A DNA stretch of 54,852 bases. It comes from Nitrospirota bacterium (lineage in GTDB: Bacteria; Nitrospirota; Thermodesulfovibrionia; Thermodesulfovibrionales; JdFR-85). Below the pieces are notes generated by a model. That model did no database searches. It was given only the letters and a program-made list of their open reading frames with translations, and was not told the origin of the DNA. Location: assembly GCA_013152485.1 (NCBI GenBank), contig JAADGG010000081.1, positions 20,621 to 75,472 on the forward strand, given 5' to 3'. The translations under genes were made by a program, and so were the position numbers. Below are positions 1-54,852 of the stretch, piece by piece; the stretch's first letter is position 1; each line of letters opens with the position of its first letter.

Positions 1-78
1 CGGATGAAAAAAGACCCTTGAAAAGTGTTTCCTTTCCTTCCTGATCCTGTTCCCCTTTCTCCTGGGTTCCCGGCTCAT
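1..78 (-). CDS. ftsQ: 5' end of probable cell division protein FtsQ (runs off window edge)
   Basis: ATG at 78 overlaps the ddl stop (ATGA). The frame MSREPRRKGNRIRKERKHFSRVFFHP is open to position 1, with a basic cytoplasmic N-terminus. Identity rests mainly on dcw synteny. Confidence 0.6.
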   Translation of the reverse strand, partial: MSREPRRKGNRIRKERKHFSRVFFHP

Positions 79-1019
79 GCCACCACCCTCCTCTTCTTAT
101 TCAGCGCATCCATGATGATCCTCTCCACAAGCTCGAGGAAGTCATACCCGGCAACCGCCGCTATCTTCGGCAGCAGAGACGTCTCCGTCATGCCCGGAAT
201 GGTGTTGACCTCGAGCAGGCACGGGGTATCCGTTCCATCCACTATGAGGTCCACTCTCGTGGCACCCTCACACCCGAGGGCTCGGTGTGCCCGGAGAGCG
301 ATATCCTCGACCCTTCCGAGGACTTCTCCGTCCACCTCCGGAGGCAGCAGATACTCCGTCATGCCGGGAGTGTATTTCGAGTCGTAATCATAGAACCTGC
401 CGCTCGGCCTTATCTCGACGGCACCGAGCACGCTGTCGCCGAGGATCCCCACCTGGATCTCCCTTCCGTCTATGAAGCTCTCCACGACAACCCTGCCGCC
501 GTAAGCAAGGGCGCTGTTCACCGACTCCACGAGCCCCTCCCTGGTGCTTATGACGTTGACCCCGACACTCGAGCCTTCCCGTGAGGGCTTGACGACCCAT
601 GGAGGAGGGAACGGAGGCTCGATCACGGCCGGGTCCCGTCCGCTTCCCGCCTCCACGACCATATAGCTCGGGATATCGAGACCGTGGTACTGAAATATCT
701 TCTTCGACGCCTCCTTGTCCATTGCAAGTGCAGAGGCAAGTACGCCTGAACCAGTGTACGGTATACCCATGACCTCGAGCATACCCTGAACGGAGCCGTC
801 TTCTCCCCAGCCGCCGTGCAGCGCAATAAAGGCGACCTCGATGCGCTCCATTCTCAACGTCTCGCACATGGAGTCCGTGGCATCTATGAACACAACATCA
901 TAGCCCCTCTCTCTCAAGACACCGAAAACGGCGTTACCGCTCTTGAGCGAGATCTCCCTTTCCGCCGATACACCACCGGCGATAACGCCTACGCGCTTTT
1001 CCGTAACCAGGCCCTTCAT
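75..1019 (-). CDS. ddl: D-alanine--D-alanine ligase
   Basis: Motifs GGVSAEREISL, ALHGGWGEDG, GSSVGV, FYDYDSKY (Tyr-type, D-Ala-D-Ala) and EVNTIPGMT; dcw context. Confidence 0.97.
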   Translation of the reverse strand: MKGLVTEKRVGVIAGGVSAEREISLKSGNAVFGVLRERGYDVVFIDATDSMCETLRMERIEVAFIALHGGWGEDGSVQGMLEVMGIPYTGSGVLASALAMDKEASKKIFQYHGLDIPSYMVVEAGSGRDPAVIEPPFPPPWVVKPSREGSSVGVNVISTREGLVESVNSALAYGGRVVVESFIDGREIQVGILGDSVLGAVEIRPSGRFYDYDSKYTPGMTEYLLPPEVDGEVLGRVEDIALRAHRALGCEGATRVDLIVDGTDTPCLLEVNTIPGMTETSLLPKIAAVAGYDFLELVERIIMDALNKKRRVVA

Positions 1020-1951
1020 CTCCCCGACTCTCCACGCTTACCGAAGATCCTAATCTCCGGCTCGAGAACAACTCCGTACGTACGTGCTATCCCTTCAACG
1101 ACCGTATCCATCAGGGCGAGGAAGTCCACCGCCGTGCCCCCTCCCCTGTTAATGAAAAAGTTTGCATGCTTTCTGCTTATCTCTATACCTCCCGACCTCA
1201 TCCCCTTGTAACCCGCCTCGTCAATCAGTCTCGCCGCCGAATCGGCAGGGGGGTTCTTGAATACGCAGCCTGCAGACCGCTCCGAAACTGGTTGCGTCTT
1301 CTTCTTCATTTCCATGAACTCTTTCATCCTCCTGCGAACATCACCACTGTCATCCCTCTTCAGTGATATGTGGACACCGAGGATCACTGTCTCGCGAGGG
1401 ATTCCCCCCGAGCGGTAGGTCGCATCCATATCGTCTCTGTCCAGAGCCCCGAGACGGCCGTCCTTCAAGACGGTAACCCTCTGTACGGCATCCATAATCT
1501 CGTAGCCATAGGCTCCGGCGTTGCCAAAGACCGCCCCGCCGACGGTCCCGGGAACTCCAACCAGACCTTCAAGCCCTGAAAGCCCCTCCTCGCCGCAGAA
1601 CGAGATGAGCCGCTGAAGCGGCAGTCCTGACTGAGCAAAGACCAACACGTCGTCGCCCCTGACCTCGACCGTCTCCAGCCTCCGGAAGGCCCTGAGGCTT
1701 ACGATCACCTCGTCAAGTCCCTCATCCGACACCAGGAGGTTCGTACCGCCGCCTATCAGCAGATACCCCCTGTCCTCTCCCGCGAGCGCCTTCAAAAGGC
1801 TCACGAGGCTCGGCGTGTCATGGGGGATGAAGAGACAGGCGGCCCTGCCACCTATTCCCAGAGACGTATGATCCCTGAGCATCACATCCGTGAGGATATC
1901 CCCCCTGAACTCACCGTACAACCTCTCCCTCAAACCGCAACCGGAAACCAT
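1016..1951 (-). CDS. murB: UDP-N-acetylenolpyruvoylglucosamine reductase
   Basis: Motifs IGGGTNLL, GVPGTVGGAVFGNAGAYG, SAGCVFKNP, HANFFIN and LEPE. ATG at 1951 follows GGAGG; an alternative TTG start lies at 1966. Confidence 0.96.
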   Translation of the reverse strand: MVSGCGLRERLYGEFRGDILTDVMLRDHTSLGIGGRAACLFIPHDTPSLVSLLKALAGEDRGYLLIGGGTNLLVSDEGLDEVIVSLRAFRRLETVEVRGDDVLVFAQSGLPLQRLISFCGEEGLSGLEGLVGVPGTVGGAVFGNAGAYGYEIMDAVQRVTVLKDGRLGALDRDDMDATYRSGGIPRETVILGVHISLKRDDSGDVRRRMKEFMEMKKKTQPVSERSAGCVFKNPPADSAARLIDEAGYKGMRSGGIEISRKHANFFINRGGGTAVDFLALMDTVVEGIARTYGVVLEPEIRIFGKRGESGR

Positions 1952-1962
1952 TGCCCCTCCAT

Positions 1963-3336
1963 TCAACCTTCAACTCCGCAGCAGTTCAGTACCTCCTCTC
2001 CCACCCGCCAGACATCCCCTGCACCAAGGGTGAGGAGCAGATCCCCCTCTTTCAGTTCCGCACTGATGTCAGCCACCATCTCCCCCCTGTCCTTCATATA
2101 CCGTACATCCCCCAGCCGGTCTTTCAGCTCCCTGTAAAGGACCTCCGAGCTGACACCGGCTATCGGCTGCTCGCCTGCGGGATAGATGTCCATGAGATAG
2201 AGCACGTCCACACCATCGAACGAATCGATGAACTCCTGCATCAGCTCGCTCGTCCTCGAGTACCTATGCGGCTGAAAGACGACGATGAACCTTCCCCGCA
2301 CAGCCCTGCCGACCGACCCGAGCGTGGCCCTTATCTCTGTGGGATGATGGCCGTAATCATCGTATATCATAGCTCCCGAGAGCTCTCCCTTGAACTCGAA
2401 CCTCCTCTGAATCCCTGAAAAGGAAGCGAGCGCGTCCCTCACTGTTGCGACGTCTATCCTAAGTTCCAAAGCAACACAGATCGCACTGAGGGCGTTGAGC
2501 ACATTGTGATCACCCACAAGGGGAATCCTGAACTCCCCCAGCTCACCCTTGCCGCACGCCACGCCGAAGGCCATCCCAAACCCGTCGGTCCTTACGTCAA
2601 AGGCCCTGATGTCCGCATCGGAGGAAAGACCGAACGTGATGTACTTTCTGGTAAGCTTCTCGGTCATCTTCCTCAGGTAGGGGTTGTCCACGCACAGTAT
2701 CGACACGCCGTAGAAAGGGACCTTGTCGAGGAACTCCCTGAATGCGTTGCACAGTTTCTCCATGTTCTTGAAGTAGTCCATATGTTCCCTGTCTATGTTC
2801 GTGGCGAGGGCTATGGTGGGCGAGAGCTTCAGGAACGAGCCGTCACTCTCGTCCGCCTCTGCAATAAGAAAGTCACCCTGCCCCAGTCTTGCGTTCGAGC
2901 CCGTGGCCTTGAGCCGTCCGCCGATGACGACCGTCGGGTCGAGTCCTGCACGGGAGACAACGGCCGATATCAGAGAGGTGGTGGTGGTCTTCCCGTGCGC
3001 CCCTGCAACGAGGATGCTGTATTTAAGACGCCCCAGCTCCGCGAGCATCTCGGCCCTCGGTATCACGGGTATGGACCTGCGGCGTGCCTCGACGACCTCT
3101 GCATTGTCCTCGCCCACTGCGGAGGACTTGACCACTACGTGCGCACTGTCAACGTTTTCAGGCCTGTGACCTATGTATATCCTTATCCCCATGTCCCGCA
3201 GTCTTCTCGTATTGTCGGACTCTCTCACGTCGGAACCGGTGACTTCGTAGCCGAGGTTCTGAAGCACCTCTGCGATACCGCTCATGCCGATTCCGCCGAT
3301 GCCGACGAAATGTATCACTCTGAACCGTTCAAACAT
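1963..3336 (-). CDS. murC: UDP-N-acetylmuramate--L-alanine ligase
   Basis: Motifs HFVGIGGIGMSG, GAHGKTTTT, EADESDGSF, DDYGHHPTEI and FQPHRYSRT. Confidence 0.98.
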   Translation of the reverse strand: MFERFRVIHFVGIGGIGMSGIAEVLQNLGYEVTGSDVRESDNTRRLRDMGIRIYIGHRPENVDSAHVVVKSSAVGEDNAEVVEARRRSIPVIPRAEMLAELGRLKYSILVAGAHGKTTTTSLISAVVSRAGLDPTVVIGGRLKATGSNARLGQGDFLIAEADESDGSFLKLSPTIALATNIDREHMDYFKNMEKLCNAFREFLDKVPFYGVSILCVDNPYLRKMTEKLTRKYITFGLSSDADIRAFDVRTDGFGMAFGVACGKGELGEFRIPLVGDHNVLNALSAICVALELRIDVATVRDALASFSGIQRRFEFKGELSGAMIYDDYGHHPTEIRATLGSVGRAVRGRFIVVFQPHRYSRTSELMQEFIDSFDGVDVLYLMDIYPAGEQPIAGVSSEVLYRELKDRLGDVRYMKDRGEMVADISAELKEGDLLLTLGAGDVWRVGEEVLNCCGVEG

Positions 3337-4445
3337 TCTTCCCTGCTCCTTTCCAATGAGATCAGACTCAACGCAATATCCGCAATCCTCTTCACTGCAT
3401 CAGGCCTTCCAAGCCCCATGGCCTTTGTCTTCATATGTTCCCTCAGCGCAGGATCGTTGTACAGTCTCCTTATCTCGCCGGAGAGCCGCCTGCCGTTGAG
3501 TTCCGCGTTACGGACCATCACCGCCGCGCCCAGCCTCTCGAGTTTTCCGGCGTTGACCTCCTGGTGGTTCGCCGCTGCATAGGGATACGGAACAAGTATC
3601 GAGGGCTTGCCCGTAACGGTTATCTCGGCAAGCGTGGTCGCACCCGCTCTCGATACTACGAGGTCTGCAACGGCATATGCCTCGGGCATCTGATAGATGA
3701 AGGGCGAGACCATCGCCCTGTATCCGTAAGTCCTGTATGCGTCTCTCACCACCTCGAAATCCTTCTCTCCGGTCTGGTGCAGGAACTGTATCTCTTCCTT
3801 GAGGTCAAGAAGATACTGAAGTGCATCCATCACGGCCCTGTTTATGGACTCTGCTCCGGAGCTTCCTCCGAAAACGAATATGGTGAAGGGGCCGTCTGCG
3901 AGCGAGAAGAGTCTGAGGGCAGACGGCCTACTGCCTCTCAGGATCCTTTCCCGCACCGGATTTCCCGTAAGATGAACCTTCTCTCTCGGGAAATAGGCCA
4001 TACTGTCCTGATATGTTATACAGACGGACTTGACGACGTAACCCAACAGCCTGTTTGCCTTTCCTGCAACGGTATTCTGCTCGAGAAGCATTGTGGGTAT
4101 GGAGAGCATCCATGCGGCAGTGAGCGGAGCCAGGGAGGCATAGCCGCCTGAGCCGACCACGATATCAGGGCGGAACTCCCTCATAAACGAGAGGCTCTCC
4201 CTAATCGCGCGGGAAAACCTGTAAAGGGAGCGTACTTTCCTGACAACCGATACTCCCACAAACCCTTCTGCGGGGATGAACCTTATCGTATAGCCCTCCC
4301 GCGGCACGACCCTTGCCTCGATGCCGTGCATCGTGCCCATGAATACTATCTCCGTCCGGGAAGAACGAGCCTTCAGCTCCTCGGCAAGTGCGAGCCCCGG
4401 ATAGAGGTGTCCACCTGTTCCGCCTCCTGCAATGACAACCCTCAC
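3315..4445 (-). CDS. murG: Undecaprenyl-PP-MurNAc-pentapeptide GlcNAc transferase
   Basis: Motifs GGGTGGH, GGYAS, TGNPVR, GGSSGA, RAGATT and HQEVNA. The likely start is GTG at 4445, overlapping the ftsW stop (GTGA); the ORF-track extension to 4778 overlaps ftsW. Confidence 0.97.
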   Translation of the reverse strand: MRVVIAGGGTGGHLYPGLALAEELKARSSRTEIVFMGTMHGIEARVVPREGYTIRFIPAEGFVGVSVVRKVRSLYRFSRAIRESLSFMREFRPDIVVGSGGYASLAPLTAAWMLSIPTMLLEQNTVAGKANRLLGYVVKSVCITYQDSMAYFPREKVHLTGNPVRERILRGSRPSALRLFSLADGPFTIFVFGGSSGAESINRAVMDALQYLLDLKEEIQFLHQTGEKDFEVVRDAYRTYGYRAMVSPFIYQMPEAYAVADLVVSRAGATTLAEITVTGKPSILVPYPYAAANHQEVNAGKLERLGAAVMVRNAELNGRRLSGEIRRLYNDPALREHMKTKAMGLGRPDAVKRIADIALSLISLERSREECLNGSE

Positions 4446-5665
4446 AGGGGTCTCCTCCTCAGCCTGCGGGCCCTGAGTCCGGCCCTTCTCCCCGGACGGA
4501 TATCCCGTCCCGGGAGACCGTAGTGTTCGGGGTCGGACCTCGATATCCTCAACAACGTACCCGCGGCCATGAAGTTCACGAGCAGCGAAGAGCCGCCATA
4601 GCTTATGAAAGGCAGGGGAAGTCCCTTTGTGGGGACAAGCCCCGTAACAACCGCAATATTTATAAGTGCCTGCATGGTTATCATGATCGTCAAGCCGAGT
4701 GCGACATAGTAGGAGAACGCACTCTGCGCCCTGCCCGCAATCTTCATCCCGCGAACGAAGAATCCTATGAAGAGGCACAGCACGACGGTTACTCCGGCAA
4801 AGCCGAGTTCCTCTCCTACGAGGGCAAAGATGAAATCCGTGTTGACCTCGGGCAGAAACCTCAGCTTCTGCTTGCTCTCACCGAGCCCAACACCCGTCAG
4901 TCCCCCGGTGCCCAGGGCGATGAAGGACTGCACGAGCTGAAAGCCGCTGCCCCTGGGGTACTTCCAGGGGTCAAGGAATGCAAGCAGCCTCTCCATCCTG
5001 TAGGGTTCCATCAGGAGCTTGACGAGGAAGGGCAGCATTGCAGCGACGGCATACAGGATAAACCTTATCCTGGTGCCTGCCAGAAACAGCATGGTGAACG
5101 TTATGAGTCCAAGGGAGAAGGCACCGCCGAAGTCCGGCTGCATCAGGATCACTCCCTGAAAAGCGATCATGACGAGGAGCGGCTTCATGAAGGCCTTGAA
5201 GCTCTCCCTGTTGTACCGTGGAGTCGAGAGGTAGGCGGCCAGAGAGAGGACCATCGCGAACTTTGCGAGTTCCGCGGGTTGAAAGGTCGACGGCCAGAGC
5301 CTCAACCACCGCCTTGCCCCGTTGATCTTCACTCCAAGGCCTGGAATGAAGACGCAGAGCAACAGAAGCAACGAGAGCGCAAGGAGCGGATATGCGTACC
5401 GCCTCAACGTCGCGGGTTTCATCCTGTAGAAGAACCACATGGAGCCCAGGGCTATAAACAGGGTCATCACGTGCTTCTTCAGGTAGATGAACTGGGCCCC
5501 GGAATCCTCTGCCACGGCGCCTCCAGACTCGGAAACGGGCATAAGCGCGGTTGAACTGTAGACCATCACAACCCCTGCAAAAGAGAGCAGCAGAACTATC
5601 ATGAGCAGCCACCTGTCGGCTGTTCTGCCTTCTTCACCCTGCACTATCGGTCCCCTGCTGTTCAT
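4442..5665 (-). CDS. ftsW: SEDS peptidoglycan polymerase FtsW
   Basis: Multi-TM protein with motifs NGARRW, FQPAELAK, QPDFG, FLPEVNTDFIF and LPFISYGGSS. ATG at 5665 is preceded by GGGGAGG. Confidence 0.96.
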   Translation of the reverse strand: MNSRGPIVQGEEGRTADRWLLMIVLLLSFAGVVMVYSSTALMPVSESGGAVAEDSGAQFIYLKKHVMTLFIALGSMWFFYRMKPATLRRYAYPLLALSLLLLLCVFIPGLGVKINGARRWLRLWPSTFQPAELAKFAMVLSLAAYLSTPRYNRESFKAFMKPLLVMIAFQGVILMQPDFGGAFSLGLITFTMLFLAGTRIRFILYAVAAMLPFLVKLLMEPYRMERLLAFLDPWKYPRGSGFQLVQSFIALGTGGLTGVGLGESKQKLRFLPEVNTDFIFALVGEELGFAGVTVVLCLFIGFFVRGMKIAGRAQSAFSYYVALGLTIMITMQALINIAVVTGLVPTKGLPLPFISYGGSSLLVNFMAAGTLLRISRSDPEHYGLPGRDIRPGRRAGLRARRLRRRPL

Positions 5666-5784
5666 GACCTCCCCCACGATTCTCGACAAAATCCATCCGT
5701 CTTCACTGCAAACAGTGTTACGGGACCCGGCCGGGTTTCATGCCGTTGATCGCCGAACCCTCTGTTTCGCATCATGATCATCGC

Positions 5785-7167
5785 TTACCTGACAACCAGG
5801 GTGTTCCTGAGCCTCATGACAGACTCCTTGAACATGGCTCCCCTGTGCTCGAAGCTCTCGAACATGTCAAAGCTCGCACATCCCGGCGACAGAAGCACCA
5901 CGTCGCCTGCTTCGGCCATGGAGAACGCCGTGGTGACCGCGTCCTTCATGTCCCCGGCCTCGCACGCCTCCGCGATTCCTCCAAGCTGCCCGAGTATCTT
6001 CTGTCTCGCCTCTCCGATAACCACGAGCCCTTTGACCCTTCCCGTCATGTACTTCCTGAGGGTGGTGAAGTCGCTCCCCTTGTCCCTGCCGCCGAGGATC
6101 AGGATCACACCCTGCCGGAACCCCTCGAGAGACTTCACGACCGAGCCGATGTTGGTCCCCTTCGAGTCATTGTAAAACTCCACCCCTTCTATCTCGGCGA
6201 CAAACTCCATCCTGTGTTCAAGGCCCTTGAACTCTGAGAGCACCTCCCTGATTGCCGCAACATCCACACCGCAAAGGTATGAAACCAGCAAGGCAGCCAG
6301 GGCGTTCTCCGTATTGTGGGCTCCCCTTATCCTCAGGTCGCGCACACCCACGATTCCGATCTCACTGCCGTCAATCCCTATGCAGAGCCTGCCGTCTCTG
6401 ATGTAAGCCCCCCGGGGCCTCTCTTCCGTGGAGAAGTAGAAGAGCTCGGAGCGTGCACGACCGCCCAAGTCCCTGACGACCGGGTCATCCAGGTTCAGCA
6501 CGAGGCTGTCACCGGGGGTCTGATTCCTGAAGATCCGGGTCTTTGCCCGGATATAGTCACCGATGTCATCGTAGCGGTCCAGGTGATCCGGAGAGATGTT
6601 CAGTATGGACGCCACGGACGGTGCAAAGTCGCGTGTGCTCTCCAACTGGAAAGAGGAGACCTCGACGACCACGCGGTCCAGGTCTCCGGCACCGCCGTCC
6701 CTGACAACCCCCAGGACCTCCTCGGTTATAGGTGTTCCGATGTTTCCGCCGGCAATCACCCTCTGCCCGCCCCTTGCGAGGATCATGTGAACGAGGGTGG
6801 TCGTGGTCGACTTGCCGTTTGTTCCTGTAATGGCAACCCAGGGGATACCGTATGGACTCAGAATCCTGAAGGCAAGCTCCAGCTCCCCGATCACCTCGAT
6901 GCCGCGCTTTCCGGCCAGGTCGAAGAAGGGCTGGTCGAGGGGAACGCCCGGGCTCACCACCACCGTATCCGCATCGTCAAGGAGGCGGGCCGGATGCCCC
7001 CCTGTCTCAATCCCTACATCAGCGGGAAGCTCTTTCACGGCGTCTGAAAGCGCATCCCGCTCCCTCGCATCCGTCACCGTCACATCGGCACCGAGGAAAT
7101 GGAGCAGCCTCGCCGCGGCGATCCCGCTTCGACCGAGGCCTACTATCACTACATTCCTGGATCTCAT
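5785..7167 (-). CDS. murD: UDP-MurNAc-L-Ala--D-Glu ligase
   Basis: Motifs GLGRSG, SPGVP, ITGTNGKSTTT, EVSSFQLE, NDSKGTN and LLSPGCASFD. Start is ATG 7167 or TTG 7194. Confidence 0.96.
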   Translation of the reverse strand: MRSRNVVIVGLGRSGIAAARLLHFLGADVTVTDARERDALSDAVKELPADVGIETGGHPARLLDDADTVVVSPGVPLDQPFFDLAGKRGIEVIGELELAFRILSPYGIPWVAITGTNGKSTTTTLVHMILARGGQRVIAGGNIGTPITEEVLGVVRDGGAGDLDRVVVEVSSFQLESTRDFAPSVASILNISPDHLDRYDDIGDYIRAKTRIFRNQTPGDSLVLNLDDPVVRDLGGRARSELFYFSTEERPRGAYIRDGRLCIGIDGSEIGIVGVRDLRIRGAHNTENALAALLVSYLCGVDVAAIREVLSEFKGLEHRMEFVAEIEGVEFYNDSKGTNIGSVVKSLEGFRQGVILILGGRDKGSDFTTLRKYMTGRVKGLVVIGEARQKILGQLGGIAEACEAGDMKDAVTTAFSMAEAGDVVLLSPGCASFDMFESFEHRGAMFKESVMRLRNTLVVR

Positions 7168-7269
7168 CGAATATCCGGCGTTCTCGTATGACAACTCAAC
7201 ACACCTCGTACAAATCGTCAGCAAGCATGATGACGAAAGGCCCCGAGCCTGTTTCCGCCTTCACTCCGC

Positions 7270-8352
7270 TCACCTCAGCTTCAGTGTCGACAGGCTCAGC
7301 AGGGCCAGAATGATCCCCACAATCCAGAACCTCACAACCGTTTTCGGCTCGGGCCATCCCTTCACCTCGAAGTGGTGGTGAATGGGCGCCATCCTGAAGA
7401 CCCTCCTGCCTGTAAGCTTGAAGGAGAGCACCTGAAGAATGACGGAGACCGTCTCCACCACGAATATACCGCCGACAAGGGCGAGCACGATCTCGTGCTT
7501 GGTGATTACGGCAAGCGTGCCGAGTGCGCCGCCGAGTCCCAGAGAGCCCACGTCCCCCATGAATATTTCAGCAGGATAGGCGTTGTACCAGAGGAACCCC
7601 AAAGCAGCGCCGAACATCGCTCCGCAGAAAACCGTGAGTTCTCCTGTTCCGGGCAGGTAGAGAACCTGCAGGTACTGGGCAAGCCTGGCATGACCGCTTA
7701 TGTAGACAAAGACCCCGCTTGCAAGGGCTGCAACGGCTACGAGCCCGATGGCAAGACCGTCTATGCCGTCGGTAAGGTTGACGGCGTTCGATGATCCCAC
7801 GACAACAAAGACAGAAAAGGGGATATAAAACAGCCCGAGGTCGAGGAGCCATCTCTTGAAGAACGGCACGCTCAGCTTCGTGCTGTACGGATCCAGGGGA
7901 TTATGGTACAGAAACAGGCTGATCCCGGTTGCCAGGGCTATCTGGAGGGCAAACTTGTGACATGCCCGCAGGCCCTTGTGATTCCTCCTCACCACCTTCA
8001 GATAGTCGTCACTCAGGCCTATCAGTCCGAAGCCTGCCGTGGCCGTGATCAAGACCCAGGTATAGGGGTTTCTCAGGTCCATCCACAACAGGGCCGTCGT
8101 CAGGATGCTGGCAAGTATGAGGATCCCCCCCATGGTCGGCGTGCCCGCCTTTGATATATGCGTCCTGGGGCCGTCCTCCCTTATCTGCTGCGTGAGGCTG
8201 AAGCTCCTGAGCCTCTCTATCACGAAGGGGGCGAGCATGAACGTCAGCAGCGAGGCCGTTATAGCCGCGAGCACGGTCCTGAACGTGATGTACCTGAACA
8301 CGTTGAACGGAAAATAGTATTCATTCAGGCTGTATAGAAGTTCGTAAAGCAT
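7270..8352 (-). CDS. mraY: Phospho-MurNAc-pentapeptide transferase
   Basis: Motifs [34 protein letters not shown] and [14 protein letters not shown] coupling with murF. Confidence 0.98.
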
Positions 8353-9689
8353 CAATCCTCCAAGACCCTCTCGAGTCTCATTCCCCTCGACCCCTTTATG
8401 AGGATGGTATCATCTTCGCCCACAATCCCCAGCAACATATCCCGCGCCTCCTGCGGATCCTTGACGTGCACGGCCTTTGCATCGCCGTTTCCTCCGGAAA
8501 ACTCCTCGTATGTATACGACATAAGCTCGCCCACTGCTATCAGCACATCAATATCCAGTGTGGCAAGCCACCTGCCGAGCTTTCGGTGGGCCTGTTCTCC
8601 GTAGGGACCGAGCTCGAGCATGTCACCGAGGACAGCCACTGCACGGCCCCTTCTGAGCCTGACCAGCTCCTTGACCGCCTCCTCCATCGACGCGGGATTG
8701 GCATTGTACAGGTCGCTTATGACGAGTGCTCCCTTGAGCTCCTTCAGCTCGAGCCTCATCGGCACCCCCCTGAACTCACCCAGGGACGCACTGATCTCTT
8801 CGATCGGGACATCCAGCAGCCTGCAGGCGGCTACCGCGGCAAGGGCGTTATAAACATTGAACAGCCCGAAGACCCTGAGCCTTACATCTGCAGCACGGCC
8901 TCCCTCTTTCAGGTACACCCTGAACCTCACACCTCCCTCGTCATAAACGATCTCATCCGCCCGGACATCGACCCCTTGCCTCAGACCAAAGGTTACGACA
9001 CTGCACCGTCGCGGCACATCCCTGATGTTGGGATCGTCACCGTTCAGTACCGCGGTAGAGACAAAGTCGAGCAACTCGTACTTCGTGGCCCGCACCATCT
9101 CCAGGGAACCGAACCCCTCGAGATGAGCAGGTCCTATGTTGGTTATCACACCCAGATCCGGCCTGGCGATCTCCGACAGTTCACGAATGTCGCCAGCCCT
9201 GCTTGCACCCATCTCGAGAACCGCCATATCATGGTCGTCGAGCTCGGTGAGACAGAGCGGAAGCCCGATCTGGTTGTTGAGGTTTCCCGTACTGCTGAGG
9301 ACCTTGTGCCGCCCTTCGAGGACCACTGCTATCATTTCCTTCGTCGTCGTCTTGCCGTTGGTTCCCGTTACGCCGACGACCCTCGCCCTCCTGCTCAGCC
9401 GCCTGTGACGGGCTATCCCCTGAAGGGCCCTCAAGGTATTGCCGACATAGATTATGCTCCTGCCCCTCGGCACGACGGGCGGACAGCTCACAATGGCTCC
9501 AAGCCCCTTCTTGAGGGCCTCGTCAACAAAGAGGTGACCGTCGAAGCGCTCTCCCTTCAACGCAACGAAGAGCTCTCCGTCCCTTATAGTCCTGGAGTCT
9601 ATGGAGATGCCGCTGAAGGAGTCGGCCCCCCTGAGTATGAGCCTGCCCGATGTCGCCTCCAGGACTTCTGTCAAGGTATACCTGCTCAT
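8352..9689 (-). CDS. murF: UDP-MurNAc-tripeptide--D-Ala-D-Ala ligase
   Basis: Motifs [42 protein letters not shown] and KGSRGMRLE. Confidence 0.97.
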
Positions 9690-11182
9690 CACGCTCCCTT
9701 CCCGACAACCGGCAGTCCCCTGACCGCCTCCTTCAGTACCTCCATGTCGCTGAAGGGGTGTCTCACTCCGTCTATCTCCTGGTAGTCCTCATGCCCCTTG
9801 CCCGCGATCAGCACGACGTCGTCAGGACGTGCAGCACGGACAGCCGCCTCAATGGCACTCTTTCTGTCGGGCTCTACAATGAATTCCGCGTTTCCCATGC
9901 CCTCCACTATTTCCTCTATGATATCGAGCGGATTCTCCGACCTCGGATTGTCCGATGTGACGACAGCCGTGTCAGAGAGTTCGGCAACTATCCTGCCCAT
10001 CTCCGGCCTCTTCCCCCTGTCCCTGTCACCTCCGCATCCGAAGACCGTGATAATACGGCCGCTGGTCAGCCTCCTGAGAGTCTTCAAGACCCTCTGCAGG
10101 GCGTCGGGGGTATGGGCATAGTCGACAATCGCAAGGAAGCCGCGCTCAGACCTTACCGGCTCCATCCTGCCCTCCACCCCGCGGCACAGTCTTACACCTT
10201 CAACTATCCGATCCCTTCCGATCCCCAGCGCAACAGAGGCACCGACGGCCGACAGTATGTTGTATACATTCGTCACACCTATAAGCGGTGATCTGATGCG
10301 GAACTCCTCCGAGCCGTATTTGACGGTGAAGTCGAGCCCCTCGAATCCCTCGTCTATATCAGCGGCACGGAGCTCGGCGTCCTCACTCTCGATGCCACAG
10401 GTTATTATGCGGAGTTCCGTCCCCTTACCGCCGGCCCTCCTTATCTCTTCAACCAACCTCCTGCCGTAGGCATCGTCTATGTTGACCACGGCTGCCCGCC
10501 TCGTCAGGTCCAGGAAGAGCCGCTGCTTCGCCCTGAAGTATGCCTCCATGTCTCCGTGGAAATCGAGGTGGTCCCTCGTGAGGTTCGTGAAAACGGAAAC
10601 GTCGAAGTCCGTACAGCTGACCCTCTTCAGCGACAGCGAATGAGATGAGACCTCGGCCACCGCATCCGTCACGCCCCTGTCGCACATCTCCGCAAGGAAC
10701 CTCTGAAAGTCGAGTGCTTCCGGTGTGGTGAACCTCCCCTTCACATGCTCGGCCCCGAGTATGTACCTTATCGTGCCGATAAGCCCCGCTCTCCGACCGT
10801 CGGCCCTGAGAATACTGAAGAGTATGTAGGATGTGGTCGTCTTGCCGTTGGTCCCCGTAACACCGGTAAGAGAGAGCCGACCGGAGGGATGGCCGTAAAA
10901 CCTGTCGGCGATGACCGCCATGGCAGTGTATATGTCCCGAACCTGCACGTACGGTATCTCCAACGACCGGGGTCTTGGCCTTTCCGAGACCACTGCCCCG
11001 GCTCTCCTCACAACGGCATCACTGATAAACTCATTGCCGTCAAAGCGGCCTCCCTTGACCGCAAAAAATATGTCTCCCTCCTTCACGCCTCTCGAGTCAG
11101 CGGAAAGGCCCCTTACCGTACAGTCACCCGTAACGGCAACAGGCATCACTCCATCCAAAAGCTCGCCGAGTCTCACAGGCAT
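9689..11182 (-). CDS. murE: UDP-MurNAc-dipeptide--meso-DAP ligase
   Basis: Motifs [39 protein letters not shown] and AGKGHE. The DNPR motif indicates meso-DAP specificity. Confidence 0.97.
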   Translation of the reverse strand: MPVRLGELLDGVMPVAVTGDCTVRGLSADSRGVKEGDIFFAVKGGRFDGNEFISDAVVRRAGAVVSERPRPRSLEIPYVQVRDIYTAMAVIADRFYGHPSGRLSLTGVTGTNGKTTTSYILFSILRADGRRAGLIGTIRYILGAEHVKGRFTTPEALDFQRFLAEMCDRGVTDAVAEVSSHSLSLKRVSCTDFDVSVFTNLTRDHLDFHGDMEAYFRAKQRLFLDLTRRAAVVNIDDAYGRRLVEEIRRAGGKGTELRIITCGIESEDAELRAADIDEGFEGLDFTVKYGSEEFRIRSPLIGVTNVYNILSAVGASVALGIGRDRIVEGVRLCRGVEGRMEPVRSERGFLAIVDYAHTPDALQRVLKTLRRLTSGRIITVFGCGGDRDRGKRPEMGRIVAELSDTAVVTSDNPRSENPLDIIEEIVEGMGNAEFIVEPDRKSAIEAAVRAARPDDVVLIAGKGHEDYQEIDGVRHPFSDMEVLKEAVRGLPVVGKGA

Positions 11183-11185
11183 AGG

Positions 11186-12916
11186 TCAGAACCCCCGGAT
11201 CCGCCGCTCCCCTCTCAGAAGCGGCCTCATGACGAGTATATTGTTGTCTCCCCTGTCCTCCATGGGGATGGACTTGTACGCAAGGGCCTTCTCGGCTATG
11301 GCCTTGAACACCGGCGCCGCCACTTCACCGCCGTAGTATCCGCCTTTCGGCTTCCACACAACCACTATTATGGCAAACAACGGATCGGTGGCCGGAACGA
11401 ACCCTACAAAGGAGCTGACGAAATCCCGGCGCGAATACCTGCCCGTACGCGGATCGATCATACGTGATGTCCCGGTCTTCCCTGCAACGGTATTGCCGTA
11501 GACGGAAGCAGCCGGTGCAGTGCCTCCTTCCTCGGTGACCGTCTCGAGGGCTTCCCGCAGGCGCTGTACCGTCTCCATCGAGAGGATCCTCTCCGGCTCC
11601 GGGCCTTCCGCCTCCATCAGCACACTGCCGTCAGGAGCGAGGACCTTCGAGACCACATGGGGCTTCACGAGGTAACCACCGTTGGCGATAGCGGAGTAAG
11701 CCCTGAGGACCTGCAGCGGAGTCACCAGGACCTCGTAACCGATCGCCATGGCGCCTATGGTCGTCCCTGACCACCTGTGGGGCGGTTTCACGACCCCTGA
11801 GACCTCTCCGGTCAGATCGACTCCTGTCTTGTCTCCGAAGCCGAACAGCTTGGCATAGTCATAGAACCGCTCGGGCCCGAGCCTGAGGGTCATCTTCACG
11901 GCACCCACGTTCGACGACTTCTGGATTATCTCCCTCAGGGTAAGGACACCGTGCTTGTGGGTGTCCCTTATACGCTTACCCCCCACCTCTATCTCTCCTT
12001 CCGAGCAGTCAACCCTTGTATTCAGTGTTGCTATCTTTTCTTCAAGCACGGCAGCGGCCATGACGATCTTGAAGGTCGAGCCGGGCTCGTAAAGGTCCGT
12101 AACCGCCCTGTTCCGCCTGTCGGCTGCCCTGTACGCACCTGGTCTGTTCGGATCAAAGGTCGGCCTGTTTGCAAGGGCGAGTATCTCACCGGTATGAGGG
12201 TCCATCATTATTGCAGTGGCTGCCCTGGACTTCCACTTCCTGGTTGCACTCTCGAGCTCTGACTCGACAATATATTGTAACCCTTCGTCAATGGTGAGCA
12301 CAATACTGTTGCCCGTTGACTCGTAATCGACGTCCCTGTAGAGTATGTTGCCGCGTGCATCCCTGTAGAGATACACCTTGCCTCCATCGGCTGCAAGGGC
12401 ATCGTCATACCTCTTCTCCACGCCCTCGCGGCCACGGTTGTCGACATCCGTGAAGCCCAGCACGTGAGAGGCAAGGAACCCCTTGGGATAGAACCTCTCC
12501 GTGTCCGGCTCTATACCTATGCCCTTCAGTTTGAGCCTCATTGCGGCCATGGCCTGCTCTGGAGAGACGCGTCTTGCAAGCAGTGCGTAACGTCTTCCTT
12601 CCCTCTTCATCTTTCTGATCGTGGATGTGTTTATGTTTACAATCCGCCCGAGCCTGCGGGCAACCTGCTCAGGGGACTCGATGGCGGAAGGGTCGCCGTA
12701 GATGGAAGGACGGTCGAGGCTTACAGCCAGTTCCCTGCCGTTGCGGTCGTATATCCCCCCCCGCCTCACGAGAATCTTGATACCCATGGTGTGTTGTATG
12801 GCGGCAAGCCGCTCGAGCCTTTCATGGTCGAACAGCATGAGGTAAGCGAGCCGGCCGAATATGATCATGAAACCGGCTGCAATCACCGTAGCTATGATAA
12901 GTGGACGTCCTTTCAT
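11186..12916 (-). CDS. ftsI: Division transpeptidase PBP3/FtsI
   Basis: N-terminal TM, RGxIYDRNG, EPGSTFK (SxxK), SSN (SxN) and KTGT; no obvious PASTA domain. Confidence 0.95.
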   Translation of the reverse strand: MKGRPLIIATVIAAGFMIIFGRLAYLMLFDHERLERLAAIQHTMGIKILVRRGGIYDRNGRELAVSLDRPSIYGDPSAIESPEQVARRLGRIVNINTSTIRKMKREGRRYALLARRVSPEQAMAAMRLKLKGIGIEPDTERFYPKGFLASHVLGFTDVDNRGREGVEKRYDDALAADGGKVYLYRDARGNILYRDVDYESTGNSIVLTIDEGLQYIVESELESATRKWKSRAATAIMMDPHTGEILALANRPTFDPNRPGAYRAADRRNRAVTDLYEPGSTFKIVMAAAVLEEKIATLNTRVDCSEGEIEVGGKRIRDTHKHGVLTLREIIQKSSNVGAVKMTLRLGPERFYDYAKLFGFGDKTGVDLTGEVSGVVKPPHRWSGTTIGAMAIGYEVLVTPLQVLRAYSAIANGGYLVKPHVVSKVLAPDGSVLMEAEGPEPERILSMETVQRLREALETVTEEGGTAPAASVYGNTVAGKTGTSRMIDPRTGRYSRRDFVSSFVGFVPATDPLFAIIVVVWKPKGGYYGGEVAAPVFKAIAEKALAYKSIPMEDRGDNNILVMRPLLRGERRIRGF

Positions 12917-13070
12917 CCCCCGACACCCCTTAATAGCTGACAGGTAGTTTGCAAGCCTGCAAGCTTGTAGTTTTTACCGCCTGTTTCTTACCACTCCCCT
13001 CGACGGGGCACCCTGAACACCGGCTGATTACTGATTAGGGCATTACGGCCCTGGCGGCCTGAGCAGGAAA

Positions 13071-13403
13071 CTACCGCTCCATCAGCCCGGCCGTGTATGG
13101 TGTTGGACCACGATCGCTCTTAACGAAGAAGACCCTCTTCCTGTCGGGATAGACAAGCCCCATCCTGTTGGCGGCTATGTACTGGACCTTCTTCAGAGAG
13201 ACCATCTGGGCCCTTTTCGCAACAAGTTCCCTTCTCTCTTTTATCAGAGCGACCCTCTGTTTCTGCAGCTGTCCCAGCTCGTACTCAAAGGCTGTAACTC
13301 TGGAGTGGAGCCATATTGTGGAGAAAATGAGGAAAACGATCGCGAGGACGAGGAACGGTTTGATGATCCTGCCAAGGAAACCTCTTCTCTGTCTGTAGGT
13401 CAT
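13071..13403 (-). CDS. ftsL: Cell division protein FtsL
   Basis: Single TM plus coiled coil and an A..MGL..P motif; lies between rsmH and ftsI. Confidence 0.85.
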   Translation of the reverse strand: MTYRQRRGFLGRIIKPFLVLAIVFLIFSTIWLHSRVTAFEYELGQLQKQRVALIKERRELVAKRAQMVSLKKVQYIAANRMGLVYPDRKRVFFVKSDRGPTPYTAGLMER

Positions 13404-14281
13404 AGCTTCTCTACCCCCCTTAGTTTCGCACTCCTTGAAGAGGGATTCCTCCTCTGCTCATCCCAGAGGGGGGTGATCGGCTTCTTGTTCAGCCTTACAA
13501 GGGACCCCTCCTGCCTCTCGGAAGCGAGAATAAACCTCTTCACAATCCTGTCTTCAAGAGAGTGATAGGTTATAACACAGAGACGTCCGCCCTTCTTCAG
13601 TATGCTCACGGCATTGGACAGACCCTCGGACAGCTGGGTCAACTCGTCGTTCACGGCGATCCTCAAGGCCTGAAACGTCTTCGTGGCCGGATGAATCCGT
13701 CCGCGCCTTCTGTAGACTCGCTCGACAATGGCGGACAACTGAACACAGGTCTCGATCCGTTCCCTCTTCCTCTGTTTCACTATCTCTCTCGCTATCTGCA
13801 GCGCCTTCTTTTCTTCGCCGAACTCCTTAAGTATCCTCGCTATCTCGCGTTCGCTCCATCCGTTCACGATATCCGCCGCCGTCAACGGAAGACTTCTGTC
13901 CATCCTCATATCAAGGGGGGCGGTCGAGCGAAAACTGAATCCCCTGCTCTCGTCTTTCATCTGCATCATGGATATCCCGAGGTCCATGATGACCCCGTCC
14001 AGTTCCTCAAAACCCAGGGCCCTCACCTTCTCAGCCATCTCGGAAAAGCTTCCATGGACGTACCGCACCCTCGGATCGTCCATCCCGAGCGCAGCCCTCT
14101 CGAGGGCCTCCCTGTCTCTGTCCATCACGACGACAATCCCATCCGGTCCGAGCCTCCTGAGCAGCTCCCTGGTATGACCCCCTCCTCCGAACGTTGCATC
14201 AAGGTATACACCGTCCGGTACCGGATTCAGCAGGTCCACCAGTTCCTGTGACAGAACCGGAATATGCACAACGGTTGTCAT
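13400..14281 (-). CDS. rsmH: 16S rRNA m4C1402 methyltransferase
   Basis: Motifs HIPVL, DATFGGGGH, DLGISMMQ, PLDMRMD, FQALRIAVNDEL, YHSLEDR and NPSSRSAKLR. Confidence 0.97.
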   Translation of the reverse strand: MTTVVHIPVLSQELVDLLNPVPDGVYLDATFGGGGHTRELLRRLGPDGIVVVMDRDREALERAALGMDDPRVRYVHGSFSEMAEKVRALGFEELDGVIMDLGISMMQMKDESRGFSFRSTAPLDMRMDRSLPLTAADIVNGWSEREIARILKEFGEEKKALQIAREIVKQRKRERIETCVQLSAIVERVYRRRGRIHPATKTFQALRIAVNDELTQLSEGLSNAVSILKKGGRLCVITYHSLEDRIVKRFILASERQEGSLVRLNKKPITPLWDEQRRNPSSRSAKLRGVEKL

Positions 14282-14306
14282 GGCTCATCCGGCCTCTTGT
14301 TGATCC

Positions 14307-14759
14307 TCATATTCCAAGGGATGCGAGCTCTTCCTCGAGAGCCTTTCTGTCGATCGTCAAAGGATCCACGACCTTGTCCCATTCATCCTTGTTCCACAGC
14401 TCCATCTTGTCGACCTGGCCCACAACCGCGACCTCGCCGTTTATGTCAGTGTCCGCCCGCAGGGATGCAGGTATCAGGATCCGCCCCTGCTTGTCCATCT
14501 CGCACTCATGGGCGGATGCCACGACCCGTCTCATCAGCCACCTGACGGATTCCTTCATCTGCGGCAGCGACCTTATCTTCTCTTCAAACCTCTGCCACTC
14601 CTCAAACGGATATATGAGCAGGCACTTGTCAAAAGCTGCAGTGGTGATATAAAGTTTGGAGCTGTAATTACTGAGCAGTATGGACCTGTAAGGTGCAGGA
14701 ATCATCACCCGACCCTTCGGATCCACACTGTAGTAGTATTTACCAGAAAATCCTGGCAT
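14307..14759 (-). CDS. mraZ: Transcriptional regulator MraZ
   Basis: Duplicated DxxGR motifs (VDPKGRVMIP and MDKQGRILIP); first gene of the dcw cluster. Confidence 0.97.
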   Translation of the reverse strand: MPGFSGKYYYSVDPKGRVMIPAPYRSILLSNYSSKLYITTAAFDKCLLIYPFEEWQRFEEKIRSLPQMKESVRWLMRRVVASAHECEMDKQGRILIPASLRADTDINGEVAVVGQVDKMELWNKDEWDKVVDPLTIDRKALEEELASLGI

Positions 14760-14765
14760 AGCTCA

Positions 14766-14789
14766 CCACCTTTTACCACATTCTCCCAC
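14766..14789 (-). promoter_or_regulatory. MraZ operator: three GTGG repeats at 10-bp periodicity
   Basis: Minus strand reads GGTGGGAGAA-TGTGGTAAAA-GGTGGTGAGC, with GTGG cores at 14786-89, 14776-79 and 14766-69. This matches the known MraZ direct-repeat architecture. Confidence 0.85.
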
Positions 14790-14795
14790 CTCTTA

Positions 14796-14824
14796 ATAAT
14801 ATTAAAGATCCGGCCGAATGTCAA
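14796..14824 (-). promoter_or_regulatory. sigma70-type promoter of the dcw operon
   Basis: TTGACA (14824-14819), 17-bp spacer, TATTAT (14801-14796). Confidence 0.8.
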
Positions 14825-14898
14825 GTAAAAAATGGAGGCATGTATCCAAGCGGAACAGGAGAGGCGATGTCGGACCGTTCAATGCACAGCGTAATGGT

Positions 14899-15687
14899 TC
14901 AGAGCATCTCCCTCACCTTGCCCTTGAGGGGTATGACATAGTAGTTCCGGGAGCGTCGAAACGGTTTCAGCAAGGCGAGCGTACCGTCGGGAAGGCCCGG
15001 CCCTGTCACGATCTCGAGGCTTCCCTCGAAGAAACCGTTCGAGAAGACGAGGTTCCTTATCCTGCCGGACATGTGCTCCCCCTCCAGGCTCACCGACTCG
15101 ACCTTCAGCCCGTCCTTCCGGAATGATCCGGCCCCCTTGATAACACTGAAAGACTTCATCGGTATGTAAAGCCCTCCCGAGCGTATATCGTCCAGTACGA
15201 GATCCCTGACCTCGAAGTACAGTTCACCCGCCCCATTATCGACCATTCCTGTCAGGTCCAGAATCCCGCTGCCCCTGAATGCCGAAGCAGCCAGCAGGTC
15301 CAAATCCTCCAGTCTGGCCGAGCGGATATCCACCGCAGCCCTGACCGAGCCCTTTCCGACAAACGCCTCGGCAGAGATCTCACCGCCCGAGAGGTACCCG
15401 GCAAACGATACCTTCAGCCCGCCAAGGAAAAGGCTCAAGGGGTGGATCCTTCCCGAGAGCCTTTCCATGCTGACGAGACCCTTCCTGCTGTGCACCACCC
15501 TGACGCCGTCCATCTCGAAGTCGAAGAAGGGATTCTTCCTGAACCCGTAGACCTCCGTTCTTATCCGCTCCCCGCTGAGCACTCCCTGGAGCCATTCGGC
15601 AGCCCATCTGTCGGGAATGCCGGCATACCAGAGACCTACGGAAACGGAAGAGACCAAGGCAATGACGACAAACAGCCTTCTCAACAT
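14899..15687 (-). CDS. Probable type II secretion protein GspN-like (N-terminal anchor plus beta-rich domain)
   Basis: N-terminal hydrophobic anchor followed by P.., then a beta-strand-rich 262-aa body resembling deltaproteobacterial GspN. By-eye resemblance only. Confidence 0.5.
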   Translation of the reverse strand: MLRRLFVVIALVSSVSVGLWYAGIPDRWAAEWLQGVLSGERIRTEVYGFRKNPFFDFEMDGVRVVHSRKGLVSMERLSGRIHPLSLFLGGLKVSFAGYLSGGEISAEAFVGKGSVRAAVDIRSARLEDLDLLAASAFRGSGILDLTGMVDNGAGELYFEVRDLVLDDIRSGGLYIPMKSFSVIKGAGSFRKDGLKVESVSLEGEHMSGRIRNLVFSNGFFEGSLEIVTGPGLPDGTLALLKPFRRSRNYYVIPLKGKVREML

Positions 15688-15743
15688 GGGGTATAGACCA
15701 TCCTCTTCCTCAGGCGCTTTAACCCGAGGCGTGTTTCATGCGA

Positions 15744-15772
15744 TTGCCAGTATCATCGAAATATTGTATAAT
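15744..15772 (+). promoter_or_regulatory. sigma70-type promoter for DUF2914 gene
   Basis: TTGCCA (15744-49), 17 bp, TATAAT (15767-72). Confidence 0.7.
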
Positions 15773-15889
15773 TTTGACTGTATTTTTATCAGGCAGCAGC
15801 TCCGCCTGACCCACGGGACTCAGCCCGTGAAAACGGAACAGCCGATTGACTAAGAACCACAAAAGCAGTTCACGAAAGGAGATGAAACG

Positions 15890-16294
15890 ATGTCATTCAA
15901 AGGAATCCTTACGACCTTGGTCATCCTGTCAGCCCTCCTGCTTCCCCTCGCCGTTACGGCACAGGAGGAGCCGGTACTGAAGGTGACCGAGGCAGCAATC
16001 GCCACCTCGGTGGAAAATCTCGTACCCAAGGGGGTCTCTGACAGGTTTCCAGGCTCCGTGGGCAAGCTATACGCCTTCACGAGGATTGCAGGGGCAACGA
16101 AAGAGACCCTCGTTTGGCACCTCTGGTTCTATGGGGACAAGCTCATGGCAGAGGTGAGCCTTCCGGTCAAGTCCGTAAACTGGAGGACTTACAGCAGCAA
16201 GAGAATAGTGCCGGGCTGGACGGGAGAGTGGAGGGTCGATGTCACGAATGAAGACGGCTTGCTGCTCGAGACCCTGTATTTCACAATAGAGTGA
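15890..16294 (+). CDS. Exported DUF2914-domain protein
   Basis: Signal peptide (…AVTA-Q), then LYAFTRI, HLWFY, WRTYSSK and GEWRVDV typical of DUF2914; SD AAGGAG. Confidence 0.8.
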   Translation: MSFKGILTTLVILSALLLPLAVTAQEEPVLKVTEAAIATSVENLVPKGVSDRFPGSVGKLYAFTRIAGATKETLVWHLWFYGDKLMAEVSLPVKSVNWRTYSSKRIVPGWTGEWRVDVTNEDGLLLETLYFTIE

Positions 16295-16475
16295 CTCTCC
16301 AGGGTGAACGCTCCGGAAAGCAAAAGTCGCAAGACCGGGGTGTCGGAGCTGCATCTGAAGCAATACGAGGGATGCCTGTGCCGGCAGGCGTCTGTTCTCC
16401 AAGACCTCGTCACATAACCTGCAGGCCGGCCGGTTGCGCGGATGAGGGATCGATCCCCGGAGAAACCGCGTGGAT

Positions 16476-17642
16476 TCACCTGCTCCTCGAAAGCCTGAGG
16501 ATCAAGTAACCTGCAACTCCGGACATGAAAGACCCGGCAAGTATTGCAAGCTTATCAGTGTATTGAAATACGCGGGCGTCTTCAAACGCGAGGGATCCGA
16601 TAAAGAGGCTCATCGTGAATCCGATACCGGTCAATATCGAGACCCCGTAGAACTGCACCCAGTTGCTGTCTTTCGGAAGCCCTGCAATCCCGAGCCTTAT
16701 AGCCGCCCAGCTGAAACAGAACACCCCGAGCTGCTTGCCGAGAAACAGCCCGAGTATTATTCCCAGCGGCACCGGGCCGGACATCTGGCTGAGTGAGATC
16801 TGCGTGACGTTCACCCCTGCATTGACGAAGGCAAACAGCGGCAGGATGAGAAACGCCACCCAGAAATGCAGGTCGTGCTCTATTTCCTTGGAGGGAGACA
16901 CCGGCCTGCCGTCCTCACCTCTTGCCTTCAACGGAATGGTAAATGCCAGAATCACGCCTGCAAGCGTTGCATGAACGCCCGACTTGAGGACGCTGACCCA
17001 CAATATGGATCCAACGATGAAGTATGCCGCCTTTTTCGTCACGCCCAGCCGGTTGATGAGTATCAGGACCGACAACGCTGCCGCGGCAACCGCTATGGAG
17101 AGGGTGGAGAGTTCGGCCGTATAGAAGATGGCGATGATCACGATCGCCCCCAAATCATCGATTATCGCCAGCGCCATCAAAAAGAGCTTGAGGGAGACGG
17201 GAACCCGCTTGCCCAGCAATGACAGGACGCCGAGGGCGAACGCTATGTCGGTGGCCGTCGGGATCGCCCATCCGTTGACTGCGACCGGATTGTCATGGTT
17301 GAAGACCAGATAAATTACCGCAGGAACGGCCATGCCACCTACGGCGGCGATTCCGGGCAAGGCAACCTGGCCCAGGGACGACAGATGGCCCTCTAGAATT
17401 TCCCTCTTTACTTCAAGGCCTATCAACAAGAAGAAGACGGCCATCAGCCCGTCGTTCACCCAGTGGTAAAGGGACTTGTCAAGCCGTAATGTGCCGATAT
17501 GGATGCCGACCGGGAGATGCAGCAGGGACTCGTACCATCCCGACCATGAAGTGTTGCTCAGGATCAACGCAAAGACGGTCACCAGGATCAACAGGATACC
17601 GCCCGTGGACTCCCTCTCTATGAACTCTTCGATTATGTTCAT
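16476..17642 (-). CDS. nhaA: Na+/H+ antiporter NhaA
   Basis: Motifs WVNDGLMAVFF, GWAIPTATDIAFA, LAIIDDLG, SGVHAT and GIGFTMSLFI. Start ATG 17642 gives 388 aa. Confidence 0.96.
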   Translation of the reverse strand: MNIIEEFIERESTGGILLILVTVFALILSNTSWSGWYESLLHLPVGIHIGTLRLDKSLYHWVNDGLMAVFFLLIGLEVKREILEGHLSSLGQVALPGIAAVGGMAVPAVIYLVFNHDNPVAVNGWAIPTATDIAFALGVLSLLGKRVPVSLKLFLMALAIIDDLGAIVIIAIFYTAELSTLSIAVAAAALSVLILINRLGVTKKAAYFIVGSILWVSVLKSGVHATLAGVILAFTIPLKARGEDGRPVSPSKEIEHDLHFWVAFLILPLFAFVNAGVNVTQISLSQMSGPVPLGIILGLFLGKQLGVFCFSWAAIRLGIAGLPKDSNWVQFYGVSILTGIGFTMSLFIGSLAFEDARVFQYTDKLAILAGSFMSGVAGYLILRLSRSR

Positions 17643-18081
17643 CCCGTTCCTGAGTCTCAAGACACCAACCGCCATGCACAAAGACTTTTTCAAGGATAAT
17701 AACACGTAACAGGCTGAAAAGAGAACAGGGGAGCAGACCGGACATAAGCGGGACAGGCTGAGTCGATCATGGAGGAGAGGACGCCCTGACCCTTTTGAGA
17801 CGATTACTACTTCGGCAATAAAATACCGTATCCCTTTCATATCGCCGGATAAAGCCCTGCAGGACAAAACTGTTACCCTGATACAAGGATAAAGAGGCTC
17901 ACTTATGGGAAGGAGCGGTATGACAGACTCTGAACGGTTTCAAGTATCACAAGGGCTTCACCTGGATGGTGAAGCGTGATTCTTACCTCGGAGTCCCGGC
18001 CGGACGCCGGGAGGATGAGATGAAAAATCGATATCCCCTCTCCTGCCATGACGTACACTGTTTACCGGACAGTATCGATAT

Positions 18082-18110
18082 TTGATTATTATTGATCCAT
18101 AAGATATTAT
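18082..18110 (+). promoter_or_regulatory. Candidate sigma70 promoter for TraF-like gene
   Basis: TTGATT (18082-87), 17 bp, TATTAT (18105-10), in an AT-rich patch. Confidence 0.5.
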
Positions 18111-18310
18111 AATAGGTATACGGATACAACCCATGTACAATTCCGGGATCTCACTCCTCACAGCTCGAGTCCGGCCGGATGATTGAATCCCTCAGGTGGA
18201 GATCCTCCGGGTCCGGCAGACGGCATGGAAAACAAATCATGAAACAAACGGTTTTCTTCAAGCAATGTCAGGTCGTCAAGTCGACGAAACCAATCAAAGG
18301 AGGCATGGTT

Positions 18311-19513
18311 ATGACAGGTTTTTGCAGGATGATGCTGGTTGTGTTGTCTTTACTTCTGCTGACAACGGAGGCCTATGCAGCCGAGTTCGTGACGCTGGGA
18401 CCGAGGGCGATGGGCATGGGAGGAGCCCATGTCGCCGTTTCATCGGATGCCACGGCGATCCACTGGAATCCCGCGGGGCTGAGTGCGCAGCAGAGGACGA
18501 CCGATCTCAGGGCACACCTGGGTGTTGTCGCCAAGGACCGCAGCAAGTTTGCCGACCTATGGAACGACATCGATGAAATCCTCGCCGGAAGGGCGATAAA
18601 CGACCCGAGCTTCTATGCCGACTCGGCAGACGTCGAACGACTGGTGGATATCCTCCGCCGGCTGGATGAGCGCAATGTCAGCATGGATCTCAACGGCGAG
18701 GCCGGGGCCGTTGCCAGCGCCAACATAAGGGGTTTTGCCATAGCGGCCGGCGTAACAGGCATAGGCTACGCAAACGCCGTACCGAGACTCGACCTTGTGA
18801 ACGTCAAGGCGCTTCCTCCGTTCTTCGACTCACAGTCCATCGCAAACAACAAGTCGGAAATCGACCTTACGGCCCTGCAGACCATGGAATACAGTCTGAG
18901 CGTGGCGCACGGCTTCATCGGAGACACCCTTCATGTGGGGGGGACACTGAAACTCGTGGATGCCGCAACATACTTCTATACCATCTCTGCATTCAACACC
19001 AGCGATACCGACATAGTGGACGAGGTGCAAAGGAACAAGAGGACGGGCCAGGAGATAACCGGCGACATAGGCATAATCTGGATGCCCCTTGAGAAGCTGC
19101 GGGTTGGAGCCGTTGGGAAATACCTGACGGGACCCTCCTTTTCCTCTGCAAGAGGGGCACCCATAGAGATAGCTCCTCAGTTCAGGGCCGGAGCGGCCTT
19201 CCTGCCCTGGCGCGGCGCGACCGTTGCACTCGATATAGACCTCACTGAAAACGAGACCCTCACGCCGGGATACAGGGAACGGCAGGTCGCAGCAGGATTC
19301 GAGCAGGCATTCGGCACGCGTGGTAAGGTGTTGAGCGACCTCTTCACCGTGAGGGCCGGCGTATACAAGAACATTGCCGAAAGCGGGTCCAACTATGTAG
19401 GCACTGCAGGCATCGGGGTGGGACTCCTCGGGGCAAGGCTCGATATAGCCGGCGCATACGACTTTCAGAAGGAAGAGGTCGGCGCGAGTGCAAACATAGG
19501 GTTCCAGTGGTAG
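18311..19513 (+). CDS. TraF_2/FadL-like outer-membrane beta-barrel protein
   Basis: SD AAGGAGG, signal peptide ending AYA, GPRAMGMGGA..A...DATAIHWNPAGL motif, amphipathic beta strands and a C-terminal aromatic beta-signal (IGFQW). Confidence 0.75.
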   Translation: MTGFCRMMLVVLSLLLLTTEAYAAEFVTLGPRAMGMGGAHVAVSSDATAIHWNPAGLSAQQRTTDLRAHLGVVAKDRSKFADLWNDIDEILAGRAINDPSFYADSADVERLVDILRRLDERNVSMDLNGEAGAVASANIRGFAIAAGVTGIGYANAVPRLDLVNVKALPPFFDSQSIANNKSEIDLTALQTMEYSLSVAHGFIGDTLHVGGTLKLVDAATYFYTISAFNTSDTDIVDEVQRNKRTGQEITGDIGIIWMPLEKLRVGAVGKYLTGPSFSSARGAPIEIAPQFRAGAAFLPWRGATVALDIDLTENETLTPGYRERQVAAGFEQAFGTRGKVLSDLFTVRAGVYKNIAESGSNYVGTAGIGVGLLGARLDIAGAYDFQKEEVGASANIGFQW

Positions 19514-19551
19514 GCCAGACTCGGCACTCTCCTGCCGCAGAGCGGATGCGG

Positions 19552-21066
19552 TCAGTCCACCCTCATCTCTCCGAGGAGATACCAGCCCGTGCCGGTCCTT
19601 TCACCCAGGACGGCAAGATTCAGAGCCGGTACGTTATTCAGTGTGGAGTCAATGATTGCGCATCCGAGCCTGTAGGTTCCGGCCGGCACCGATTCATCGA
19701 TGACGGCCTCCAGCGTGTACGTGTAGCGTCCACCCTCCACCCAGTCGGAGGGCTCGGCGAGTCCGTCTACGGCCATGAATGCAACGCGGTCTGTTCCAGG
19801 CTCGATCAGGGCGAAGGCGACCTTGTACTTGTAGTTCCACTGCGGCTTGTTGTTCGGCAGCACCCCGACACCGGAGTTCTTCCACACGTGTGATATGGTG
19901 ATCCTGCCGCCCCGTACGGCCGTGTCGGGATATGTAACCTCCACGGGAACCAAACGGTATCCTCCCCTGACGATAAATTCCCTCACCAGGTCGGGTGCCT
20001 CGGAAAACCATGCCTCGGCGTCTTCAGGTATGCGGAGGTCGAGGGTGTTTGCGTGTAGAGACAATGCATCATTGAGGACGGCCTCGAGCGCATCTCTGAG
20101 CGTGTCATAGTCATCCGCCCACCTCCGCCGGGATTGCAGGTACTGATAAACGTTCTCCCCGTAGAAGGGGACATCCGGAAAGTGGCTGCGGATCCTCTCC
20201 TTGTCGGCCTCTGTAAACCAGTACGGCAGCCCGAGGGTGTCCTTACGTATTACGTAGCCGTATTCTTCTATGGCTACTGCATCTATGGCGTCGAGTCCGA
20301 ATCCCGTAGAGCTCTTGTTGTACTGCACCCCCAGAAGGACCCGGTCGAAGTTTTTCGAATACGCTCCTGAGATCCATCGAAGCACGCCGTAGACGTCATC
20401 TCCCAGGAGCTTGAGACGGTTGCCCTCACCCCAACGTCCAAGTCCGTTGCCGTCAATGAAATCGACCGTCAGGGGATCATTGTATCTCCTGCCGAAGGCG
20501 TCAAGGAACCGGGAGAACTTCTCCTGGAAGACAGGGTCGTCGACATAAGGGTCCCACCGACCACTGTCTGCGTTCACGACCCCTTGAGCCCCTGCCTCTC
20601 TCACAAACCCCGGCGTTGCCTGACGGTAAGAGCCTTCGCTGTCGACATAGACGCGGAATGCAAGCCTCAGCCCCCGGGAAAGCGCCCCCTGCACGAGATC
20701 CTTGAAGTTCTGGTCGGTTTCCCATGCATAAACACCCTCCTCCGGTTCGAGCTGTGACCAGGGAAGCCTTACATAAAATATGCTCGCACTCCGCGCATAT
20801 CTGTCCTGACTCGTCCAGTACGCGTCGGCCTGCGGGAAGCCGGCAAAGGCATCGGCGTACAGCACCCACCCCATAGCCGGATTCCTGACCAGGCCCGTCA
20901 GGTCCTCCTCCGGCTGAACCGTTACATACCGAACCTCGACCGCCTCCTGCGTCCCGGCTGCATCCTGAGAGTCGATATCAGGGCTGCAGCCGGGCAGCAC
21001 CATGAGCGCCGACAGTAACAGCGAGACCACCCCTGCTCCTGCGGCGAACCACGTCCTCCCACCCAT
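19552..21066 (-). CDS. DUF4832-domain glycoside-hydrolase-like (GH-A-type TIM barrel) lipoprotein
   Basis: Lipobox LPGC; NPAMGW, WSQLEPEEGVYAW, GRWGEG, YGEN and GYRL..; C-terminal Ig-like domain; SD GGAGGTG. Confidence 0.7.
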   Translation of the reverse strand: MGGRTWFAAGAGVVSLLLSALMVLPGCSPDIDSQDAAGTQEAVEVRYVTVQPEEDLTGLVRNPAMGWVLYADAFAGFPQADAYWTSQDRYARSASIFYVRLPWSQLEPEEGVYAWETDQNFKDLVQGALSRGLRLAFRVYVDSEGSYRQATPGFVREAGAQGVVNADSGRWDPYVDDPVFQEKFSRFLDAFGRRYNDPLTVDFIDGNGLGRWGEGNRLKLLGDDVYGVLRWISGAYSKNFDRVLLGVQYNKSSTGFGLDAIDAVAIEEYGYVIRKDTLGLPYWFTEADKERIRSHFPDVPFYGENVYQYLQSRRRWADDYDTLRDALEAVLNDALSLHANTLDLRIPEDAEAWFSEAPDLVREFIVRGGYRLVPVEVTYPDTAVRGGRITISHVWKNSGVGVLPNNKPQWNYKYKVAFALIEPGTDRVAFMAVDGLAEPSDWVEGGRYTYTLEAVIDESVPAGTYRLGCAIIDSTLNNVPALNLAVLGERTGTGWYLLGEMRVD

Positions 21067-21095
21067 GACCAGTCACCTCCGGAATTCCACTATAG

Positions 21096-21123
21096 ACTAT
21101 AATGTATCACCTCAGGTTGTCAA
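21096..21123 (-). promoter_or_regulatory. Candidate promoter for DUF4832 gene
   Basis: TTGACA (21123-21118), 16 bp, TATAGT (21101-21096). Confidence 0.55.
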
Positions 21124-21172
21124 ACAGCAGGCATGGATGGCCGGGCACTCCGTGATTACGCATCCGGACTTG

Positions 21173-21202
21173 TTGACAGTACGGATTTTTTCTTGATATA
21201 CT
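21173..21202 (+). promoter_or_regulatory. Candidate promoter for chemosensory operon
   Basis: TTGACA (21173-78), 18 bp, TATACT (21197-21202), with an extended -10 TG. Confidence 0.5.
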
Positions 21203-21605
21203 TTGACTGTGAAGCTATCTGAGCAAAGTTCAAGCTTTCCTGAAGAAACCGGATACTGCACAAACCACGGGATGGCAGACGCTTCACGGTTGTGAGGCAG
21301 ATTATGACTGATACAACGTCCTGCACACAGAGAGAAGGTCCCTTTCCTTCTGTTCGCCCTGAACTCCTTGCATTCAAACAAGAACATGCTTGACAGGAAC
21401 GTTTGCCGAAGATAACCGTTACCGGTTCATGTCTCAAGCCGGACCAACAGACAGGATTGAGGAGTCATTCATTACAGACGCACAGCATCCGTCAGGTTTC
21501 GAAGAGTCTGGTCGAGCACAGCAGATCGATCACGGAAGGCTCGCGGTTGAACAGCCTGCACCAAGGCAGCGGTCCATGAGAAAGACGGAAACCCGGAGGT
21601 GATCA

Positions 21606-21977
21606 GTGAAGAACATACTCGTGGTAGAGGACTCCGAGTCTACACGTTCCATGATGAAGACCATTATAGAGGACCTTGGCGAGGATTACCATGTCTTTGA
21701 GGCCGGCACCGGTTTTGAAGCACTGAAGCTCCTTCCCGCAGAAGGGTTCAGCCTGATAATAACCGATATAAACATGCCCGACATAAACGGGATAGAGCTT
21801 ATCAACTTCGTAAAAAGTACGCCCCAGTATAAAGACATTCCCGTCATCATCGTCAGCACCGAAGGCTCGGAGGAAGACAAGGACAGGGGGCTGGCTCTCG
21901 GTGCGGAGGCCTACATCACGAAGCCTTTCAAGCCTGAAGAATTTCAGGAGAAGATCAGGGTGGTCTTGAATCCATGA
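21606..21977 (+). CDS. cheY: CheY-like single-domain response regulator
   Basis: Motifs VEDS, TDINMP, ST and TKPF; GTG start after GGAGGTG. Confidence 0.9.
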   Translation: MKNILVVEDSESTRSMMKTIIEDLGEDYHVFEAGTGFEALKLLPAEGFSLIITDINMPDINGIELINFVKSTPQYKDIPVIIVSTEGSEEDKDRGLALGAEAYITKPFKPEEFQEKIRVVLNP

Positions 21978-23938
21978 GTTCATCCAAAAAGGAGTTTGTC
22001 TCCGAGGCTGAAGAACTGCTCGAAGAGGCAGAGGAACACCTGATAGAGCTCCAGGAGTCTTCCGAGACAGGTGTTGATCCTGACACCGTCAACGCACTCT
22101 TCCGCTCCATCCACACACTCAAGGGGATCTCCGGACTCTTCGGGCAGGAAGGGCTCAAAGACCTAAGCCACGCCCTCGAGGAGATACTCGACGGTCTCAG
22201 ACGCGGCGATATAGAGCTCACCGACGAGATTATCGCGTTCCTGTTCAAAAACATCGATATCCTGAAGGGTCTGCTCAAAGACGCCGATGAGGGAAGACCT
22301 TCCGACACGGTCCGGTATCTTGAAGACATAAAAGAGTTCCGCAAGGGCATCACGAACCGCGCAGGAAAGGAGCCTCTCAGGGGTGTCATCGACGAGGCGA
22401 TACTGAATGTACTCTCCAGCTACGAAGAGCAGCGTTTGCGGGCCTGCATAGGGCAGAACAGGGGGATATTCATCGCAAGCGTCGTCTTCTCACTTGAAGA
22501 CTTCGACAAGAGACTATCCGAGCTCACGGACAAGATCAAGAAGGAAGGTGAACTGATATCGACGCTGCCTACATCGGAAGACATACCGCAGGACTCCATA
22601 GGCTTCAAGATCCTGTTCGCCTCCGACAGAAACTCCGACTCCCTCAAAACCGCCCTCGGTGTAGAGCCCGTACGGATCGCCGGAAAAAAGACGGCGGAAG
22701 AAAAGAGAGACACGCGCGCACCAGCCCCTTCACTCAGGAGCATCTCCACCACTGTAAGGGTGGACATAGAGAAACTCGACAGGATCCTCAACACGATAGG
22801 GGAGCTGTCGCTTACCAGAGGGGCCTTAAAGAGGATAGAACAGGAGCTTGCAGAGACCTACGGTCACTCGGAACTCGTCTTCGACATTCACCGGGCGACA
22901 CAGAGCCTTGAGAGGAGGCTCCACGAATTGCAGCAGCAGGTGCTGGAGGTCCGGATGGTGCCCATAGGACAGATATTCTCCCGGCTTGCCCAGATAGTGA
23001 GACGGTATTCCAGAGAGATAGGAAAGCCGGTCGACCTCGAGGTCTTCGGCGAGGAGACGGAACTGGACAAGTTCATAGCAGAAGAGATCGTAGATCCATT
23101 GATGCATATCGTAAGAAACGCCATGGACCATGGGATAGAGGGTCCAGAGGAACGGAAGGCCAAGGGAAAACCGGAAAAGGGAACCATGATCGTCAGGGCC
23201 TTCCAACGCGGCAACAGCGTGATAGTGGAGATAGAGGACGACGGCAGGGGGATAGACACGAAAGAGATACGGAGGAAGGCACTGGAGAAAGGAATCATCA
23301 CGGAGGAAACGGACTTGGACGACACGGAGCTGATAGGCTTCATATTCAGGGCCGGGTTCAGTACAAAAGAGACGGTGACGGAGGTATCGGGAAGGGGGGT
23401 CGGAATGGATGTGGTTAAGGAGAGGATTTCCTCCATCGGGGGTTTCGTGGACGTGAAGACCGAGAAAGACACATACACGCGGTTCTCTCTCACGATCCCC
23501 ATCACCCTCGCAATCATAAAGTCGCTCATGGTGAAGGTGGGTACCTACACGTTCGCCCTGCCCTTGTCTTCGATCGTGGAGACACTGACGGTCAACGGCG
23601 ATGCCCTGCAGATGATCGAGGGCAAGATGGTATACAACCTCAGGGGAGAGCTGTTGCCGGTCATGCCGGTGGCGGACCTCTTCGGCACGGGTCCGTACCG
23701 GGTGGAAGACGGATACATAGTGGTTTCCGGATACGGGGAACGGAGGGTCGGTCTCCTCGTGGACGAACTCATAGGCGGACAGGAAATAGTCATAAAGTCC
23801 CTCGGCGCATATTTCGAAGGACTGAAGGGCTTTGCAGGGGTCACAGAGGTCGGCAGGCACAACGCAATACTGGTATTGGACGTCGAGACACTGACAGAGG
23901 AGATCCTGCTGAGGCACAAGGGGTTGATCCATGTATAG
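21974..23938 (+). CDS. cheA: Chemotaxis histidine kinase CheA
   Basis: HPt (HTLKG), RVDIEKLD dimerisation region, HIVRNAMDHGIE, DDGRG, SGRGVGMDVV and a C-terminal CheW domain. Confidence 0.97.
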   Translation: MSSSKKEFVSEAEELLEEAEEHLIELQESSETGVDPDTVNALFRSIHTLKGISGLFGQEGLKDLSHALEEILDGLRRGDIELTDEIIAFLFKNIDILKGLLKDADEGRPSDTVRYLEDIKEFRKGITNRAGKEPLRGVIDEAILNVLSSYEEQRLRACIGQNRGIFIASVVFSLEDFDKRLSELTDKIKKEGELISTLPTSEDIPQDSIGFKILFASDRNSDSLKTALGVEPVRIAGKKTAEEKRDTRAPAPSLRSISTTVRVDIEKLDRILNTIGELSLTRGALKRIEQELAETYGHSELVFDIHRATQSLERRLHELQQQVLEVRMVPIGQIFSRLAQIVRRYSREIGKPVDLEVFGEETELDKFIAEEIVDPLMHIVRNAMDHGIEGPEERKAKGKPEKGTMIVRAFQRGNSVIVEIEDDGRGIDTKEIRRKALEKGIITEETDLDDTELIGFIFRAGFSTKETVTEVSGRGVGMDVVKERISSIGGFVDVKTEKDTYTRFSLTIPITLAIIKSLMVKVGTYTFALPLSSIVETLTVNGDALQMIEGKMVYNLRGELLPVMPVADLFGTGPYRVEDGYIVVSGYGERRVGLLVDELIGGQEIVIKSLGAYFEGLKGFAGVTEVGRHNAILVLDVETLTEEILLRHKGLIHV

Positions 23939-24731
23939 GGAGTTCTACGGCCTGCGGGAGCACCCTTTCAGCAAGACTCCGGACCCTCGCTTTCTCTATC
24001 CGAGCAGGGCACACGAGGAAGCACTCGCAAGACTTCAGCACGTTGCGGAAGAAAGGGAGATAATGATGTTCACAGGCGACATAGGGTGCGGAAAGACCAT
24101 GCTCACAAGGGCGTTGATGGACTCTCTCGACGACAGCTATCGGATAGTCCTCATTCTCAACCCAAGACTGACGGCGAACCAGTTCTTGAGAACGGTTGCC
24201 CGCCGCATGGATGCAGCCCCTGCTTCAAACCACAAGGACGAACTCCTCGAGGCCGTTCACAGAAGGGTCTACGAGTATCACGAAAGCGGCATCACCCCGG
24301 TGATAATCATCGATGAGGCCCAGCTCATACCGAGAAGGGATACGTTTGAGGAAATCAGGCTCCTTACCAATTTCCAGCTCGACGAAACCAACCTCGTAAG
24401 CCTGATCTTCGTGGCACAACCGGACATTCTCAGGAGGATGCGACACAGGGCATATGCGCCTCTCAGACAGAGGATCGGGTTCTTTTATCATCTGCAGCCG
24501 CTGTCCGAGGGCGAAGTCTCTGAATACATCGATCACAGACTGCGTGTGTCTGGCAGGAAGACGAGGCTGTTTACCGATGAAGCGGTCAGCCTCATTCACA
24601 GGTACTCCGGCGGGATACCCAGGCTCATAAACAGCATTGCGGCCTCGGCACTGCTCGATGCATTCGCCGGGGAATCCCGACTGGTCGACAAAGACAACGT
24701 GATGGACGCAGTGGAGGAGCTCGGACTCTGA
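23931..24731 (+). CDS. ExeA/GspA-family AAA+ ATPase (ATPase domain only)
   Basis: MYREFYGL..PF..TPDP N-terminus, Walker A GDIGCGKT, Walker B IIIDEAQ, LRQRI and GGIPRLIN. Confidence 0.9.
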   Translation: MYREFYGLREHPFSKTPDPRFLYPSRAHEEALARLQHVAEEREIMMFTGDIGCGKTMLTRALMDSLDDSYRIVLILNPRLTANQFLRTVARRMDAAPASNHKDELLEAVHRRVYEYHESGITPVIIIDEAQLIPRRDTFEEIRLLTNFQLDETNLVSLIFVAQPDILRRMRHRAYAPLRQRIGFFYHLQPLSEGEVSEYIDHRLRVSGRKTRLFTDEAVSLIHRYSGGIPRLINSIAASALLDAFAGESRLVDKDNVMDAVEELGL

Positions 24732-25423
24732 TGGACATGGCGAAGATCAGGAAGAAGGCCGCACAGGCCGGATCCGGCGCTGAACCGCGGATCAAAGCGG
24801 AACCGAAGAAACCTCCGGCCGACGATGCTGCAGAGACCGGAGCCGCTGTCGGGGAAGACCCCGCGGCAGGACAAGGCAGCGCCGTCGGGCGCGGCGAGAC
24901 AGACAGCCAGGCTACACCGGAGGACTCCCCGGCCGAAGTCCGCGAACCCGAGATCGTACTGCTGTGTTTCAGGCTCGGCTCCGAGACACACGCCTTCCGT
25001 TTGCGGGACGTACAGGAGATCGCCCATCCGCCTGCGGTAACGCCGGTGCCGGGGACTCCGCCCTATGTAAGGGGGCTGAGCTCCCTACGCGGCAAGATGC
25101 TTCCGATCATCGATCTCAAGGCGCGTCTCAACATCACACCTGACGATGAGAGGCCCCCCGCAGCGGAGAGGGCCGCCCAACGGGCAAAGGTGATCATAGT
25201 CAGGGGACCAAAAGGGCCGATCGGTGTCCATGCAGACGGAATCATAGGGGTCAGACGGATGCCCGAAGCCGACCTCTCCCCTGCCCCCGCACACATCGAT
25301 GAAGAGGAGGCGAGGTTCATTGAGGGAGTCGTCATCTCCGAGGGAACGTTCGTGACCGTTCTTAGGGCTGAAGAAGCGCTCACGTTCAAGATAACCGGAA
25401 GGGTGCTTCCAGAAGTCCGCTGA
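24731..25423 (+). CDS. cheW: CheW adaptor with long N-terminal extension
   Basis: FRLGSE, VQEI, TPVPGTP.YVRG..LRG; ~70-aa Ala/Pro/Glu-rich N-terminal region. Confidence 0.9.
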   Translation: MDMAKIRKKAAQAGSGAEPRIKAEPKKPPADDAAETGAAVGEDPAAGQGSAVGRGETDSQATPEDSPAEVREPEIVLLCFRLGSETHAFRLRDVQEIAHPPAVTPVPGTPPYVRGLSSLRGKMLPIIDLKARLNITPDDERPPAAERAAQRAKVIIVRGPKGPIGVHADGIIGVRRMPEADLSPAPAHIDEEEARFIEGVVISEGTFVTVLRAEEALTFKITGRVLPEVR

Positions 25424-25481
25424 GTAGGTTATTATAGATAGATAATGCGCAGTCAGAGTCAAGCCCTTAAAGGAGAAGAGA

Positions 25482-28334
25482 ATGGGAAAGCTTGAAAAGA
25501 AGGTCCTTGGAGTCGTCATGTCGGTCATTATCCTGGGCACCATATTCGCCGTGACCATCGTAATCTATCTTCAACGTAAAAACATCTACGAGACAGCCCA
25601 GGAGAAGATGTTCGAGACCGCGACCGTAATCAGCACGAGCATCGAAAGGACCATGCTGGAGGGGCGTTCCGAGATCACCAAGGCCATGGCCGGAGACCTC
25701 AAGGCTTTAGAAGGGGTTGAAACCATCACCATCCTGAACCACGAAGGCCGCGTGGCCTTCGACAGGAAGGCCCCTGCAACGGAGAAGGACTATGTCGAAA
25801 GATTCAGGACGAACCTCTCCCCCTACTCCCTGATCGAGAACGGAAGGATGATCATATACAAGCCACTGGTAAAGAGGTCGGCCTGCCAGAAGTGCCACAA
25901 GCTCGACAGCCCCTTCATAGGCGTAGTCAAGGTCTCGATGTCTCTCGACAGCGAGAAGCGGAAGATATCACAGATGGCTACGATCAACATCACCGCATCC
26001 CTGTTCGCCATCAGCATCCTCTCCTTCATAATGTGGCTGCTCCTCAGAAAGATAGTGATCAACCCTATAAAGAAGATCGAACTGGCCGCAAGGCACCTGT
26101 CGGACGGGGACCTGACTTTCAACGTCGACATAGACACTTCCGACGAGATCGGACAGGCGAGCGTTGCGCTTCAGGATGCCCTCCAATCGATATCATCGAT
26201 CCTCCAGAGGGTAAAGGACGTCACGAAAAGGATATCGAAGATCTCTTCGGAGGTAGAAGCCGACTCCAGGGACATCCTCGAGGGCACACAGCTTGAGGCC
26301 GAGGCGATCGAGAACATATCCGCCTCGATAGAGGAGCTGAACGCCGCAATCACCGAGATAGCCGCAAACACCGAAGACCTTGCAGCGTCTTCCGAGCAGA
26401 CGAGGTCAGCGGTCGAAGAGATGGCCGCCAGCACCTCTCAGATCGCAAACAACAGCAACGAGCTCTTCGAGTCTACAGAATCCACCTCGGCATCCATCGA
26501 GGAGCTCTCCTCTTCCATAAAAGAGGTTGCACAGAACGCCGACGAACTCTTCAGGTCGGCCGAGGACACCCTCTCTGCAATCGAAGAGATTACCGCCTCG
26601 ATCAGGGAAGTCGAGGGCAACACCAAGGAGTCGGCCAGGCTGAGCGAGCGGGTCATGAACGAGGCATCCACCTATGGCATGACATCCATCGAGAAGACCA
26701 TCAAGGGGATGGAGCGGATAAAGACATCCGTCGAGAAGACTGCGGAATACATAAAGAAGCTGGGCGGGCGGTCTGAAGAGATAGGCAAGATACTCACCGT
26801 GATCGACGACGTAACGGACCAGACCACCCTTCTTGCGCTCAATGCCGCCATACTGGCGGCACAGGCCGGTGAACACGGGAAAGGATTCTCCGTGGTCGCC
26901 GACGAGATAAAAGACCTTGCAGAGAGGACCTCTTTCTCGACACAGGAGATATCGTCCCTCATACAGACGGTGCAGCAGGAGGTCATGGATGCAGTGGATG
27001 CAATGAAACACGGCCTCGAGGCCGTCAACGAAGGTCTCGGTCTCTCAAAGGAGGCCTCAGAGGCTCTCAGAAAGATCGTCGAGAGCGCACAGCTGTCTTC
27101 AGAGATGTCGACGGCAATAGAACACTCGACCTCCGAGCAGGCAGAGGCCGCAAGGTTCGTCTCGAGATCCATGGAGAACGTGCGCAACATGGCCAGTCAG
27201 ATAGCAAAGGCGACCTCGGAGCAATCAAGGGGTATGAACCTGATAACAAATGCAGCCGAAAAGGTCAAGGATATAGCCATACAGGTGAAGACCGCCACCG
27301 AGGAGCAGTCGACGCAGAGCAGGCAGATAAGGAAGAGCACCGACGTGGTCTCTGAAAAGAGCCAGCAGATAGCCAACGCCATCAATGAGCAGAAGACCGA
27401 GTCCGAACAGATAAAGAGGTCGGCAGAAAACATCTCAGACCTGCCCATGAAGAACAGAAACCTCTCGTTCAAGGTCAACAACTCCCTGAGGTCACTCGTA
27501 AAGGACTCCGAGCTGATCGTTACGGAGATGGAAAGGTTCCGCTTCTCCATATCCGCACGGACCGAAAAGACCATCAGGTTCGGGGTCATCCCCCTCGAGT
27601 CTCCCGCGGACATGCACAGAAAGTTCACGCCTCTTGCAGAGTACCTGAGCAGAAGGCTGGGCAAGAGGGTTGAACTAAAGGTCGGCGTCGATTTCGACAG
27701 CGCCATAAAGGAGATAGGCAGCGGAACCACACAGTTGTGTTACATGACCCCATCCACATACATAAAGGCCAACCGCGACTACGACGTCAGGGTTATCGCC
27801 AAGGCCCTGAGGAACGGCAAGCCCTTCCACCACTCGGTCATAATAGCCAGGAACGACAGCCCGGTATCGAGTATCGAAGACCTCAGGGGAAGGTCCTTCG
27901 CCTTCGGAGACAAGGAGTCCACGTCTTCGCACATAGTGCCGCGCTACATGCTGCTTGAAGCCGGCATAGACCTCAACGACCTGCTGTTCTATAATTATCT
28001 CGGACACCACGACGATGTTGCGAGGGCGGTGCTCTCCGGAGAGTACGACGCCGGAGGAGTCATGGAATCAACTGCAGACAAATACAAGGAGAGGGGCTTG
28101 AAATTCATAAAGTTCTCCGATGAAATCCCCGAGTTCAACATATGTATCACCAGCGAGATGCCCCAGGAGTCCGCAGAGGAGATAAAGTCGGCCATTCTCG
28201 CCCTCAAGGATACCGGAGCGGAGGGGATAGCGGTCCTGAAGTCCATCGATGAGCACTACACGGGGTTTGTAGAGGCCAGTGACGATGACTACACCTGGAT
28301 AAGGAACATCATGTCGAGACTGAAGATGATATGA
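25482..28334 (+). CDS. Methyl-accepting chemoreceptor: periplasmic c-heme sensor, HAMP, ~64H signalling domain, C-terminal PhnD/PtxB-like binding domain
   Basis: TM ~aa 9-30 and ~167-188; CQKCH at aa 135-139; HAMP (DEIG); tip [22 protein letters not shown]. Residues ~696-950 resemble a phosphate/phosphite/phosphonate SBP ([42 protein letters not shown]). Confidence 0.92.
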
Positions 28335-28401
28335 GCAGCCTGTCGAAACCAAACAACCCTGTCAGGCTGGATGCCGCAAAATCCATCGGAAGGAAGGGCT
28401 C

Positions 28402-30390
28402 ATGAATACTAAAAAGAGACTATCCACGACATTCATACGCAAGGTCCTCGTGGTACTGCTTATCGGACAGTCCTTCATCTGGTACTGGTCCTTCTCCAGA
28501 CACAATATCACCATTGACACCGATCTGGAGAAGAGGATGCAGACGGCGTCGGCCATCATCGGAAGCGTTGCAGCCGCCGTGGATACCGCACAGGGACACA
28601 GATACCTCGAACGAGTGATGGACGGGGCCCTGAGTGATGAAAACATCGTATACATAGAGGTCAGCAGGGAGAGCGACGTCGTGATCAGGAGGTCTACGTC
28701 TCAGGACGACCCGGCGCTGCGCATCGTCAAGACCCCCATAGTAAAAGGGGATTCCGAGATCGGCACTGTGCTGCTGAAATACAAATCCGGGAAGACCGAT
28801 ACGGCCTTCATACTCACAAACCTGACGCTCCAGGGCATCGTCTTCACCGTGCTGACGCTGCTGATATACCTCTTCTTCCAGGGGCACATCGGGACTCAGA
28901 TAGCGAAGTTGAGCACGAATATCGAGAAGGTCACCCTCGGTGACCTGACCCAGAAGGTCGAGATCTCCGAGGACAACGAGATAGGAGTCATCGCAAAGGG
29001 TCTCAACTTCCTGATCGAGCGGCTCCTGATCACCGTGAAGAAACTGAAAAGCGTGGCTGGAAACGTCTCTGCAGCGATAAGCCAGCTCAACCTGACTTTC
29101 AAGAACGTAATCAACGGCATAAGTCACCAGCAGCGGTCCATCGAGGAGATATCGAGGGCAGTGAAGACCGCCTCGGGCGCACAGCTCCAGACGATTACGA
29201 ATACCGAGAAGCTCCTCTCACTGTCGAACGACAATGTATCCGCCCTCCTTGAGATGAGGGCGGCCTCTGAGGAGATAGCGGCCAACATAAGCAGTCTCAA
29301 CAGGAACATCAGCGCTTCATACTCCACGCTGGCGGGCCTTACACGGTCGGCTCAGGAAGTGGCCTCCATGGCGGACAATGCCACGTCGGCGGTCCAGCAG
29401 GCCTCGACCTCCATTGAAGAGATCAACGCCTCGGTCAAGGAAGTGGAAAAGACCATAAAAGAGTCCGCGGAACTGAGCCATCAGACTACGAACATCATTG
29501 CGGAGAAAGGAATGCTCTCGGTTGTGGATGCCATCGAGGGGATGGAGAGGATCGAAGACTCCGTGAACTCTCTCTCCGAGGCGATCAAGAGACTCGGCAG
29601 GAGATCGAGGGACATAGAGAAGATCCTATCCGTCATCAAGGATGTTACGGAGCAGACGGGCATGCTCAGCCTGAACGCACAGATACTCGCTGTACAGGCG
29701 GGAGAGCACGGAAAGAGTTTCTCCGTGGTGGCGGATGAAATGCGGAGCCTGTCGGAGAAGACCGCGGTGTCCACGCACGACATCGCAATCATAGTCTCCA
29801 CCCTCCAGAAGGAGATACGAGAGGCCATGGAGAGTACGATGGAGACCGTCAGGATGGTTGAAGAGGGGAATCATATAGTCCTCAAGACCGGCGATACCCT
29901 GAGGGAGATACTGCACGCCTCCCAGAAGTCCACAAGCATGGCTGAAAGCATCGAACGGGCGGTCGTGCAGCAGGCAAAGGGCCTGGAACTCATAGTCAAC
30001 GCCATAGAGCACATAAAGGGCATGATCATCGATGTAAACAGGACGACCGAGGAACAGGAGCAGGGCACGGCGTCACTGCTTGAGAGCATAAGCTCGATCA
30101 AGGAATCCATGGAGGCCGCAAGGAACGCCACGGACGAGCAGGCGGAGAGCACGAGGTTCATTACGGATAACATCGAGCTCGCAAACGAGAAGACGGCCGA
30201 GATAGCAAGGGCCTCGGCCGAGCAGCAGGAGGTCAACAAGAGGATAATAGAGGCGATGGAAGAGGTCATGGTTATAGGGAAGGAGACGGCGAGAAACGTC
30301 AAGGAGGTCTCCCTCTTCATCTCGTCGCTGCACAACGAAGTTGAAGTATTGAGAAAGGAAGTCGAGCTCTTCAGGACGAGCACTGCATGA
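28402..30390 (+). CDS. Methyl-accepting chemoreceptor (~64H) with small periplasmic domain
   Basis: Two TMs, HAMP (NEIG) and tip NAQILAVQAGEHGKSFSVVADE; ~222 aa from the tip to the C-terminal FR. Confidence 0.92.
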   Translation: MNTKKRLSTTFIRKVLVVLLIGQSFIWYWSFSRHNITIDTDLEKRMQTASAIIGSVAAAVDTAQGHRYLERVMDGALSDENIVYIEVSRESDVVIRRSTSQDDPALRIVKTPIVKGDSEIGTVLLKYKSGKTDTAFILTNLTLQGIVFTVLTLLIYLFFQGHIGTQIAKLSTNIEKVTLGDLTQKVEISEDNEIGVIAKGLNFLIERLLITVKKLKSVAGNVSAAISQLNLTFKNVINGISHQQRSIEEISRAVKTASGAQLQTITNTEKLLSLSNDNVSALLEMRAASEEIAANISSLNRNISASYSTLAGLTRSAQEVASMADNATSAVQQASTSIEEINASVKEVEKTIKESAELSHQTTNIIAEKGMLSVVDAIEGMERIEDSVNSLSEAIKRLGRRSRDIEKILSVIKDVTEQTGMLSLNAQILAVQAGEHGKSFSVVADEMRSLSEKTAVSTHDIAIIVSTLQKEIREAMESTMETVRMVEEGNHIVLKTGDTLREILHASQKSTSMAESIERAVVQQAKGLELIVNAIEHIKGMIIDVNRTTEEQEQGTASLLESISSIKESMEAARNATDEQAESTRFITDNIELANEKTAEIARASAEQQEVNKRIIEAMEEVMVIGKETARNVKEVSLFISSLHNEVEVLRKEVELFRTSTA

Positions 30391-30914
30391 AATACGCCAT
30401 CTTCGAGATCGCCGGCGAGAGTTTCGGCATAGGAATCGACCGGGTCGTCGAAATACTGAAGTATCAGGACCTTCACAGGATTCCGGAACTCCCGGATTTC
30501 GTCTCCGGCGTGATAAACGTAAGGGGGGAAGTCGTTCCCGTCATAGACATGAGGTTGAGGTTCGGAATAGCCGAAGAAGCCCGGCGGCACAGGATCATTC
30601 TCGTCAGGATGGAAGGCGACAAGGTCGGTCTGGTTGTGGATGACGTGACGGACATAGTGGAGATACCGGAGGACGGCATATCGAGTCCCCCGAAGCTGTT
30701 CAAAGGATTCAGGGCGGAGTTCATGAAAGGACTGTGTCAAGGGCGCTCCGACAGCGGTACAGGGCCTGCCGGCAACGGCAAGGTGATAATAATACTGGAT
30801 ATGGAACGGATCCTGACAAGCAGCGAAAAGATCATGTTGAGCACTTCGAGGAAGAAACTGATTACTCACGGGAGGAGACGTGTCAGCAGAAGAGTCCAGG
30901 AAGGCCAGGAATAA
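30387..30914 (+). CDS. cheW: CheW adaptor
   Basis: FGIGIDRVVEI, IPELPDFVSGVINVRGEVVPVIDMR and VGLVVDDV. Confidence 0.93.
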   Translation: MKYAIFEIAGESFGIGIDRVVEILKYQDLHRIPELPDFVSGVINVRGEVVPVIDMRLRFGIAEEARRHRIILVRMEGDKVGLVVDDVTDIVEIPEDGISSPPKLFKGFRAEFMKGLCQGRSDSGTGPAGNGKVIIILDMERILTSSEKIMLSTSRKKLITHGRRRVSRRVQEGQE

Positions 30915-32856
30915 AGACATCGAGCTGAAGCGGCGGAAGATACTCGCTTCAAAGGGCGTACCCGAAGCCCTGGGCTACGTCATGGATTCCTTCAAAGACG
31001 ACAGCTGGCGTGTGAGAAAGACCGCCCTCGATGTCCTGATCGAGGGGTTCAGTCCGGACGCCTACGTCAAAGACCTGATCGGACTGCTCCATGTCGAGGA
31101 CAATGCGGGTGCACGCAATACCGCCATAGAGGCCCTCGTCAGACTCGGGAAAAAAGCGGTTCCCGATCTCACCGCCGCCTTTGAGACCGACAATCCAGGC
31201 GTGAGAAAATTCATAATCGATGTCCTGGGTGTCATAGGCGGGAAAGAGGTCGTCCCATTGTTCCTGAAGGCCATAAGGGATGAGGACGACAACGTCAGGG
31301 CCTCGGCCGTAGAGTATCTCGGAAGGCTCAAGGAGCCGTCAGTGATAGACTCTCTGGTGGAGATCATCGAGACCGGAAAGCTCTGGACGGCCTATCCCGC
31401 GGTGAACGCCCTGGGAAAGATCGGCGACACAAGGGCCTTGCCCCACCTGTTGAAGGCACTCCGGAACAGTCTTCTTACAGAGCCGGCCCTCAAGGCACTG
31501 TCAGAGTTTTCAGTCCCGGAGACGCTGAAGGAGATAATACCCCTGCTCCGAAGCCGGAGACGATCCACCGTAGAGGAGACGATCAAGACCATCGAGAGGT
31601 TCTATCAGGCCGGTGTGCCCGAGGAATTCATATCCAAACAACTGCACGAGATACTCGGAGACGATGCCTGTGAAATATTCGAGAGGCACATAAGCCACAA
31701 AAACAAGGAAGTGAAGGGCTCTGCAATCCTCCTTCTCGGTCTCCTGTGCGATCACCGGGCATTGGGACCGCTTCTCGAGCTCTCCGAAGACGAATCCTCC
31801 ATGGATGCGGTCAAGCGTTCGATGGTCTTCATAGGCCGGCGGAACCCCCACTACCTCATTCCGCTGACAAGGACGGGGGCCCCCGAAAGGCGGAGGCTGA
31901 TAGTCGAGGTCATGTCCGAGCTCGAAGACCCTCTCTTCCGTGACACACTCATGGTCTTGCTCAAGGACGACGACGGGCATGTGAAAGCGCATGCTGCAAG
32001 GGGACTGGGCAGGATAGGGGACAGGAGGGCCGCAGAAGAGATATTTCATCTCCTTTCACATCCATATCCCGACGTACAGGACGCTGCCGTAGCGGCACTG
32101 ACCGAGTTGAGCGCATTCCTCGACGTCTCCGAACTGATCGACAAGCTCAAGTCTCCCGATGTGCTCTTGAGGAAAAACACAGCCCTGATTCTGGGTAATA
32201 TCAGGGCCGTCGAGTCTCTCGAAAAACTCGGTTTTGCACTCAAGGATGAAGCAGAAGAGGTACGGAAGGCCGCGGTTGTCTCGATATCCATGATCGGAAC
32301 CGAAAATGCCGCCAGGTACCTCCATACGGCTCTCACTGATGAATCCGCCGAGATACGTGCCATAGCCACGGAAAGCCTCTCGCTCTGTGACGACGGTCCC
32401 GAGGTCCTGAGCTCCGTCATAATAATGACGAGAGATCCCGACGAGGGGGTCAGGGCATCGGCAGCCAAGGCACTTTCCAGATACCATAACGAGTCGTCTC
32501 TCAGAACACTGCTGGGATTGTTGAGAGACGGCAACGGCTTTGTCGTGACTCAGGCCATGGAGTCGCTGAGCCTCTTCAGCCACAGCACGGAGGCCCGGGA
32601 GGCACTGGTCAGGTTGAGCCTTTCGGATGACAGCGAGATCCGCAGGACGGCAATCCTGTCACTGTCATCGTTTCATGACGTGGAAGACCTGCTGGAAACC
32701 CATCTCTCCAGCAGCGACTGGGCAACGAGGCTTGCCGCCGTGCAGGCACTGTCACGGATAGGTTCCCGAAAATCGCGGGCAGGGCTGGAGGGGATCTACG
32801 ACGTCGAGACCGACCCTACTGTCAGGAGGGCCATCGAGGTGGCTTTAGGTGTTTGA
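30880..32856 (+). CDS. HEAT-repeat (PBS-lyase-like) protein
   Basis: Many repeats of the type L.D....VR..A..ALG.IG over 658 aa; GTG start after GGAGGAG. Confidence 0.88.
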   Translation: MSAEESRKARNKDIELKRRKILASKGVPEALGYVMDSFKDDSWRVRKTALDVLIEGFSPDAYVKDLIGLLHVEDNAGARNTAIEALVRLGKKAVPDLTAAFETDNPGVRKFIIDVLGVIGGKEVVPLFLKAIRDEDDNVRASAVEYLGRLKEPSVIDSLVEIIETGKLWTAYPAVNALGKIGDTRALPHLLKALRNSLLTEPALKALSEFSVPETLKEIIPLLRSRRRSTVEETIKTIERFYQAGVPEEFISKQLHEILGDDACEIFERHISHKNKEVKGSAILLLGLLCDHRALGPLLELSEDESSMDAVKRSMVFIGRRNPHYLIPLTRTGAPERRRLIVEVMSELEDPLFRDTLMVLLKDDDGHVKAHAARGLGRIGDRRAAEEIFHLLSHPYPDVQDAAVAALTELSAFLDVSELIDKLKSPDVLLRKNTALILGNIRAVESLEKLGFALKDEAEEVRKAAVVSISMIGTENAARYLHTALTDESAEIRAIATESLSLCDDGPEVLSSVIIMTRDPDEGVRASAAKALSRYHNESSLRTLLGLLRDGNGFVVTQAMESLSLFSHSTEAREALVRLSLSDDSEIRRTAILSLSSFHDVEDLLETHLSSSDWATRLAAVQALSRIGSRKSRAGLEGIYDVETDPTVRRAIEVALGV

Positions 32857-33733
32857 CAGGAGAGAGAACACCGTCCTCTCCGAGGATGTATTCAGGCTCC
32901 TCAGGGAGCTGATACGGGACTACTGCGGCATATACTTCGATGACAACTCGAGGTACCTTCTCGAAAAACGCCTGTCGGCGAGACTCAGGGCGAACAACAT
33001 AAGCAACTTCCGTGACTACTACAGGTACCTCCTCTATGACGGAAACCGCGAAAACGAACTCGCCGAGATAATGGACGTGCTCACGGTGAACGAGACCTAC
33101 TTCTTCAGGGAGAAGAACCAGCTCCTCTCTTTCAGCGAGGAGATACTTCCCGAACTGAGGAGGAAAAACAGGCATACGGGAAAGCTGAGGATATGGTCGG
33201 CAGGTTGTTCAACAGGTGAAGAGCCGTATACCATAGGCATACTGATACTCGAAAGCAACCTGTTCAACGGATGGGACGTCGAGATCATAGGAAGCGACAT
33301 CAACAGAAGGGTGCTACAGACCGCAAGAAGGGGGGTTTACAGGCAGAACTCCTTCAGGTGCATTGACAGTTACTACCTGGACAAGTACTTCGAACCCCTT
33401 GAGGACGGCTCCTTCAGAATAACGGACAAGGTGAAAAGACTCCTCAGTTTCGGATATCTCAACCTGCTCGACCCTGTAAAGATGCGTTTCATGGGAAAGA
33501 CCGACGTGGTCTTCTGCAGAAACGCACTGATATATTTCGACATGCAATCACGAAGGAAGGTGGTTGACGGTTTTTACAACGTATTGGCCGAAGGGGGATA
33601 CCTGCTCCTGGGACACGCGGAGTCGCTGATAAACATGTCGACCGCCTTTGCACTCAAGCACCTAAAGCGAGACCTCGTATACCAGAAACCCGAAACGTCG
33701 TCACAGGGGGCCGTACAATGCCGGAAAGGATAA
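32849..33733 (+). CDS. cheR: Chemoreceptor methyltransferase CheR
   Basis: TVNETYFFRE, IWSAGCSTGEEPY, FCRNALIYF and GGYLLLGHAES. Confidence 0.97.
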   Translation: MFDRRENTVLSEDVFRLLRELIRDYCGIYFDDNSRYLLEKRLSARLRANNISNFRDYYRYLLYDGNRENELAEIMDVLTVNETYFFREKNQLLSFSEEILPELRRKNRHTGKLRIWSAGCSTGEEPYTIGILILESNLFNGWDVEIIGSDINRRVLQTARRGVYRQNSFRCIDSYYLDKYFEPLEDGSFRITDKVKRLLSFGYLNLLDPVKMRFMGKTDVVFCRNALIYFDMQSRRKVVDGFYNVLAEGGYLLLGHAESLINMSTAFALKHLKRDLVYQKPETSSQGAVQCRKG

Positions 33734-34776
33734 AGGTCCTGGTTGTCGATGACTCCGCCTTCAGCAGGCAGACGATCAAGAACATGCTGCTGAAGGCTCC
33801 GGTGGTCGATGTGGTGGGGGTCGCCGTGGACGGGATCGACGCAATAAGAAAGACCCTCCGTTACAGGCCGGACATAATAACTCTCGACGTCGAGATGCCG
33901 AAGATGGACGGGTTCAGCTTCCTGCGGTGGCTTATGAGGGAACGTCCAACGCCCGTAATAATGGTCAGCTCACACTCGGACAGCAAGACCGTGTTCAAGG
34001 CACTGGAGCTGGGAGCCGTCGATTTCATCGCCAAGCCGACCAAACGGGCTTCCTTCGAGCTTCAGAAGATCGAGAACGACCTGCTGTCAAAGGTCCGCAA
34101 CATAGATGCCTCCTCTCTGCACAGGCTCAGCAGGAACCTCAGATCCGTATCCGCGATGAGAGAGGCGGAGAGGCTTCCGGCGCCGCCAGGAAAACATCCG
34201 GACGGGATTGTGGCCATAGGCGCCTCCACGGGCGGTCCCCAGGCGCTTCAGCTGATTCTGACGGCGATACCCGGAAACTTTCCCGTGCCGATCGTGATAA
34301 GCCAGCACATGCCGAGGGGGTTCACGGCCTCGTTCTCGGAGAGGCTTAACAGGCTTGCTGAAATACGGGTCAAGGAGGCCGAAGACGATGAGCCTATCGA
34401 GCCCGGAGAGGCGCTGATATGTCCGGGCGGTCACCATCTGCAGTTCAGAAAGAGGGGGGAGCGGGTCTTTACCAGGATCAGGGACGCAGATGAAAACGAC
34501 CGCTACGTGCCCTCTATAGACCTCATGATGGAATCCGCAGCTGAAATATTCAACGGGATGACCCTCGGCATCGTACTGACCGGAATGGGGAATGACGGGG
34601 CAAAGGGGATGCTGGAAATTTTCAGGCAAGGCGGTTATACTATTACCGAGTCTGAAGAAACGGCCGTTGTTTTCGGCATGCCCCACGAGGTCATTAAAGC
34701 AGGAGCAGCACGAAAGGTCCTGCCGCTCAAGGCGGTTCCCTCTGAACTTATACACGTAGTGATGCGGGAACAGTAG
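33718..34776 (+). CDS. cheB: Chemoreceptor methylesterase CheB
   Basis: Receiver domain (VDDS, LDVEMP) plus the GASTGG, QHMP and GMGNDG catalytic triad. Confidence 0.97.
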   Translation: MPERIKVLVVDDSAFSRQTIKNMLLKAPVVDVVGVAVDGIDAIRKTLRYRPDIITLDVEMPKMDGFSFLRWLMRERPTPVIMVSSHSDSKTVFKALELGAVDFIAKPTKRASFELQKIENDLLSKVRNIDASSLHRLSRNLRSVSAMREAERLPAPPGKHPDGIVAIGASTGGPQALQLILTAIPGNFPVPIVISQHMPRGFTASFSERLNRLAEIRVKEAEDDEPIEPGEALICPGGHHLQFRKRGERVFTRIRDADENDRYVPSIDLMMESAAEIFNGMTLGIVLTGMGNDGAKGMLEIFRQGGYTITESEETAVVFGMPHEVIKAGAARKVLPLKAVPSELIHVVMREQ

Positions 34777-34819
34777 CACCGCCGTTCGAGGCACGAGACG
34801 AAAACCGAGCCGGAGACAA

Positions 34820-35641
34820 ATGGACAAGAAACGCGGGATACTGAAAAAAGCCGATGAGTTCCTGCAGATTTTCAAGCAGGGAGAGGAGTTCACCAGGAAC
34901 CTCCTGAGCGAGAACGAACGTCTCCGGTTCCGGATCGCGGAGCTGGAGGAAGCCCGTACGCAGGACCTGAATGCGGCAAAGATACGCCATTATGAAGAAC
35001 ACATACGCATGCTGAAAGACGAGCTGGAGTCCCTGAAGGAACGATTCAAGAGGGTCGAGACCGAGAACAGGAACTTCGAGCAGAAGTACCTGCTCGTCGC
35101 CGAGGAAAACAACAACCTCGCAAACCTATATGTCGCAAGCTACCAGCTGCACTCCACACTCGATTACGAAGAGGTCATAAAGATAGTCGTGGAGATCATC
35201 ATCAACCTTATAGGGGCGGAAAGGTTCGCCGTCATGCTGATGGATGAAAGGCTCGAAAAGCTGGTACCGATAGCCTCAGAGGGCATAAGCACAGCCGCGA
35301 TAGCAGGGGTGTTCCCTGAAGACGGTATCATAGGGACGGTACTGAAGGAGGGTGAGAGTTATTTTTCGGAAGAACCTCTACAGGAAGGCTCGGATGATCC
35401 CGCAAGTCCTTCGGTATGCATACCCCTGAAGATCAAGGAGCATGTGATCGGTGTGATTGCAATCTACTCGTTTCTCGTCCAGAAGAGGAGCTTTTCCAAT
35501 GTCGATTACGAGCTCTTCAATCTCCTGGCAGGCCATGCAGCCACCGCCATATTTTCATCAAGGCTCTACACACGCTCTGAGAGGGAGTTCAGAACCATCC
35601 AGAACTTCCTGGAACTTCTGAAGGGAAAATCCAAGCAATGA
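34820..35641 (+). CDS. Coiled-coil plus GAF domain protein without output domain
   Basis: ~95-aa heptad-rich N-terminus, then LHSTLD..EV…GIIGTV…CIPLKI..HVIGVI…LLAGHAATAI (GAF). Confidence 0.8.
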   Translation: MDKKRGILKKADEFLQIFKQGEEFTRNLLSENERLRFRIAELEEARTQDLNAAKIRHYEEHIRMLKDELESLKERFKRVETENRNFEQKYLLVAEENNNLANLYVASYQLHSTLDYEEVIKIVVEIIINLIGAERFAVMLMDERLEKLVPIASEGISTAAIAGVFPEDGIIGTVLKEGESYFSEEPLQEGSDDPASPSVCIPLKIKEHVIGVIAIYSFLVQKRSFSNVDYELFNLLAGHAATAIFSSRLYTRSEREFRTIQNFLELLKGKSKQ

Positions 35642-35651
35642 AGGAGGGATC

Positions 35652-36023
35652 ATGCCAACCATCCTGGTAGTCGAGGATTCACCCACGATGAGACAGCTCA
35701 TAAGCTTCGCAATGCGCCGGATCCCTGGATCGAGGGTTATCGAGGCCACCGACGGTGTCGATGCCCTGAAGAAGCTCTCATCGGAGAAGGCTGACATCAT
35801 CCTTGCCGATATAAACATGCCCGTAATGGACGGGCTGAAGCTGGTGAGTCTGGTAAGGGGCAATTCGGCATACAAGGACATCCCCATAATCATAATCACC
35901 ACGGAAGGAGCTGAGGAAGACAGAAAAAAGGCGATGGCCATGGGAGCCGACGCCTACCTGCCGAAACCGATACAGACCCAGGAGCTCATCAGGCTCGTAA
36001 CACAGCAGCTCAGCAAGCGGTAG
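35652..36023 (+). CDS. cheY: CheY-like single-domain response regulator
   Basis: VEDS, ADINMPVMDG, TT and PKP; SD AAGGAGG. Confidence 0.92.
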   Translation: MPTILVVEDSPTMRQLISFAMRRIPGSRVIEATDGVDALKKLSSEKADIILADINMPVMDGLKLVSLVRGNSAYKDIPIIIITTEGAEEDRKKAMAMGADAYLPKPIQTQELIRLVTQQLSKR

Positions 36024-37050
36024 TCTCGACCGTATCGGCGTAACGTCCCCTCAACTGACCGCATGCAGCCAGTATATCCCTCCCCTTGCTCTTTCTGACA
36101 ACGGCTGTAATGCCGCGTGCCTGCAGCAGATCCCTGAAGGCCGCAACAACCCTCTCGGGGGGTCTTCCGAGTTCGATTTCCTTGATGGGATTGAACGGAA
36201 TCAGGTTGACCTTAGAGGGGATCCCCCTCAGGAGGCCCGCCAACCTATCGGCATCGTCGGCTGAGTCGTTGAGTCCATCAAACAGGACATACTCGAAGGT
36301 TATTCTCCTGCGAGGCTCAAGCGGATAGCGCCTGCATGCATCGAGGAGCCTCCCGATGGGATAACGCCTGTTGACCGGCATCAGAGAGGTTCTCAGGTCA
36401 TCCGTTGTGGCATTCAGCGAGACGGCGAGGTTCACGGCCGGGCTCGAGGCCGACAGTCTCTCGATTCCCGGCACCACACCGGACGTGGAGACCGTGATAC
36501 GCCTCTTGGATATCTTCAACAGGGAGTTCATCCTCCTGAGCGCTTCGGTGACACTGTCGAGATTGTTCAAGGGCTCGCCCATTCCCATGAAGACGACATT
36601 CGTCACGACGCGCGGTTCGATCAGTCGCTGTACCGCTATCACCTGGTCCACTATCTCATAGGCGCTCAGGTCCCTGACGAAGCCGGTCCTGCCAGTGAGA
36701 CAGAACCTGCAGCTCATCGTGCAGCCGACCTGTGAAGAGACACAGATGGTCGTCCTGCCACCGTCGGGTATCAACACTGTCTCTATGGTCTCGCCGTCGT
36801 CGAGACCGAAGAGGTATTTCTCCGTACCATCAACAGAGATGCTGCGGTCGAGGAGCTTCAGGTTGCCTATGTAGGCCGTCTTGGAGAGCATCTCCCTGAG
36901 GGGCTTCGACAGGACCGTAATGTCATGTATACGGATGGCCCTCTTTTCGTATATCCAGTGAAGGAGTTGTTTCGTCCTGAACGGCGGAAGACCGAAGGAG
37001 AGCAGAAACGCGTTGAGTTCATCCTCTGAAAGCGCCTTGAGATTCACCAT
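36010..37050 (-). CDS. rlmN: 23S rRNA m2A2503/tRNA m2A37 radical-SAM methyltransferase
   Basis: SSQVGCTMSCRFC (CxxxCxxC), MGMGEPL and AACGQL. Confidence 0.96.
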   Translation of the reverse strand: MVNLKALSEDELNAFLLSFGLPPFRTKQLLHWIYEKRAIRIHDITVLSKPLREMLSKTAYIGNLKLLDRSISVDGTEKYLFGLDDGETIETVLIPDGGRTTICVSSQVGCTMSCRFCLTGRTGFVRDLSAYEIVDQVIAVQRLIEPRVVTNVVFMGMGEPLNNLDSVTEALRRMNSLLKISKRRITVSTSGVVPGIERLSASSPAVNLAVSLNATTDDLRTSLMPVNRRYPIGRLLDACRRYPLEPRRRITFEYVLFDGLNDSADDADRLAGLLRGIPSKVNLIPFNPIKEIELGRPPERVVAAFRDLLQARGITAVVRKSKGRDILAACGQLRGRYADTVETTAC

Positions 37051-37077
37051 GGTCGCCGCTCAACCGTCACTCGACTC

Positions 37078-38337
37078 CTACGTCCCCATCTCCCAGCTGT
37101 GGAGGTAACGGTTCTGTTCCCGGGTAAGCTTATCTATAACCACACCCATCGACTTCAGTTTCAGCGATGCAATCTTCCTGTCTATCTCCTCGGGGACGCC
37201 GTAGACCCGGTTCTGAAGCTTCCCGCGGTTTTTCACCACGTACTGCGCGCACAGGGCTTGATTGGCAAAACTCATGTCCATCACGGCAGAGGGGTGACCT
37301 TCGGCGGCGGCAAGGTTGATGAGCCTTCCCTCCCCAAGGACGTATATGCGCCTGCCGTTCTTCAGGGTGAACTCCTGGACGAACTCCCTCGTCGTCCGTG
37401 ACGACACTGCAAGGGACTTCAACCCCTCGATGTCTATCTCGACATTGAAGTGCCCCGAGTTGCACACGATCGCACCGTCCTTCATAACCTTGAAGCAGTC
37501 CTTTGATATCACGTTTATGTCCCCGGTAACCGTGACGAATATGTCACCTATGCGTGAGGCCTCCTTTATGGTCATCACCTCGTAGCCGTCCATGATGGCC
37601 TCGAGCGCCTTGAGCGGGTCAACCTCGGTCACTACGACCCTTGCGCCCATCCCCCTGGCCCTCATCGCAACACCCCTTCCGCACCAGCCGTATCCGCTGA
37701 CAACGAATATCGATCCTGATATCAGCCTGTTGGTGGAGCGAAGGATTCCGTCTATAGTGCTCTGTCCCGTACCATAGCGGTTGTCGAACAGGTATTTCGT
37801 ATAGGCGTCGTTGACCGCAATGATGGGATACTTAAGGACGCCCTTTTCAGCCATCGCCCTCAGCCTGATGACACCCGTGGTCGTCTCTTCCGTTCCCCCG
37901 ATGAGGTTGGCCGTCTTGTCTTTCTCTGACGTATGCAGCGTGGATACGAGGTCGGCCCCGTCGTCCATGGTTATATGGGGCTTGATCGACAATACGGAGC
38001 GTATATGGCTGTAATACCTGCGGTTGTCTTCACCCTTCACTGCAAAGACCGGGATCTTGGAATACTTCACGAGTGCTGCGGCGACGTCGTCCTGGGTACT
38101 GAGCGGGTTCGATGCACACAGGACGACCTTGGCACCGCCGGCCTTGAGTGTATCCATCAGGGTTGCCGTCTCCGTCGTAACATGAAGGCATGCGGCTATC
38201 GATATGCCCTTGAGCGGTTTCTCGTCGTTGAACTGCTCCCTGATCTTCCTGAGCACGGGCATCTCCATCTCCGCCCATTCGATTCTCAATCTGCCCTGCT
38301 TTGCAAGCTTCAAGTCCTTCACATCGTGCTTAAGCAT
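37078..38337 (-). CDS. ahcY: S-adenosylhomocysteine hydrolase
   Basis: [40 protein letters not shown] and [11 protein letters not shown]. Confidence 0.98.
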
Positions 38338-38387
38338 CTCTCTCTCCCTTCTTAAACACAGTTTACTGCCAGTGCCGCCGTTGCGTC

Positions 38388-39539
38388 CTAAAGCCCCGCA
38401 TCCCTCCTCAGGGTCTCGGCACGATCGGTCCTCTCCCAGGTGAAGTCTTCGTCGTTGCGTCCGAAATGACCGTAGACAGCGGTCTTCTTGTAGATGGGCC
38501 GCCTGAGGTCGAGGGTCTCCATGATGCCCTTGGGGGTCAGGTCGAAGTTCTTCCTCACGAGTTTGACGATCTCCTGGTAGGGAATCTTCTCCGTACCGAA
38601 GGAATCGACGAGTATCGACACGGGCTCGGGAATACCGATGGCGTAGGCGATCTGAACCTCCGCCCTGTCGGCAAGACCCGCAGCCACTATGTTCTTTGCA
38701 ATATAGCGCGCCATGTAAGCCCCTGAACGGTCAACCTTTGTGGGGTCCTTGCCCGAGAAGCATCCGCCCCCGTGCCTGGAGACTCCTCCGTAGGTGTCAA
38801 CGATTATCTTTCTGCCGGTCAGTCCCGTATCGCCCATCGGACCGCCGACAACAAACCTGCCGGTTGGATTTATATGATATTTCACGTTCTCCTCGTCGAG
38901 GAGTTCGTTCGGGACGACAGGTTTTATCACTTTCTCGATCACGTCTTCCCTTATCTCCTTGAGCGTCACGTCAGGGTTGTGTTGCGCTGATACCACTATG
39001 GAATCGATCCTGTAAGGCTTGCCGTCCCTGTATTCAACGGTAACCTGGGTCTTGCCGTCGGGTCTGAGGTAGCCGAGGATGTCCTTCCTCCTGACCTCCG
39101 AGAGCCTTATTGCGAACTTGTGGGCCAGAATGATGGGAAGCGGCATCAGCTCAGGCGTTTCATTGCACGCAAAGCCAAACATGAGGCCCTGATCTCCAGC
39201 GCCTCCGGTATCAACTCCCATGGCTATGTCACCCGACTGACGGTCGATCGCTGTCACCACGGCACAGGTCTCGTAATCAAAACCGTACTTCGCCCTCGTA
39301 TATCCGATATCCCTTATGGTCTCCCTGACAAGCTCGGGAATGTGCACATAGCAGCTCGTGGTTATCTCCCCGGAGACGAATACGAGACCGGTGGTCGTAA
39401 GCGTCTCGCAGGCAACCCTTCCGTAGGGGTCCTCTGCGAGTATGGCGTCCAAGATCGCATCCGATATCTGGTCGGCAATCTTGTCGGGATGACCCTCGGT
39501 TACTGATTCCGAAGTAAAAAAGTAGTTCTTTCTCGGCAT
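38388..39539 (-). CDS. metK: S-adenosylmethionine synthetase
   Basis: [33 protein letters not shown] and [10 protein letters not shown]. Confidence 0.98.
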
Positions 39540-39662
39540 AGCCTCACCTCCCTGATGAAAATATTGGTCTAAATATATTAAACGTTTAAGCTTAAAAATT
39601 AAAAGGGAACCCGTGTTTCTGCATCACGGCATCCCGGGGCCGCAACATATTCAAATATTATT

Positions 39663-39690
39663 ATATTATTATATAAGCACGGTTTGTCAA
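39663..39690 (-). promoter_or_regulatory. Candidate metK-ahcY-rlmN promoter
   Basis: TTGACA (39690-39685), 16 bp, TAATAT (39668-39663), within a very AT-rich tract. Confidence 0.45.
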
Positions 39691-39932
39691 GAACAAAATC
39701 ACAGCCCCTCCAGGCGCGCCGACCCGGGAAAACCGGCTACCTGAAGCAGCCGGAGCCCTGCATAACCGACGGTCAAGAACGGATCGGAGGAAAGGGGTCA
39801 AGTATATCATGCAATTTATGTTATCATTAAAATATATATGCCGGCGCCGACTCGCAGTTGCTCCGGGTCCGGGGCGATGAGCCAGCAAACATCGGTTATT
39901 AAAAGTGATCATGAAACCAGGAGGGACGGTCA

Positions 39933-40364
39933 ATGAAGAATTCCATAAAAAAGATCCTCATGGCGCACGACGGCTCCAAAGACTCGAACAAGGCCCTCAA
40001 GATAGCCGTTGAGATAGCATTGAGGTTCGACTCAGCGCTCTATGTCCTCTCGGTTGTTCCGGAGCTGTATCTTACGGAACTGACGGACTTCGACAGACAG
40101 AGGATAACAGAGGCCCTGACCGAGGAAACCAACAAGACGATGGAGAAGGTAAGGACCTCCCTCGCATCTCATCCCATAGAACACAAGACCCTTGTCAGGC
40201 AGGGTGACCCTGCCGAGACGATACTCGACACTGCCAGAAAAATGAAGGTCAGTCTCATTGTAACAGGCTCCCATGGACGTCACGGAGCCACGAAATTCCT
40301 CCTCGGCAGTGTATCCTCGAAAGTCCTCGACCACGCACATTGCCCTGTGCTCGTGGTGAAATAG
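39933..40364 (+). CDS. Universal stress protein (UspA family)
   Basis: ILMAHDGS, GDPAETI and GSHG……LLGSVS…CPVLVVK. Confidence 0.93.
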   Translation: MKNSIKKILMAHDGSKDSNKALKIAVEIALRFDSALYVLSVVPELYLTELTDFDRQRITEALTEETNKTMEKVRTSLASHPIEHKTLVRQGDPAETILDTARKMKVSLIVTGSHGRHGATKFLLGSVSSKVLDHAHCPVLVVK

Positions 40365-40391
40365 AAACAATGTATACGGAGGAAGCCACCG

Positions 40392-41078
40392 ATGAACATT
40401 CTTGTAGTCGAAGACGAGGAAAACGTAGCTTCTTTCATAAAGACAGGGCTGGAAGAAGAGTCTCATAGCGTCGACATCGCGGCCAACGGAAAAGACGGTT
40501 TCCTGCTGGCATCCGCAAAGGACTACAACCTCATCATACTCGATGTAATGCTGCCCGAGATCGACGGGCTCGACCTCTGCAGGCTGCTCAGGATGAAGGG
40601 GATCCATACGCCCGTTCTCATGCTGACGGCCAAGGACACCGTTGAAGACAAGGTGAAGGGACTCGACAGCGGAGCAGACGACTACCTCACGAAGCCCTTC
40701 TCCTTTGAAGAGCTTCTGGCCCGATTGAGGGCCCTCTCGAGGAGGAGACAGTTCCCCGTCGAGCCGCTCCGTTGTGCTGACCTCAAGATCGACCCCATAA
40801 CCCGAAAGGTCACGAGGTCGGACAGGGAGATCTACCTGAGACCGAAGGAGTTCGCACTGCTGGAGTACCTGTTGAAGAACAAGAACAAGGCTCTTACACG
40901 GACCCAGATACTCCAGAATGTCTGGGGATACAACTTCGACCCCAACACAAACGTCGTCGACGTCCACATAAACTTCCTCAGGGACAAGATAGACCGTGAC
41001 TTTTCAAAGAAACTCATTCACACCGTGCGCGGCATAGGCTATGTTATCAGGGAAGATGACAATAACATTCAGGCATAA
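40392..41078 (+). CDS. OmpR-family response regulator (CusR/CopR-like)
   Basis: Receiver (ILDVMLP, GADDYLTKPF) plus winged helix (NVVDVHI..LR.KID, TVRGIGY). Confidence 0.93.
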   Translation: MNILVVEDEENVASFIKTGLEEESHSVDIAANGKDGFLLASAKDYNLIILDVMLPEIDGLDLCRLLRMKGIHTPVLMLTAKDTVEDKVKGLDSGADDYLTKPFSFEELLARLRALSRRRQFPVEPLRCADLKIDPITRKVTRSDREIYLRPKEFALLEYLLKNKNKALTRTQILQNVWGYNFDPNTNVVDVHINFLRDKIDRDFSKKLIHTVRGIGYVIREDDNNIQA

Positions 41079-42426
41079 ACTCACCTTCATCTATTCCTTC
41101 GTAACCCTCTCTCTCTTGCTCGTATTCGCATCCGCCGTTTATTTCTCTTTCAGGAACAGCCTCGTCAGCGACATAGACGGCCTCCTACTGGCCGAGGCCC
41201 GTATCGCCGCCGCGGAGGGGATAGCCGACGGCTCCAGTGGAGAGATCGAGAAGGTGATGATAAAGAAGACGGGAAACGAGTATGTCCAGGTCTCGAACAT
41301 CCGCGGCGACATATCGATCACATCGCTGAGGTCCGGAACCCTCAGCTGGCCCATAAAGCTCCCCCTTATAGAGAAGGCCTTCAACGGGGTGTATTCCTTC
41401 GACACCGTCTCTTTCAGGGGGGAACCCTACAGAATCCTGCACTTTCCGGTCGACAAGAGCAGGATTCTCAGGCTCGGGTATTCTCTGCAGAAAGTGGACG
41501 CCGAACTGAGAGAGCTCAGGAAACTCTTCTTCTCCCTCCTTCCGTTCATACTGATAACCGTGGTCGTCTTCGGGTACAACATTGCCGGCAGGACCATTCT
41601 TCCCGTGGTCAGGCTGACGGAGACGGCGGACAAGATAAAGAAGGGCGACCTCAAGGAGAGGATACAGCTGGACTATCCGGGCCTCGAGATAAGGAACCTC
41701 GTACGCGTCTTCAATGACATGCTCGACAGTATCCAGAGGCACGTCGAGGGACACAAACGGTTCACATCCGACGTCTCTCACGAAATCCGCTCTCCCCTGA
41801 CCGCACTGAAGGGCAGCATAGAAGTGACGCTCAGACGGAGACGCAAACCCGAAGAGTACGAGGAGGTACTGAAGAAGAACCTTTTTGAAGTGAACAGGCT
41901 TCACAAGATCAGCGACAACCTCCTACTCCTTGCGAGGGCGGACCACGACATCATCGAGCTGAGAAACTCTTGGGTCGACATAAATGAACTGCTCGGTCTC
42001 ATTGTGGAGAGGCACAGGAACAAGATCCTCGAAAAATCACTGAGCGTGATGGAAGAATATCAGGAACCCCTCGAGTTCCTGTGCGACAGGGACCTCCTTG
42101 ACGAGGCACTGTCGAACCTGTTCGACAATGCCCTGAAGTACACACCTGACAACGGCACCATAACCGTAAAGACCGAACAGTCTTTCAACGGGATAACCGT
42201 CTCCTTCCACGACACGGGCCCGGGAATTCCCGAGAGGGACCGGGAGAGGGTCTTCGAGAGGTTCTACCGCGTGGACAAGACGAGGTCCCGCCTGTCCGGC
42301 GGCTCGGGGCTCGGACTTGCCATAACGAAGTGGATCATAGAAACCCACGGGGGAAGCATTTCCGTGAAGAATCACGACGACGGGGGAGCAATCTTCACGA
42401 TAACACTGCCGGTTGACGATGCATGA
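41056..42426 (+). CDS. Sensor histidine kinase (HAMP-HisKA-HATPase, CusS-like)
   Basis: Two TMs, SHEIRSPL, NALKY, DTGPGI, FERFYR and GSGLGL. Confidence 0.92.
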   Translation: MTITFRHKLTFIYSFVTLSLLLVFASAVYFSFRNSLVSDIDGLLLAEARIAAAEGIADGSSGEIEKVMIKKTGNEYVQVSNIRGDISITSLRSGTLSWPIKLPLIEKAFNGVYSFDTVSFRGEPYRILHFPVDKSRILRLGYSLQKVDAELRELRKLFFSLLPFILITVVVFGYNIAGRTILPVVRLTETADKIKKGDLKERIQLDYPGLEIRNLVRVFNDMLDSIQRHVEGHKRFTSDVSHEIRSPLTALKGSIEVTLRRRRKPEEYEEVLKKNLFEVNRLHKISDNLLLLARADHDIIELRNSWVDINELLGLIVERHRNKILEKSLSVMEEYQEPLEFLCDRDLLDEALSNLFDNALKYTPDNGTITVKTEQSFNGITVSFHDTGPGIPERDRERVFERFYRVDKTRSRLSGGSGLGLAITKWIIETHGGSISVKNHDDGGAIFTITLPVDDA

Positions 42427-42477
42427 CGAAACCCGCGCCCGGCCTCTATGCCGGAACAACGAGACGGGGTTTCAGCC

Positions 42478-42939
42478 GTGACCAAGGTCCTCATCAGGGA
42501 TATGACGGTCTCCGACCTCGCTGAGGTGACCGCAATAGAAAACGAGTCCTTCTCGACCCCGTGGTCAGAGGCTTCCTTCCTTTCGGAACTCGACAACCCG
42601 GGCTCTGTCTGTCTGGTAGCCCTGGCAAACGGTTCACTGATAGGCTACGTATGTGCATCGTGCATATTCGACGAAGGACACATCCTGAACCTTGCCGTCC
42701 GGCCCGACTGCAGGAGGAGGGGCGTGGGAAGGATGCTGGTCCTCACCGTCTTGAGAAGGCTGCGGGAGATCGGCTGCAAAAAGGTGTTTCTTGAAGTCAG
42801 GACGTCCAACACCGCTGCAATTGGACTGTATGAGTCCATAGGCTTCAGGATGCTGGGTCTGAGACGGGGCTACTACCACTTTCCGAAAGAAGACGCAGTG
42901 GTAATGGTACTGAACCTGCAACAAACTACACTCTCTTGA
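42478..42939 (+). CDS. rimI: Ribosomal-protein-alanine N-acetyltransferase RimI
   Basis: F..PWS, HILNLAV, RRRGVG, LEVRTSN and YY….EDA. Start is GTG 42478 or ATG 42448. Confidence 0.88.
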   Translation: MTKVLIRDMTVSDLAEVTAIENESFSTPWSEASFLSELDNPGSVCLVALANGSLIGYVCASCIFDEGHILNLAVRPDCRRRGVGRMLVLTVLRRLREIGCKKVFLEVRTSNTAAIGLYESIGFRMLGLRRGYYHFPKEDAVVMVLNLQQTTLS

Positions 42940-43705
42940 GAAACCCCATGCTCCGCAGCACGTCATCGATGGTGTGGGTCTCCACCGTAGTGACGAACCC
43001 GTCTGCACCAATGGCCTCCAATCCGTCAAAGAGCGCCCTGAAGTCGAAGACACCGTCGTCCGGGGGCATGTGAGAATCCCTGGTGCCGTTGTTGTCATGT
43101 ATGTGAAGTTCCAGAAGGTAGGGACCGATGATTCCCAGCCACTCACCAAGCGGTATGACAGAGAAGAGATTGAAGTGACCCGAGTCAAAACACAAACCGA
43201 AGTGCCCGGAGCTTACGGCCTCTGCCAGCATCCTGAGATTGCCGGGCTCTTCCTCGAAGATGTTCTCGATGGCTATGTTTATGCCCAGAGACTCGGCCTG
43301 TGTCACGACCGGCTCCCAGGTCCTCAGGCTGTTATCCAGCCACACACGGGGATTATGCTCGTACTTCCACTTCTCGTACCCTGAATGAAACACCACGGTT
43401 CCGGCCTTGAGCAGCCCGGCTATGTCGAGAGTCCGGGAAAACCTCTCCGTCGTAACCCTTCGTATCAGGGGATCGACCGCGCCGGGGGAAAGGTCCATGA
43501 AGGGGCCGTGGACCGTCAAGGACGGCTCATGGTCGAGAGAGCTCAGCAGGGCGTCTATGGAGGATTCGGTTATCTCCTCGAGGCCTTCAGAGCTGAGATA
43601 GACCTCGAGGTTCAGCCGCTGCTCGTTTATAAAGGGCAGATATTCCCTTATCCTGGCGTAAGGGACGTGGAAGTGAACGGTGGAATTAAACCTTTGTAGC
43701 CTCAG
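42926..43705 (-). CDS. Sugar-phosphate isomerase/epimerase (xylose-isomerase-like TIM barrel), probable CTG start
   Basis: [36 protein letters not shown] and VE. The frame stays open and family-like (HVPY…LEVY) for 62 codons upstream of the ORF-track start at 43519. Confidence 0.8.
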
Positions 43706-43961
43706 TTTTGCTGTCCTTCTTCTTTTCCTGTCCCTTGTCCGATGACCCCTTCTTCTCTTCCGCCATGGCCTTCTTCCTCTCAGGAGAGGGATAATCAGTC
43801 ACATACCATCCCGTGCCCTTGAGAACAAAGGACGTGGACGAGATCAGCTTCTTGAGTTCCCCACCGCACTCAGGGCATGTGCTGAGGGGTGCATCGCTGA
43901 ACTTCTGGACCGCCTCGAGCTGCTTCTCACATTTCAGACAGAGATACTCATAGATGGGCAT
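43686..43961 (-). CDS. FmdB-family zinc-ribbon protein
   Basis: [11 protein letters not shown]…CPECGG…[13 protein letters not shown] with a charged tail; SD GGAGGTG. Confidence 0.92.
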
Positions 43962-43992
43962 GACTGTCACCTCCTGCTGAAGTATCCTGTAT

Positions 43993-44058
43993 AATATAAT
44001 AAATCGTCGGTTTTTCTGTCAATTCCAGCTTGACCAATTCCGCGCCTGATTGTATACT
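43993..44058. promoter_or_regulatory. Back-to-back divergent sigma70 promoters (fmdB-like / gpgS)
   Basis: Minus strand: TTGACA 44022-44017, 18 bp, TATATT. Plus strand: TTGACC 44030-35, 17 bp, TATACT 44053-58. Confidence 0.6.
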
Positions 44059-44150
44059 TAATAGACGACGGGAGCCCGCAACAAGAGACCCAGAGGGACC
44101 GAGGCACCTGAAACACCCAAGAACAACAGCACAGGACAGGGAGGATTCCG

Positions 44151-45362
44151 ATGTCAGACTTTTACCAGACCGGGCTGATCGCCACCTTCCACAAGCTCGG
44201 GCCATTGAACCTTGAGAAACTGGAGGCCGAGCTGCTGTGGCACAGCCAGGACAGGCCCATAGCACTTGTACTTCCGTCCCTCTTCTCCGAGATCGAGGGC
44301 GAAGCCCTCAACTCCATAATAAGGGAGCTGAAAGAGGTAAGATATATAGCTGAAGTCGTCGTCACGCTCGGCCCGTGCACCAAGGAGGAGTTTCAACAGG
44401 CGAAGGAGTTCTTCTCCGTCCTGCCTCAGAAGACGACCCTCATCTGGAACAACGGCGAAAGGGTGTCCGACGTCTACAGGGATATCGAGGAGGCGAGGCT
44501 GCCGCTCGGTGAGCCCGGCAAAGGCAAGTCGGCCTGGATGGCCTACGGTTATGTGCTCGCCAGAAGGGAACCGAGGGTGATCGTCCTGCACGACTGTGAC
44601 ATAGTCACCTACAGGAGGGACCTCCTCGCAAGACTCTGCTATCCTGTCGTGAATCCGAACCTCGACTACGAATTCTGCAAGGGCTACTACAGCCGCGTGA
44701 CTGACAGGCTGCATGGAAGGGTCACGAGGCTTCTCGTATTTCCGCTGATAAGGGCGCTCCAGAAGATCATCGGGTTCACCCCCCTGCTCGTGTACTTCGA
44801 CAGCTTCAGGTATCCTCTTGCAGGAGAGTTTTCCATGAACGTCGAACTTGCAAGGGTGATCAGGATTCCCGCCGACTGGGGACTCGAGGTCGGCGTGCTG
44901 GCGGAAGTGCACCGGAACTCTGCAACCAGAAGGATCTGCCAGGTCGACATCGCTGAAAACTATGAACACAAGCATCAGGAGCTCTCTCCCGACGATGCCT
45001 CGAAGGGACTGATGAAGATGTGCATCGATATCTGCAAGTCCCTCTTCAGGACCTTGGCTTCCGAGGGTGTCGTATTCTCGGAGGGGTTCTTCAAGGCGCT
45101 GATAGCCACATACGTCCGTACGGCACAGGACATGCTGAAGAGGTTCGAGGACGATGCTGCGATAAACGGCCTGTTCTTCGACCGTCACGCCGAGAGCCTC
45201 GCCGTGGAGACGTTCACAAACGGCATAAAGATCGCCGCAGAAATCATCATGAAGGATCCCCTCGGTGTTCCGTTGATACCGAGCTGGGACAGGGTTACAT
45301 CCGCTATTCCGGACATACTGAACAAGCTGAAGGAGGCGGTGGAGGAAGACAATAAACTTTGA
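44151..45362 (+). CDS. gpgS: Glucosyl-3-phosphoglycerate synthase-like glycosyltransferase
   Basis: DFYQ.G.IAT.H, LPSL.SE, GKGKSAW, HDCDI (DxD), KGYYSR, GRVTRL, FRYPLAGEF, DWGLEVG and YEHKHQ, characteristic of the ~400-aa GpgS type. Confidence 0.8.
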   Translation: MSDFYQTGLIATFHKLGPLNLEKLEAELLWHSQDRPIALVLPSLFSEIEGEALNSIIRELKEVRYIAEVVVTLGPCTKEEFQQAKEFFSVLPQKTTLIWNNGERVSDVYRDIEEARLPLGEPGKGKSAWMAYGYVLARREPRVIVLHDCDIVTYRRDLLARLCYPVVNPNLDYEFCKGYYSRVTDRLHGRVTRLLVFPLIRALQKIIGFTPLLVYFDSFRYPLAGEFSMNVELARVIRIPADWGLEVGVLAEVHRNSATRRICQVDIAENYEHKHQELSPDDASKGLMKMCIDICKSLFRTLASEGVVFSEGFFKALIATYVRTAQDMLKRFEDDAAINGLFFDRHAESLAVETFTNGIKIAAEIIMKDPLGVPLIPSWDRVTSAIPDILNKLKEAVEEDNKL

Positions 45363-45398
45363 ACCCGGAGAGAGATCCGGAACCGGAAGGGAGGGACC

Positions 45399-45899
45399 AT
45401 GAATGCAGTACAGACCGCGATCAAGATGGAGGAGGACGCCATAAGGTTCTATTCGGAGGCGTCCGAAAGGACAAAGCATCCGTTCGGGAAGAAGATGTTT
45501 CAGTCGTTTTCCCTGGACGAAAAGAGACACCTCGAAATGCTCACGGACATCCTCAAGGGACTCGACATCGAGATCAGGGAGGGGCGACCTGAAGAGACCG
45601 TGAAGTCGATATTCGAAACCCTCAAGTCAGAGATGATGGAAAGGGTCGAAGCCACGACCGATGAGATAAACGCGCTGAAGGTGGCACTCGACATGGAAAG
45701 AAACGGGTACGAATACTATAAGGAGACGGCTGCGGGCACGTCCGACGAAAGAGAGAAGGCACTGTTTCTGCGGCTGGCAAAAGAGGAGGAGAAACACTAC
45801 AACATACTCCAGAACACCTATGCCTTTCTCACTGACACCGGCAACTGGTTCATGTGGGAAGAACACGCCATCGTCGACGGCGGCACCCCGTGGGCGTGA
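45399..45899 (+). CDS. Ferritin-like di-iron (rubrerythrin/erythrin-type) protein
   Basis: Two E…Y…ExxH repeats (DEKRH, EEEKH); no rubredoxin domain. Confidence 0.85.
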   Translation: MNAVQTAIKMEEDAIRFYSEASERTKHPFGKKMFQSFSLDEKRHLEMLTDILKGLDIEIREGRPEETVKSIFETLKSEMMERVEATTDEINALKVALDMERNGYEYYKETAAGTSDEREKALFLRLAKEEEKHYNILQNTYAFLTDTGNWFMWEEHAIVDGGTPWA

Positions 45900-46027
45900 G
45901 CAGCTCTGAACGGAGGAGATTTCGGTCACTTGATGACTACGCCCGCCTGACCAGGTCCGGGAGCGCTCACTTCCAAGCGAGGGGCTGAAGGTGAGCCTGC
46001 CGCCCCCTGGTCATGTACGGGGCGGAC

Positions 46028-46831
46028 CTATTTCAGCCCGAGCACATCGAGCATGTCGTAGAGACCGGCACCGCGGCCGTAGACCCACAGGGCGGCCCTG
46101 ACCGCACCTGCCGCAAAGGTATCCCTGCTCGATGCCCTGTGGACGACCTCGATCCTCTCACCCGTGCCGGCAAACATGACGGTATGCTCTCCCACGATGT
46201 CACCGCCACGGATGGTCTGAATGCCTATCTCCTTTCTGCCCCTCTCGCCTATCAATCCCTTTCTCGCATATATGGCGACCTCGTCGAGGTTTCTGCCGAG
46301 GGCCTCGGCCACGACCTGGGCCAGCTTGATGGCGGTACCGCTCGGGGCATCCTTCTTCATCCTGTGATGCGCCTCTATTATCTCTATGTCATAGTCATCC
46401 CCGAGAACCTTGGCGATGTCCCCGAGGACCTTGAAGAGCAGGTTCACCCCGACAGACATGTTGGGGGCCATGACACAGGGGATGTTACGCGTAAGCGCAC
46501 TGATCTCCTGGAGATCCTCCTTGCTGAACCCCGTCGTCCCTATGACGATGGCCTTTCCCTTCTCCGACACGACCCTCAGGTTATGAATCGTTGACCCGAC
46601 CGATGTGAAGTCGATCACCACATCGGTACCGTCTATAACCTCCTCGATCCTGTCACCGATCAGGATACCGGTCTCCCCCCTGCCGATGATCGGACCGATA
46701 TCCTGACCGACCTTCTCATGCCCCTTGCTTTCAAGCACACCCGAGAGGTTTATCTCCGGATGCTCGATGCAAAGGGCCGTAATCCTGCTCCCCATTCTTC
46801 CGGCAGCCCCGGCAACCGTTACATTTATCAT
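46028..46831 (-). CDS. dapB: 4-hydroxy-tetrahydrodipicolinate reductase
   Basis: GAAGRMG, IGTTG, EAHHRMKKDAPSGTA and RGGDIVGEH. Confidence 0.97.
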   Translation of the reverse strand: MINVTVAGAAGRMGSRITALCIEHPEINLSGVLESKGHEKVGQDIGPIIGRGETGILIGDRIEEVIDGTDVVIDFTSVGSTIHNLRVVSEKGKAIVIGTTGFSKEDLQEISALTRNIPCVMAPNMSVGVNLLFKVLGDIAKVLGDDYDIEIIEAHHRMKKDAPSGTAIKLAQVVAEALGRNLDEVAIYARKGLIGERGRKEIGIQTIRGGDIVGEHTVMFAGTGERIEVVHRASSRDTFAAGAVRAALWVYGRGAGLYDMLDVLGLK

Positions 46832-46944
46832 GGCATTCCTCCTTCGTCGAAATCAGGTCAACTATCATAACAAATATCCATTTATCATGAAAAGCTCTGC
46901 ACGGAGGCATAAAACTTCGCGACGGTTAATGTTAAAATACCGGA

Positions 46945-48159
46945 ATGACCGAGAAGAAAAGACCCTTTCCAGCCCTGTACGTAAAGGACTTCAGGCTCTT
47001 CTGGACCGCTCAGGTGATATCCCTTTCCGGGTCCTGGATGCACCAGATGGCACAGGGATGGCTGATATACCAGCTGACGCGGTCCCCGCTCTATCTCGGA
47101 ATAGCCGGGGCGGCACTGTCGCTGCCCGTGCTCGTCTTCACGCTGTTTGGAGGGATACTGGCCGACAGGTACTCCAAGAGGAATATCCTGATCGTTACAC
47201 AGACCCTCAGCATACTTCCTCCCCTGATACTCGGGACCCTGACCTATACGGGAGCGGTGAACGTCTGGCACGCAATCATCACAGCCTTTGTCCTGGGCAC
47301 CATCAACGCCTTCGACATCCCTGCCAGACAGTCCTTTCTGATAGAGATGGTCGGCAGGGGAAACCTCCTCAACGCCATAGCCCTCAGCTCTGCGGCATTC
47401 AACGGCGCACGGGCGCTCGGCCCCCTAGCCGCGGGCCTCATAATCTCATGGGCCGGTCTCCCCGCATGTTTCTTTATAAACGCCCTCAGCTTCATACCCG
47501 TAATCCTCGTGCTGAACATGATGTCGATAAAGGGGACCGTCCGCACAGGCAGCTCGAAAGGCTTCTTCAGTGAATTCAAGGAAGGAATACACTTCATTCT
47601 GAAACAGAAGGATATCCTGACCCTGATCGCGACCATAACGGTCTTCAGCCTCTTCGGCATACCATTCAGCCAGTTCTTTCCCGTCTTTGCAGAAGACATA
47701 CTGGGTGTAGGGGCGAGAGGGCTCGGCTACCTGATGGGAGCTGCAGGCGCGGGGGCGTTCTCTGCAGCCATGATGATAGCCTTCAGGGGCAAGCTCAGAA
47801 ATCCCCGCATGTACATGTCCGTTGCCGCCGTCGTATTCCCCTCTGCTCTCATCGCATTCTCCTTGAGCAGGTCGTTCCCGCTCTCGGTCGTAATCCTCGT
47901 CACCTCTGGCTGGGCGGCGGTCAGCTTTCTCGCCACGGCAAACAGTACCATACAGCTGACTGTAAGCGACAGCCTGCGGGGAAGGGTCATGAGCGTCTAT
48001 TCCCTCGTCTTCCTGGGGATGGCCCCTGCCGGCAGTACCATGATAGGCTATATCGCCGACAGGATCGGTACCCCCCGGGCCCTGACCGCTGCCGGCACCG
48101 TCTGCCTCGTTGCCGGCGGCCTCTTCTTCCTGAGGACAAGGGGAAGGATCGGCGGCTGA
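46945..48159 (+). CDS. MFS transporter (EntS/DUF894-like exporter)
   Basis: 12 hydrophobic segments; FRLFW….S..G.WM, GGILADRY.KR, PARQS and RGRVMS. Confidence 0.9.
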   Translation: MTEKKRPFPALYVKDFRLFWTAQVISLSGSWMHQMAQGWLIYQLTRSPLYLGIAGAALSLPVLVFTLFGGILADRYSKRNILIVTQTLSILPPLILGTLTYTGAVNVWHAIITAFVLGTINAFDIPARQSFLIEMVGRGNLLNAIALSSAAFNGARALGPLAAGLIISWAGLPACFFINALSFIPVILVLNMMSIKGTVRTGSSKGFFSEFKEGIHFILKQKDILTLIATITVFSLFGIPFSQFFPVFAEDILGVGARGLGYLMGAAGAGAFSAAMMIAFRGKLRNPRMYMSVAAVVFPSALIAFSLSRSFPLSVVILVTSGWAAVSFLATANSTIQLTVSDSLRGRVMSVYSLVFLGMAPAGSTMIGYIADRIGTPRALTAAGTVCLVAGGLFFLRTRGRIGG

Positions 48160-48308
48160 CGGTATCCAGGAACAGGACCACCGCACCCCTTGACCTTGTG
48201 TGTCCATGGGAATCGCTTACAGGGAGAGATCGACCCGAGCCGGGCACGGGGGGATACCCGGAGACGAAGTCGACGCCAGACACGGAGAACTACACCACGT
48301 TCAGACCG

Positions 48309-49019
48309 TCAGCCCTCAACCGTCAACCTCTCGAGGGCCTCATTGGCTGCCCTCATCTGCGCCTCCTTCTTGCTCCTGCCCTTTCCGCTGCCCATGCACT
48401 CACCACCGATCAGCACCTCCACGGTGAAAGTCTTGTTGTGTTCCTCACCCTCCTCCTTCACGACACGGTACTCCGGCAGGACTCCATAGATATCCTGGGT
48501 GAGTTCCTGAAGCTCCGTCTTGTAGTCATGCGACTTACGAGTCCGTATGGTGTTTTCGATCGTATCACCGAGCACATGCAGTATCACCTTCCTGGCTACG
48601 TAATAGTCACTGTCGATGAAAACGGCTCCCACGACCGCCTCGAGGGCGTCGGCGAGGATGTTCTCCTTGTCACGTCCGCCGGAGGCCTCTTCACCCTTTC
48701 CGAGCCTCAGCACCCTGCCGAGCTCCAACATGCGCGCCGCCTCGGACAGGACAGGACGCGAGACGAGGAAGGACTTGAGCTTGGCCATATCCGACTCCGA
48801 GAGCGTATCCTCCACTCTGAACAGCTCCTCGACCACGGCGAGCCCGAGGACAGCGTCCCCGAGGAACTCGAGCCTCTCGTTGTAGGTCGGGGCCTCATCC
48901 GGATGCTCATTCGAGAAGGAGCTGTGCGTCACAGCCTCGATGAGCAGGGATGGGTCTTGAAATGTGTAATCAAGTGCGGACTCAAGCTTCTTCAAACTTC
49001 TTGAAAAGGAGGCAGGCAT
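48309..49019 (-). CDS. rnc: Ribonuclease III
   Basis: [22 protein letters not shown] and dsRBD (DYKTELQE…GRSKKEA). Likely start ATG 49019 overlaps fabF. Confidence 0.96.
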
Positions 49020-50229
49020 TTGTTCCACCGAATCCAAAAGAATTTGAGAGTGCATAGTTGACGGTTCTTTCACGGTAACTGTCCGTGACATAATCGAGAT
49101 CGCATTGCGGGTCGGGATTCTCGAGGTTTATCGTCGGGGGGACTATGTCATTGAAGACGCTCAGAACGCTGATGGCCGCTTCCACACCTCCGGCAGCACC
49201 GAGCAGGTGGCCGGTCATGGACTTGGTGGAGCTCACAACCATCCTGTACGCATGTTCGCCAAAGACCGTCTTGATGGCCTCGGTCTCGACCTCGTCGTTG
49301 AACTTCGTAGAGGTTCCGTGGGCATTTATATAGTCCACCGCGTCGGGAGGAATCCCTGCATCGTCAAGGGTCGCCCTCATGCATCTGACGGCCCCTTCAC
49401 CGCCAGGGGCAGGCGACGTAATATGATAGGCATCACCGGTCATGCCGTATCCCGCCACCTCTGCGTATATCTTGGCCCCCCGCCTGAGTGCGTTATCGAG
49501 GCTCTCCAGTATCACTATGCCGGCTCCCTCGCCCATGACGAAACCATCCCTGTCGCGGTCAAACGGCCTGCTCGCCTTTTCAGGCTCGTCATTCCTCCGA
49601 GACAGCGCCTTCATGACGGCAAACCCTACCATTCCAAGCGGTGCGATCACCGCCTCCGTGCCGCCGGCGATCATGACATCCGCTTCTCCCCGCTGGACGA
49701 TCCTGAAGGCATCACCTATTGCGTGTGTTCCCGTGGCACATGCCGTACAGACAGCCGAGTTGGGCCCCTTTGCGCCGAACCGCATGGAGACCCTGCCGGC
49801 GGCAAGGTTTATGATCAGCATGGGGATGAAGAAGGGTGTCACACGCTTGTAGCCCTTCTCCAGCAAGGCCTGGTGGTAGTGCTCTATTGCAGGGAGCCCT
49901 CCGATGCCGGAGCCGATGACGACGCCGACTCGCTCGGCATTGGCCTCCGAGATCTTCAGTCCGGAATCATCCACGGCCATCTGCGAGGCCGCAATTGCAA
50001 AGTGGATGAAACGGTCCATCTTCTTGATCTCCTTCTGCTCGATATAGTCGGCGGGATCAAAGCCCTTCACCTCTCCGGCGATGTGAACGGGCAGAGAAGA
50101 AGAATCAAAGGATGTAATGGTTCCTATACCCGACCTGCCCTCGAGGAGGGCGGACCAGTTCTCTTCCACCCCTATGCCGAGGGGGGTTATGAGACCGAGG
50201 CCTGTTATGACAACCCTGCGAGGTTTCAT
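48982..50229 (-). CDS. fabF: 3-oxoacyl-ACP synthase II
   Basis: [21 protein letters not shown] and SNSFGFGG. Confidence 0.97.
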
Positions 50230-50463
50230 CTATGCCTGGCTCTTGTTCTTTATATAATCTATGGCATCCTGTACTTTCAGTATCTTCTCGGCGTCTTCAT
50301 CCGGGATCTCGATCCCGAAGGTCTCCTCGAATGCCATAACGAGTTCAACGGTATCGAGGGAGTCGGCACCGAGGTCTTCCACGAATGATGCCGCCGGTGT
50401 TACCTGAGCGATGTCAACCCCAAGCTGGTTTGCTATAAGTTCCTTCACTTTCTCCTCTACCAT
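50230..50463 (-). CDS. acpP: Acyl carrier protein
   Basis: [12 protein letters not shown]; SD GGAGG. Confidence 0.97.
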
Positions 50464-50578
50464 CTCACAACCTCCAAAAGTATAAGATTAAGAACCGAAT
50501 CGTGCCTCTTCGGCCCACTGCTTGTCCAGGCACAAAGCACCTGACATATAAAAAACGGCATTACCCGGCTGCCTGCCC

Positions 50579-51319
50579 TCACATATACATGCCGCCGTTT
50601 ACATGGACGACCTGCCCGGTAACATAGCCGGCTTCGGGAGAAGCCAGGAAGACCACGGCAGCGGCGACATCCTGCACGGTGCCAAGCTTTCCCATCGGGA
50701 TCGACTTCAGCATCTCATCCCTTACATTGTCAGGGAGCTTCTCTGTCATGGCAGTCATGATAAAGCCCGGGGCCACTGCATTCGAAGTTATCCCCCTGCT
50801 GGCATACTCCCTTGCAATGGTCTTGGTCAACCCGACGATGCCGGCCTTTGAGGCGGAGTAGTTGGCCTGACCGGGATTTCCCATGAAGGCGACGACAGAT
50901 GCAATATTGACGATCCTCCCGTAACGCTGCTTCGCCATTATCTTTACCGCCTCCTTCGAACAGAGGAAGACGCTCTTGAGGTTGACGTCCATCACGCTGT
51001 CCCAGTCCTCCTCCTTCATTCTCAGCAGCAGGGCGTCACGGGTTATGCCTGCATTGTTCACAAGGATGTCCAGCCTCCCGAACTCCTTCACCACGGTACC
51101 GAACATCTCCTTGACACTGTCGGCGTCAGAGACATCGGCAACCACGGGGACCGCCTTCACTCCCTTGTCGGACAGCGCCCGAGCAACCGTCCCCGCATCG
51201 TCAGCACTGAGGTCGACGACCGCGATATCGACACCGAGACCTGCAAGGCTCTCTGCTATGGCCTGCCCGATACCTCTGCCGGCGCCGGTAACAACCGCCA
51301 CCTGTCCCTTGAAATCCAT
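50579..51319 (-). CDS. fabG: 3-oxoacyl-ACP reductase
   Basis: TGAGRGIG, NNAGITRD, YSASK and VNGGMY. Start is ATG 51319 or GTG 51322. Confidence 0.96.
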   Translation of the reverse strand: MDFKGQVAVVTGAGRGIGQAIAESLAGLGVDIAVVDLSADDAGTVARALSDKGVKAVPVVADVSDADSVKEMFGTVVKEFGRLDILVNNAGITRDALLLRMKEEDWDSVMDVNLKSVFLCSKEAVKIMAKQRYGRIVNIASVVAFMGNPGQANYSASKAGIVGLTKTIAREYASRGITSNAVAPGFIMTAMTEKLPDNVRDEMLKSIPMGKLGTVQDVAAAVVFLASPEAGYVTGQVVHVNGGMYM

Positions 51320-51407
51320 CACATCCCCCTTCCCAGTTGATGACGAACGGACATCAGGGGCGCGGGTATTCCCAACACCCCCTGTTTTGCATCTTCGTCC
51401 GGCATCC

Positions 51408-51437
51408 ATTTTAACAGACTCAAGTTATCTTTTCCAA
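51408..51437 (-). promoter_or_regulatory. Candidate fabG promoter
   Basis: TTGGAA, 18 bp, extended -10 TGT-TAAAAT (hexamer 51413-51408). Confidence 0.45.
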
Positions 51438-51611
51438 GCCCTGCCCTGAAAGGGACTCGACTCTGCGACAAACGCCTCGTGGAGAGGAACCGGCATGAAC
51501 AATCACGGATTTGTTTTTCGTGACGTGTATTATACTCCAAACACCCGTAAAATAACAAAAACCGTCTCCGCCTCCTTGACAGGACGTCGGCATTAAATCT
51601 TAATATATATA

Positions 51612-52364
51612 ATGACAGGAGATGTCTACACCCCTTTGAGAGCAAAGGCTTCCGAGATAGCAGCCTCACAGGGAGCACCTTCCTTCTACAGGATCTTCAA
51701 GCGGGAGATAAGCGAGTCACTGCAGCTGCTCCGGGAGAACGTGATACTGAGGCAATGCATACGGCACATAGATCTCGTCCAGGAAGGAATGGGACACGGC
51801 TACGAACACTCGAAGGCCGTTGCCGTGGATGCGGGGGCGCTGGTGAGGATAGAGGCCAAGCGCATGGTGATCCCTGAGGAGATAACCGAAAAACTGATCG
51901 TAACAGCCCATATCTCGGGACTTCTACACGACATAAAGAGGGGCTCCGAAGACCACGCCGTAGCCGGCAGCGAGGAGGCCAAGAAGATACTGGTCTGTTC
52001 TGGTATCGACAGCAGGTTCAAGAGGTATATCGCGGTCGCCATCAGAAACCACGAGGCTTTCAAGACGGTCGTCCCCCCCGAGGACGAATATGGAGGACTG
52101 GTGAGCAATGCGCTCTACGACGCTGACAAGTTCAGGTGGGGACAGGAAAACTTTACCAGGACGGTCTGGGACATGCTCGAGTTCGGCAACGTCCCCCCCG
52201 AGGACTTTCTCGAAAACTACAACAAGGGAATCGATTACATAAAACGCATAAAAGAGACCTTCAGGACACCGACAGGCAAGAGATACGGCCCGGAGATAAT
52301 CGACATGGGGCTCCAGATCGGAGAGGTGATATATTCCGAGCTGAAGGAGAGCCTCGGGAGGTAA
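51612..52364 (+). CDS. HD-superfamily metal-dependent phosphohydrolase
   Basis: HGYEHS, LLHDI, HA, IRNH and LYDADK. Confidence 0.85.
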   Translation: MTGDVYTPLRAKASEIAASQGAPSFYRIFKREISESLQLLRENVILRQCIRHIDLVQEGMGHGYEHSKAVAVDAGALVRIEAKRMVIPEEITEKLIVTAHISGLLHDIKRGSEDHAVAGSEEAKKILVCSGIDSRFKRYIAVAIRNHEAFKTVVPPEDEYGGLVSNALYDADKFRWGQENFTRTVWDMLEFGNVPPEDFLENYNKGIDYIKRIKETFRTPTGKRYGPEIIDMGLQIGEVIYSELKESLGR

Positions 52365-52365
52365 C

Positions 52366-53139
52366 TCAGGCCACCTTCCTCGGATACGTGTACTCACCGA
52401 AAAGGACGCCCTTCAGCCACTTGTGGGCGAACCTCAGCATCTCTACGTCGTCTTCCCTGATCATGCCTATCGTCGCATCATCCACGTCATACAGCTCGAG
52501 GAACCTGCTCTCGAAGACGAAGCTCCTGAAGCTGTCGACGTCGAAACTGCCGAGCATGTAGAGCCTCTGGCTCTTCTCGTCCGGGTCCACGTCTGCAGCG
52601 CGCAGTTTCTTGTTCAGAACGATGTCGAACCAGTCCTTGTTTATGAAATCGTACCGGTCTATCTCCTGGGCTTCCCTCCACTGATGAACCGTCCATTCCC
52701 TCTCCTCGTCGAACCCCTTGCAGAAAGGCTCCTTGATCGGGAAGTAGAAGTCTCCGCCCTCCACCTCGCTGCCCTTGAGCACACCGAGTCCTATGGGATA
52801 GTACCTGCACACGAGCGGCCTGTCGGCATAGATGCTGCAGCCCTCCTCGCCGATAAAGGGACACTTGCCGTCCTCGGTCATGTTGAGCAGGAAAAAGGGC
52901 AGCTTCGTCTTCTTCAGATCAACGATTCTCGTATAGAGCGCCAGGAATTCCGCCGAAGAGATGCCGAGCCTCGTCTTGATCCTCAGCACGTCATAAGGCG
53001 TGAGGAATACCGTAATCTTTCCGCAGCAGGACTTGAAGCACTCAAGTCCCTTGTTACAGGAGAACCTGAACTTGCTCTCCAGCGTCATCTTGACAGGTTC
53101 TATGGGGTTTCTACCCGCTTGACCGCCTGTTTCTTCCAT
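52366..53139 (-). CDS. YkgJ-family cysteine-cluster protein
   Basis: C…..CF..CC and CPF….GCSIY.DRP..CR.YP. Confidence 0.88.
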   Translation of the reverse strand: MEETGGQAGRNPIEPVKMTLESKFRFSCNKGLECFKSCCGKITVFLTPYDVLRIKTRLGISSAEFLALYTRIVDLKKTKLPFFLLNMTEDGKCPFIGEEGCSIYADRPLVCRYYPIGLGVLKGSEVEGGDFYFPIKEPFCKGFDEEREWTVHQWREAQEIDRYDFINKDWFDIVLNKKLRAADVDPDEKSQRLYMLGSFDVDSFRSFVFESRFLELYDVDDATIGMIREDDVEMLRFAHKWLKGVLFGEYTYPRKVA

Positions 53140-53221
53140 GGTCAGGCCCTCCCTTCCAGACAGACTCTAACGGCGCTGCCCTGAAAACATCCAGCGTCAG
53201 CTCCGGCATCGATATAATAGC

Positions 53222-54040
53222 CTATTCAGGCCGGAATTTTCCAACCAGCTCCTTTACCACCCGGTTCCAGCCCTCGGGCCCCACCCCTTTGGCCCTTAGA
53301 ACACCGGGGACATTGATCCTGCCGTCGTGGAAACCGCCGGGCTTCTGGACTATCACGGCGACGTCAACCGCCTCGAGCATCGGGATATCGTTCGGGCTGT
53401 CGCCGAGCGCAATGGTCCGGATGTCTCCAAACTCCCTTCTGTACAGTTCGGTCAGTATCCTGACCGCCTTGCCCTTGTCGTTGTCTCCCAACAGGTGGTA
53501 GTATTTCCCCACGGTATAGTTGAGGCCGAGCGATAATATGGCATCTCTGAGCCGGTCTTCGTCGGTGCCGTCTTCTATCACGAACGGCTCGTCGAAATCC
53601 CTCTCCTTCGACAGTCTCGCCTCCTCCGGGCTCAGGCCGGTAAGGGATACGATCTCCTCGACGGTCATGTCCCCGAACCCCTTGACCTTGAACCCCATCT
53701 GCCTGAGTCTCAGAAGTCCGGCCCTGAGCTCACTGTAGCTCTTGCCTATCGTTATGACGCGGTACTTGTCGTCGTGCCTGAAACCGACATCCGGCGACTT
53801 CGCAAAGTATCCCTCGGGGATGAAGATCCCTCCCCCGTTCTCTGAAACAAACGGATCCCTGTTTGAGAGGCGCTCCCTGTAAAGCTCTATCTCCCGCCTC
53901 GTCTTGCTCGAACAGAGGACGAGAGGGATCCCTTTCCGCCTTATAACCTCCAGGGCGTCTGCAGCCTCCTCGAAAGAGTAATTGTCATATCTGAGGAGGG
54001 TGCCGTCGAGGTCCGTAAATATGACGATCATGTTGGACAT
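53222..54040 (-). CDS. Mannosyl/glucosyl-3-phosphoglycerate phosphatase (HAD IIB)
   Basis: DLDGTLL, CSSKT..E, ENGG, EPF, DKGKA, GDSPND..ML and GPEGW, typical of MpgP/GpgP/YedP. Confidence 0.88.
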   Translation of the reverse strand: MSNMIVIFTDLDGTLLRYDNYSFEEAADALEVIRRKGIPLVLCSSKTRREIELYRERLSNRDPFVSENGGGIFIPEGYFAKSPDVGFRHDDKYRVITIGKSYSELRAGLLRLRQMGFKVKGFGDMTVEEIVSLTGLSPEEARLSKERDFDEPFVIEDGTDEDRLRDAILSLGLNYTVGKYYHLLGDNDKGKAVRILTELYRREFGDIRTIALGDSPNDIPMLEAVDVAVIVQKPGGFHDGRINVPGVLRAKGVGPEGWNRVVKELVGKFRPE

Positions 54041-54135
54041 AGAACCTCCGGTTGAATCACTTCAGTCGCTGTATGCCAGCAGTCCTGCAGGCGCAAAGGA
54101 CCGCCGGTTGCAGAGAGAGAAGGCCCAGGATCGTG

Positions 54136-54852
54136 TCACCATCTGAGGACTATCTGCAAGTCCATCACGTTGGTTCCCGTGGGGCCGGTCACGAGAAGCC
54201 CTCCTGCCTGCTTGAAAAAATTGTACGAGTCATTCTCTTCAAGGTATCTCTCGGGAGAAAGCCCCAAGGTCCTCGCCCTCGGAACCGTTTCTCCGTCCAC
54301 CACGGCTCCGGCAGCGTCTGTAGGGCCGTCGGTACCGTCGGTCCCGGCAGACAGCAGGGCAACTCCATCGACCCCTTCTATCTCCATTGCAAAGGCGAGG
54401 GCGAACTCAAGGTTCCTGCCGCCGAGTCCGCCGCCCCTGACGGTCACCGTCGTCTCTCCGCCCGAGACGTAACACGCCTTCTTTCCTCCGGCCCTCGCCA
54501 AGACCTCCCTGCAAAGCCACCTTGCAGCCTCACGCGCTTCGCCCGAGAGTGACTCGGTGAGGATCTCCGCGCTGTAGCCGAGCGCAGAGGCCTCTTGCCT
54601 GGCGGCCCCAAGGGCGATCCTGTTGCTCCCTATTATGATGTTGTCAACCCTGGTGAAGACCTCGCTGTCAGACGAAGGGGTATCCGGCACCCTTCCCTCA
54701 ACGCCATCCTCGATTATCCTGAGAACCCCTCGAGGCGCCTTGTCAGTCAGGCCGTACCTCTTGAGGACGTTCAGGGCATCGAGGTAGGTGGTCTCATCCG
54801 GAGCCGTCGGGCCTGAGGCTATCACATCGAGCCGGTCTCCTATGACGTCGGA
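54136..54852 (-). CDS. Glycerate kinase, MOFRL family (3' part; 5' end outside window)
   Basis: SDVIGDRLDVIASGPT, GGETTV, GGRN.E, GTDGTDG and TGTNVMD; frame open to the window end. Confidence 0.92.
   Translation of the reverse strand, partial: SDVIGDRLDVIASGPTAPDETTYLDALNVLKRYGLTDKAPRGVLRIIEDGVEGRVPDTPSSDSEVFTRVDNIIIGSNRIALGAARQEASALGYSAEILTESLSGEAREAARWLCREVLARAGGKKACYVSGGETTVTVRGGGLGGRNLEFALAFAMEIEGVDGVALLSAGTDGTDGPTDAAGAVVDGETVPRARTLGLSPERYLEENDSYNFFKQAGGLLVTGPTGTNVMDLQIVLRW

What the first reader, a model, noticed from the sequence alone, without database searches (positions are those of the whole stretch)
25482..28334. Dual-input chemoreceptor: periplasmic c-heme sensor plus a cytoplasmic PhnD/PtxB-like domain fused after the signalling hairpin
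Seen: one uninterrupted 950-aa ORF with TM1, a CxxCH periplasmic domain, TM2, HAMP, an MCP hairpin (tip Glu at aa 464, ~222 aa per arm, ~64 heptads), a ~6-aa linker and a complete ~255-aa phosphate/phosphite/phosphonate-type SBP fold. That fold has no signal peptide, no further TM follows TM2, and no phnC/phnE genes are nearby. Topology therefore puts a normally periplasmic binding protein in the cytoplasm, at the membrane-proximal end of the return helix. Known: this fold is an extracytoplasmic N-terminal sensor in kinases such as TtrS, and MCP sensors are normally N-terminal. Inference: the receptor integrates an external redox/gas signal with an internal oxyanion pool through a C-terminal allosteric input. 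I do not know of a characterised example.
Basis: partly seen in the sequence, partly recalled or inferred. Interest (0 to 1): 0.85.

Follow-up and report, generated by a model that had tools for sequence, protein, structure and literature searches.

The report
Chemoreceptor with cytoplasmic PhnD-like C-terminal domain
This is a real, widely conserved chemotaxis-type receptor that carries a haem sensor outside the cell membrane and, unusually, a normally exported solute-binding domain inside the cell at its tail, a design that has been listed in databases but never studied.

Summary
Window 25482-28334 (+) is one 950-aa ORF: TM1, periplasmic CxxCH domain, TM2, HAMP, a ~64-heptad MCP hairpin (tip Glu464), an ~11-aa linker, and a complete PtxB/PhnD-type binding domain (aa 697-950). 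There is no signal peptide and no third TM segment.

It is not an assembly artefact. The best 120 database hits all have this architecture. At least 75 of 301 sampled genomes of the phylum carry a fused open frame of 800 aa or more.

In 17 of 18 examined loci the gene sits among che genes; the fullest order is CheY-CheA-AAA_22-CheW-[this gene]-(MCP)-CheW-HEAT-CheR-CheB-GAF-CheY. The neighbouring 662-aa MCP is a paralogue that stops exactly where the extra domain begins.

The periplasmic domain is homologous to the Geobacter haem-c sensors GSU0582 and GSU0935. The C-terminal domain keeps the Ser-Thr-Ser/His anion motif of PtxB. It has replaced PtxB's three ligand tyrosines and Asp16 with a family-specific, His-rich pocket, so the ligand is unknown.

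A 40-heptad receptor class carries the same C-terminal domain in MAGs labelled from several phyla.

A cytoplasmic second input is my preferred reading (about 0.5) but is inferred. Precedent exists in Tlp1-PilZ, and a 2013 figure legend lists Phosphonate_bd in chemoreceptors with C-terminal domains. I rate it a new variant of a known kind, uncharacterised.

The parts
25482..28334 (+). Whole gene: 950-aa chemoreceptor with C-terminal PhnD/PtxB-like domain (stop codon included)
25503..25571 (+). TM1 (about aa 8-30)
   Evidence: hydropathy scan
25572..25976 (+). Periplasmic PAS-like haem-c sensor domain (aa 31-165)
   Evidence: A profile of 13 relatives hits PDB 3b47 (E 1.5e-13) and 3b42 (E 3.8e-13). 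AF2 pLDDT 89.6. Foldseek top hits are 3b42 and 3b47.
25884..25898 (+). CxxCH haem-attachment motif (C135, C138, H139)
   Evidence: C135 and C138 counted in 110 of 110 relatives; H139 >=98% there and invariant in 13 of 13. The motif aligns with the CxxCH of 3b47 and 3b42.
25977..26051 (+). TM2 (about aa 166-190)
26040..26192 (+). HAMP domain (aa 187-237)
26199..27536 (+). MCP signalling hairpin (aa 240-685), about 32 heptads per arm (64H-like), built of 28-residue repeats
   Evidence: The 28-residue periodicity is the top self-shift in both arms.
26871..26873 (+). Hairpin-tip Glu464
   Evidence: read; tip region most conserved
27537..27569 (+). Linker aa 686-696: low-confidence, variable in sequence
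   Evidence: The tip-to-Pro704 distance is 237-242 residues in 124 of 128 long-type proteins.
27570..28331 (+). Cytoplasmic PtxB/PhnD-type (type II binding-protein) domain, aa 697-950
   Evidence: Pfam E 2.2e-67. PDB PtxB 5o2j E 9.5e-33. AF2 pLDDT about 93-98 from aa 711. Foldseek 5o37/5o2j, target TM-score 0.87.
27918..27926 (+). Ser813-Thr814-Ser815, equivalent to the STS anion-binding motif of PtxB
   Evidence: Alignment and residue roles. Conserved in 110, 109 and 110 of 110.
28008..28010 (+). His843, equivalent to PtxB His155
   Evidence: 110 of 110
21606..21977 (+). CheY-like receiver (cluster gene)
21974..23938 (+). CheA
23931..24731 (+). AAA_22 ATPase, similar to the PEP-CTERM-system ATPase family but below its cut-off
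24731..25423 (+). CheW-like protein with an N-terminal extension
28402..30390 (+). Second MCP (662 aa), same 64H-like class, without the C-terminal domain; it ends at the position equivalent to aa 689
30387..30914 (+). CheW
30880..32856 (+). HEAT-repeat protein
32849..33733 (+). CheR
33718..34776 (+). CheB
34820..35641 (+). GAF-domain protein
35652..36023 (+). Second CheY-like protein (by synteny; no domain scan was run on it)
   Evidence: ORF; a CheY-like ORF follows the GAF gene in the related loci

Best explanation
The gene encodes the dedicated, cluster-encoded receptor of a conserved chemosensory pathway of this phylum. NCBI labels the relatives Nitrospirae/Nitrospirota or Thermodesulfovibrio-type MAGs.

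Shown here:
- It is a two-TM, 64-heptad-type MCP.
- Its periplasmic domain is homologous to the haem-c PAS-like sensors GSU0582 and GSU0935.
- Its return helix is followed by a complete PtxB/PhnD-type binding domain.

Inferred from topology: that domain lies in the cytoplasm, next to the HAMP/membrane end of the helical bundle.

Inferred mechanism: the domain still works as a Venus-flytrap sensor. Its conserved STS-His lobe-2 site binds an anionic group of a small cytoplasmic ligand. The rest of the pocket (Leu705, Phe738, His/Gln783, His784, His842, Phe885) sets a specificity different from phosphite or phosphonate. Ligand-driven closure then biases the stability of the membrane-proximal bundle, or access of CheR/CheB. 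Kinase control would thus integrate a periplasmic redox or gas signal with an intracellular metabolite signal. [quoted passage not shown]
For: Architecture and reality of the gene:
- All domains are significant.
- All 120 best hits carry both PF00015 and PF12974, and 109 of them are 940-960 aa.
- At least 75 of 301 sampled genomes of the phylum have a fused open frame of 800 aa or more. This is my hand count of the listed rows, and it includes single-contig chromosomes.

Dedicated receptor:
- 17 of 18 long-type loci have che genes beside it.
- HEAT is present in 15, CheA in 14, AAA_22 in 13 and GAF in 13 of the 18.

Selection on the domain:
- Mean column conservation is 0.73 for the domain, against 0.71-0.72 for the arms and 0.55 for the periplasmic domain.
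- Pocket positions are near-invariant: S813 110, T814 109, S815 110, H843 110, F738 109, L705 108, F885 110 and H784 107 of 110.
- His843 is kept in all 36 MCP-linked representatives.

Fold: complete and confident, closest to ligand-bound PtxB.

Modularity:
- The same C-terminal domain follows haem, sCache, dCache or no periplasmic sensor.
- It follows both 64H-like and 40H-like bundles.
- In the 40H type the tip-to-domain distance is fixed at 147 residues in 50 of 56, which leaves only 2-3 linker residues.
- The short type is not in the HEAT/AAA cluster in the 2 loci examined. That argues for an autonomous module.

Precedent: the Tlp1 C-terminal PilZ domain binds c-di-GMP (Kd 6.9 uM) and tunes signalling.
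Against: - No ligand, binding or signalling data exist.
- PtxB's Tyr49, Tyr94 and capping Tyr203, and Asp16, are replaced by Phe, His/Gln, Phe and Leu.
- In Te_PtxB the cap Tyr-to-Phe change weakens phosphite binding about 1000-fold. The pocket may therefore bind poorly or bind something else.
- Two MCP-linked representatives (P0137, P0138) and one unassigned 195-aa fragment (P0182) have Ala-Ala-Ala in place of STS.
- In the 64H type the linker is predicted disordered, variable in sequence, and varies by 1-3 residues in length. That does not favour a rigid mechanical link.
- AF2 giving a closed form says nothing about a ligand.
Confidence: 0.5

Rival explanations
1. The C-terminal domain is a protein-binding or assembly module. 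It would dock pathway-specific partners (HEAT-repeat protein, AAA_22 ATPase, GAF protein, CheR/CheB) or shape the receptor array, rather than sense a small ligand.
For: In the 64H type it co-occurs with conserved accessory genes: HEAT in 15, AAA_22 in 13 and GAF in 13 of 18 loci. The linker is flexible. The phosphite-type Tyr triad is lost. Some lineages have lost STS.
Against: The most conserved residues match the PtxB ligand-binding positions identified, namely STS, His843 and the cap position. The 40H-type receptors carry the domain without those accessory genes nearby in 2 of 2 loci examined. Both lobes and the hinge are intact.
Confidence: 0.2
2. The domain is specifically a cytoplasmic phosphate, phosphite or phosphonate sensor.
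For: The best PDB relatives are phosphite-binding PtxB proteins (E 9.5e-33; Foldseek). The STS-His motif is conserved. TIGR01098 scores over its cut-off.
Against: Tyr49, Tyr94, Tyr203 and Asp16 of PtxB are all replaced. The cap Tyr-to-Phe mutant of Te_PtxB nearly loses phosphite, phosphate and methylphosphonate binding. The PhnD equivalog model scores below its cut-off. Members of this fold family bind arsenite, arsenate, ATP, glycerol-1-phosphate and others (PDB titles), so the family name does not fix the ligand.
Confidence: 0.15
3. The fusion is an artefact (assembly error or lost stop codon), or the domain is exported after all.
For: None found. Read-level support for this very genome is weak: no contig piece bridges 27546-27560.
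Against: The same fused frame occurs in at least 75 other genomes, including single-contig chromosomes, and in all 120 best hits. No stop codon and no hydrophobic segment follows aa ~200. No signal peptide precedes the domain, whereas its free relatives (P0144, P0168, P0173, P0177) have one.
Confidence: 0.02

Closest known systems
Azospirillum brasilense Tlp1 (MCP with a C-terminal PilZ domain; Russell et al. 2013, PMC3604760; abstract and passages read)
   Same: A transmembrane chemoreceptor with a periplasmic sensor plus a second, cytoplasmic ligand-binding domain placed after the signalling hairpin. That domain tunes signalling or adaptation.
   Different: The domain here is a ~254-aa PtxB/PhnD-type binding fold, not PilZ. 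The ligand is unknown. The receptor is 64H-like and sits in a HEAT/GAF/AAA_22 che cluster. Nothing has been tested experimentally.
PtxB / PhnD / HtxB periplasmic binding proteins (PDB 5o2j, 5jvb, 3p7i; Bisson et al. 2017, PMC5700983, passages read)
   Same: The whole fold, both lobes, the hinge, and the STS-His anion motif.
   Different: No signal peptide. It is fused to a receptor and cytoplasmic by topology. No PhnC or PhnE over cut-off in the genome. Tyr49, Tyr94, Tyr203 and Asp16 are replaced.
Geobacter sulfurreducens MCP haem sensors GSU0582 and GSU0935 (PDB 3b47, 3b42)
   Same: A periplasmic PAS-like domain with one CxxCH and an aligned invariant Met. It is placed between two TM segments of an MCP.
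   Different: Only about 14-19% identity in the structural alignment. P0001 itself is below the Pfam PF21563 cut-off. The Geobacter receptors are described as 40H class with no C-terminal domain; that point is my recall.
AioX and ArrX, signalling-dedicated members of the same fold family (PDB 6eu7, 6xl2)
   Same: Phosphonate-bd-family proteins used for sensing rather than transport (AioX with AioS: table in PMC8050422).
   Different: They are free periplasmic proteins that act on kinases from outside. Here the domain is covalently fused and intracellular.

Membership tests
Methyl-accepting chemotaxis protein (PF00015) | Conserved signalling hairpin with tip motif | tested here: met
   MCPsignal E 2.8e-42. 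The tip region is the most conserved part (0.83). PDB hits to Tsr and TM1143.
Methyl-accepting chemotaxis protein (PF00015) | HAMP after TM2; two-TM topology | tested here: met
   HAMP aa 187-237; two hydrophobic segments only. The topology itself is inferred, not measured.
Methyl-accepting chemotaxis protein (PF00015) | Encoded with CheA, CheW, CheR and CheB | tested here: met
   che genes beside it in 17 of 18 related loci
Methyl-accepting chemotaxis protein (PF00015) | Reversible methylation at Glu/Gln sites | not testable with these tools
   Only motifs were seen: T(S/E)EQ at aa 550, 578 and 606 and NEQ at 635, roughly 28 aa apart.
PtxB/PhnD-type ABC-transporter binding protein (PF12974, TIGR03431) | Type II binding-protein fold with two lobes and a hinge | tested here: met
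   Pfam profile positions 1-242 of 242. AF2 pLDDT about 93-98 from aa 711. Foldseek target TM-score 0.87 to 5o2j.
PtxB/PhnD-type ABC-transporter binding protein (PF12974, TIGR03431) | STS-His anion-binding motif | tested here: met
   S813, T814, S815 and H843 align with S124, T125, S126 and H155. Conserved in at least 109 of 110.
PtxB/PhnD-type ABC-transporter binding protein (PF12974, TIGR03431) | Ligand tyrosines (Tyr49, Tyr94, cap Tyr203) and Asp16 of PtxB | tested here: not met
   They are replaced by Phe738, His/Gln783, Phe885 and Leu705.
PtxB/PhnD-type ABC-transporter binding protein (PF12974, TIGR03431) | Signal peptide and export | tested here: not met
   The domain follows a cytoplasmic hairpin with no hydrophobic segment after aa ~200. 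Its free relatives do have N-terminal signal-like segments.
PtxB/PhnD-type ABC-transporter binding protein (PF12974, TIGR03431) | Cognate PhnC/PhnE transporter; equivalog score | tested here: not met
   No PhnE or PhnC match over cut-off in the 91.5%-complete genome. TIGR03431 scores 146 bits against a 261 cut-off.
Haem-c PAS-like MCP sensor (PF21563; GSU0582/GSU0935) | Sequence and fold homology to 3b47 and 3b42 | tested here: met
   Profile E 1.5e-13 and 3.8e-13. They are the top Foldseek hits. The single sequence is below the Pfam cut-off.
Haem-c PAS-like MCP sensor (PF21563; GSU0582/GSU0935) | CxxCH and covalent haem | tested here: inconclusive
   The motif is conserved: C135 and C138 in 110 of 110, H139 invariant in 13 of 13. 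Cytochrome-c maturation genes are present. Haem attachment itself cannot be tested here.
MCPs with a C-terminal PilZ domain (Tlp1 type) | PilZ domain binding c-di-GMP | tested here: not met
   No PilZ match. This is an analogue in design only.

The most novel reading that the evidence does not exclude
A solute-binding protein of the PhnD/PtxB family has been moved into the cytoplasm and wired to the return helix of a chemoreceptor. It would act there as an allosteric second sensor with a new, His-rich pocket for an as yet unknown anionic metabolite. The dedicated receptor of a phylum-wide, probably non-flagellar Che pathway (with HEAT, GAF and AAA_22 partners) would then compute jointly on periplasmic haem redox state and an intracellular metabolite. 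The same module was also adopted by 40H receptors in MAGs labelled from several other phyla.
Probability: 0.4. Interest if true: 0.75.

Novelty: new variant of a known kind. Interest (0 to 1): 0.55.

Why it matters
Chemoreceptor inputs are almost always studied at the N-terminus. C-terminal cytoplasmic inputs are known from very few cases, such as PilZ. Here the receptor family is large and strongly conserved, and its second input is a binding-protein fold that normally works outside the cell.

If it binds a metabolite, three things follow:
- a clean natural example of two-compartment signal integration;
- a new ligand specificity within the PhnD/PtxB fold;
- a handle on an uncharacterised Che pathway of anaerobic Nitrospirota.

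It also matters for annotation. NCBI names these receptors 'phosphate/phosphite/phosphonate ABC transporter substrate-binding protein'. That is misleading for metabolic inference about phosphorus uptake.

Tried and rejected
- Homodimer of the C-terminal domain (complex prediction, two copies of aa 686-950): the verdict was 'no answer', so I draw no conclusion.
- Read or contig support for the junction in public runs: one DNA holder with low-depth 151-nt contig pieces. The pieces end at 27545 and restart at 27561, so none bridges the junction. No RNA holder is listed. Neither result says anything for or against.
It returned only 3 loci, all free binding proteins, so it gave no taxonomic census.
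- One origin or several for the fusion. FastTree puts the 64H-linked domains in one clade (support 98) and the 40H-linked ones in another (support 95), with the exported P0144 as sister. The AU test does not reject a single clade of all fused domains (p 0.218). That test used 58 rows: 29 of the 37 MCP-linked rows (fragments were dropped) and 29 of the 120 others. The seven rows I judged fragments or chimeras (P0131, P0148, P0150, P0155, P0162, P0165, P0180) were left out. The question is unresolved.
- Ligand assignment from pocket residues: rejected as not possible. Exported relatives near the 40H-linked clade in the tree (e.g. P0144, P0168, P0177, P0173) share Leu at the Asp16 position and Phe at the cap, with signature LYY[T/R/K]STSHF. 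Their ligands are unknown too.
- The genome's other Phosphonate-bd gene (L004:7401-8291) is only 25% identical and lacks STS. It is not a source or a twin of the domain.
- Literature searches: 'chemoreceptor' + 'Phosphonate-bd' gave 1 paper, not relevant to a C-terminal domain. 'methyl-accepting chemotaxis' + 'phosphonate-binding' + 'C-terminal' gave 0 papers. 'chemoreceptor' + 'PhnD' gave 9 papers, none on such a receptor judging by title and abstract. The Geobacter che paper PMC2577667 does not mention HEAT, 64H or phosphonate. The 'Cpc7' + 'HEAT' search did not retrieve the Myxococcus paper, so the parallel between Che7 and its HEAT-repeat protein is my recall only.
- Supplements of Bisson 2017 (alignments) and the figures of Russell 2013 could not be seen. 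Either might change the residue mapping or show exactly which architecture was drawn.
Full report
**1. What is there.**
The window holds one uninterrupted ORF at 25482-28334 (+) of 950 aa. Pfam finds four domains:
- HAMP, aa 187-237.
- MCPsignal, aa 419-569, E 2.8e-42.
- A full-length Phosphonate-bd domain, aa 700-937, covering profile positions 1-242 of 242, E 2.2e-67.
- A sub-threshold match to the Mcp40H-20 sensor family, aa 48-156, 20 bits against a cut-off of 27.

NCBIfam puts the tail in the phosphate/phosphite/phosphonate SBP subfamily (TIGR01098, over cut-off) but not in the PhnD equivalog (TIGR03431, 146 bits against 261). A hydropathy scan shows two hydrophobic segments only, near aa 8-30 and 166-190, and nothing after aa ~200. 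The hairpin-tip Glu is E464. HAMP ends near 237 and the C-arm helix ends near 685 in the AF2 model. The class name appears in print in PMC8235581 (passages). Both arms are built from 28-residue repeats.

**2. The junction.**
AF2 on aa 601-950, with 65 aligned relatives, gives mean pLDDT 90.8. The model has a long helix to about aa 685 and a low-confidence linker at 686-696. A binding-protein domain follows at 697-950, with pLDDT about 93-98 from aa 711 on.

The neighbouring MCP (28402-30390, 662 aa) aligns with this protein from TM2 to aa 689, at 32% identity over 522 residues with 2 gaps. It then stops. It is a natural 'minus-domain' paralogue and it fixes the fusion point at about aa 689/690.

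**3. Not an artefact.**
- A search with aa 640-950 among proteins of 522-1663 aa gave 528 hits. All 120 listed hits carry both MCPsignal and Phosphonate-bd, and 109 of them are 940-960 aa.
- In 301 sampled genomes of the phylum (G000 included), 153 have a PhnD-like match at E <= 1e-20. By my hand count of the listed rows, at least 75 genomes have the match inside an open frame of 800 aa or more. For most of these genomes the match starts in the C-arm. A further 239 matches were not listed.
- Four families with 11, 50, 28 and 24 sampled genomes had no match.
- Several fused genes lie on single-contig chromosomes.
- Public contigs for this very organism were too fragmentary to bridge the junction. 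Given the above, this does not matter.

**4. Periplasmic domain.**
C135 and C138 were counted in 110 of 110 full-length relatives, and H139 is marked >=98% conserved in the same alignment and invariant in the 13-sequence alignment. A profile of 13 relatives hits PDB 3b47 (E 1.5e-13) and 3b42 (E 3.8e-13). The CxxCH aligns, and so does an invariant Met (aa 58 here). The AF2 model (pLDDT 89.6) has these two entries as its best Foldseek hits. Their titles are the periplasmic sensor domains of GSU0582 and GSU0935. They are described as PAS-fold c-haem sensors in the abstract of PMC3460858 and in a passage of PMC2577667. That the Met is the distal haem ligand is my recall. The genome has cytochrome-c maturation genes. 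'Periplasmic c-haem sensor' is therefore well supported by homology, but haem attachment is untested.

**5. C-terminal domain.**
By sequence, the best solved relatives are phosphite-binding PtxB proteins: 5o2j at E 9.5e-33, aligned end to end. By fold, the model matches ligand-bound PtxB with target TM-score 0.87 and rmsd 2.6. It matches the apo-open form at 0.66-0.69.

I mapped the residues that Bisson et al. describe for Ps_PtxB (passages of PMC5700983) through the alignment:

| Ps_PtxB residue | Residue here |
|---|---|
| S124-T125-S126 | S813-T814-S815 |
| H155 | H843 |
| Y49 | F738 |
| Y94 | H783 (Gln in 57 of 110 relatives) |
| Capping Y203 | F885 |
| D16 | L705 |

All of these positions are near-invariant within the 950-aa family: 107-110 of 110, except position 783, which is Gln 57, His 52 and Tyr 1. 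His784, His817 and His842 are also conserved, which makes the cleft His-rich.

The domain is as conserved as the signalling arms (0.73 against 0.71-0.72) and more conserved than the periplasmic sensor (0.55). The anion-binding half-site is kept. The phosphite-specific half is not. In Te_PtxB the cap Tyr-to-Phe change costs about three orders of magnitude in phosphite affinity. I therefore do not accept 'phosphite/phosphonate' as the ligand and regard it as unknown.

The genome has no PhnE or PhnC over cut-off. Its only other Phosphonate-bd gene lies beside a HAMP-GAF histidine kinase and is only 25% identical.

**6. Breadth of the design.**
Against 1.84 billion representatives, the domain has 7970 hits at E <= 1e-3. 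Of the best 150, 36 also match the MCP arms or tip. The variants include:
- the haem-sensor type (~950 aa);
- a TM-hairpin type without a periplasmic domain (830-839 aa; Pfam scan of P0129);
- an sCache type (P0139, 965 aa);
- a dCache type (P0107, 1086 aa);
- a short type of ~610-650 aa (P0156: HAMP, MCPsignal, Phosphonate-bd).

In the short type the tip Glu lies at about aa 243 and the conserved Pro of the first strand lies 147 residues later in 50 of 56 proteins. That is a 40-heptad bundle with only 2-3 linker residues. In the long type the same distance is 237-242 in 124 of 128.

NCBI labels for short-type proteins name MAGs of Nitrospirae, Deltaproteobacteria, Gammaproteobacteria, Firmicutes and an Acidiferrobacter-like group. 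One further label is cut off at 'Candidatus Acid...'.

A quick tree puts the 64H-linked and the 40H-linked domains in separate supported clades. The 'free' rows inside those clades look like fragments of fused genes. A single origin of all fused domains is not rejected (AU p 0.218).

**7. Context.**
The window cluster reads CheY, CheA, AAA_22 ATPase, CheW-like, this gene, MCP, CheW, HEAT-repeat protein, CheR, CheB, GAF protein, CheY. The last CheY is called by synteny only. I fetched 20 related loci, of which 18 are long-type. Of those 18:
- 17 have che genes adjacent;
- HEAT is present in 15, CheA in 14, AAA_22 in 13 and GAF in 13;
- one long-type locus (L038) has none.

The two short-type loci are not in such a cluster. 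The genome has three further CheA-dimerisation-domain hits, about six MCP genes and FliG. This is therefore one of several chemosensory systems. The accessory genes suggest an output other than, or additional to, the flagellar motor. That is an inference. The parallel with the Myxococcus Che7 system and its HEAT-repeat protein is my recall.

**8. Mechanism.**
Shown: the architecture, its conservation, and the homologies.

Strongly inferred: the cytoplasmic location.

Inferred: the domain still closes on a small anionic ligand and thereby biases the membrane-proximal end of the bundle, or access of the adaptation enzymes. That would give a second, intracellular input.
- For: the conserved cleft, the complete hinge-and-lobe fold, re-use with four kinds of N-terminal sensor and two bundle lengths, near-direct attachment in the 40H type, and the Tlp1-PilZ precedent.
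- Against: no data, loss of the Tyr triad, Ala-Ala-Ala variants in P0137 and P0138 and the unassigned fragment P0182, and a flexible, slightly length-variable linker in the 64H type.

The main rival is a docking or assembly role for pathway partners.

**9. Novelty.**
The design is a variant of a known kind, namely MCPs with C-terminal cytoplasmic sensory domains. Russell et al. 2013 state that several hundred receptors have non-PilZ C-terminal domains. Their Fig. 8 legend lists Phosphonate_bd (the figure was not seen). My searches found no paper that characterises such a receptor.

**10. Verdict.**
- The gene is real, conserved and uncharacterised.
- The ligand and the signalling role remain open.
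- Interest 0.55.

Noticed in passing
window 23931-24731 (+): An AAA_22 ATPase sits between cheA and cheW. It resembles the XrtA/PEP-CTERM-system ATPase family (TIGR03015, 223 bits, below the 324 cut-off). It is conserved at this position in 13 of 18 related loci. I know of no described role for such an ATPase in a che cluster.
   Followed up: partly
window 30880-32856, 34820-35641, 35652-36023 (+): A 658-aa HEAT-repeat (PBS-lyase-like) protein, a GAF-domain protein with a ~110-aa N-terminal region and a second CheY-like gene (called by synteny; no domain scan) are conserved parts of the cluster. This suggests a non-canonical output. It is reminiscent of Myxococcus Che7 and its HEAT-repeat protein, which is my recall only.
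   Followed up: partly
window 28402-30390 (+): The neighbouring 662-aa MCP is a same-class (64H-like) paralogue. It aligns from TM2 to aa 689 of the fused receptor with only 2 gaps and ends exactly at the fusion point. It is a natural control for the extra domain.
   Followed up: yes
window 26199-27536 (aa 240-685): Both arms of the hairpin are built from 28-residue (4-heptad) repeats. The (I/V)EE(L/M/I) motif occurs at aa 283, 311, 339 and 367. T(S/E)EQ occurs at 550, 578 and 606, and NEQ at 635. A shift of 28 gives the best self-similarity in both arms. These may be methylation-type sites or a trace of how the 64H bundle grew.
   Followed up: partly
L004 (G000 contig C31) 3502-10296: The genome's only other Phosphonate-bd gene (296 aa) lies with a second binding protein (ABC_sub_bind) between a multihaem cytochrome gene and a HAMP-GAF histidine kinase, with no transporter genes. 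It looks like a signalling-dedicated binding protein of the AioX kind.
   Followed up: partly
L036 9598-11517 (-) and L037 9645-11591 (-); proteins P0156 and relatives: A 40-heptad, TM-hairpin MCP class (~610-650 aa) carries the same C-terminal domain attached by only 2-3 residues. It lies outside the HEAT/AAA cluster. It occurs in MAGs labelled Nitrospirae, Delta- and Gammaproteobacteria, Firmicutes and others. NCBI names all of them as ABC-transporter binding proteins.
   Followed up: partly
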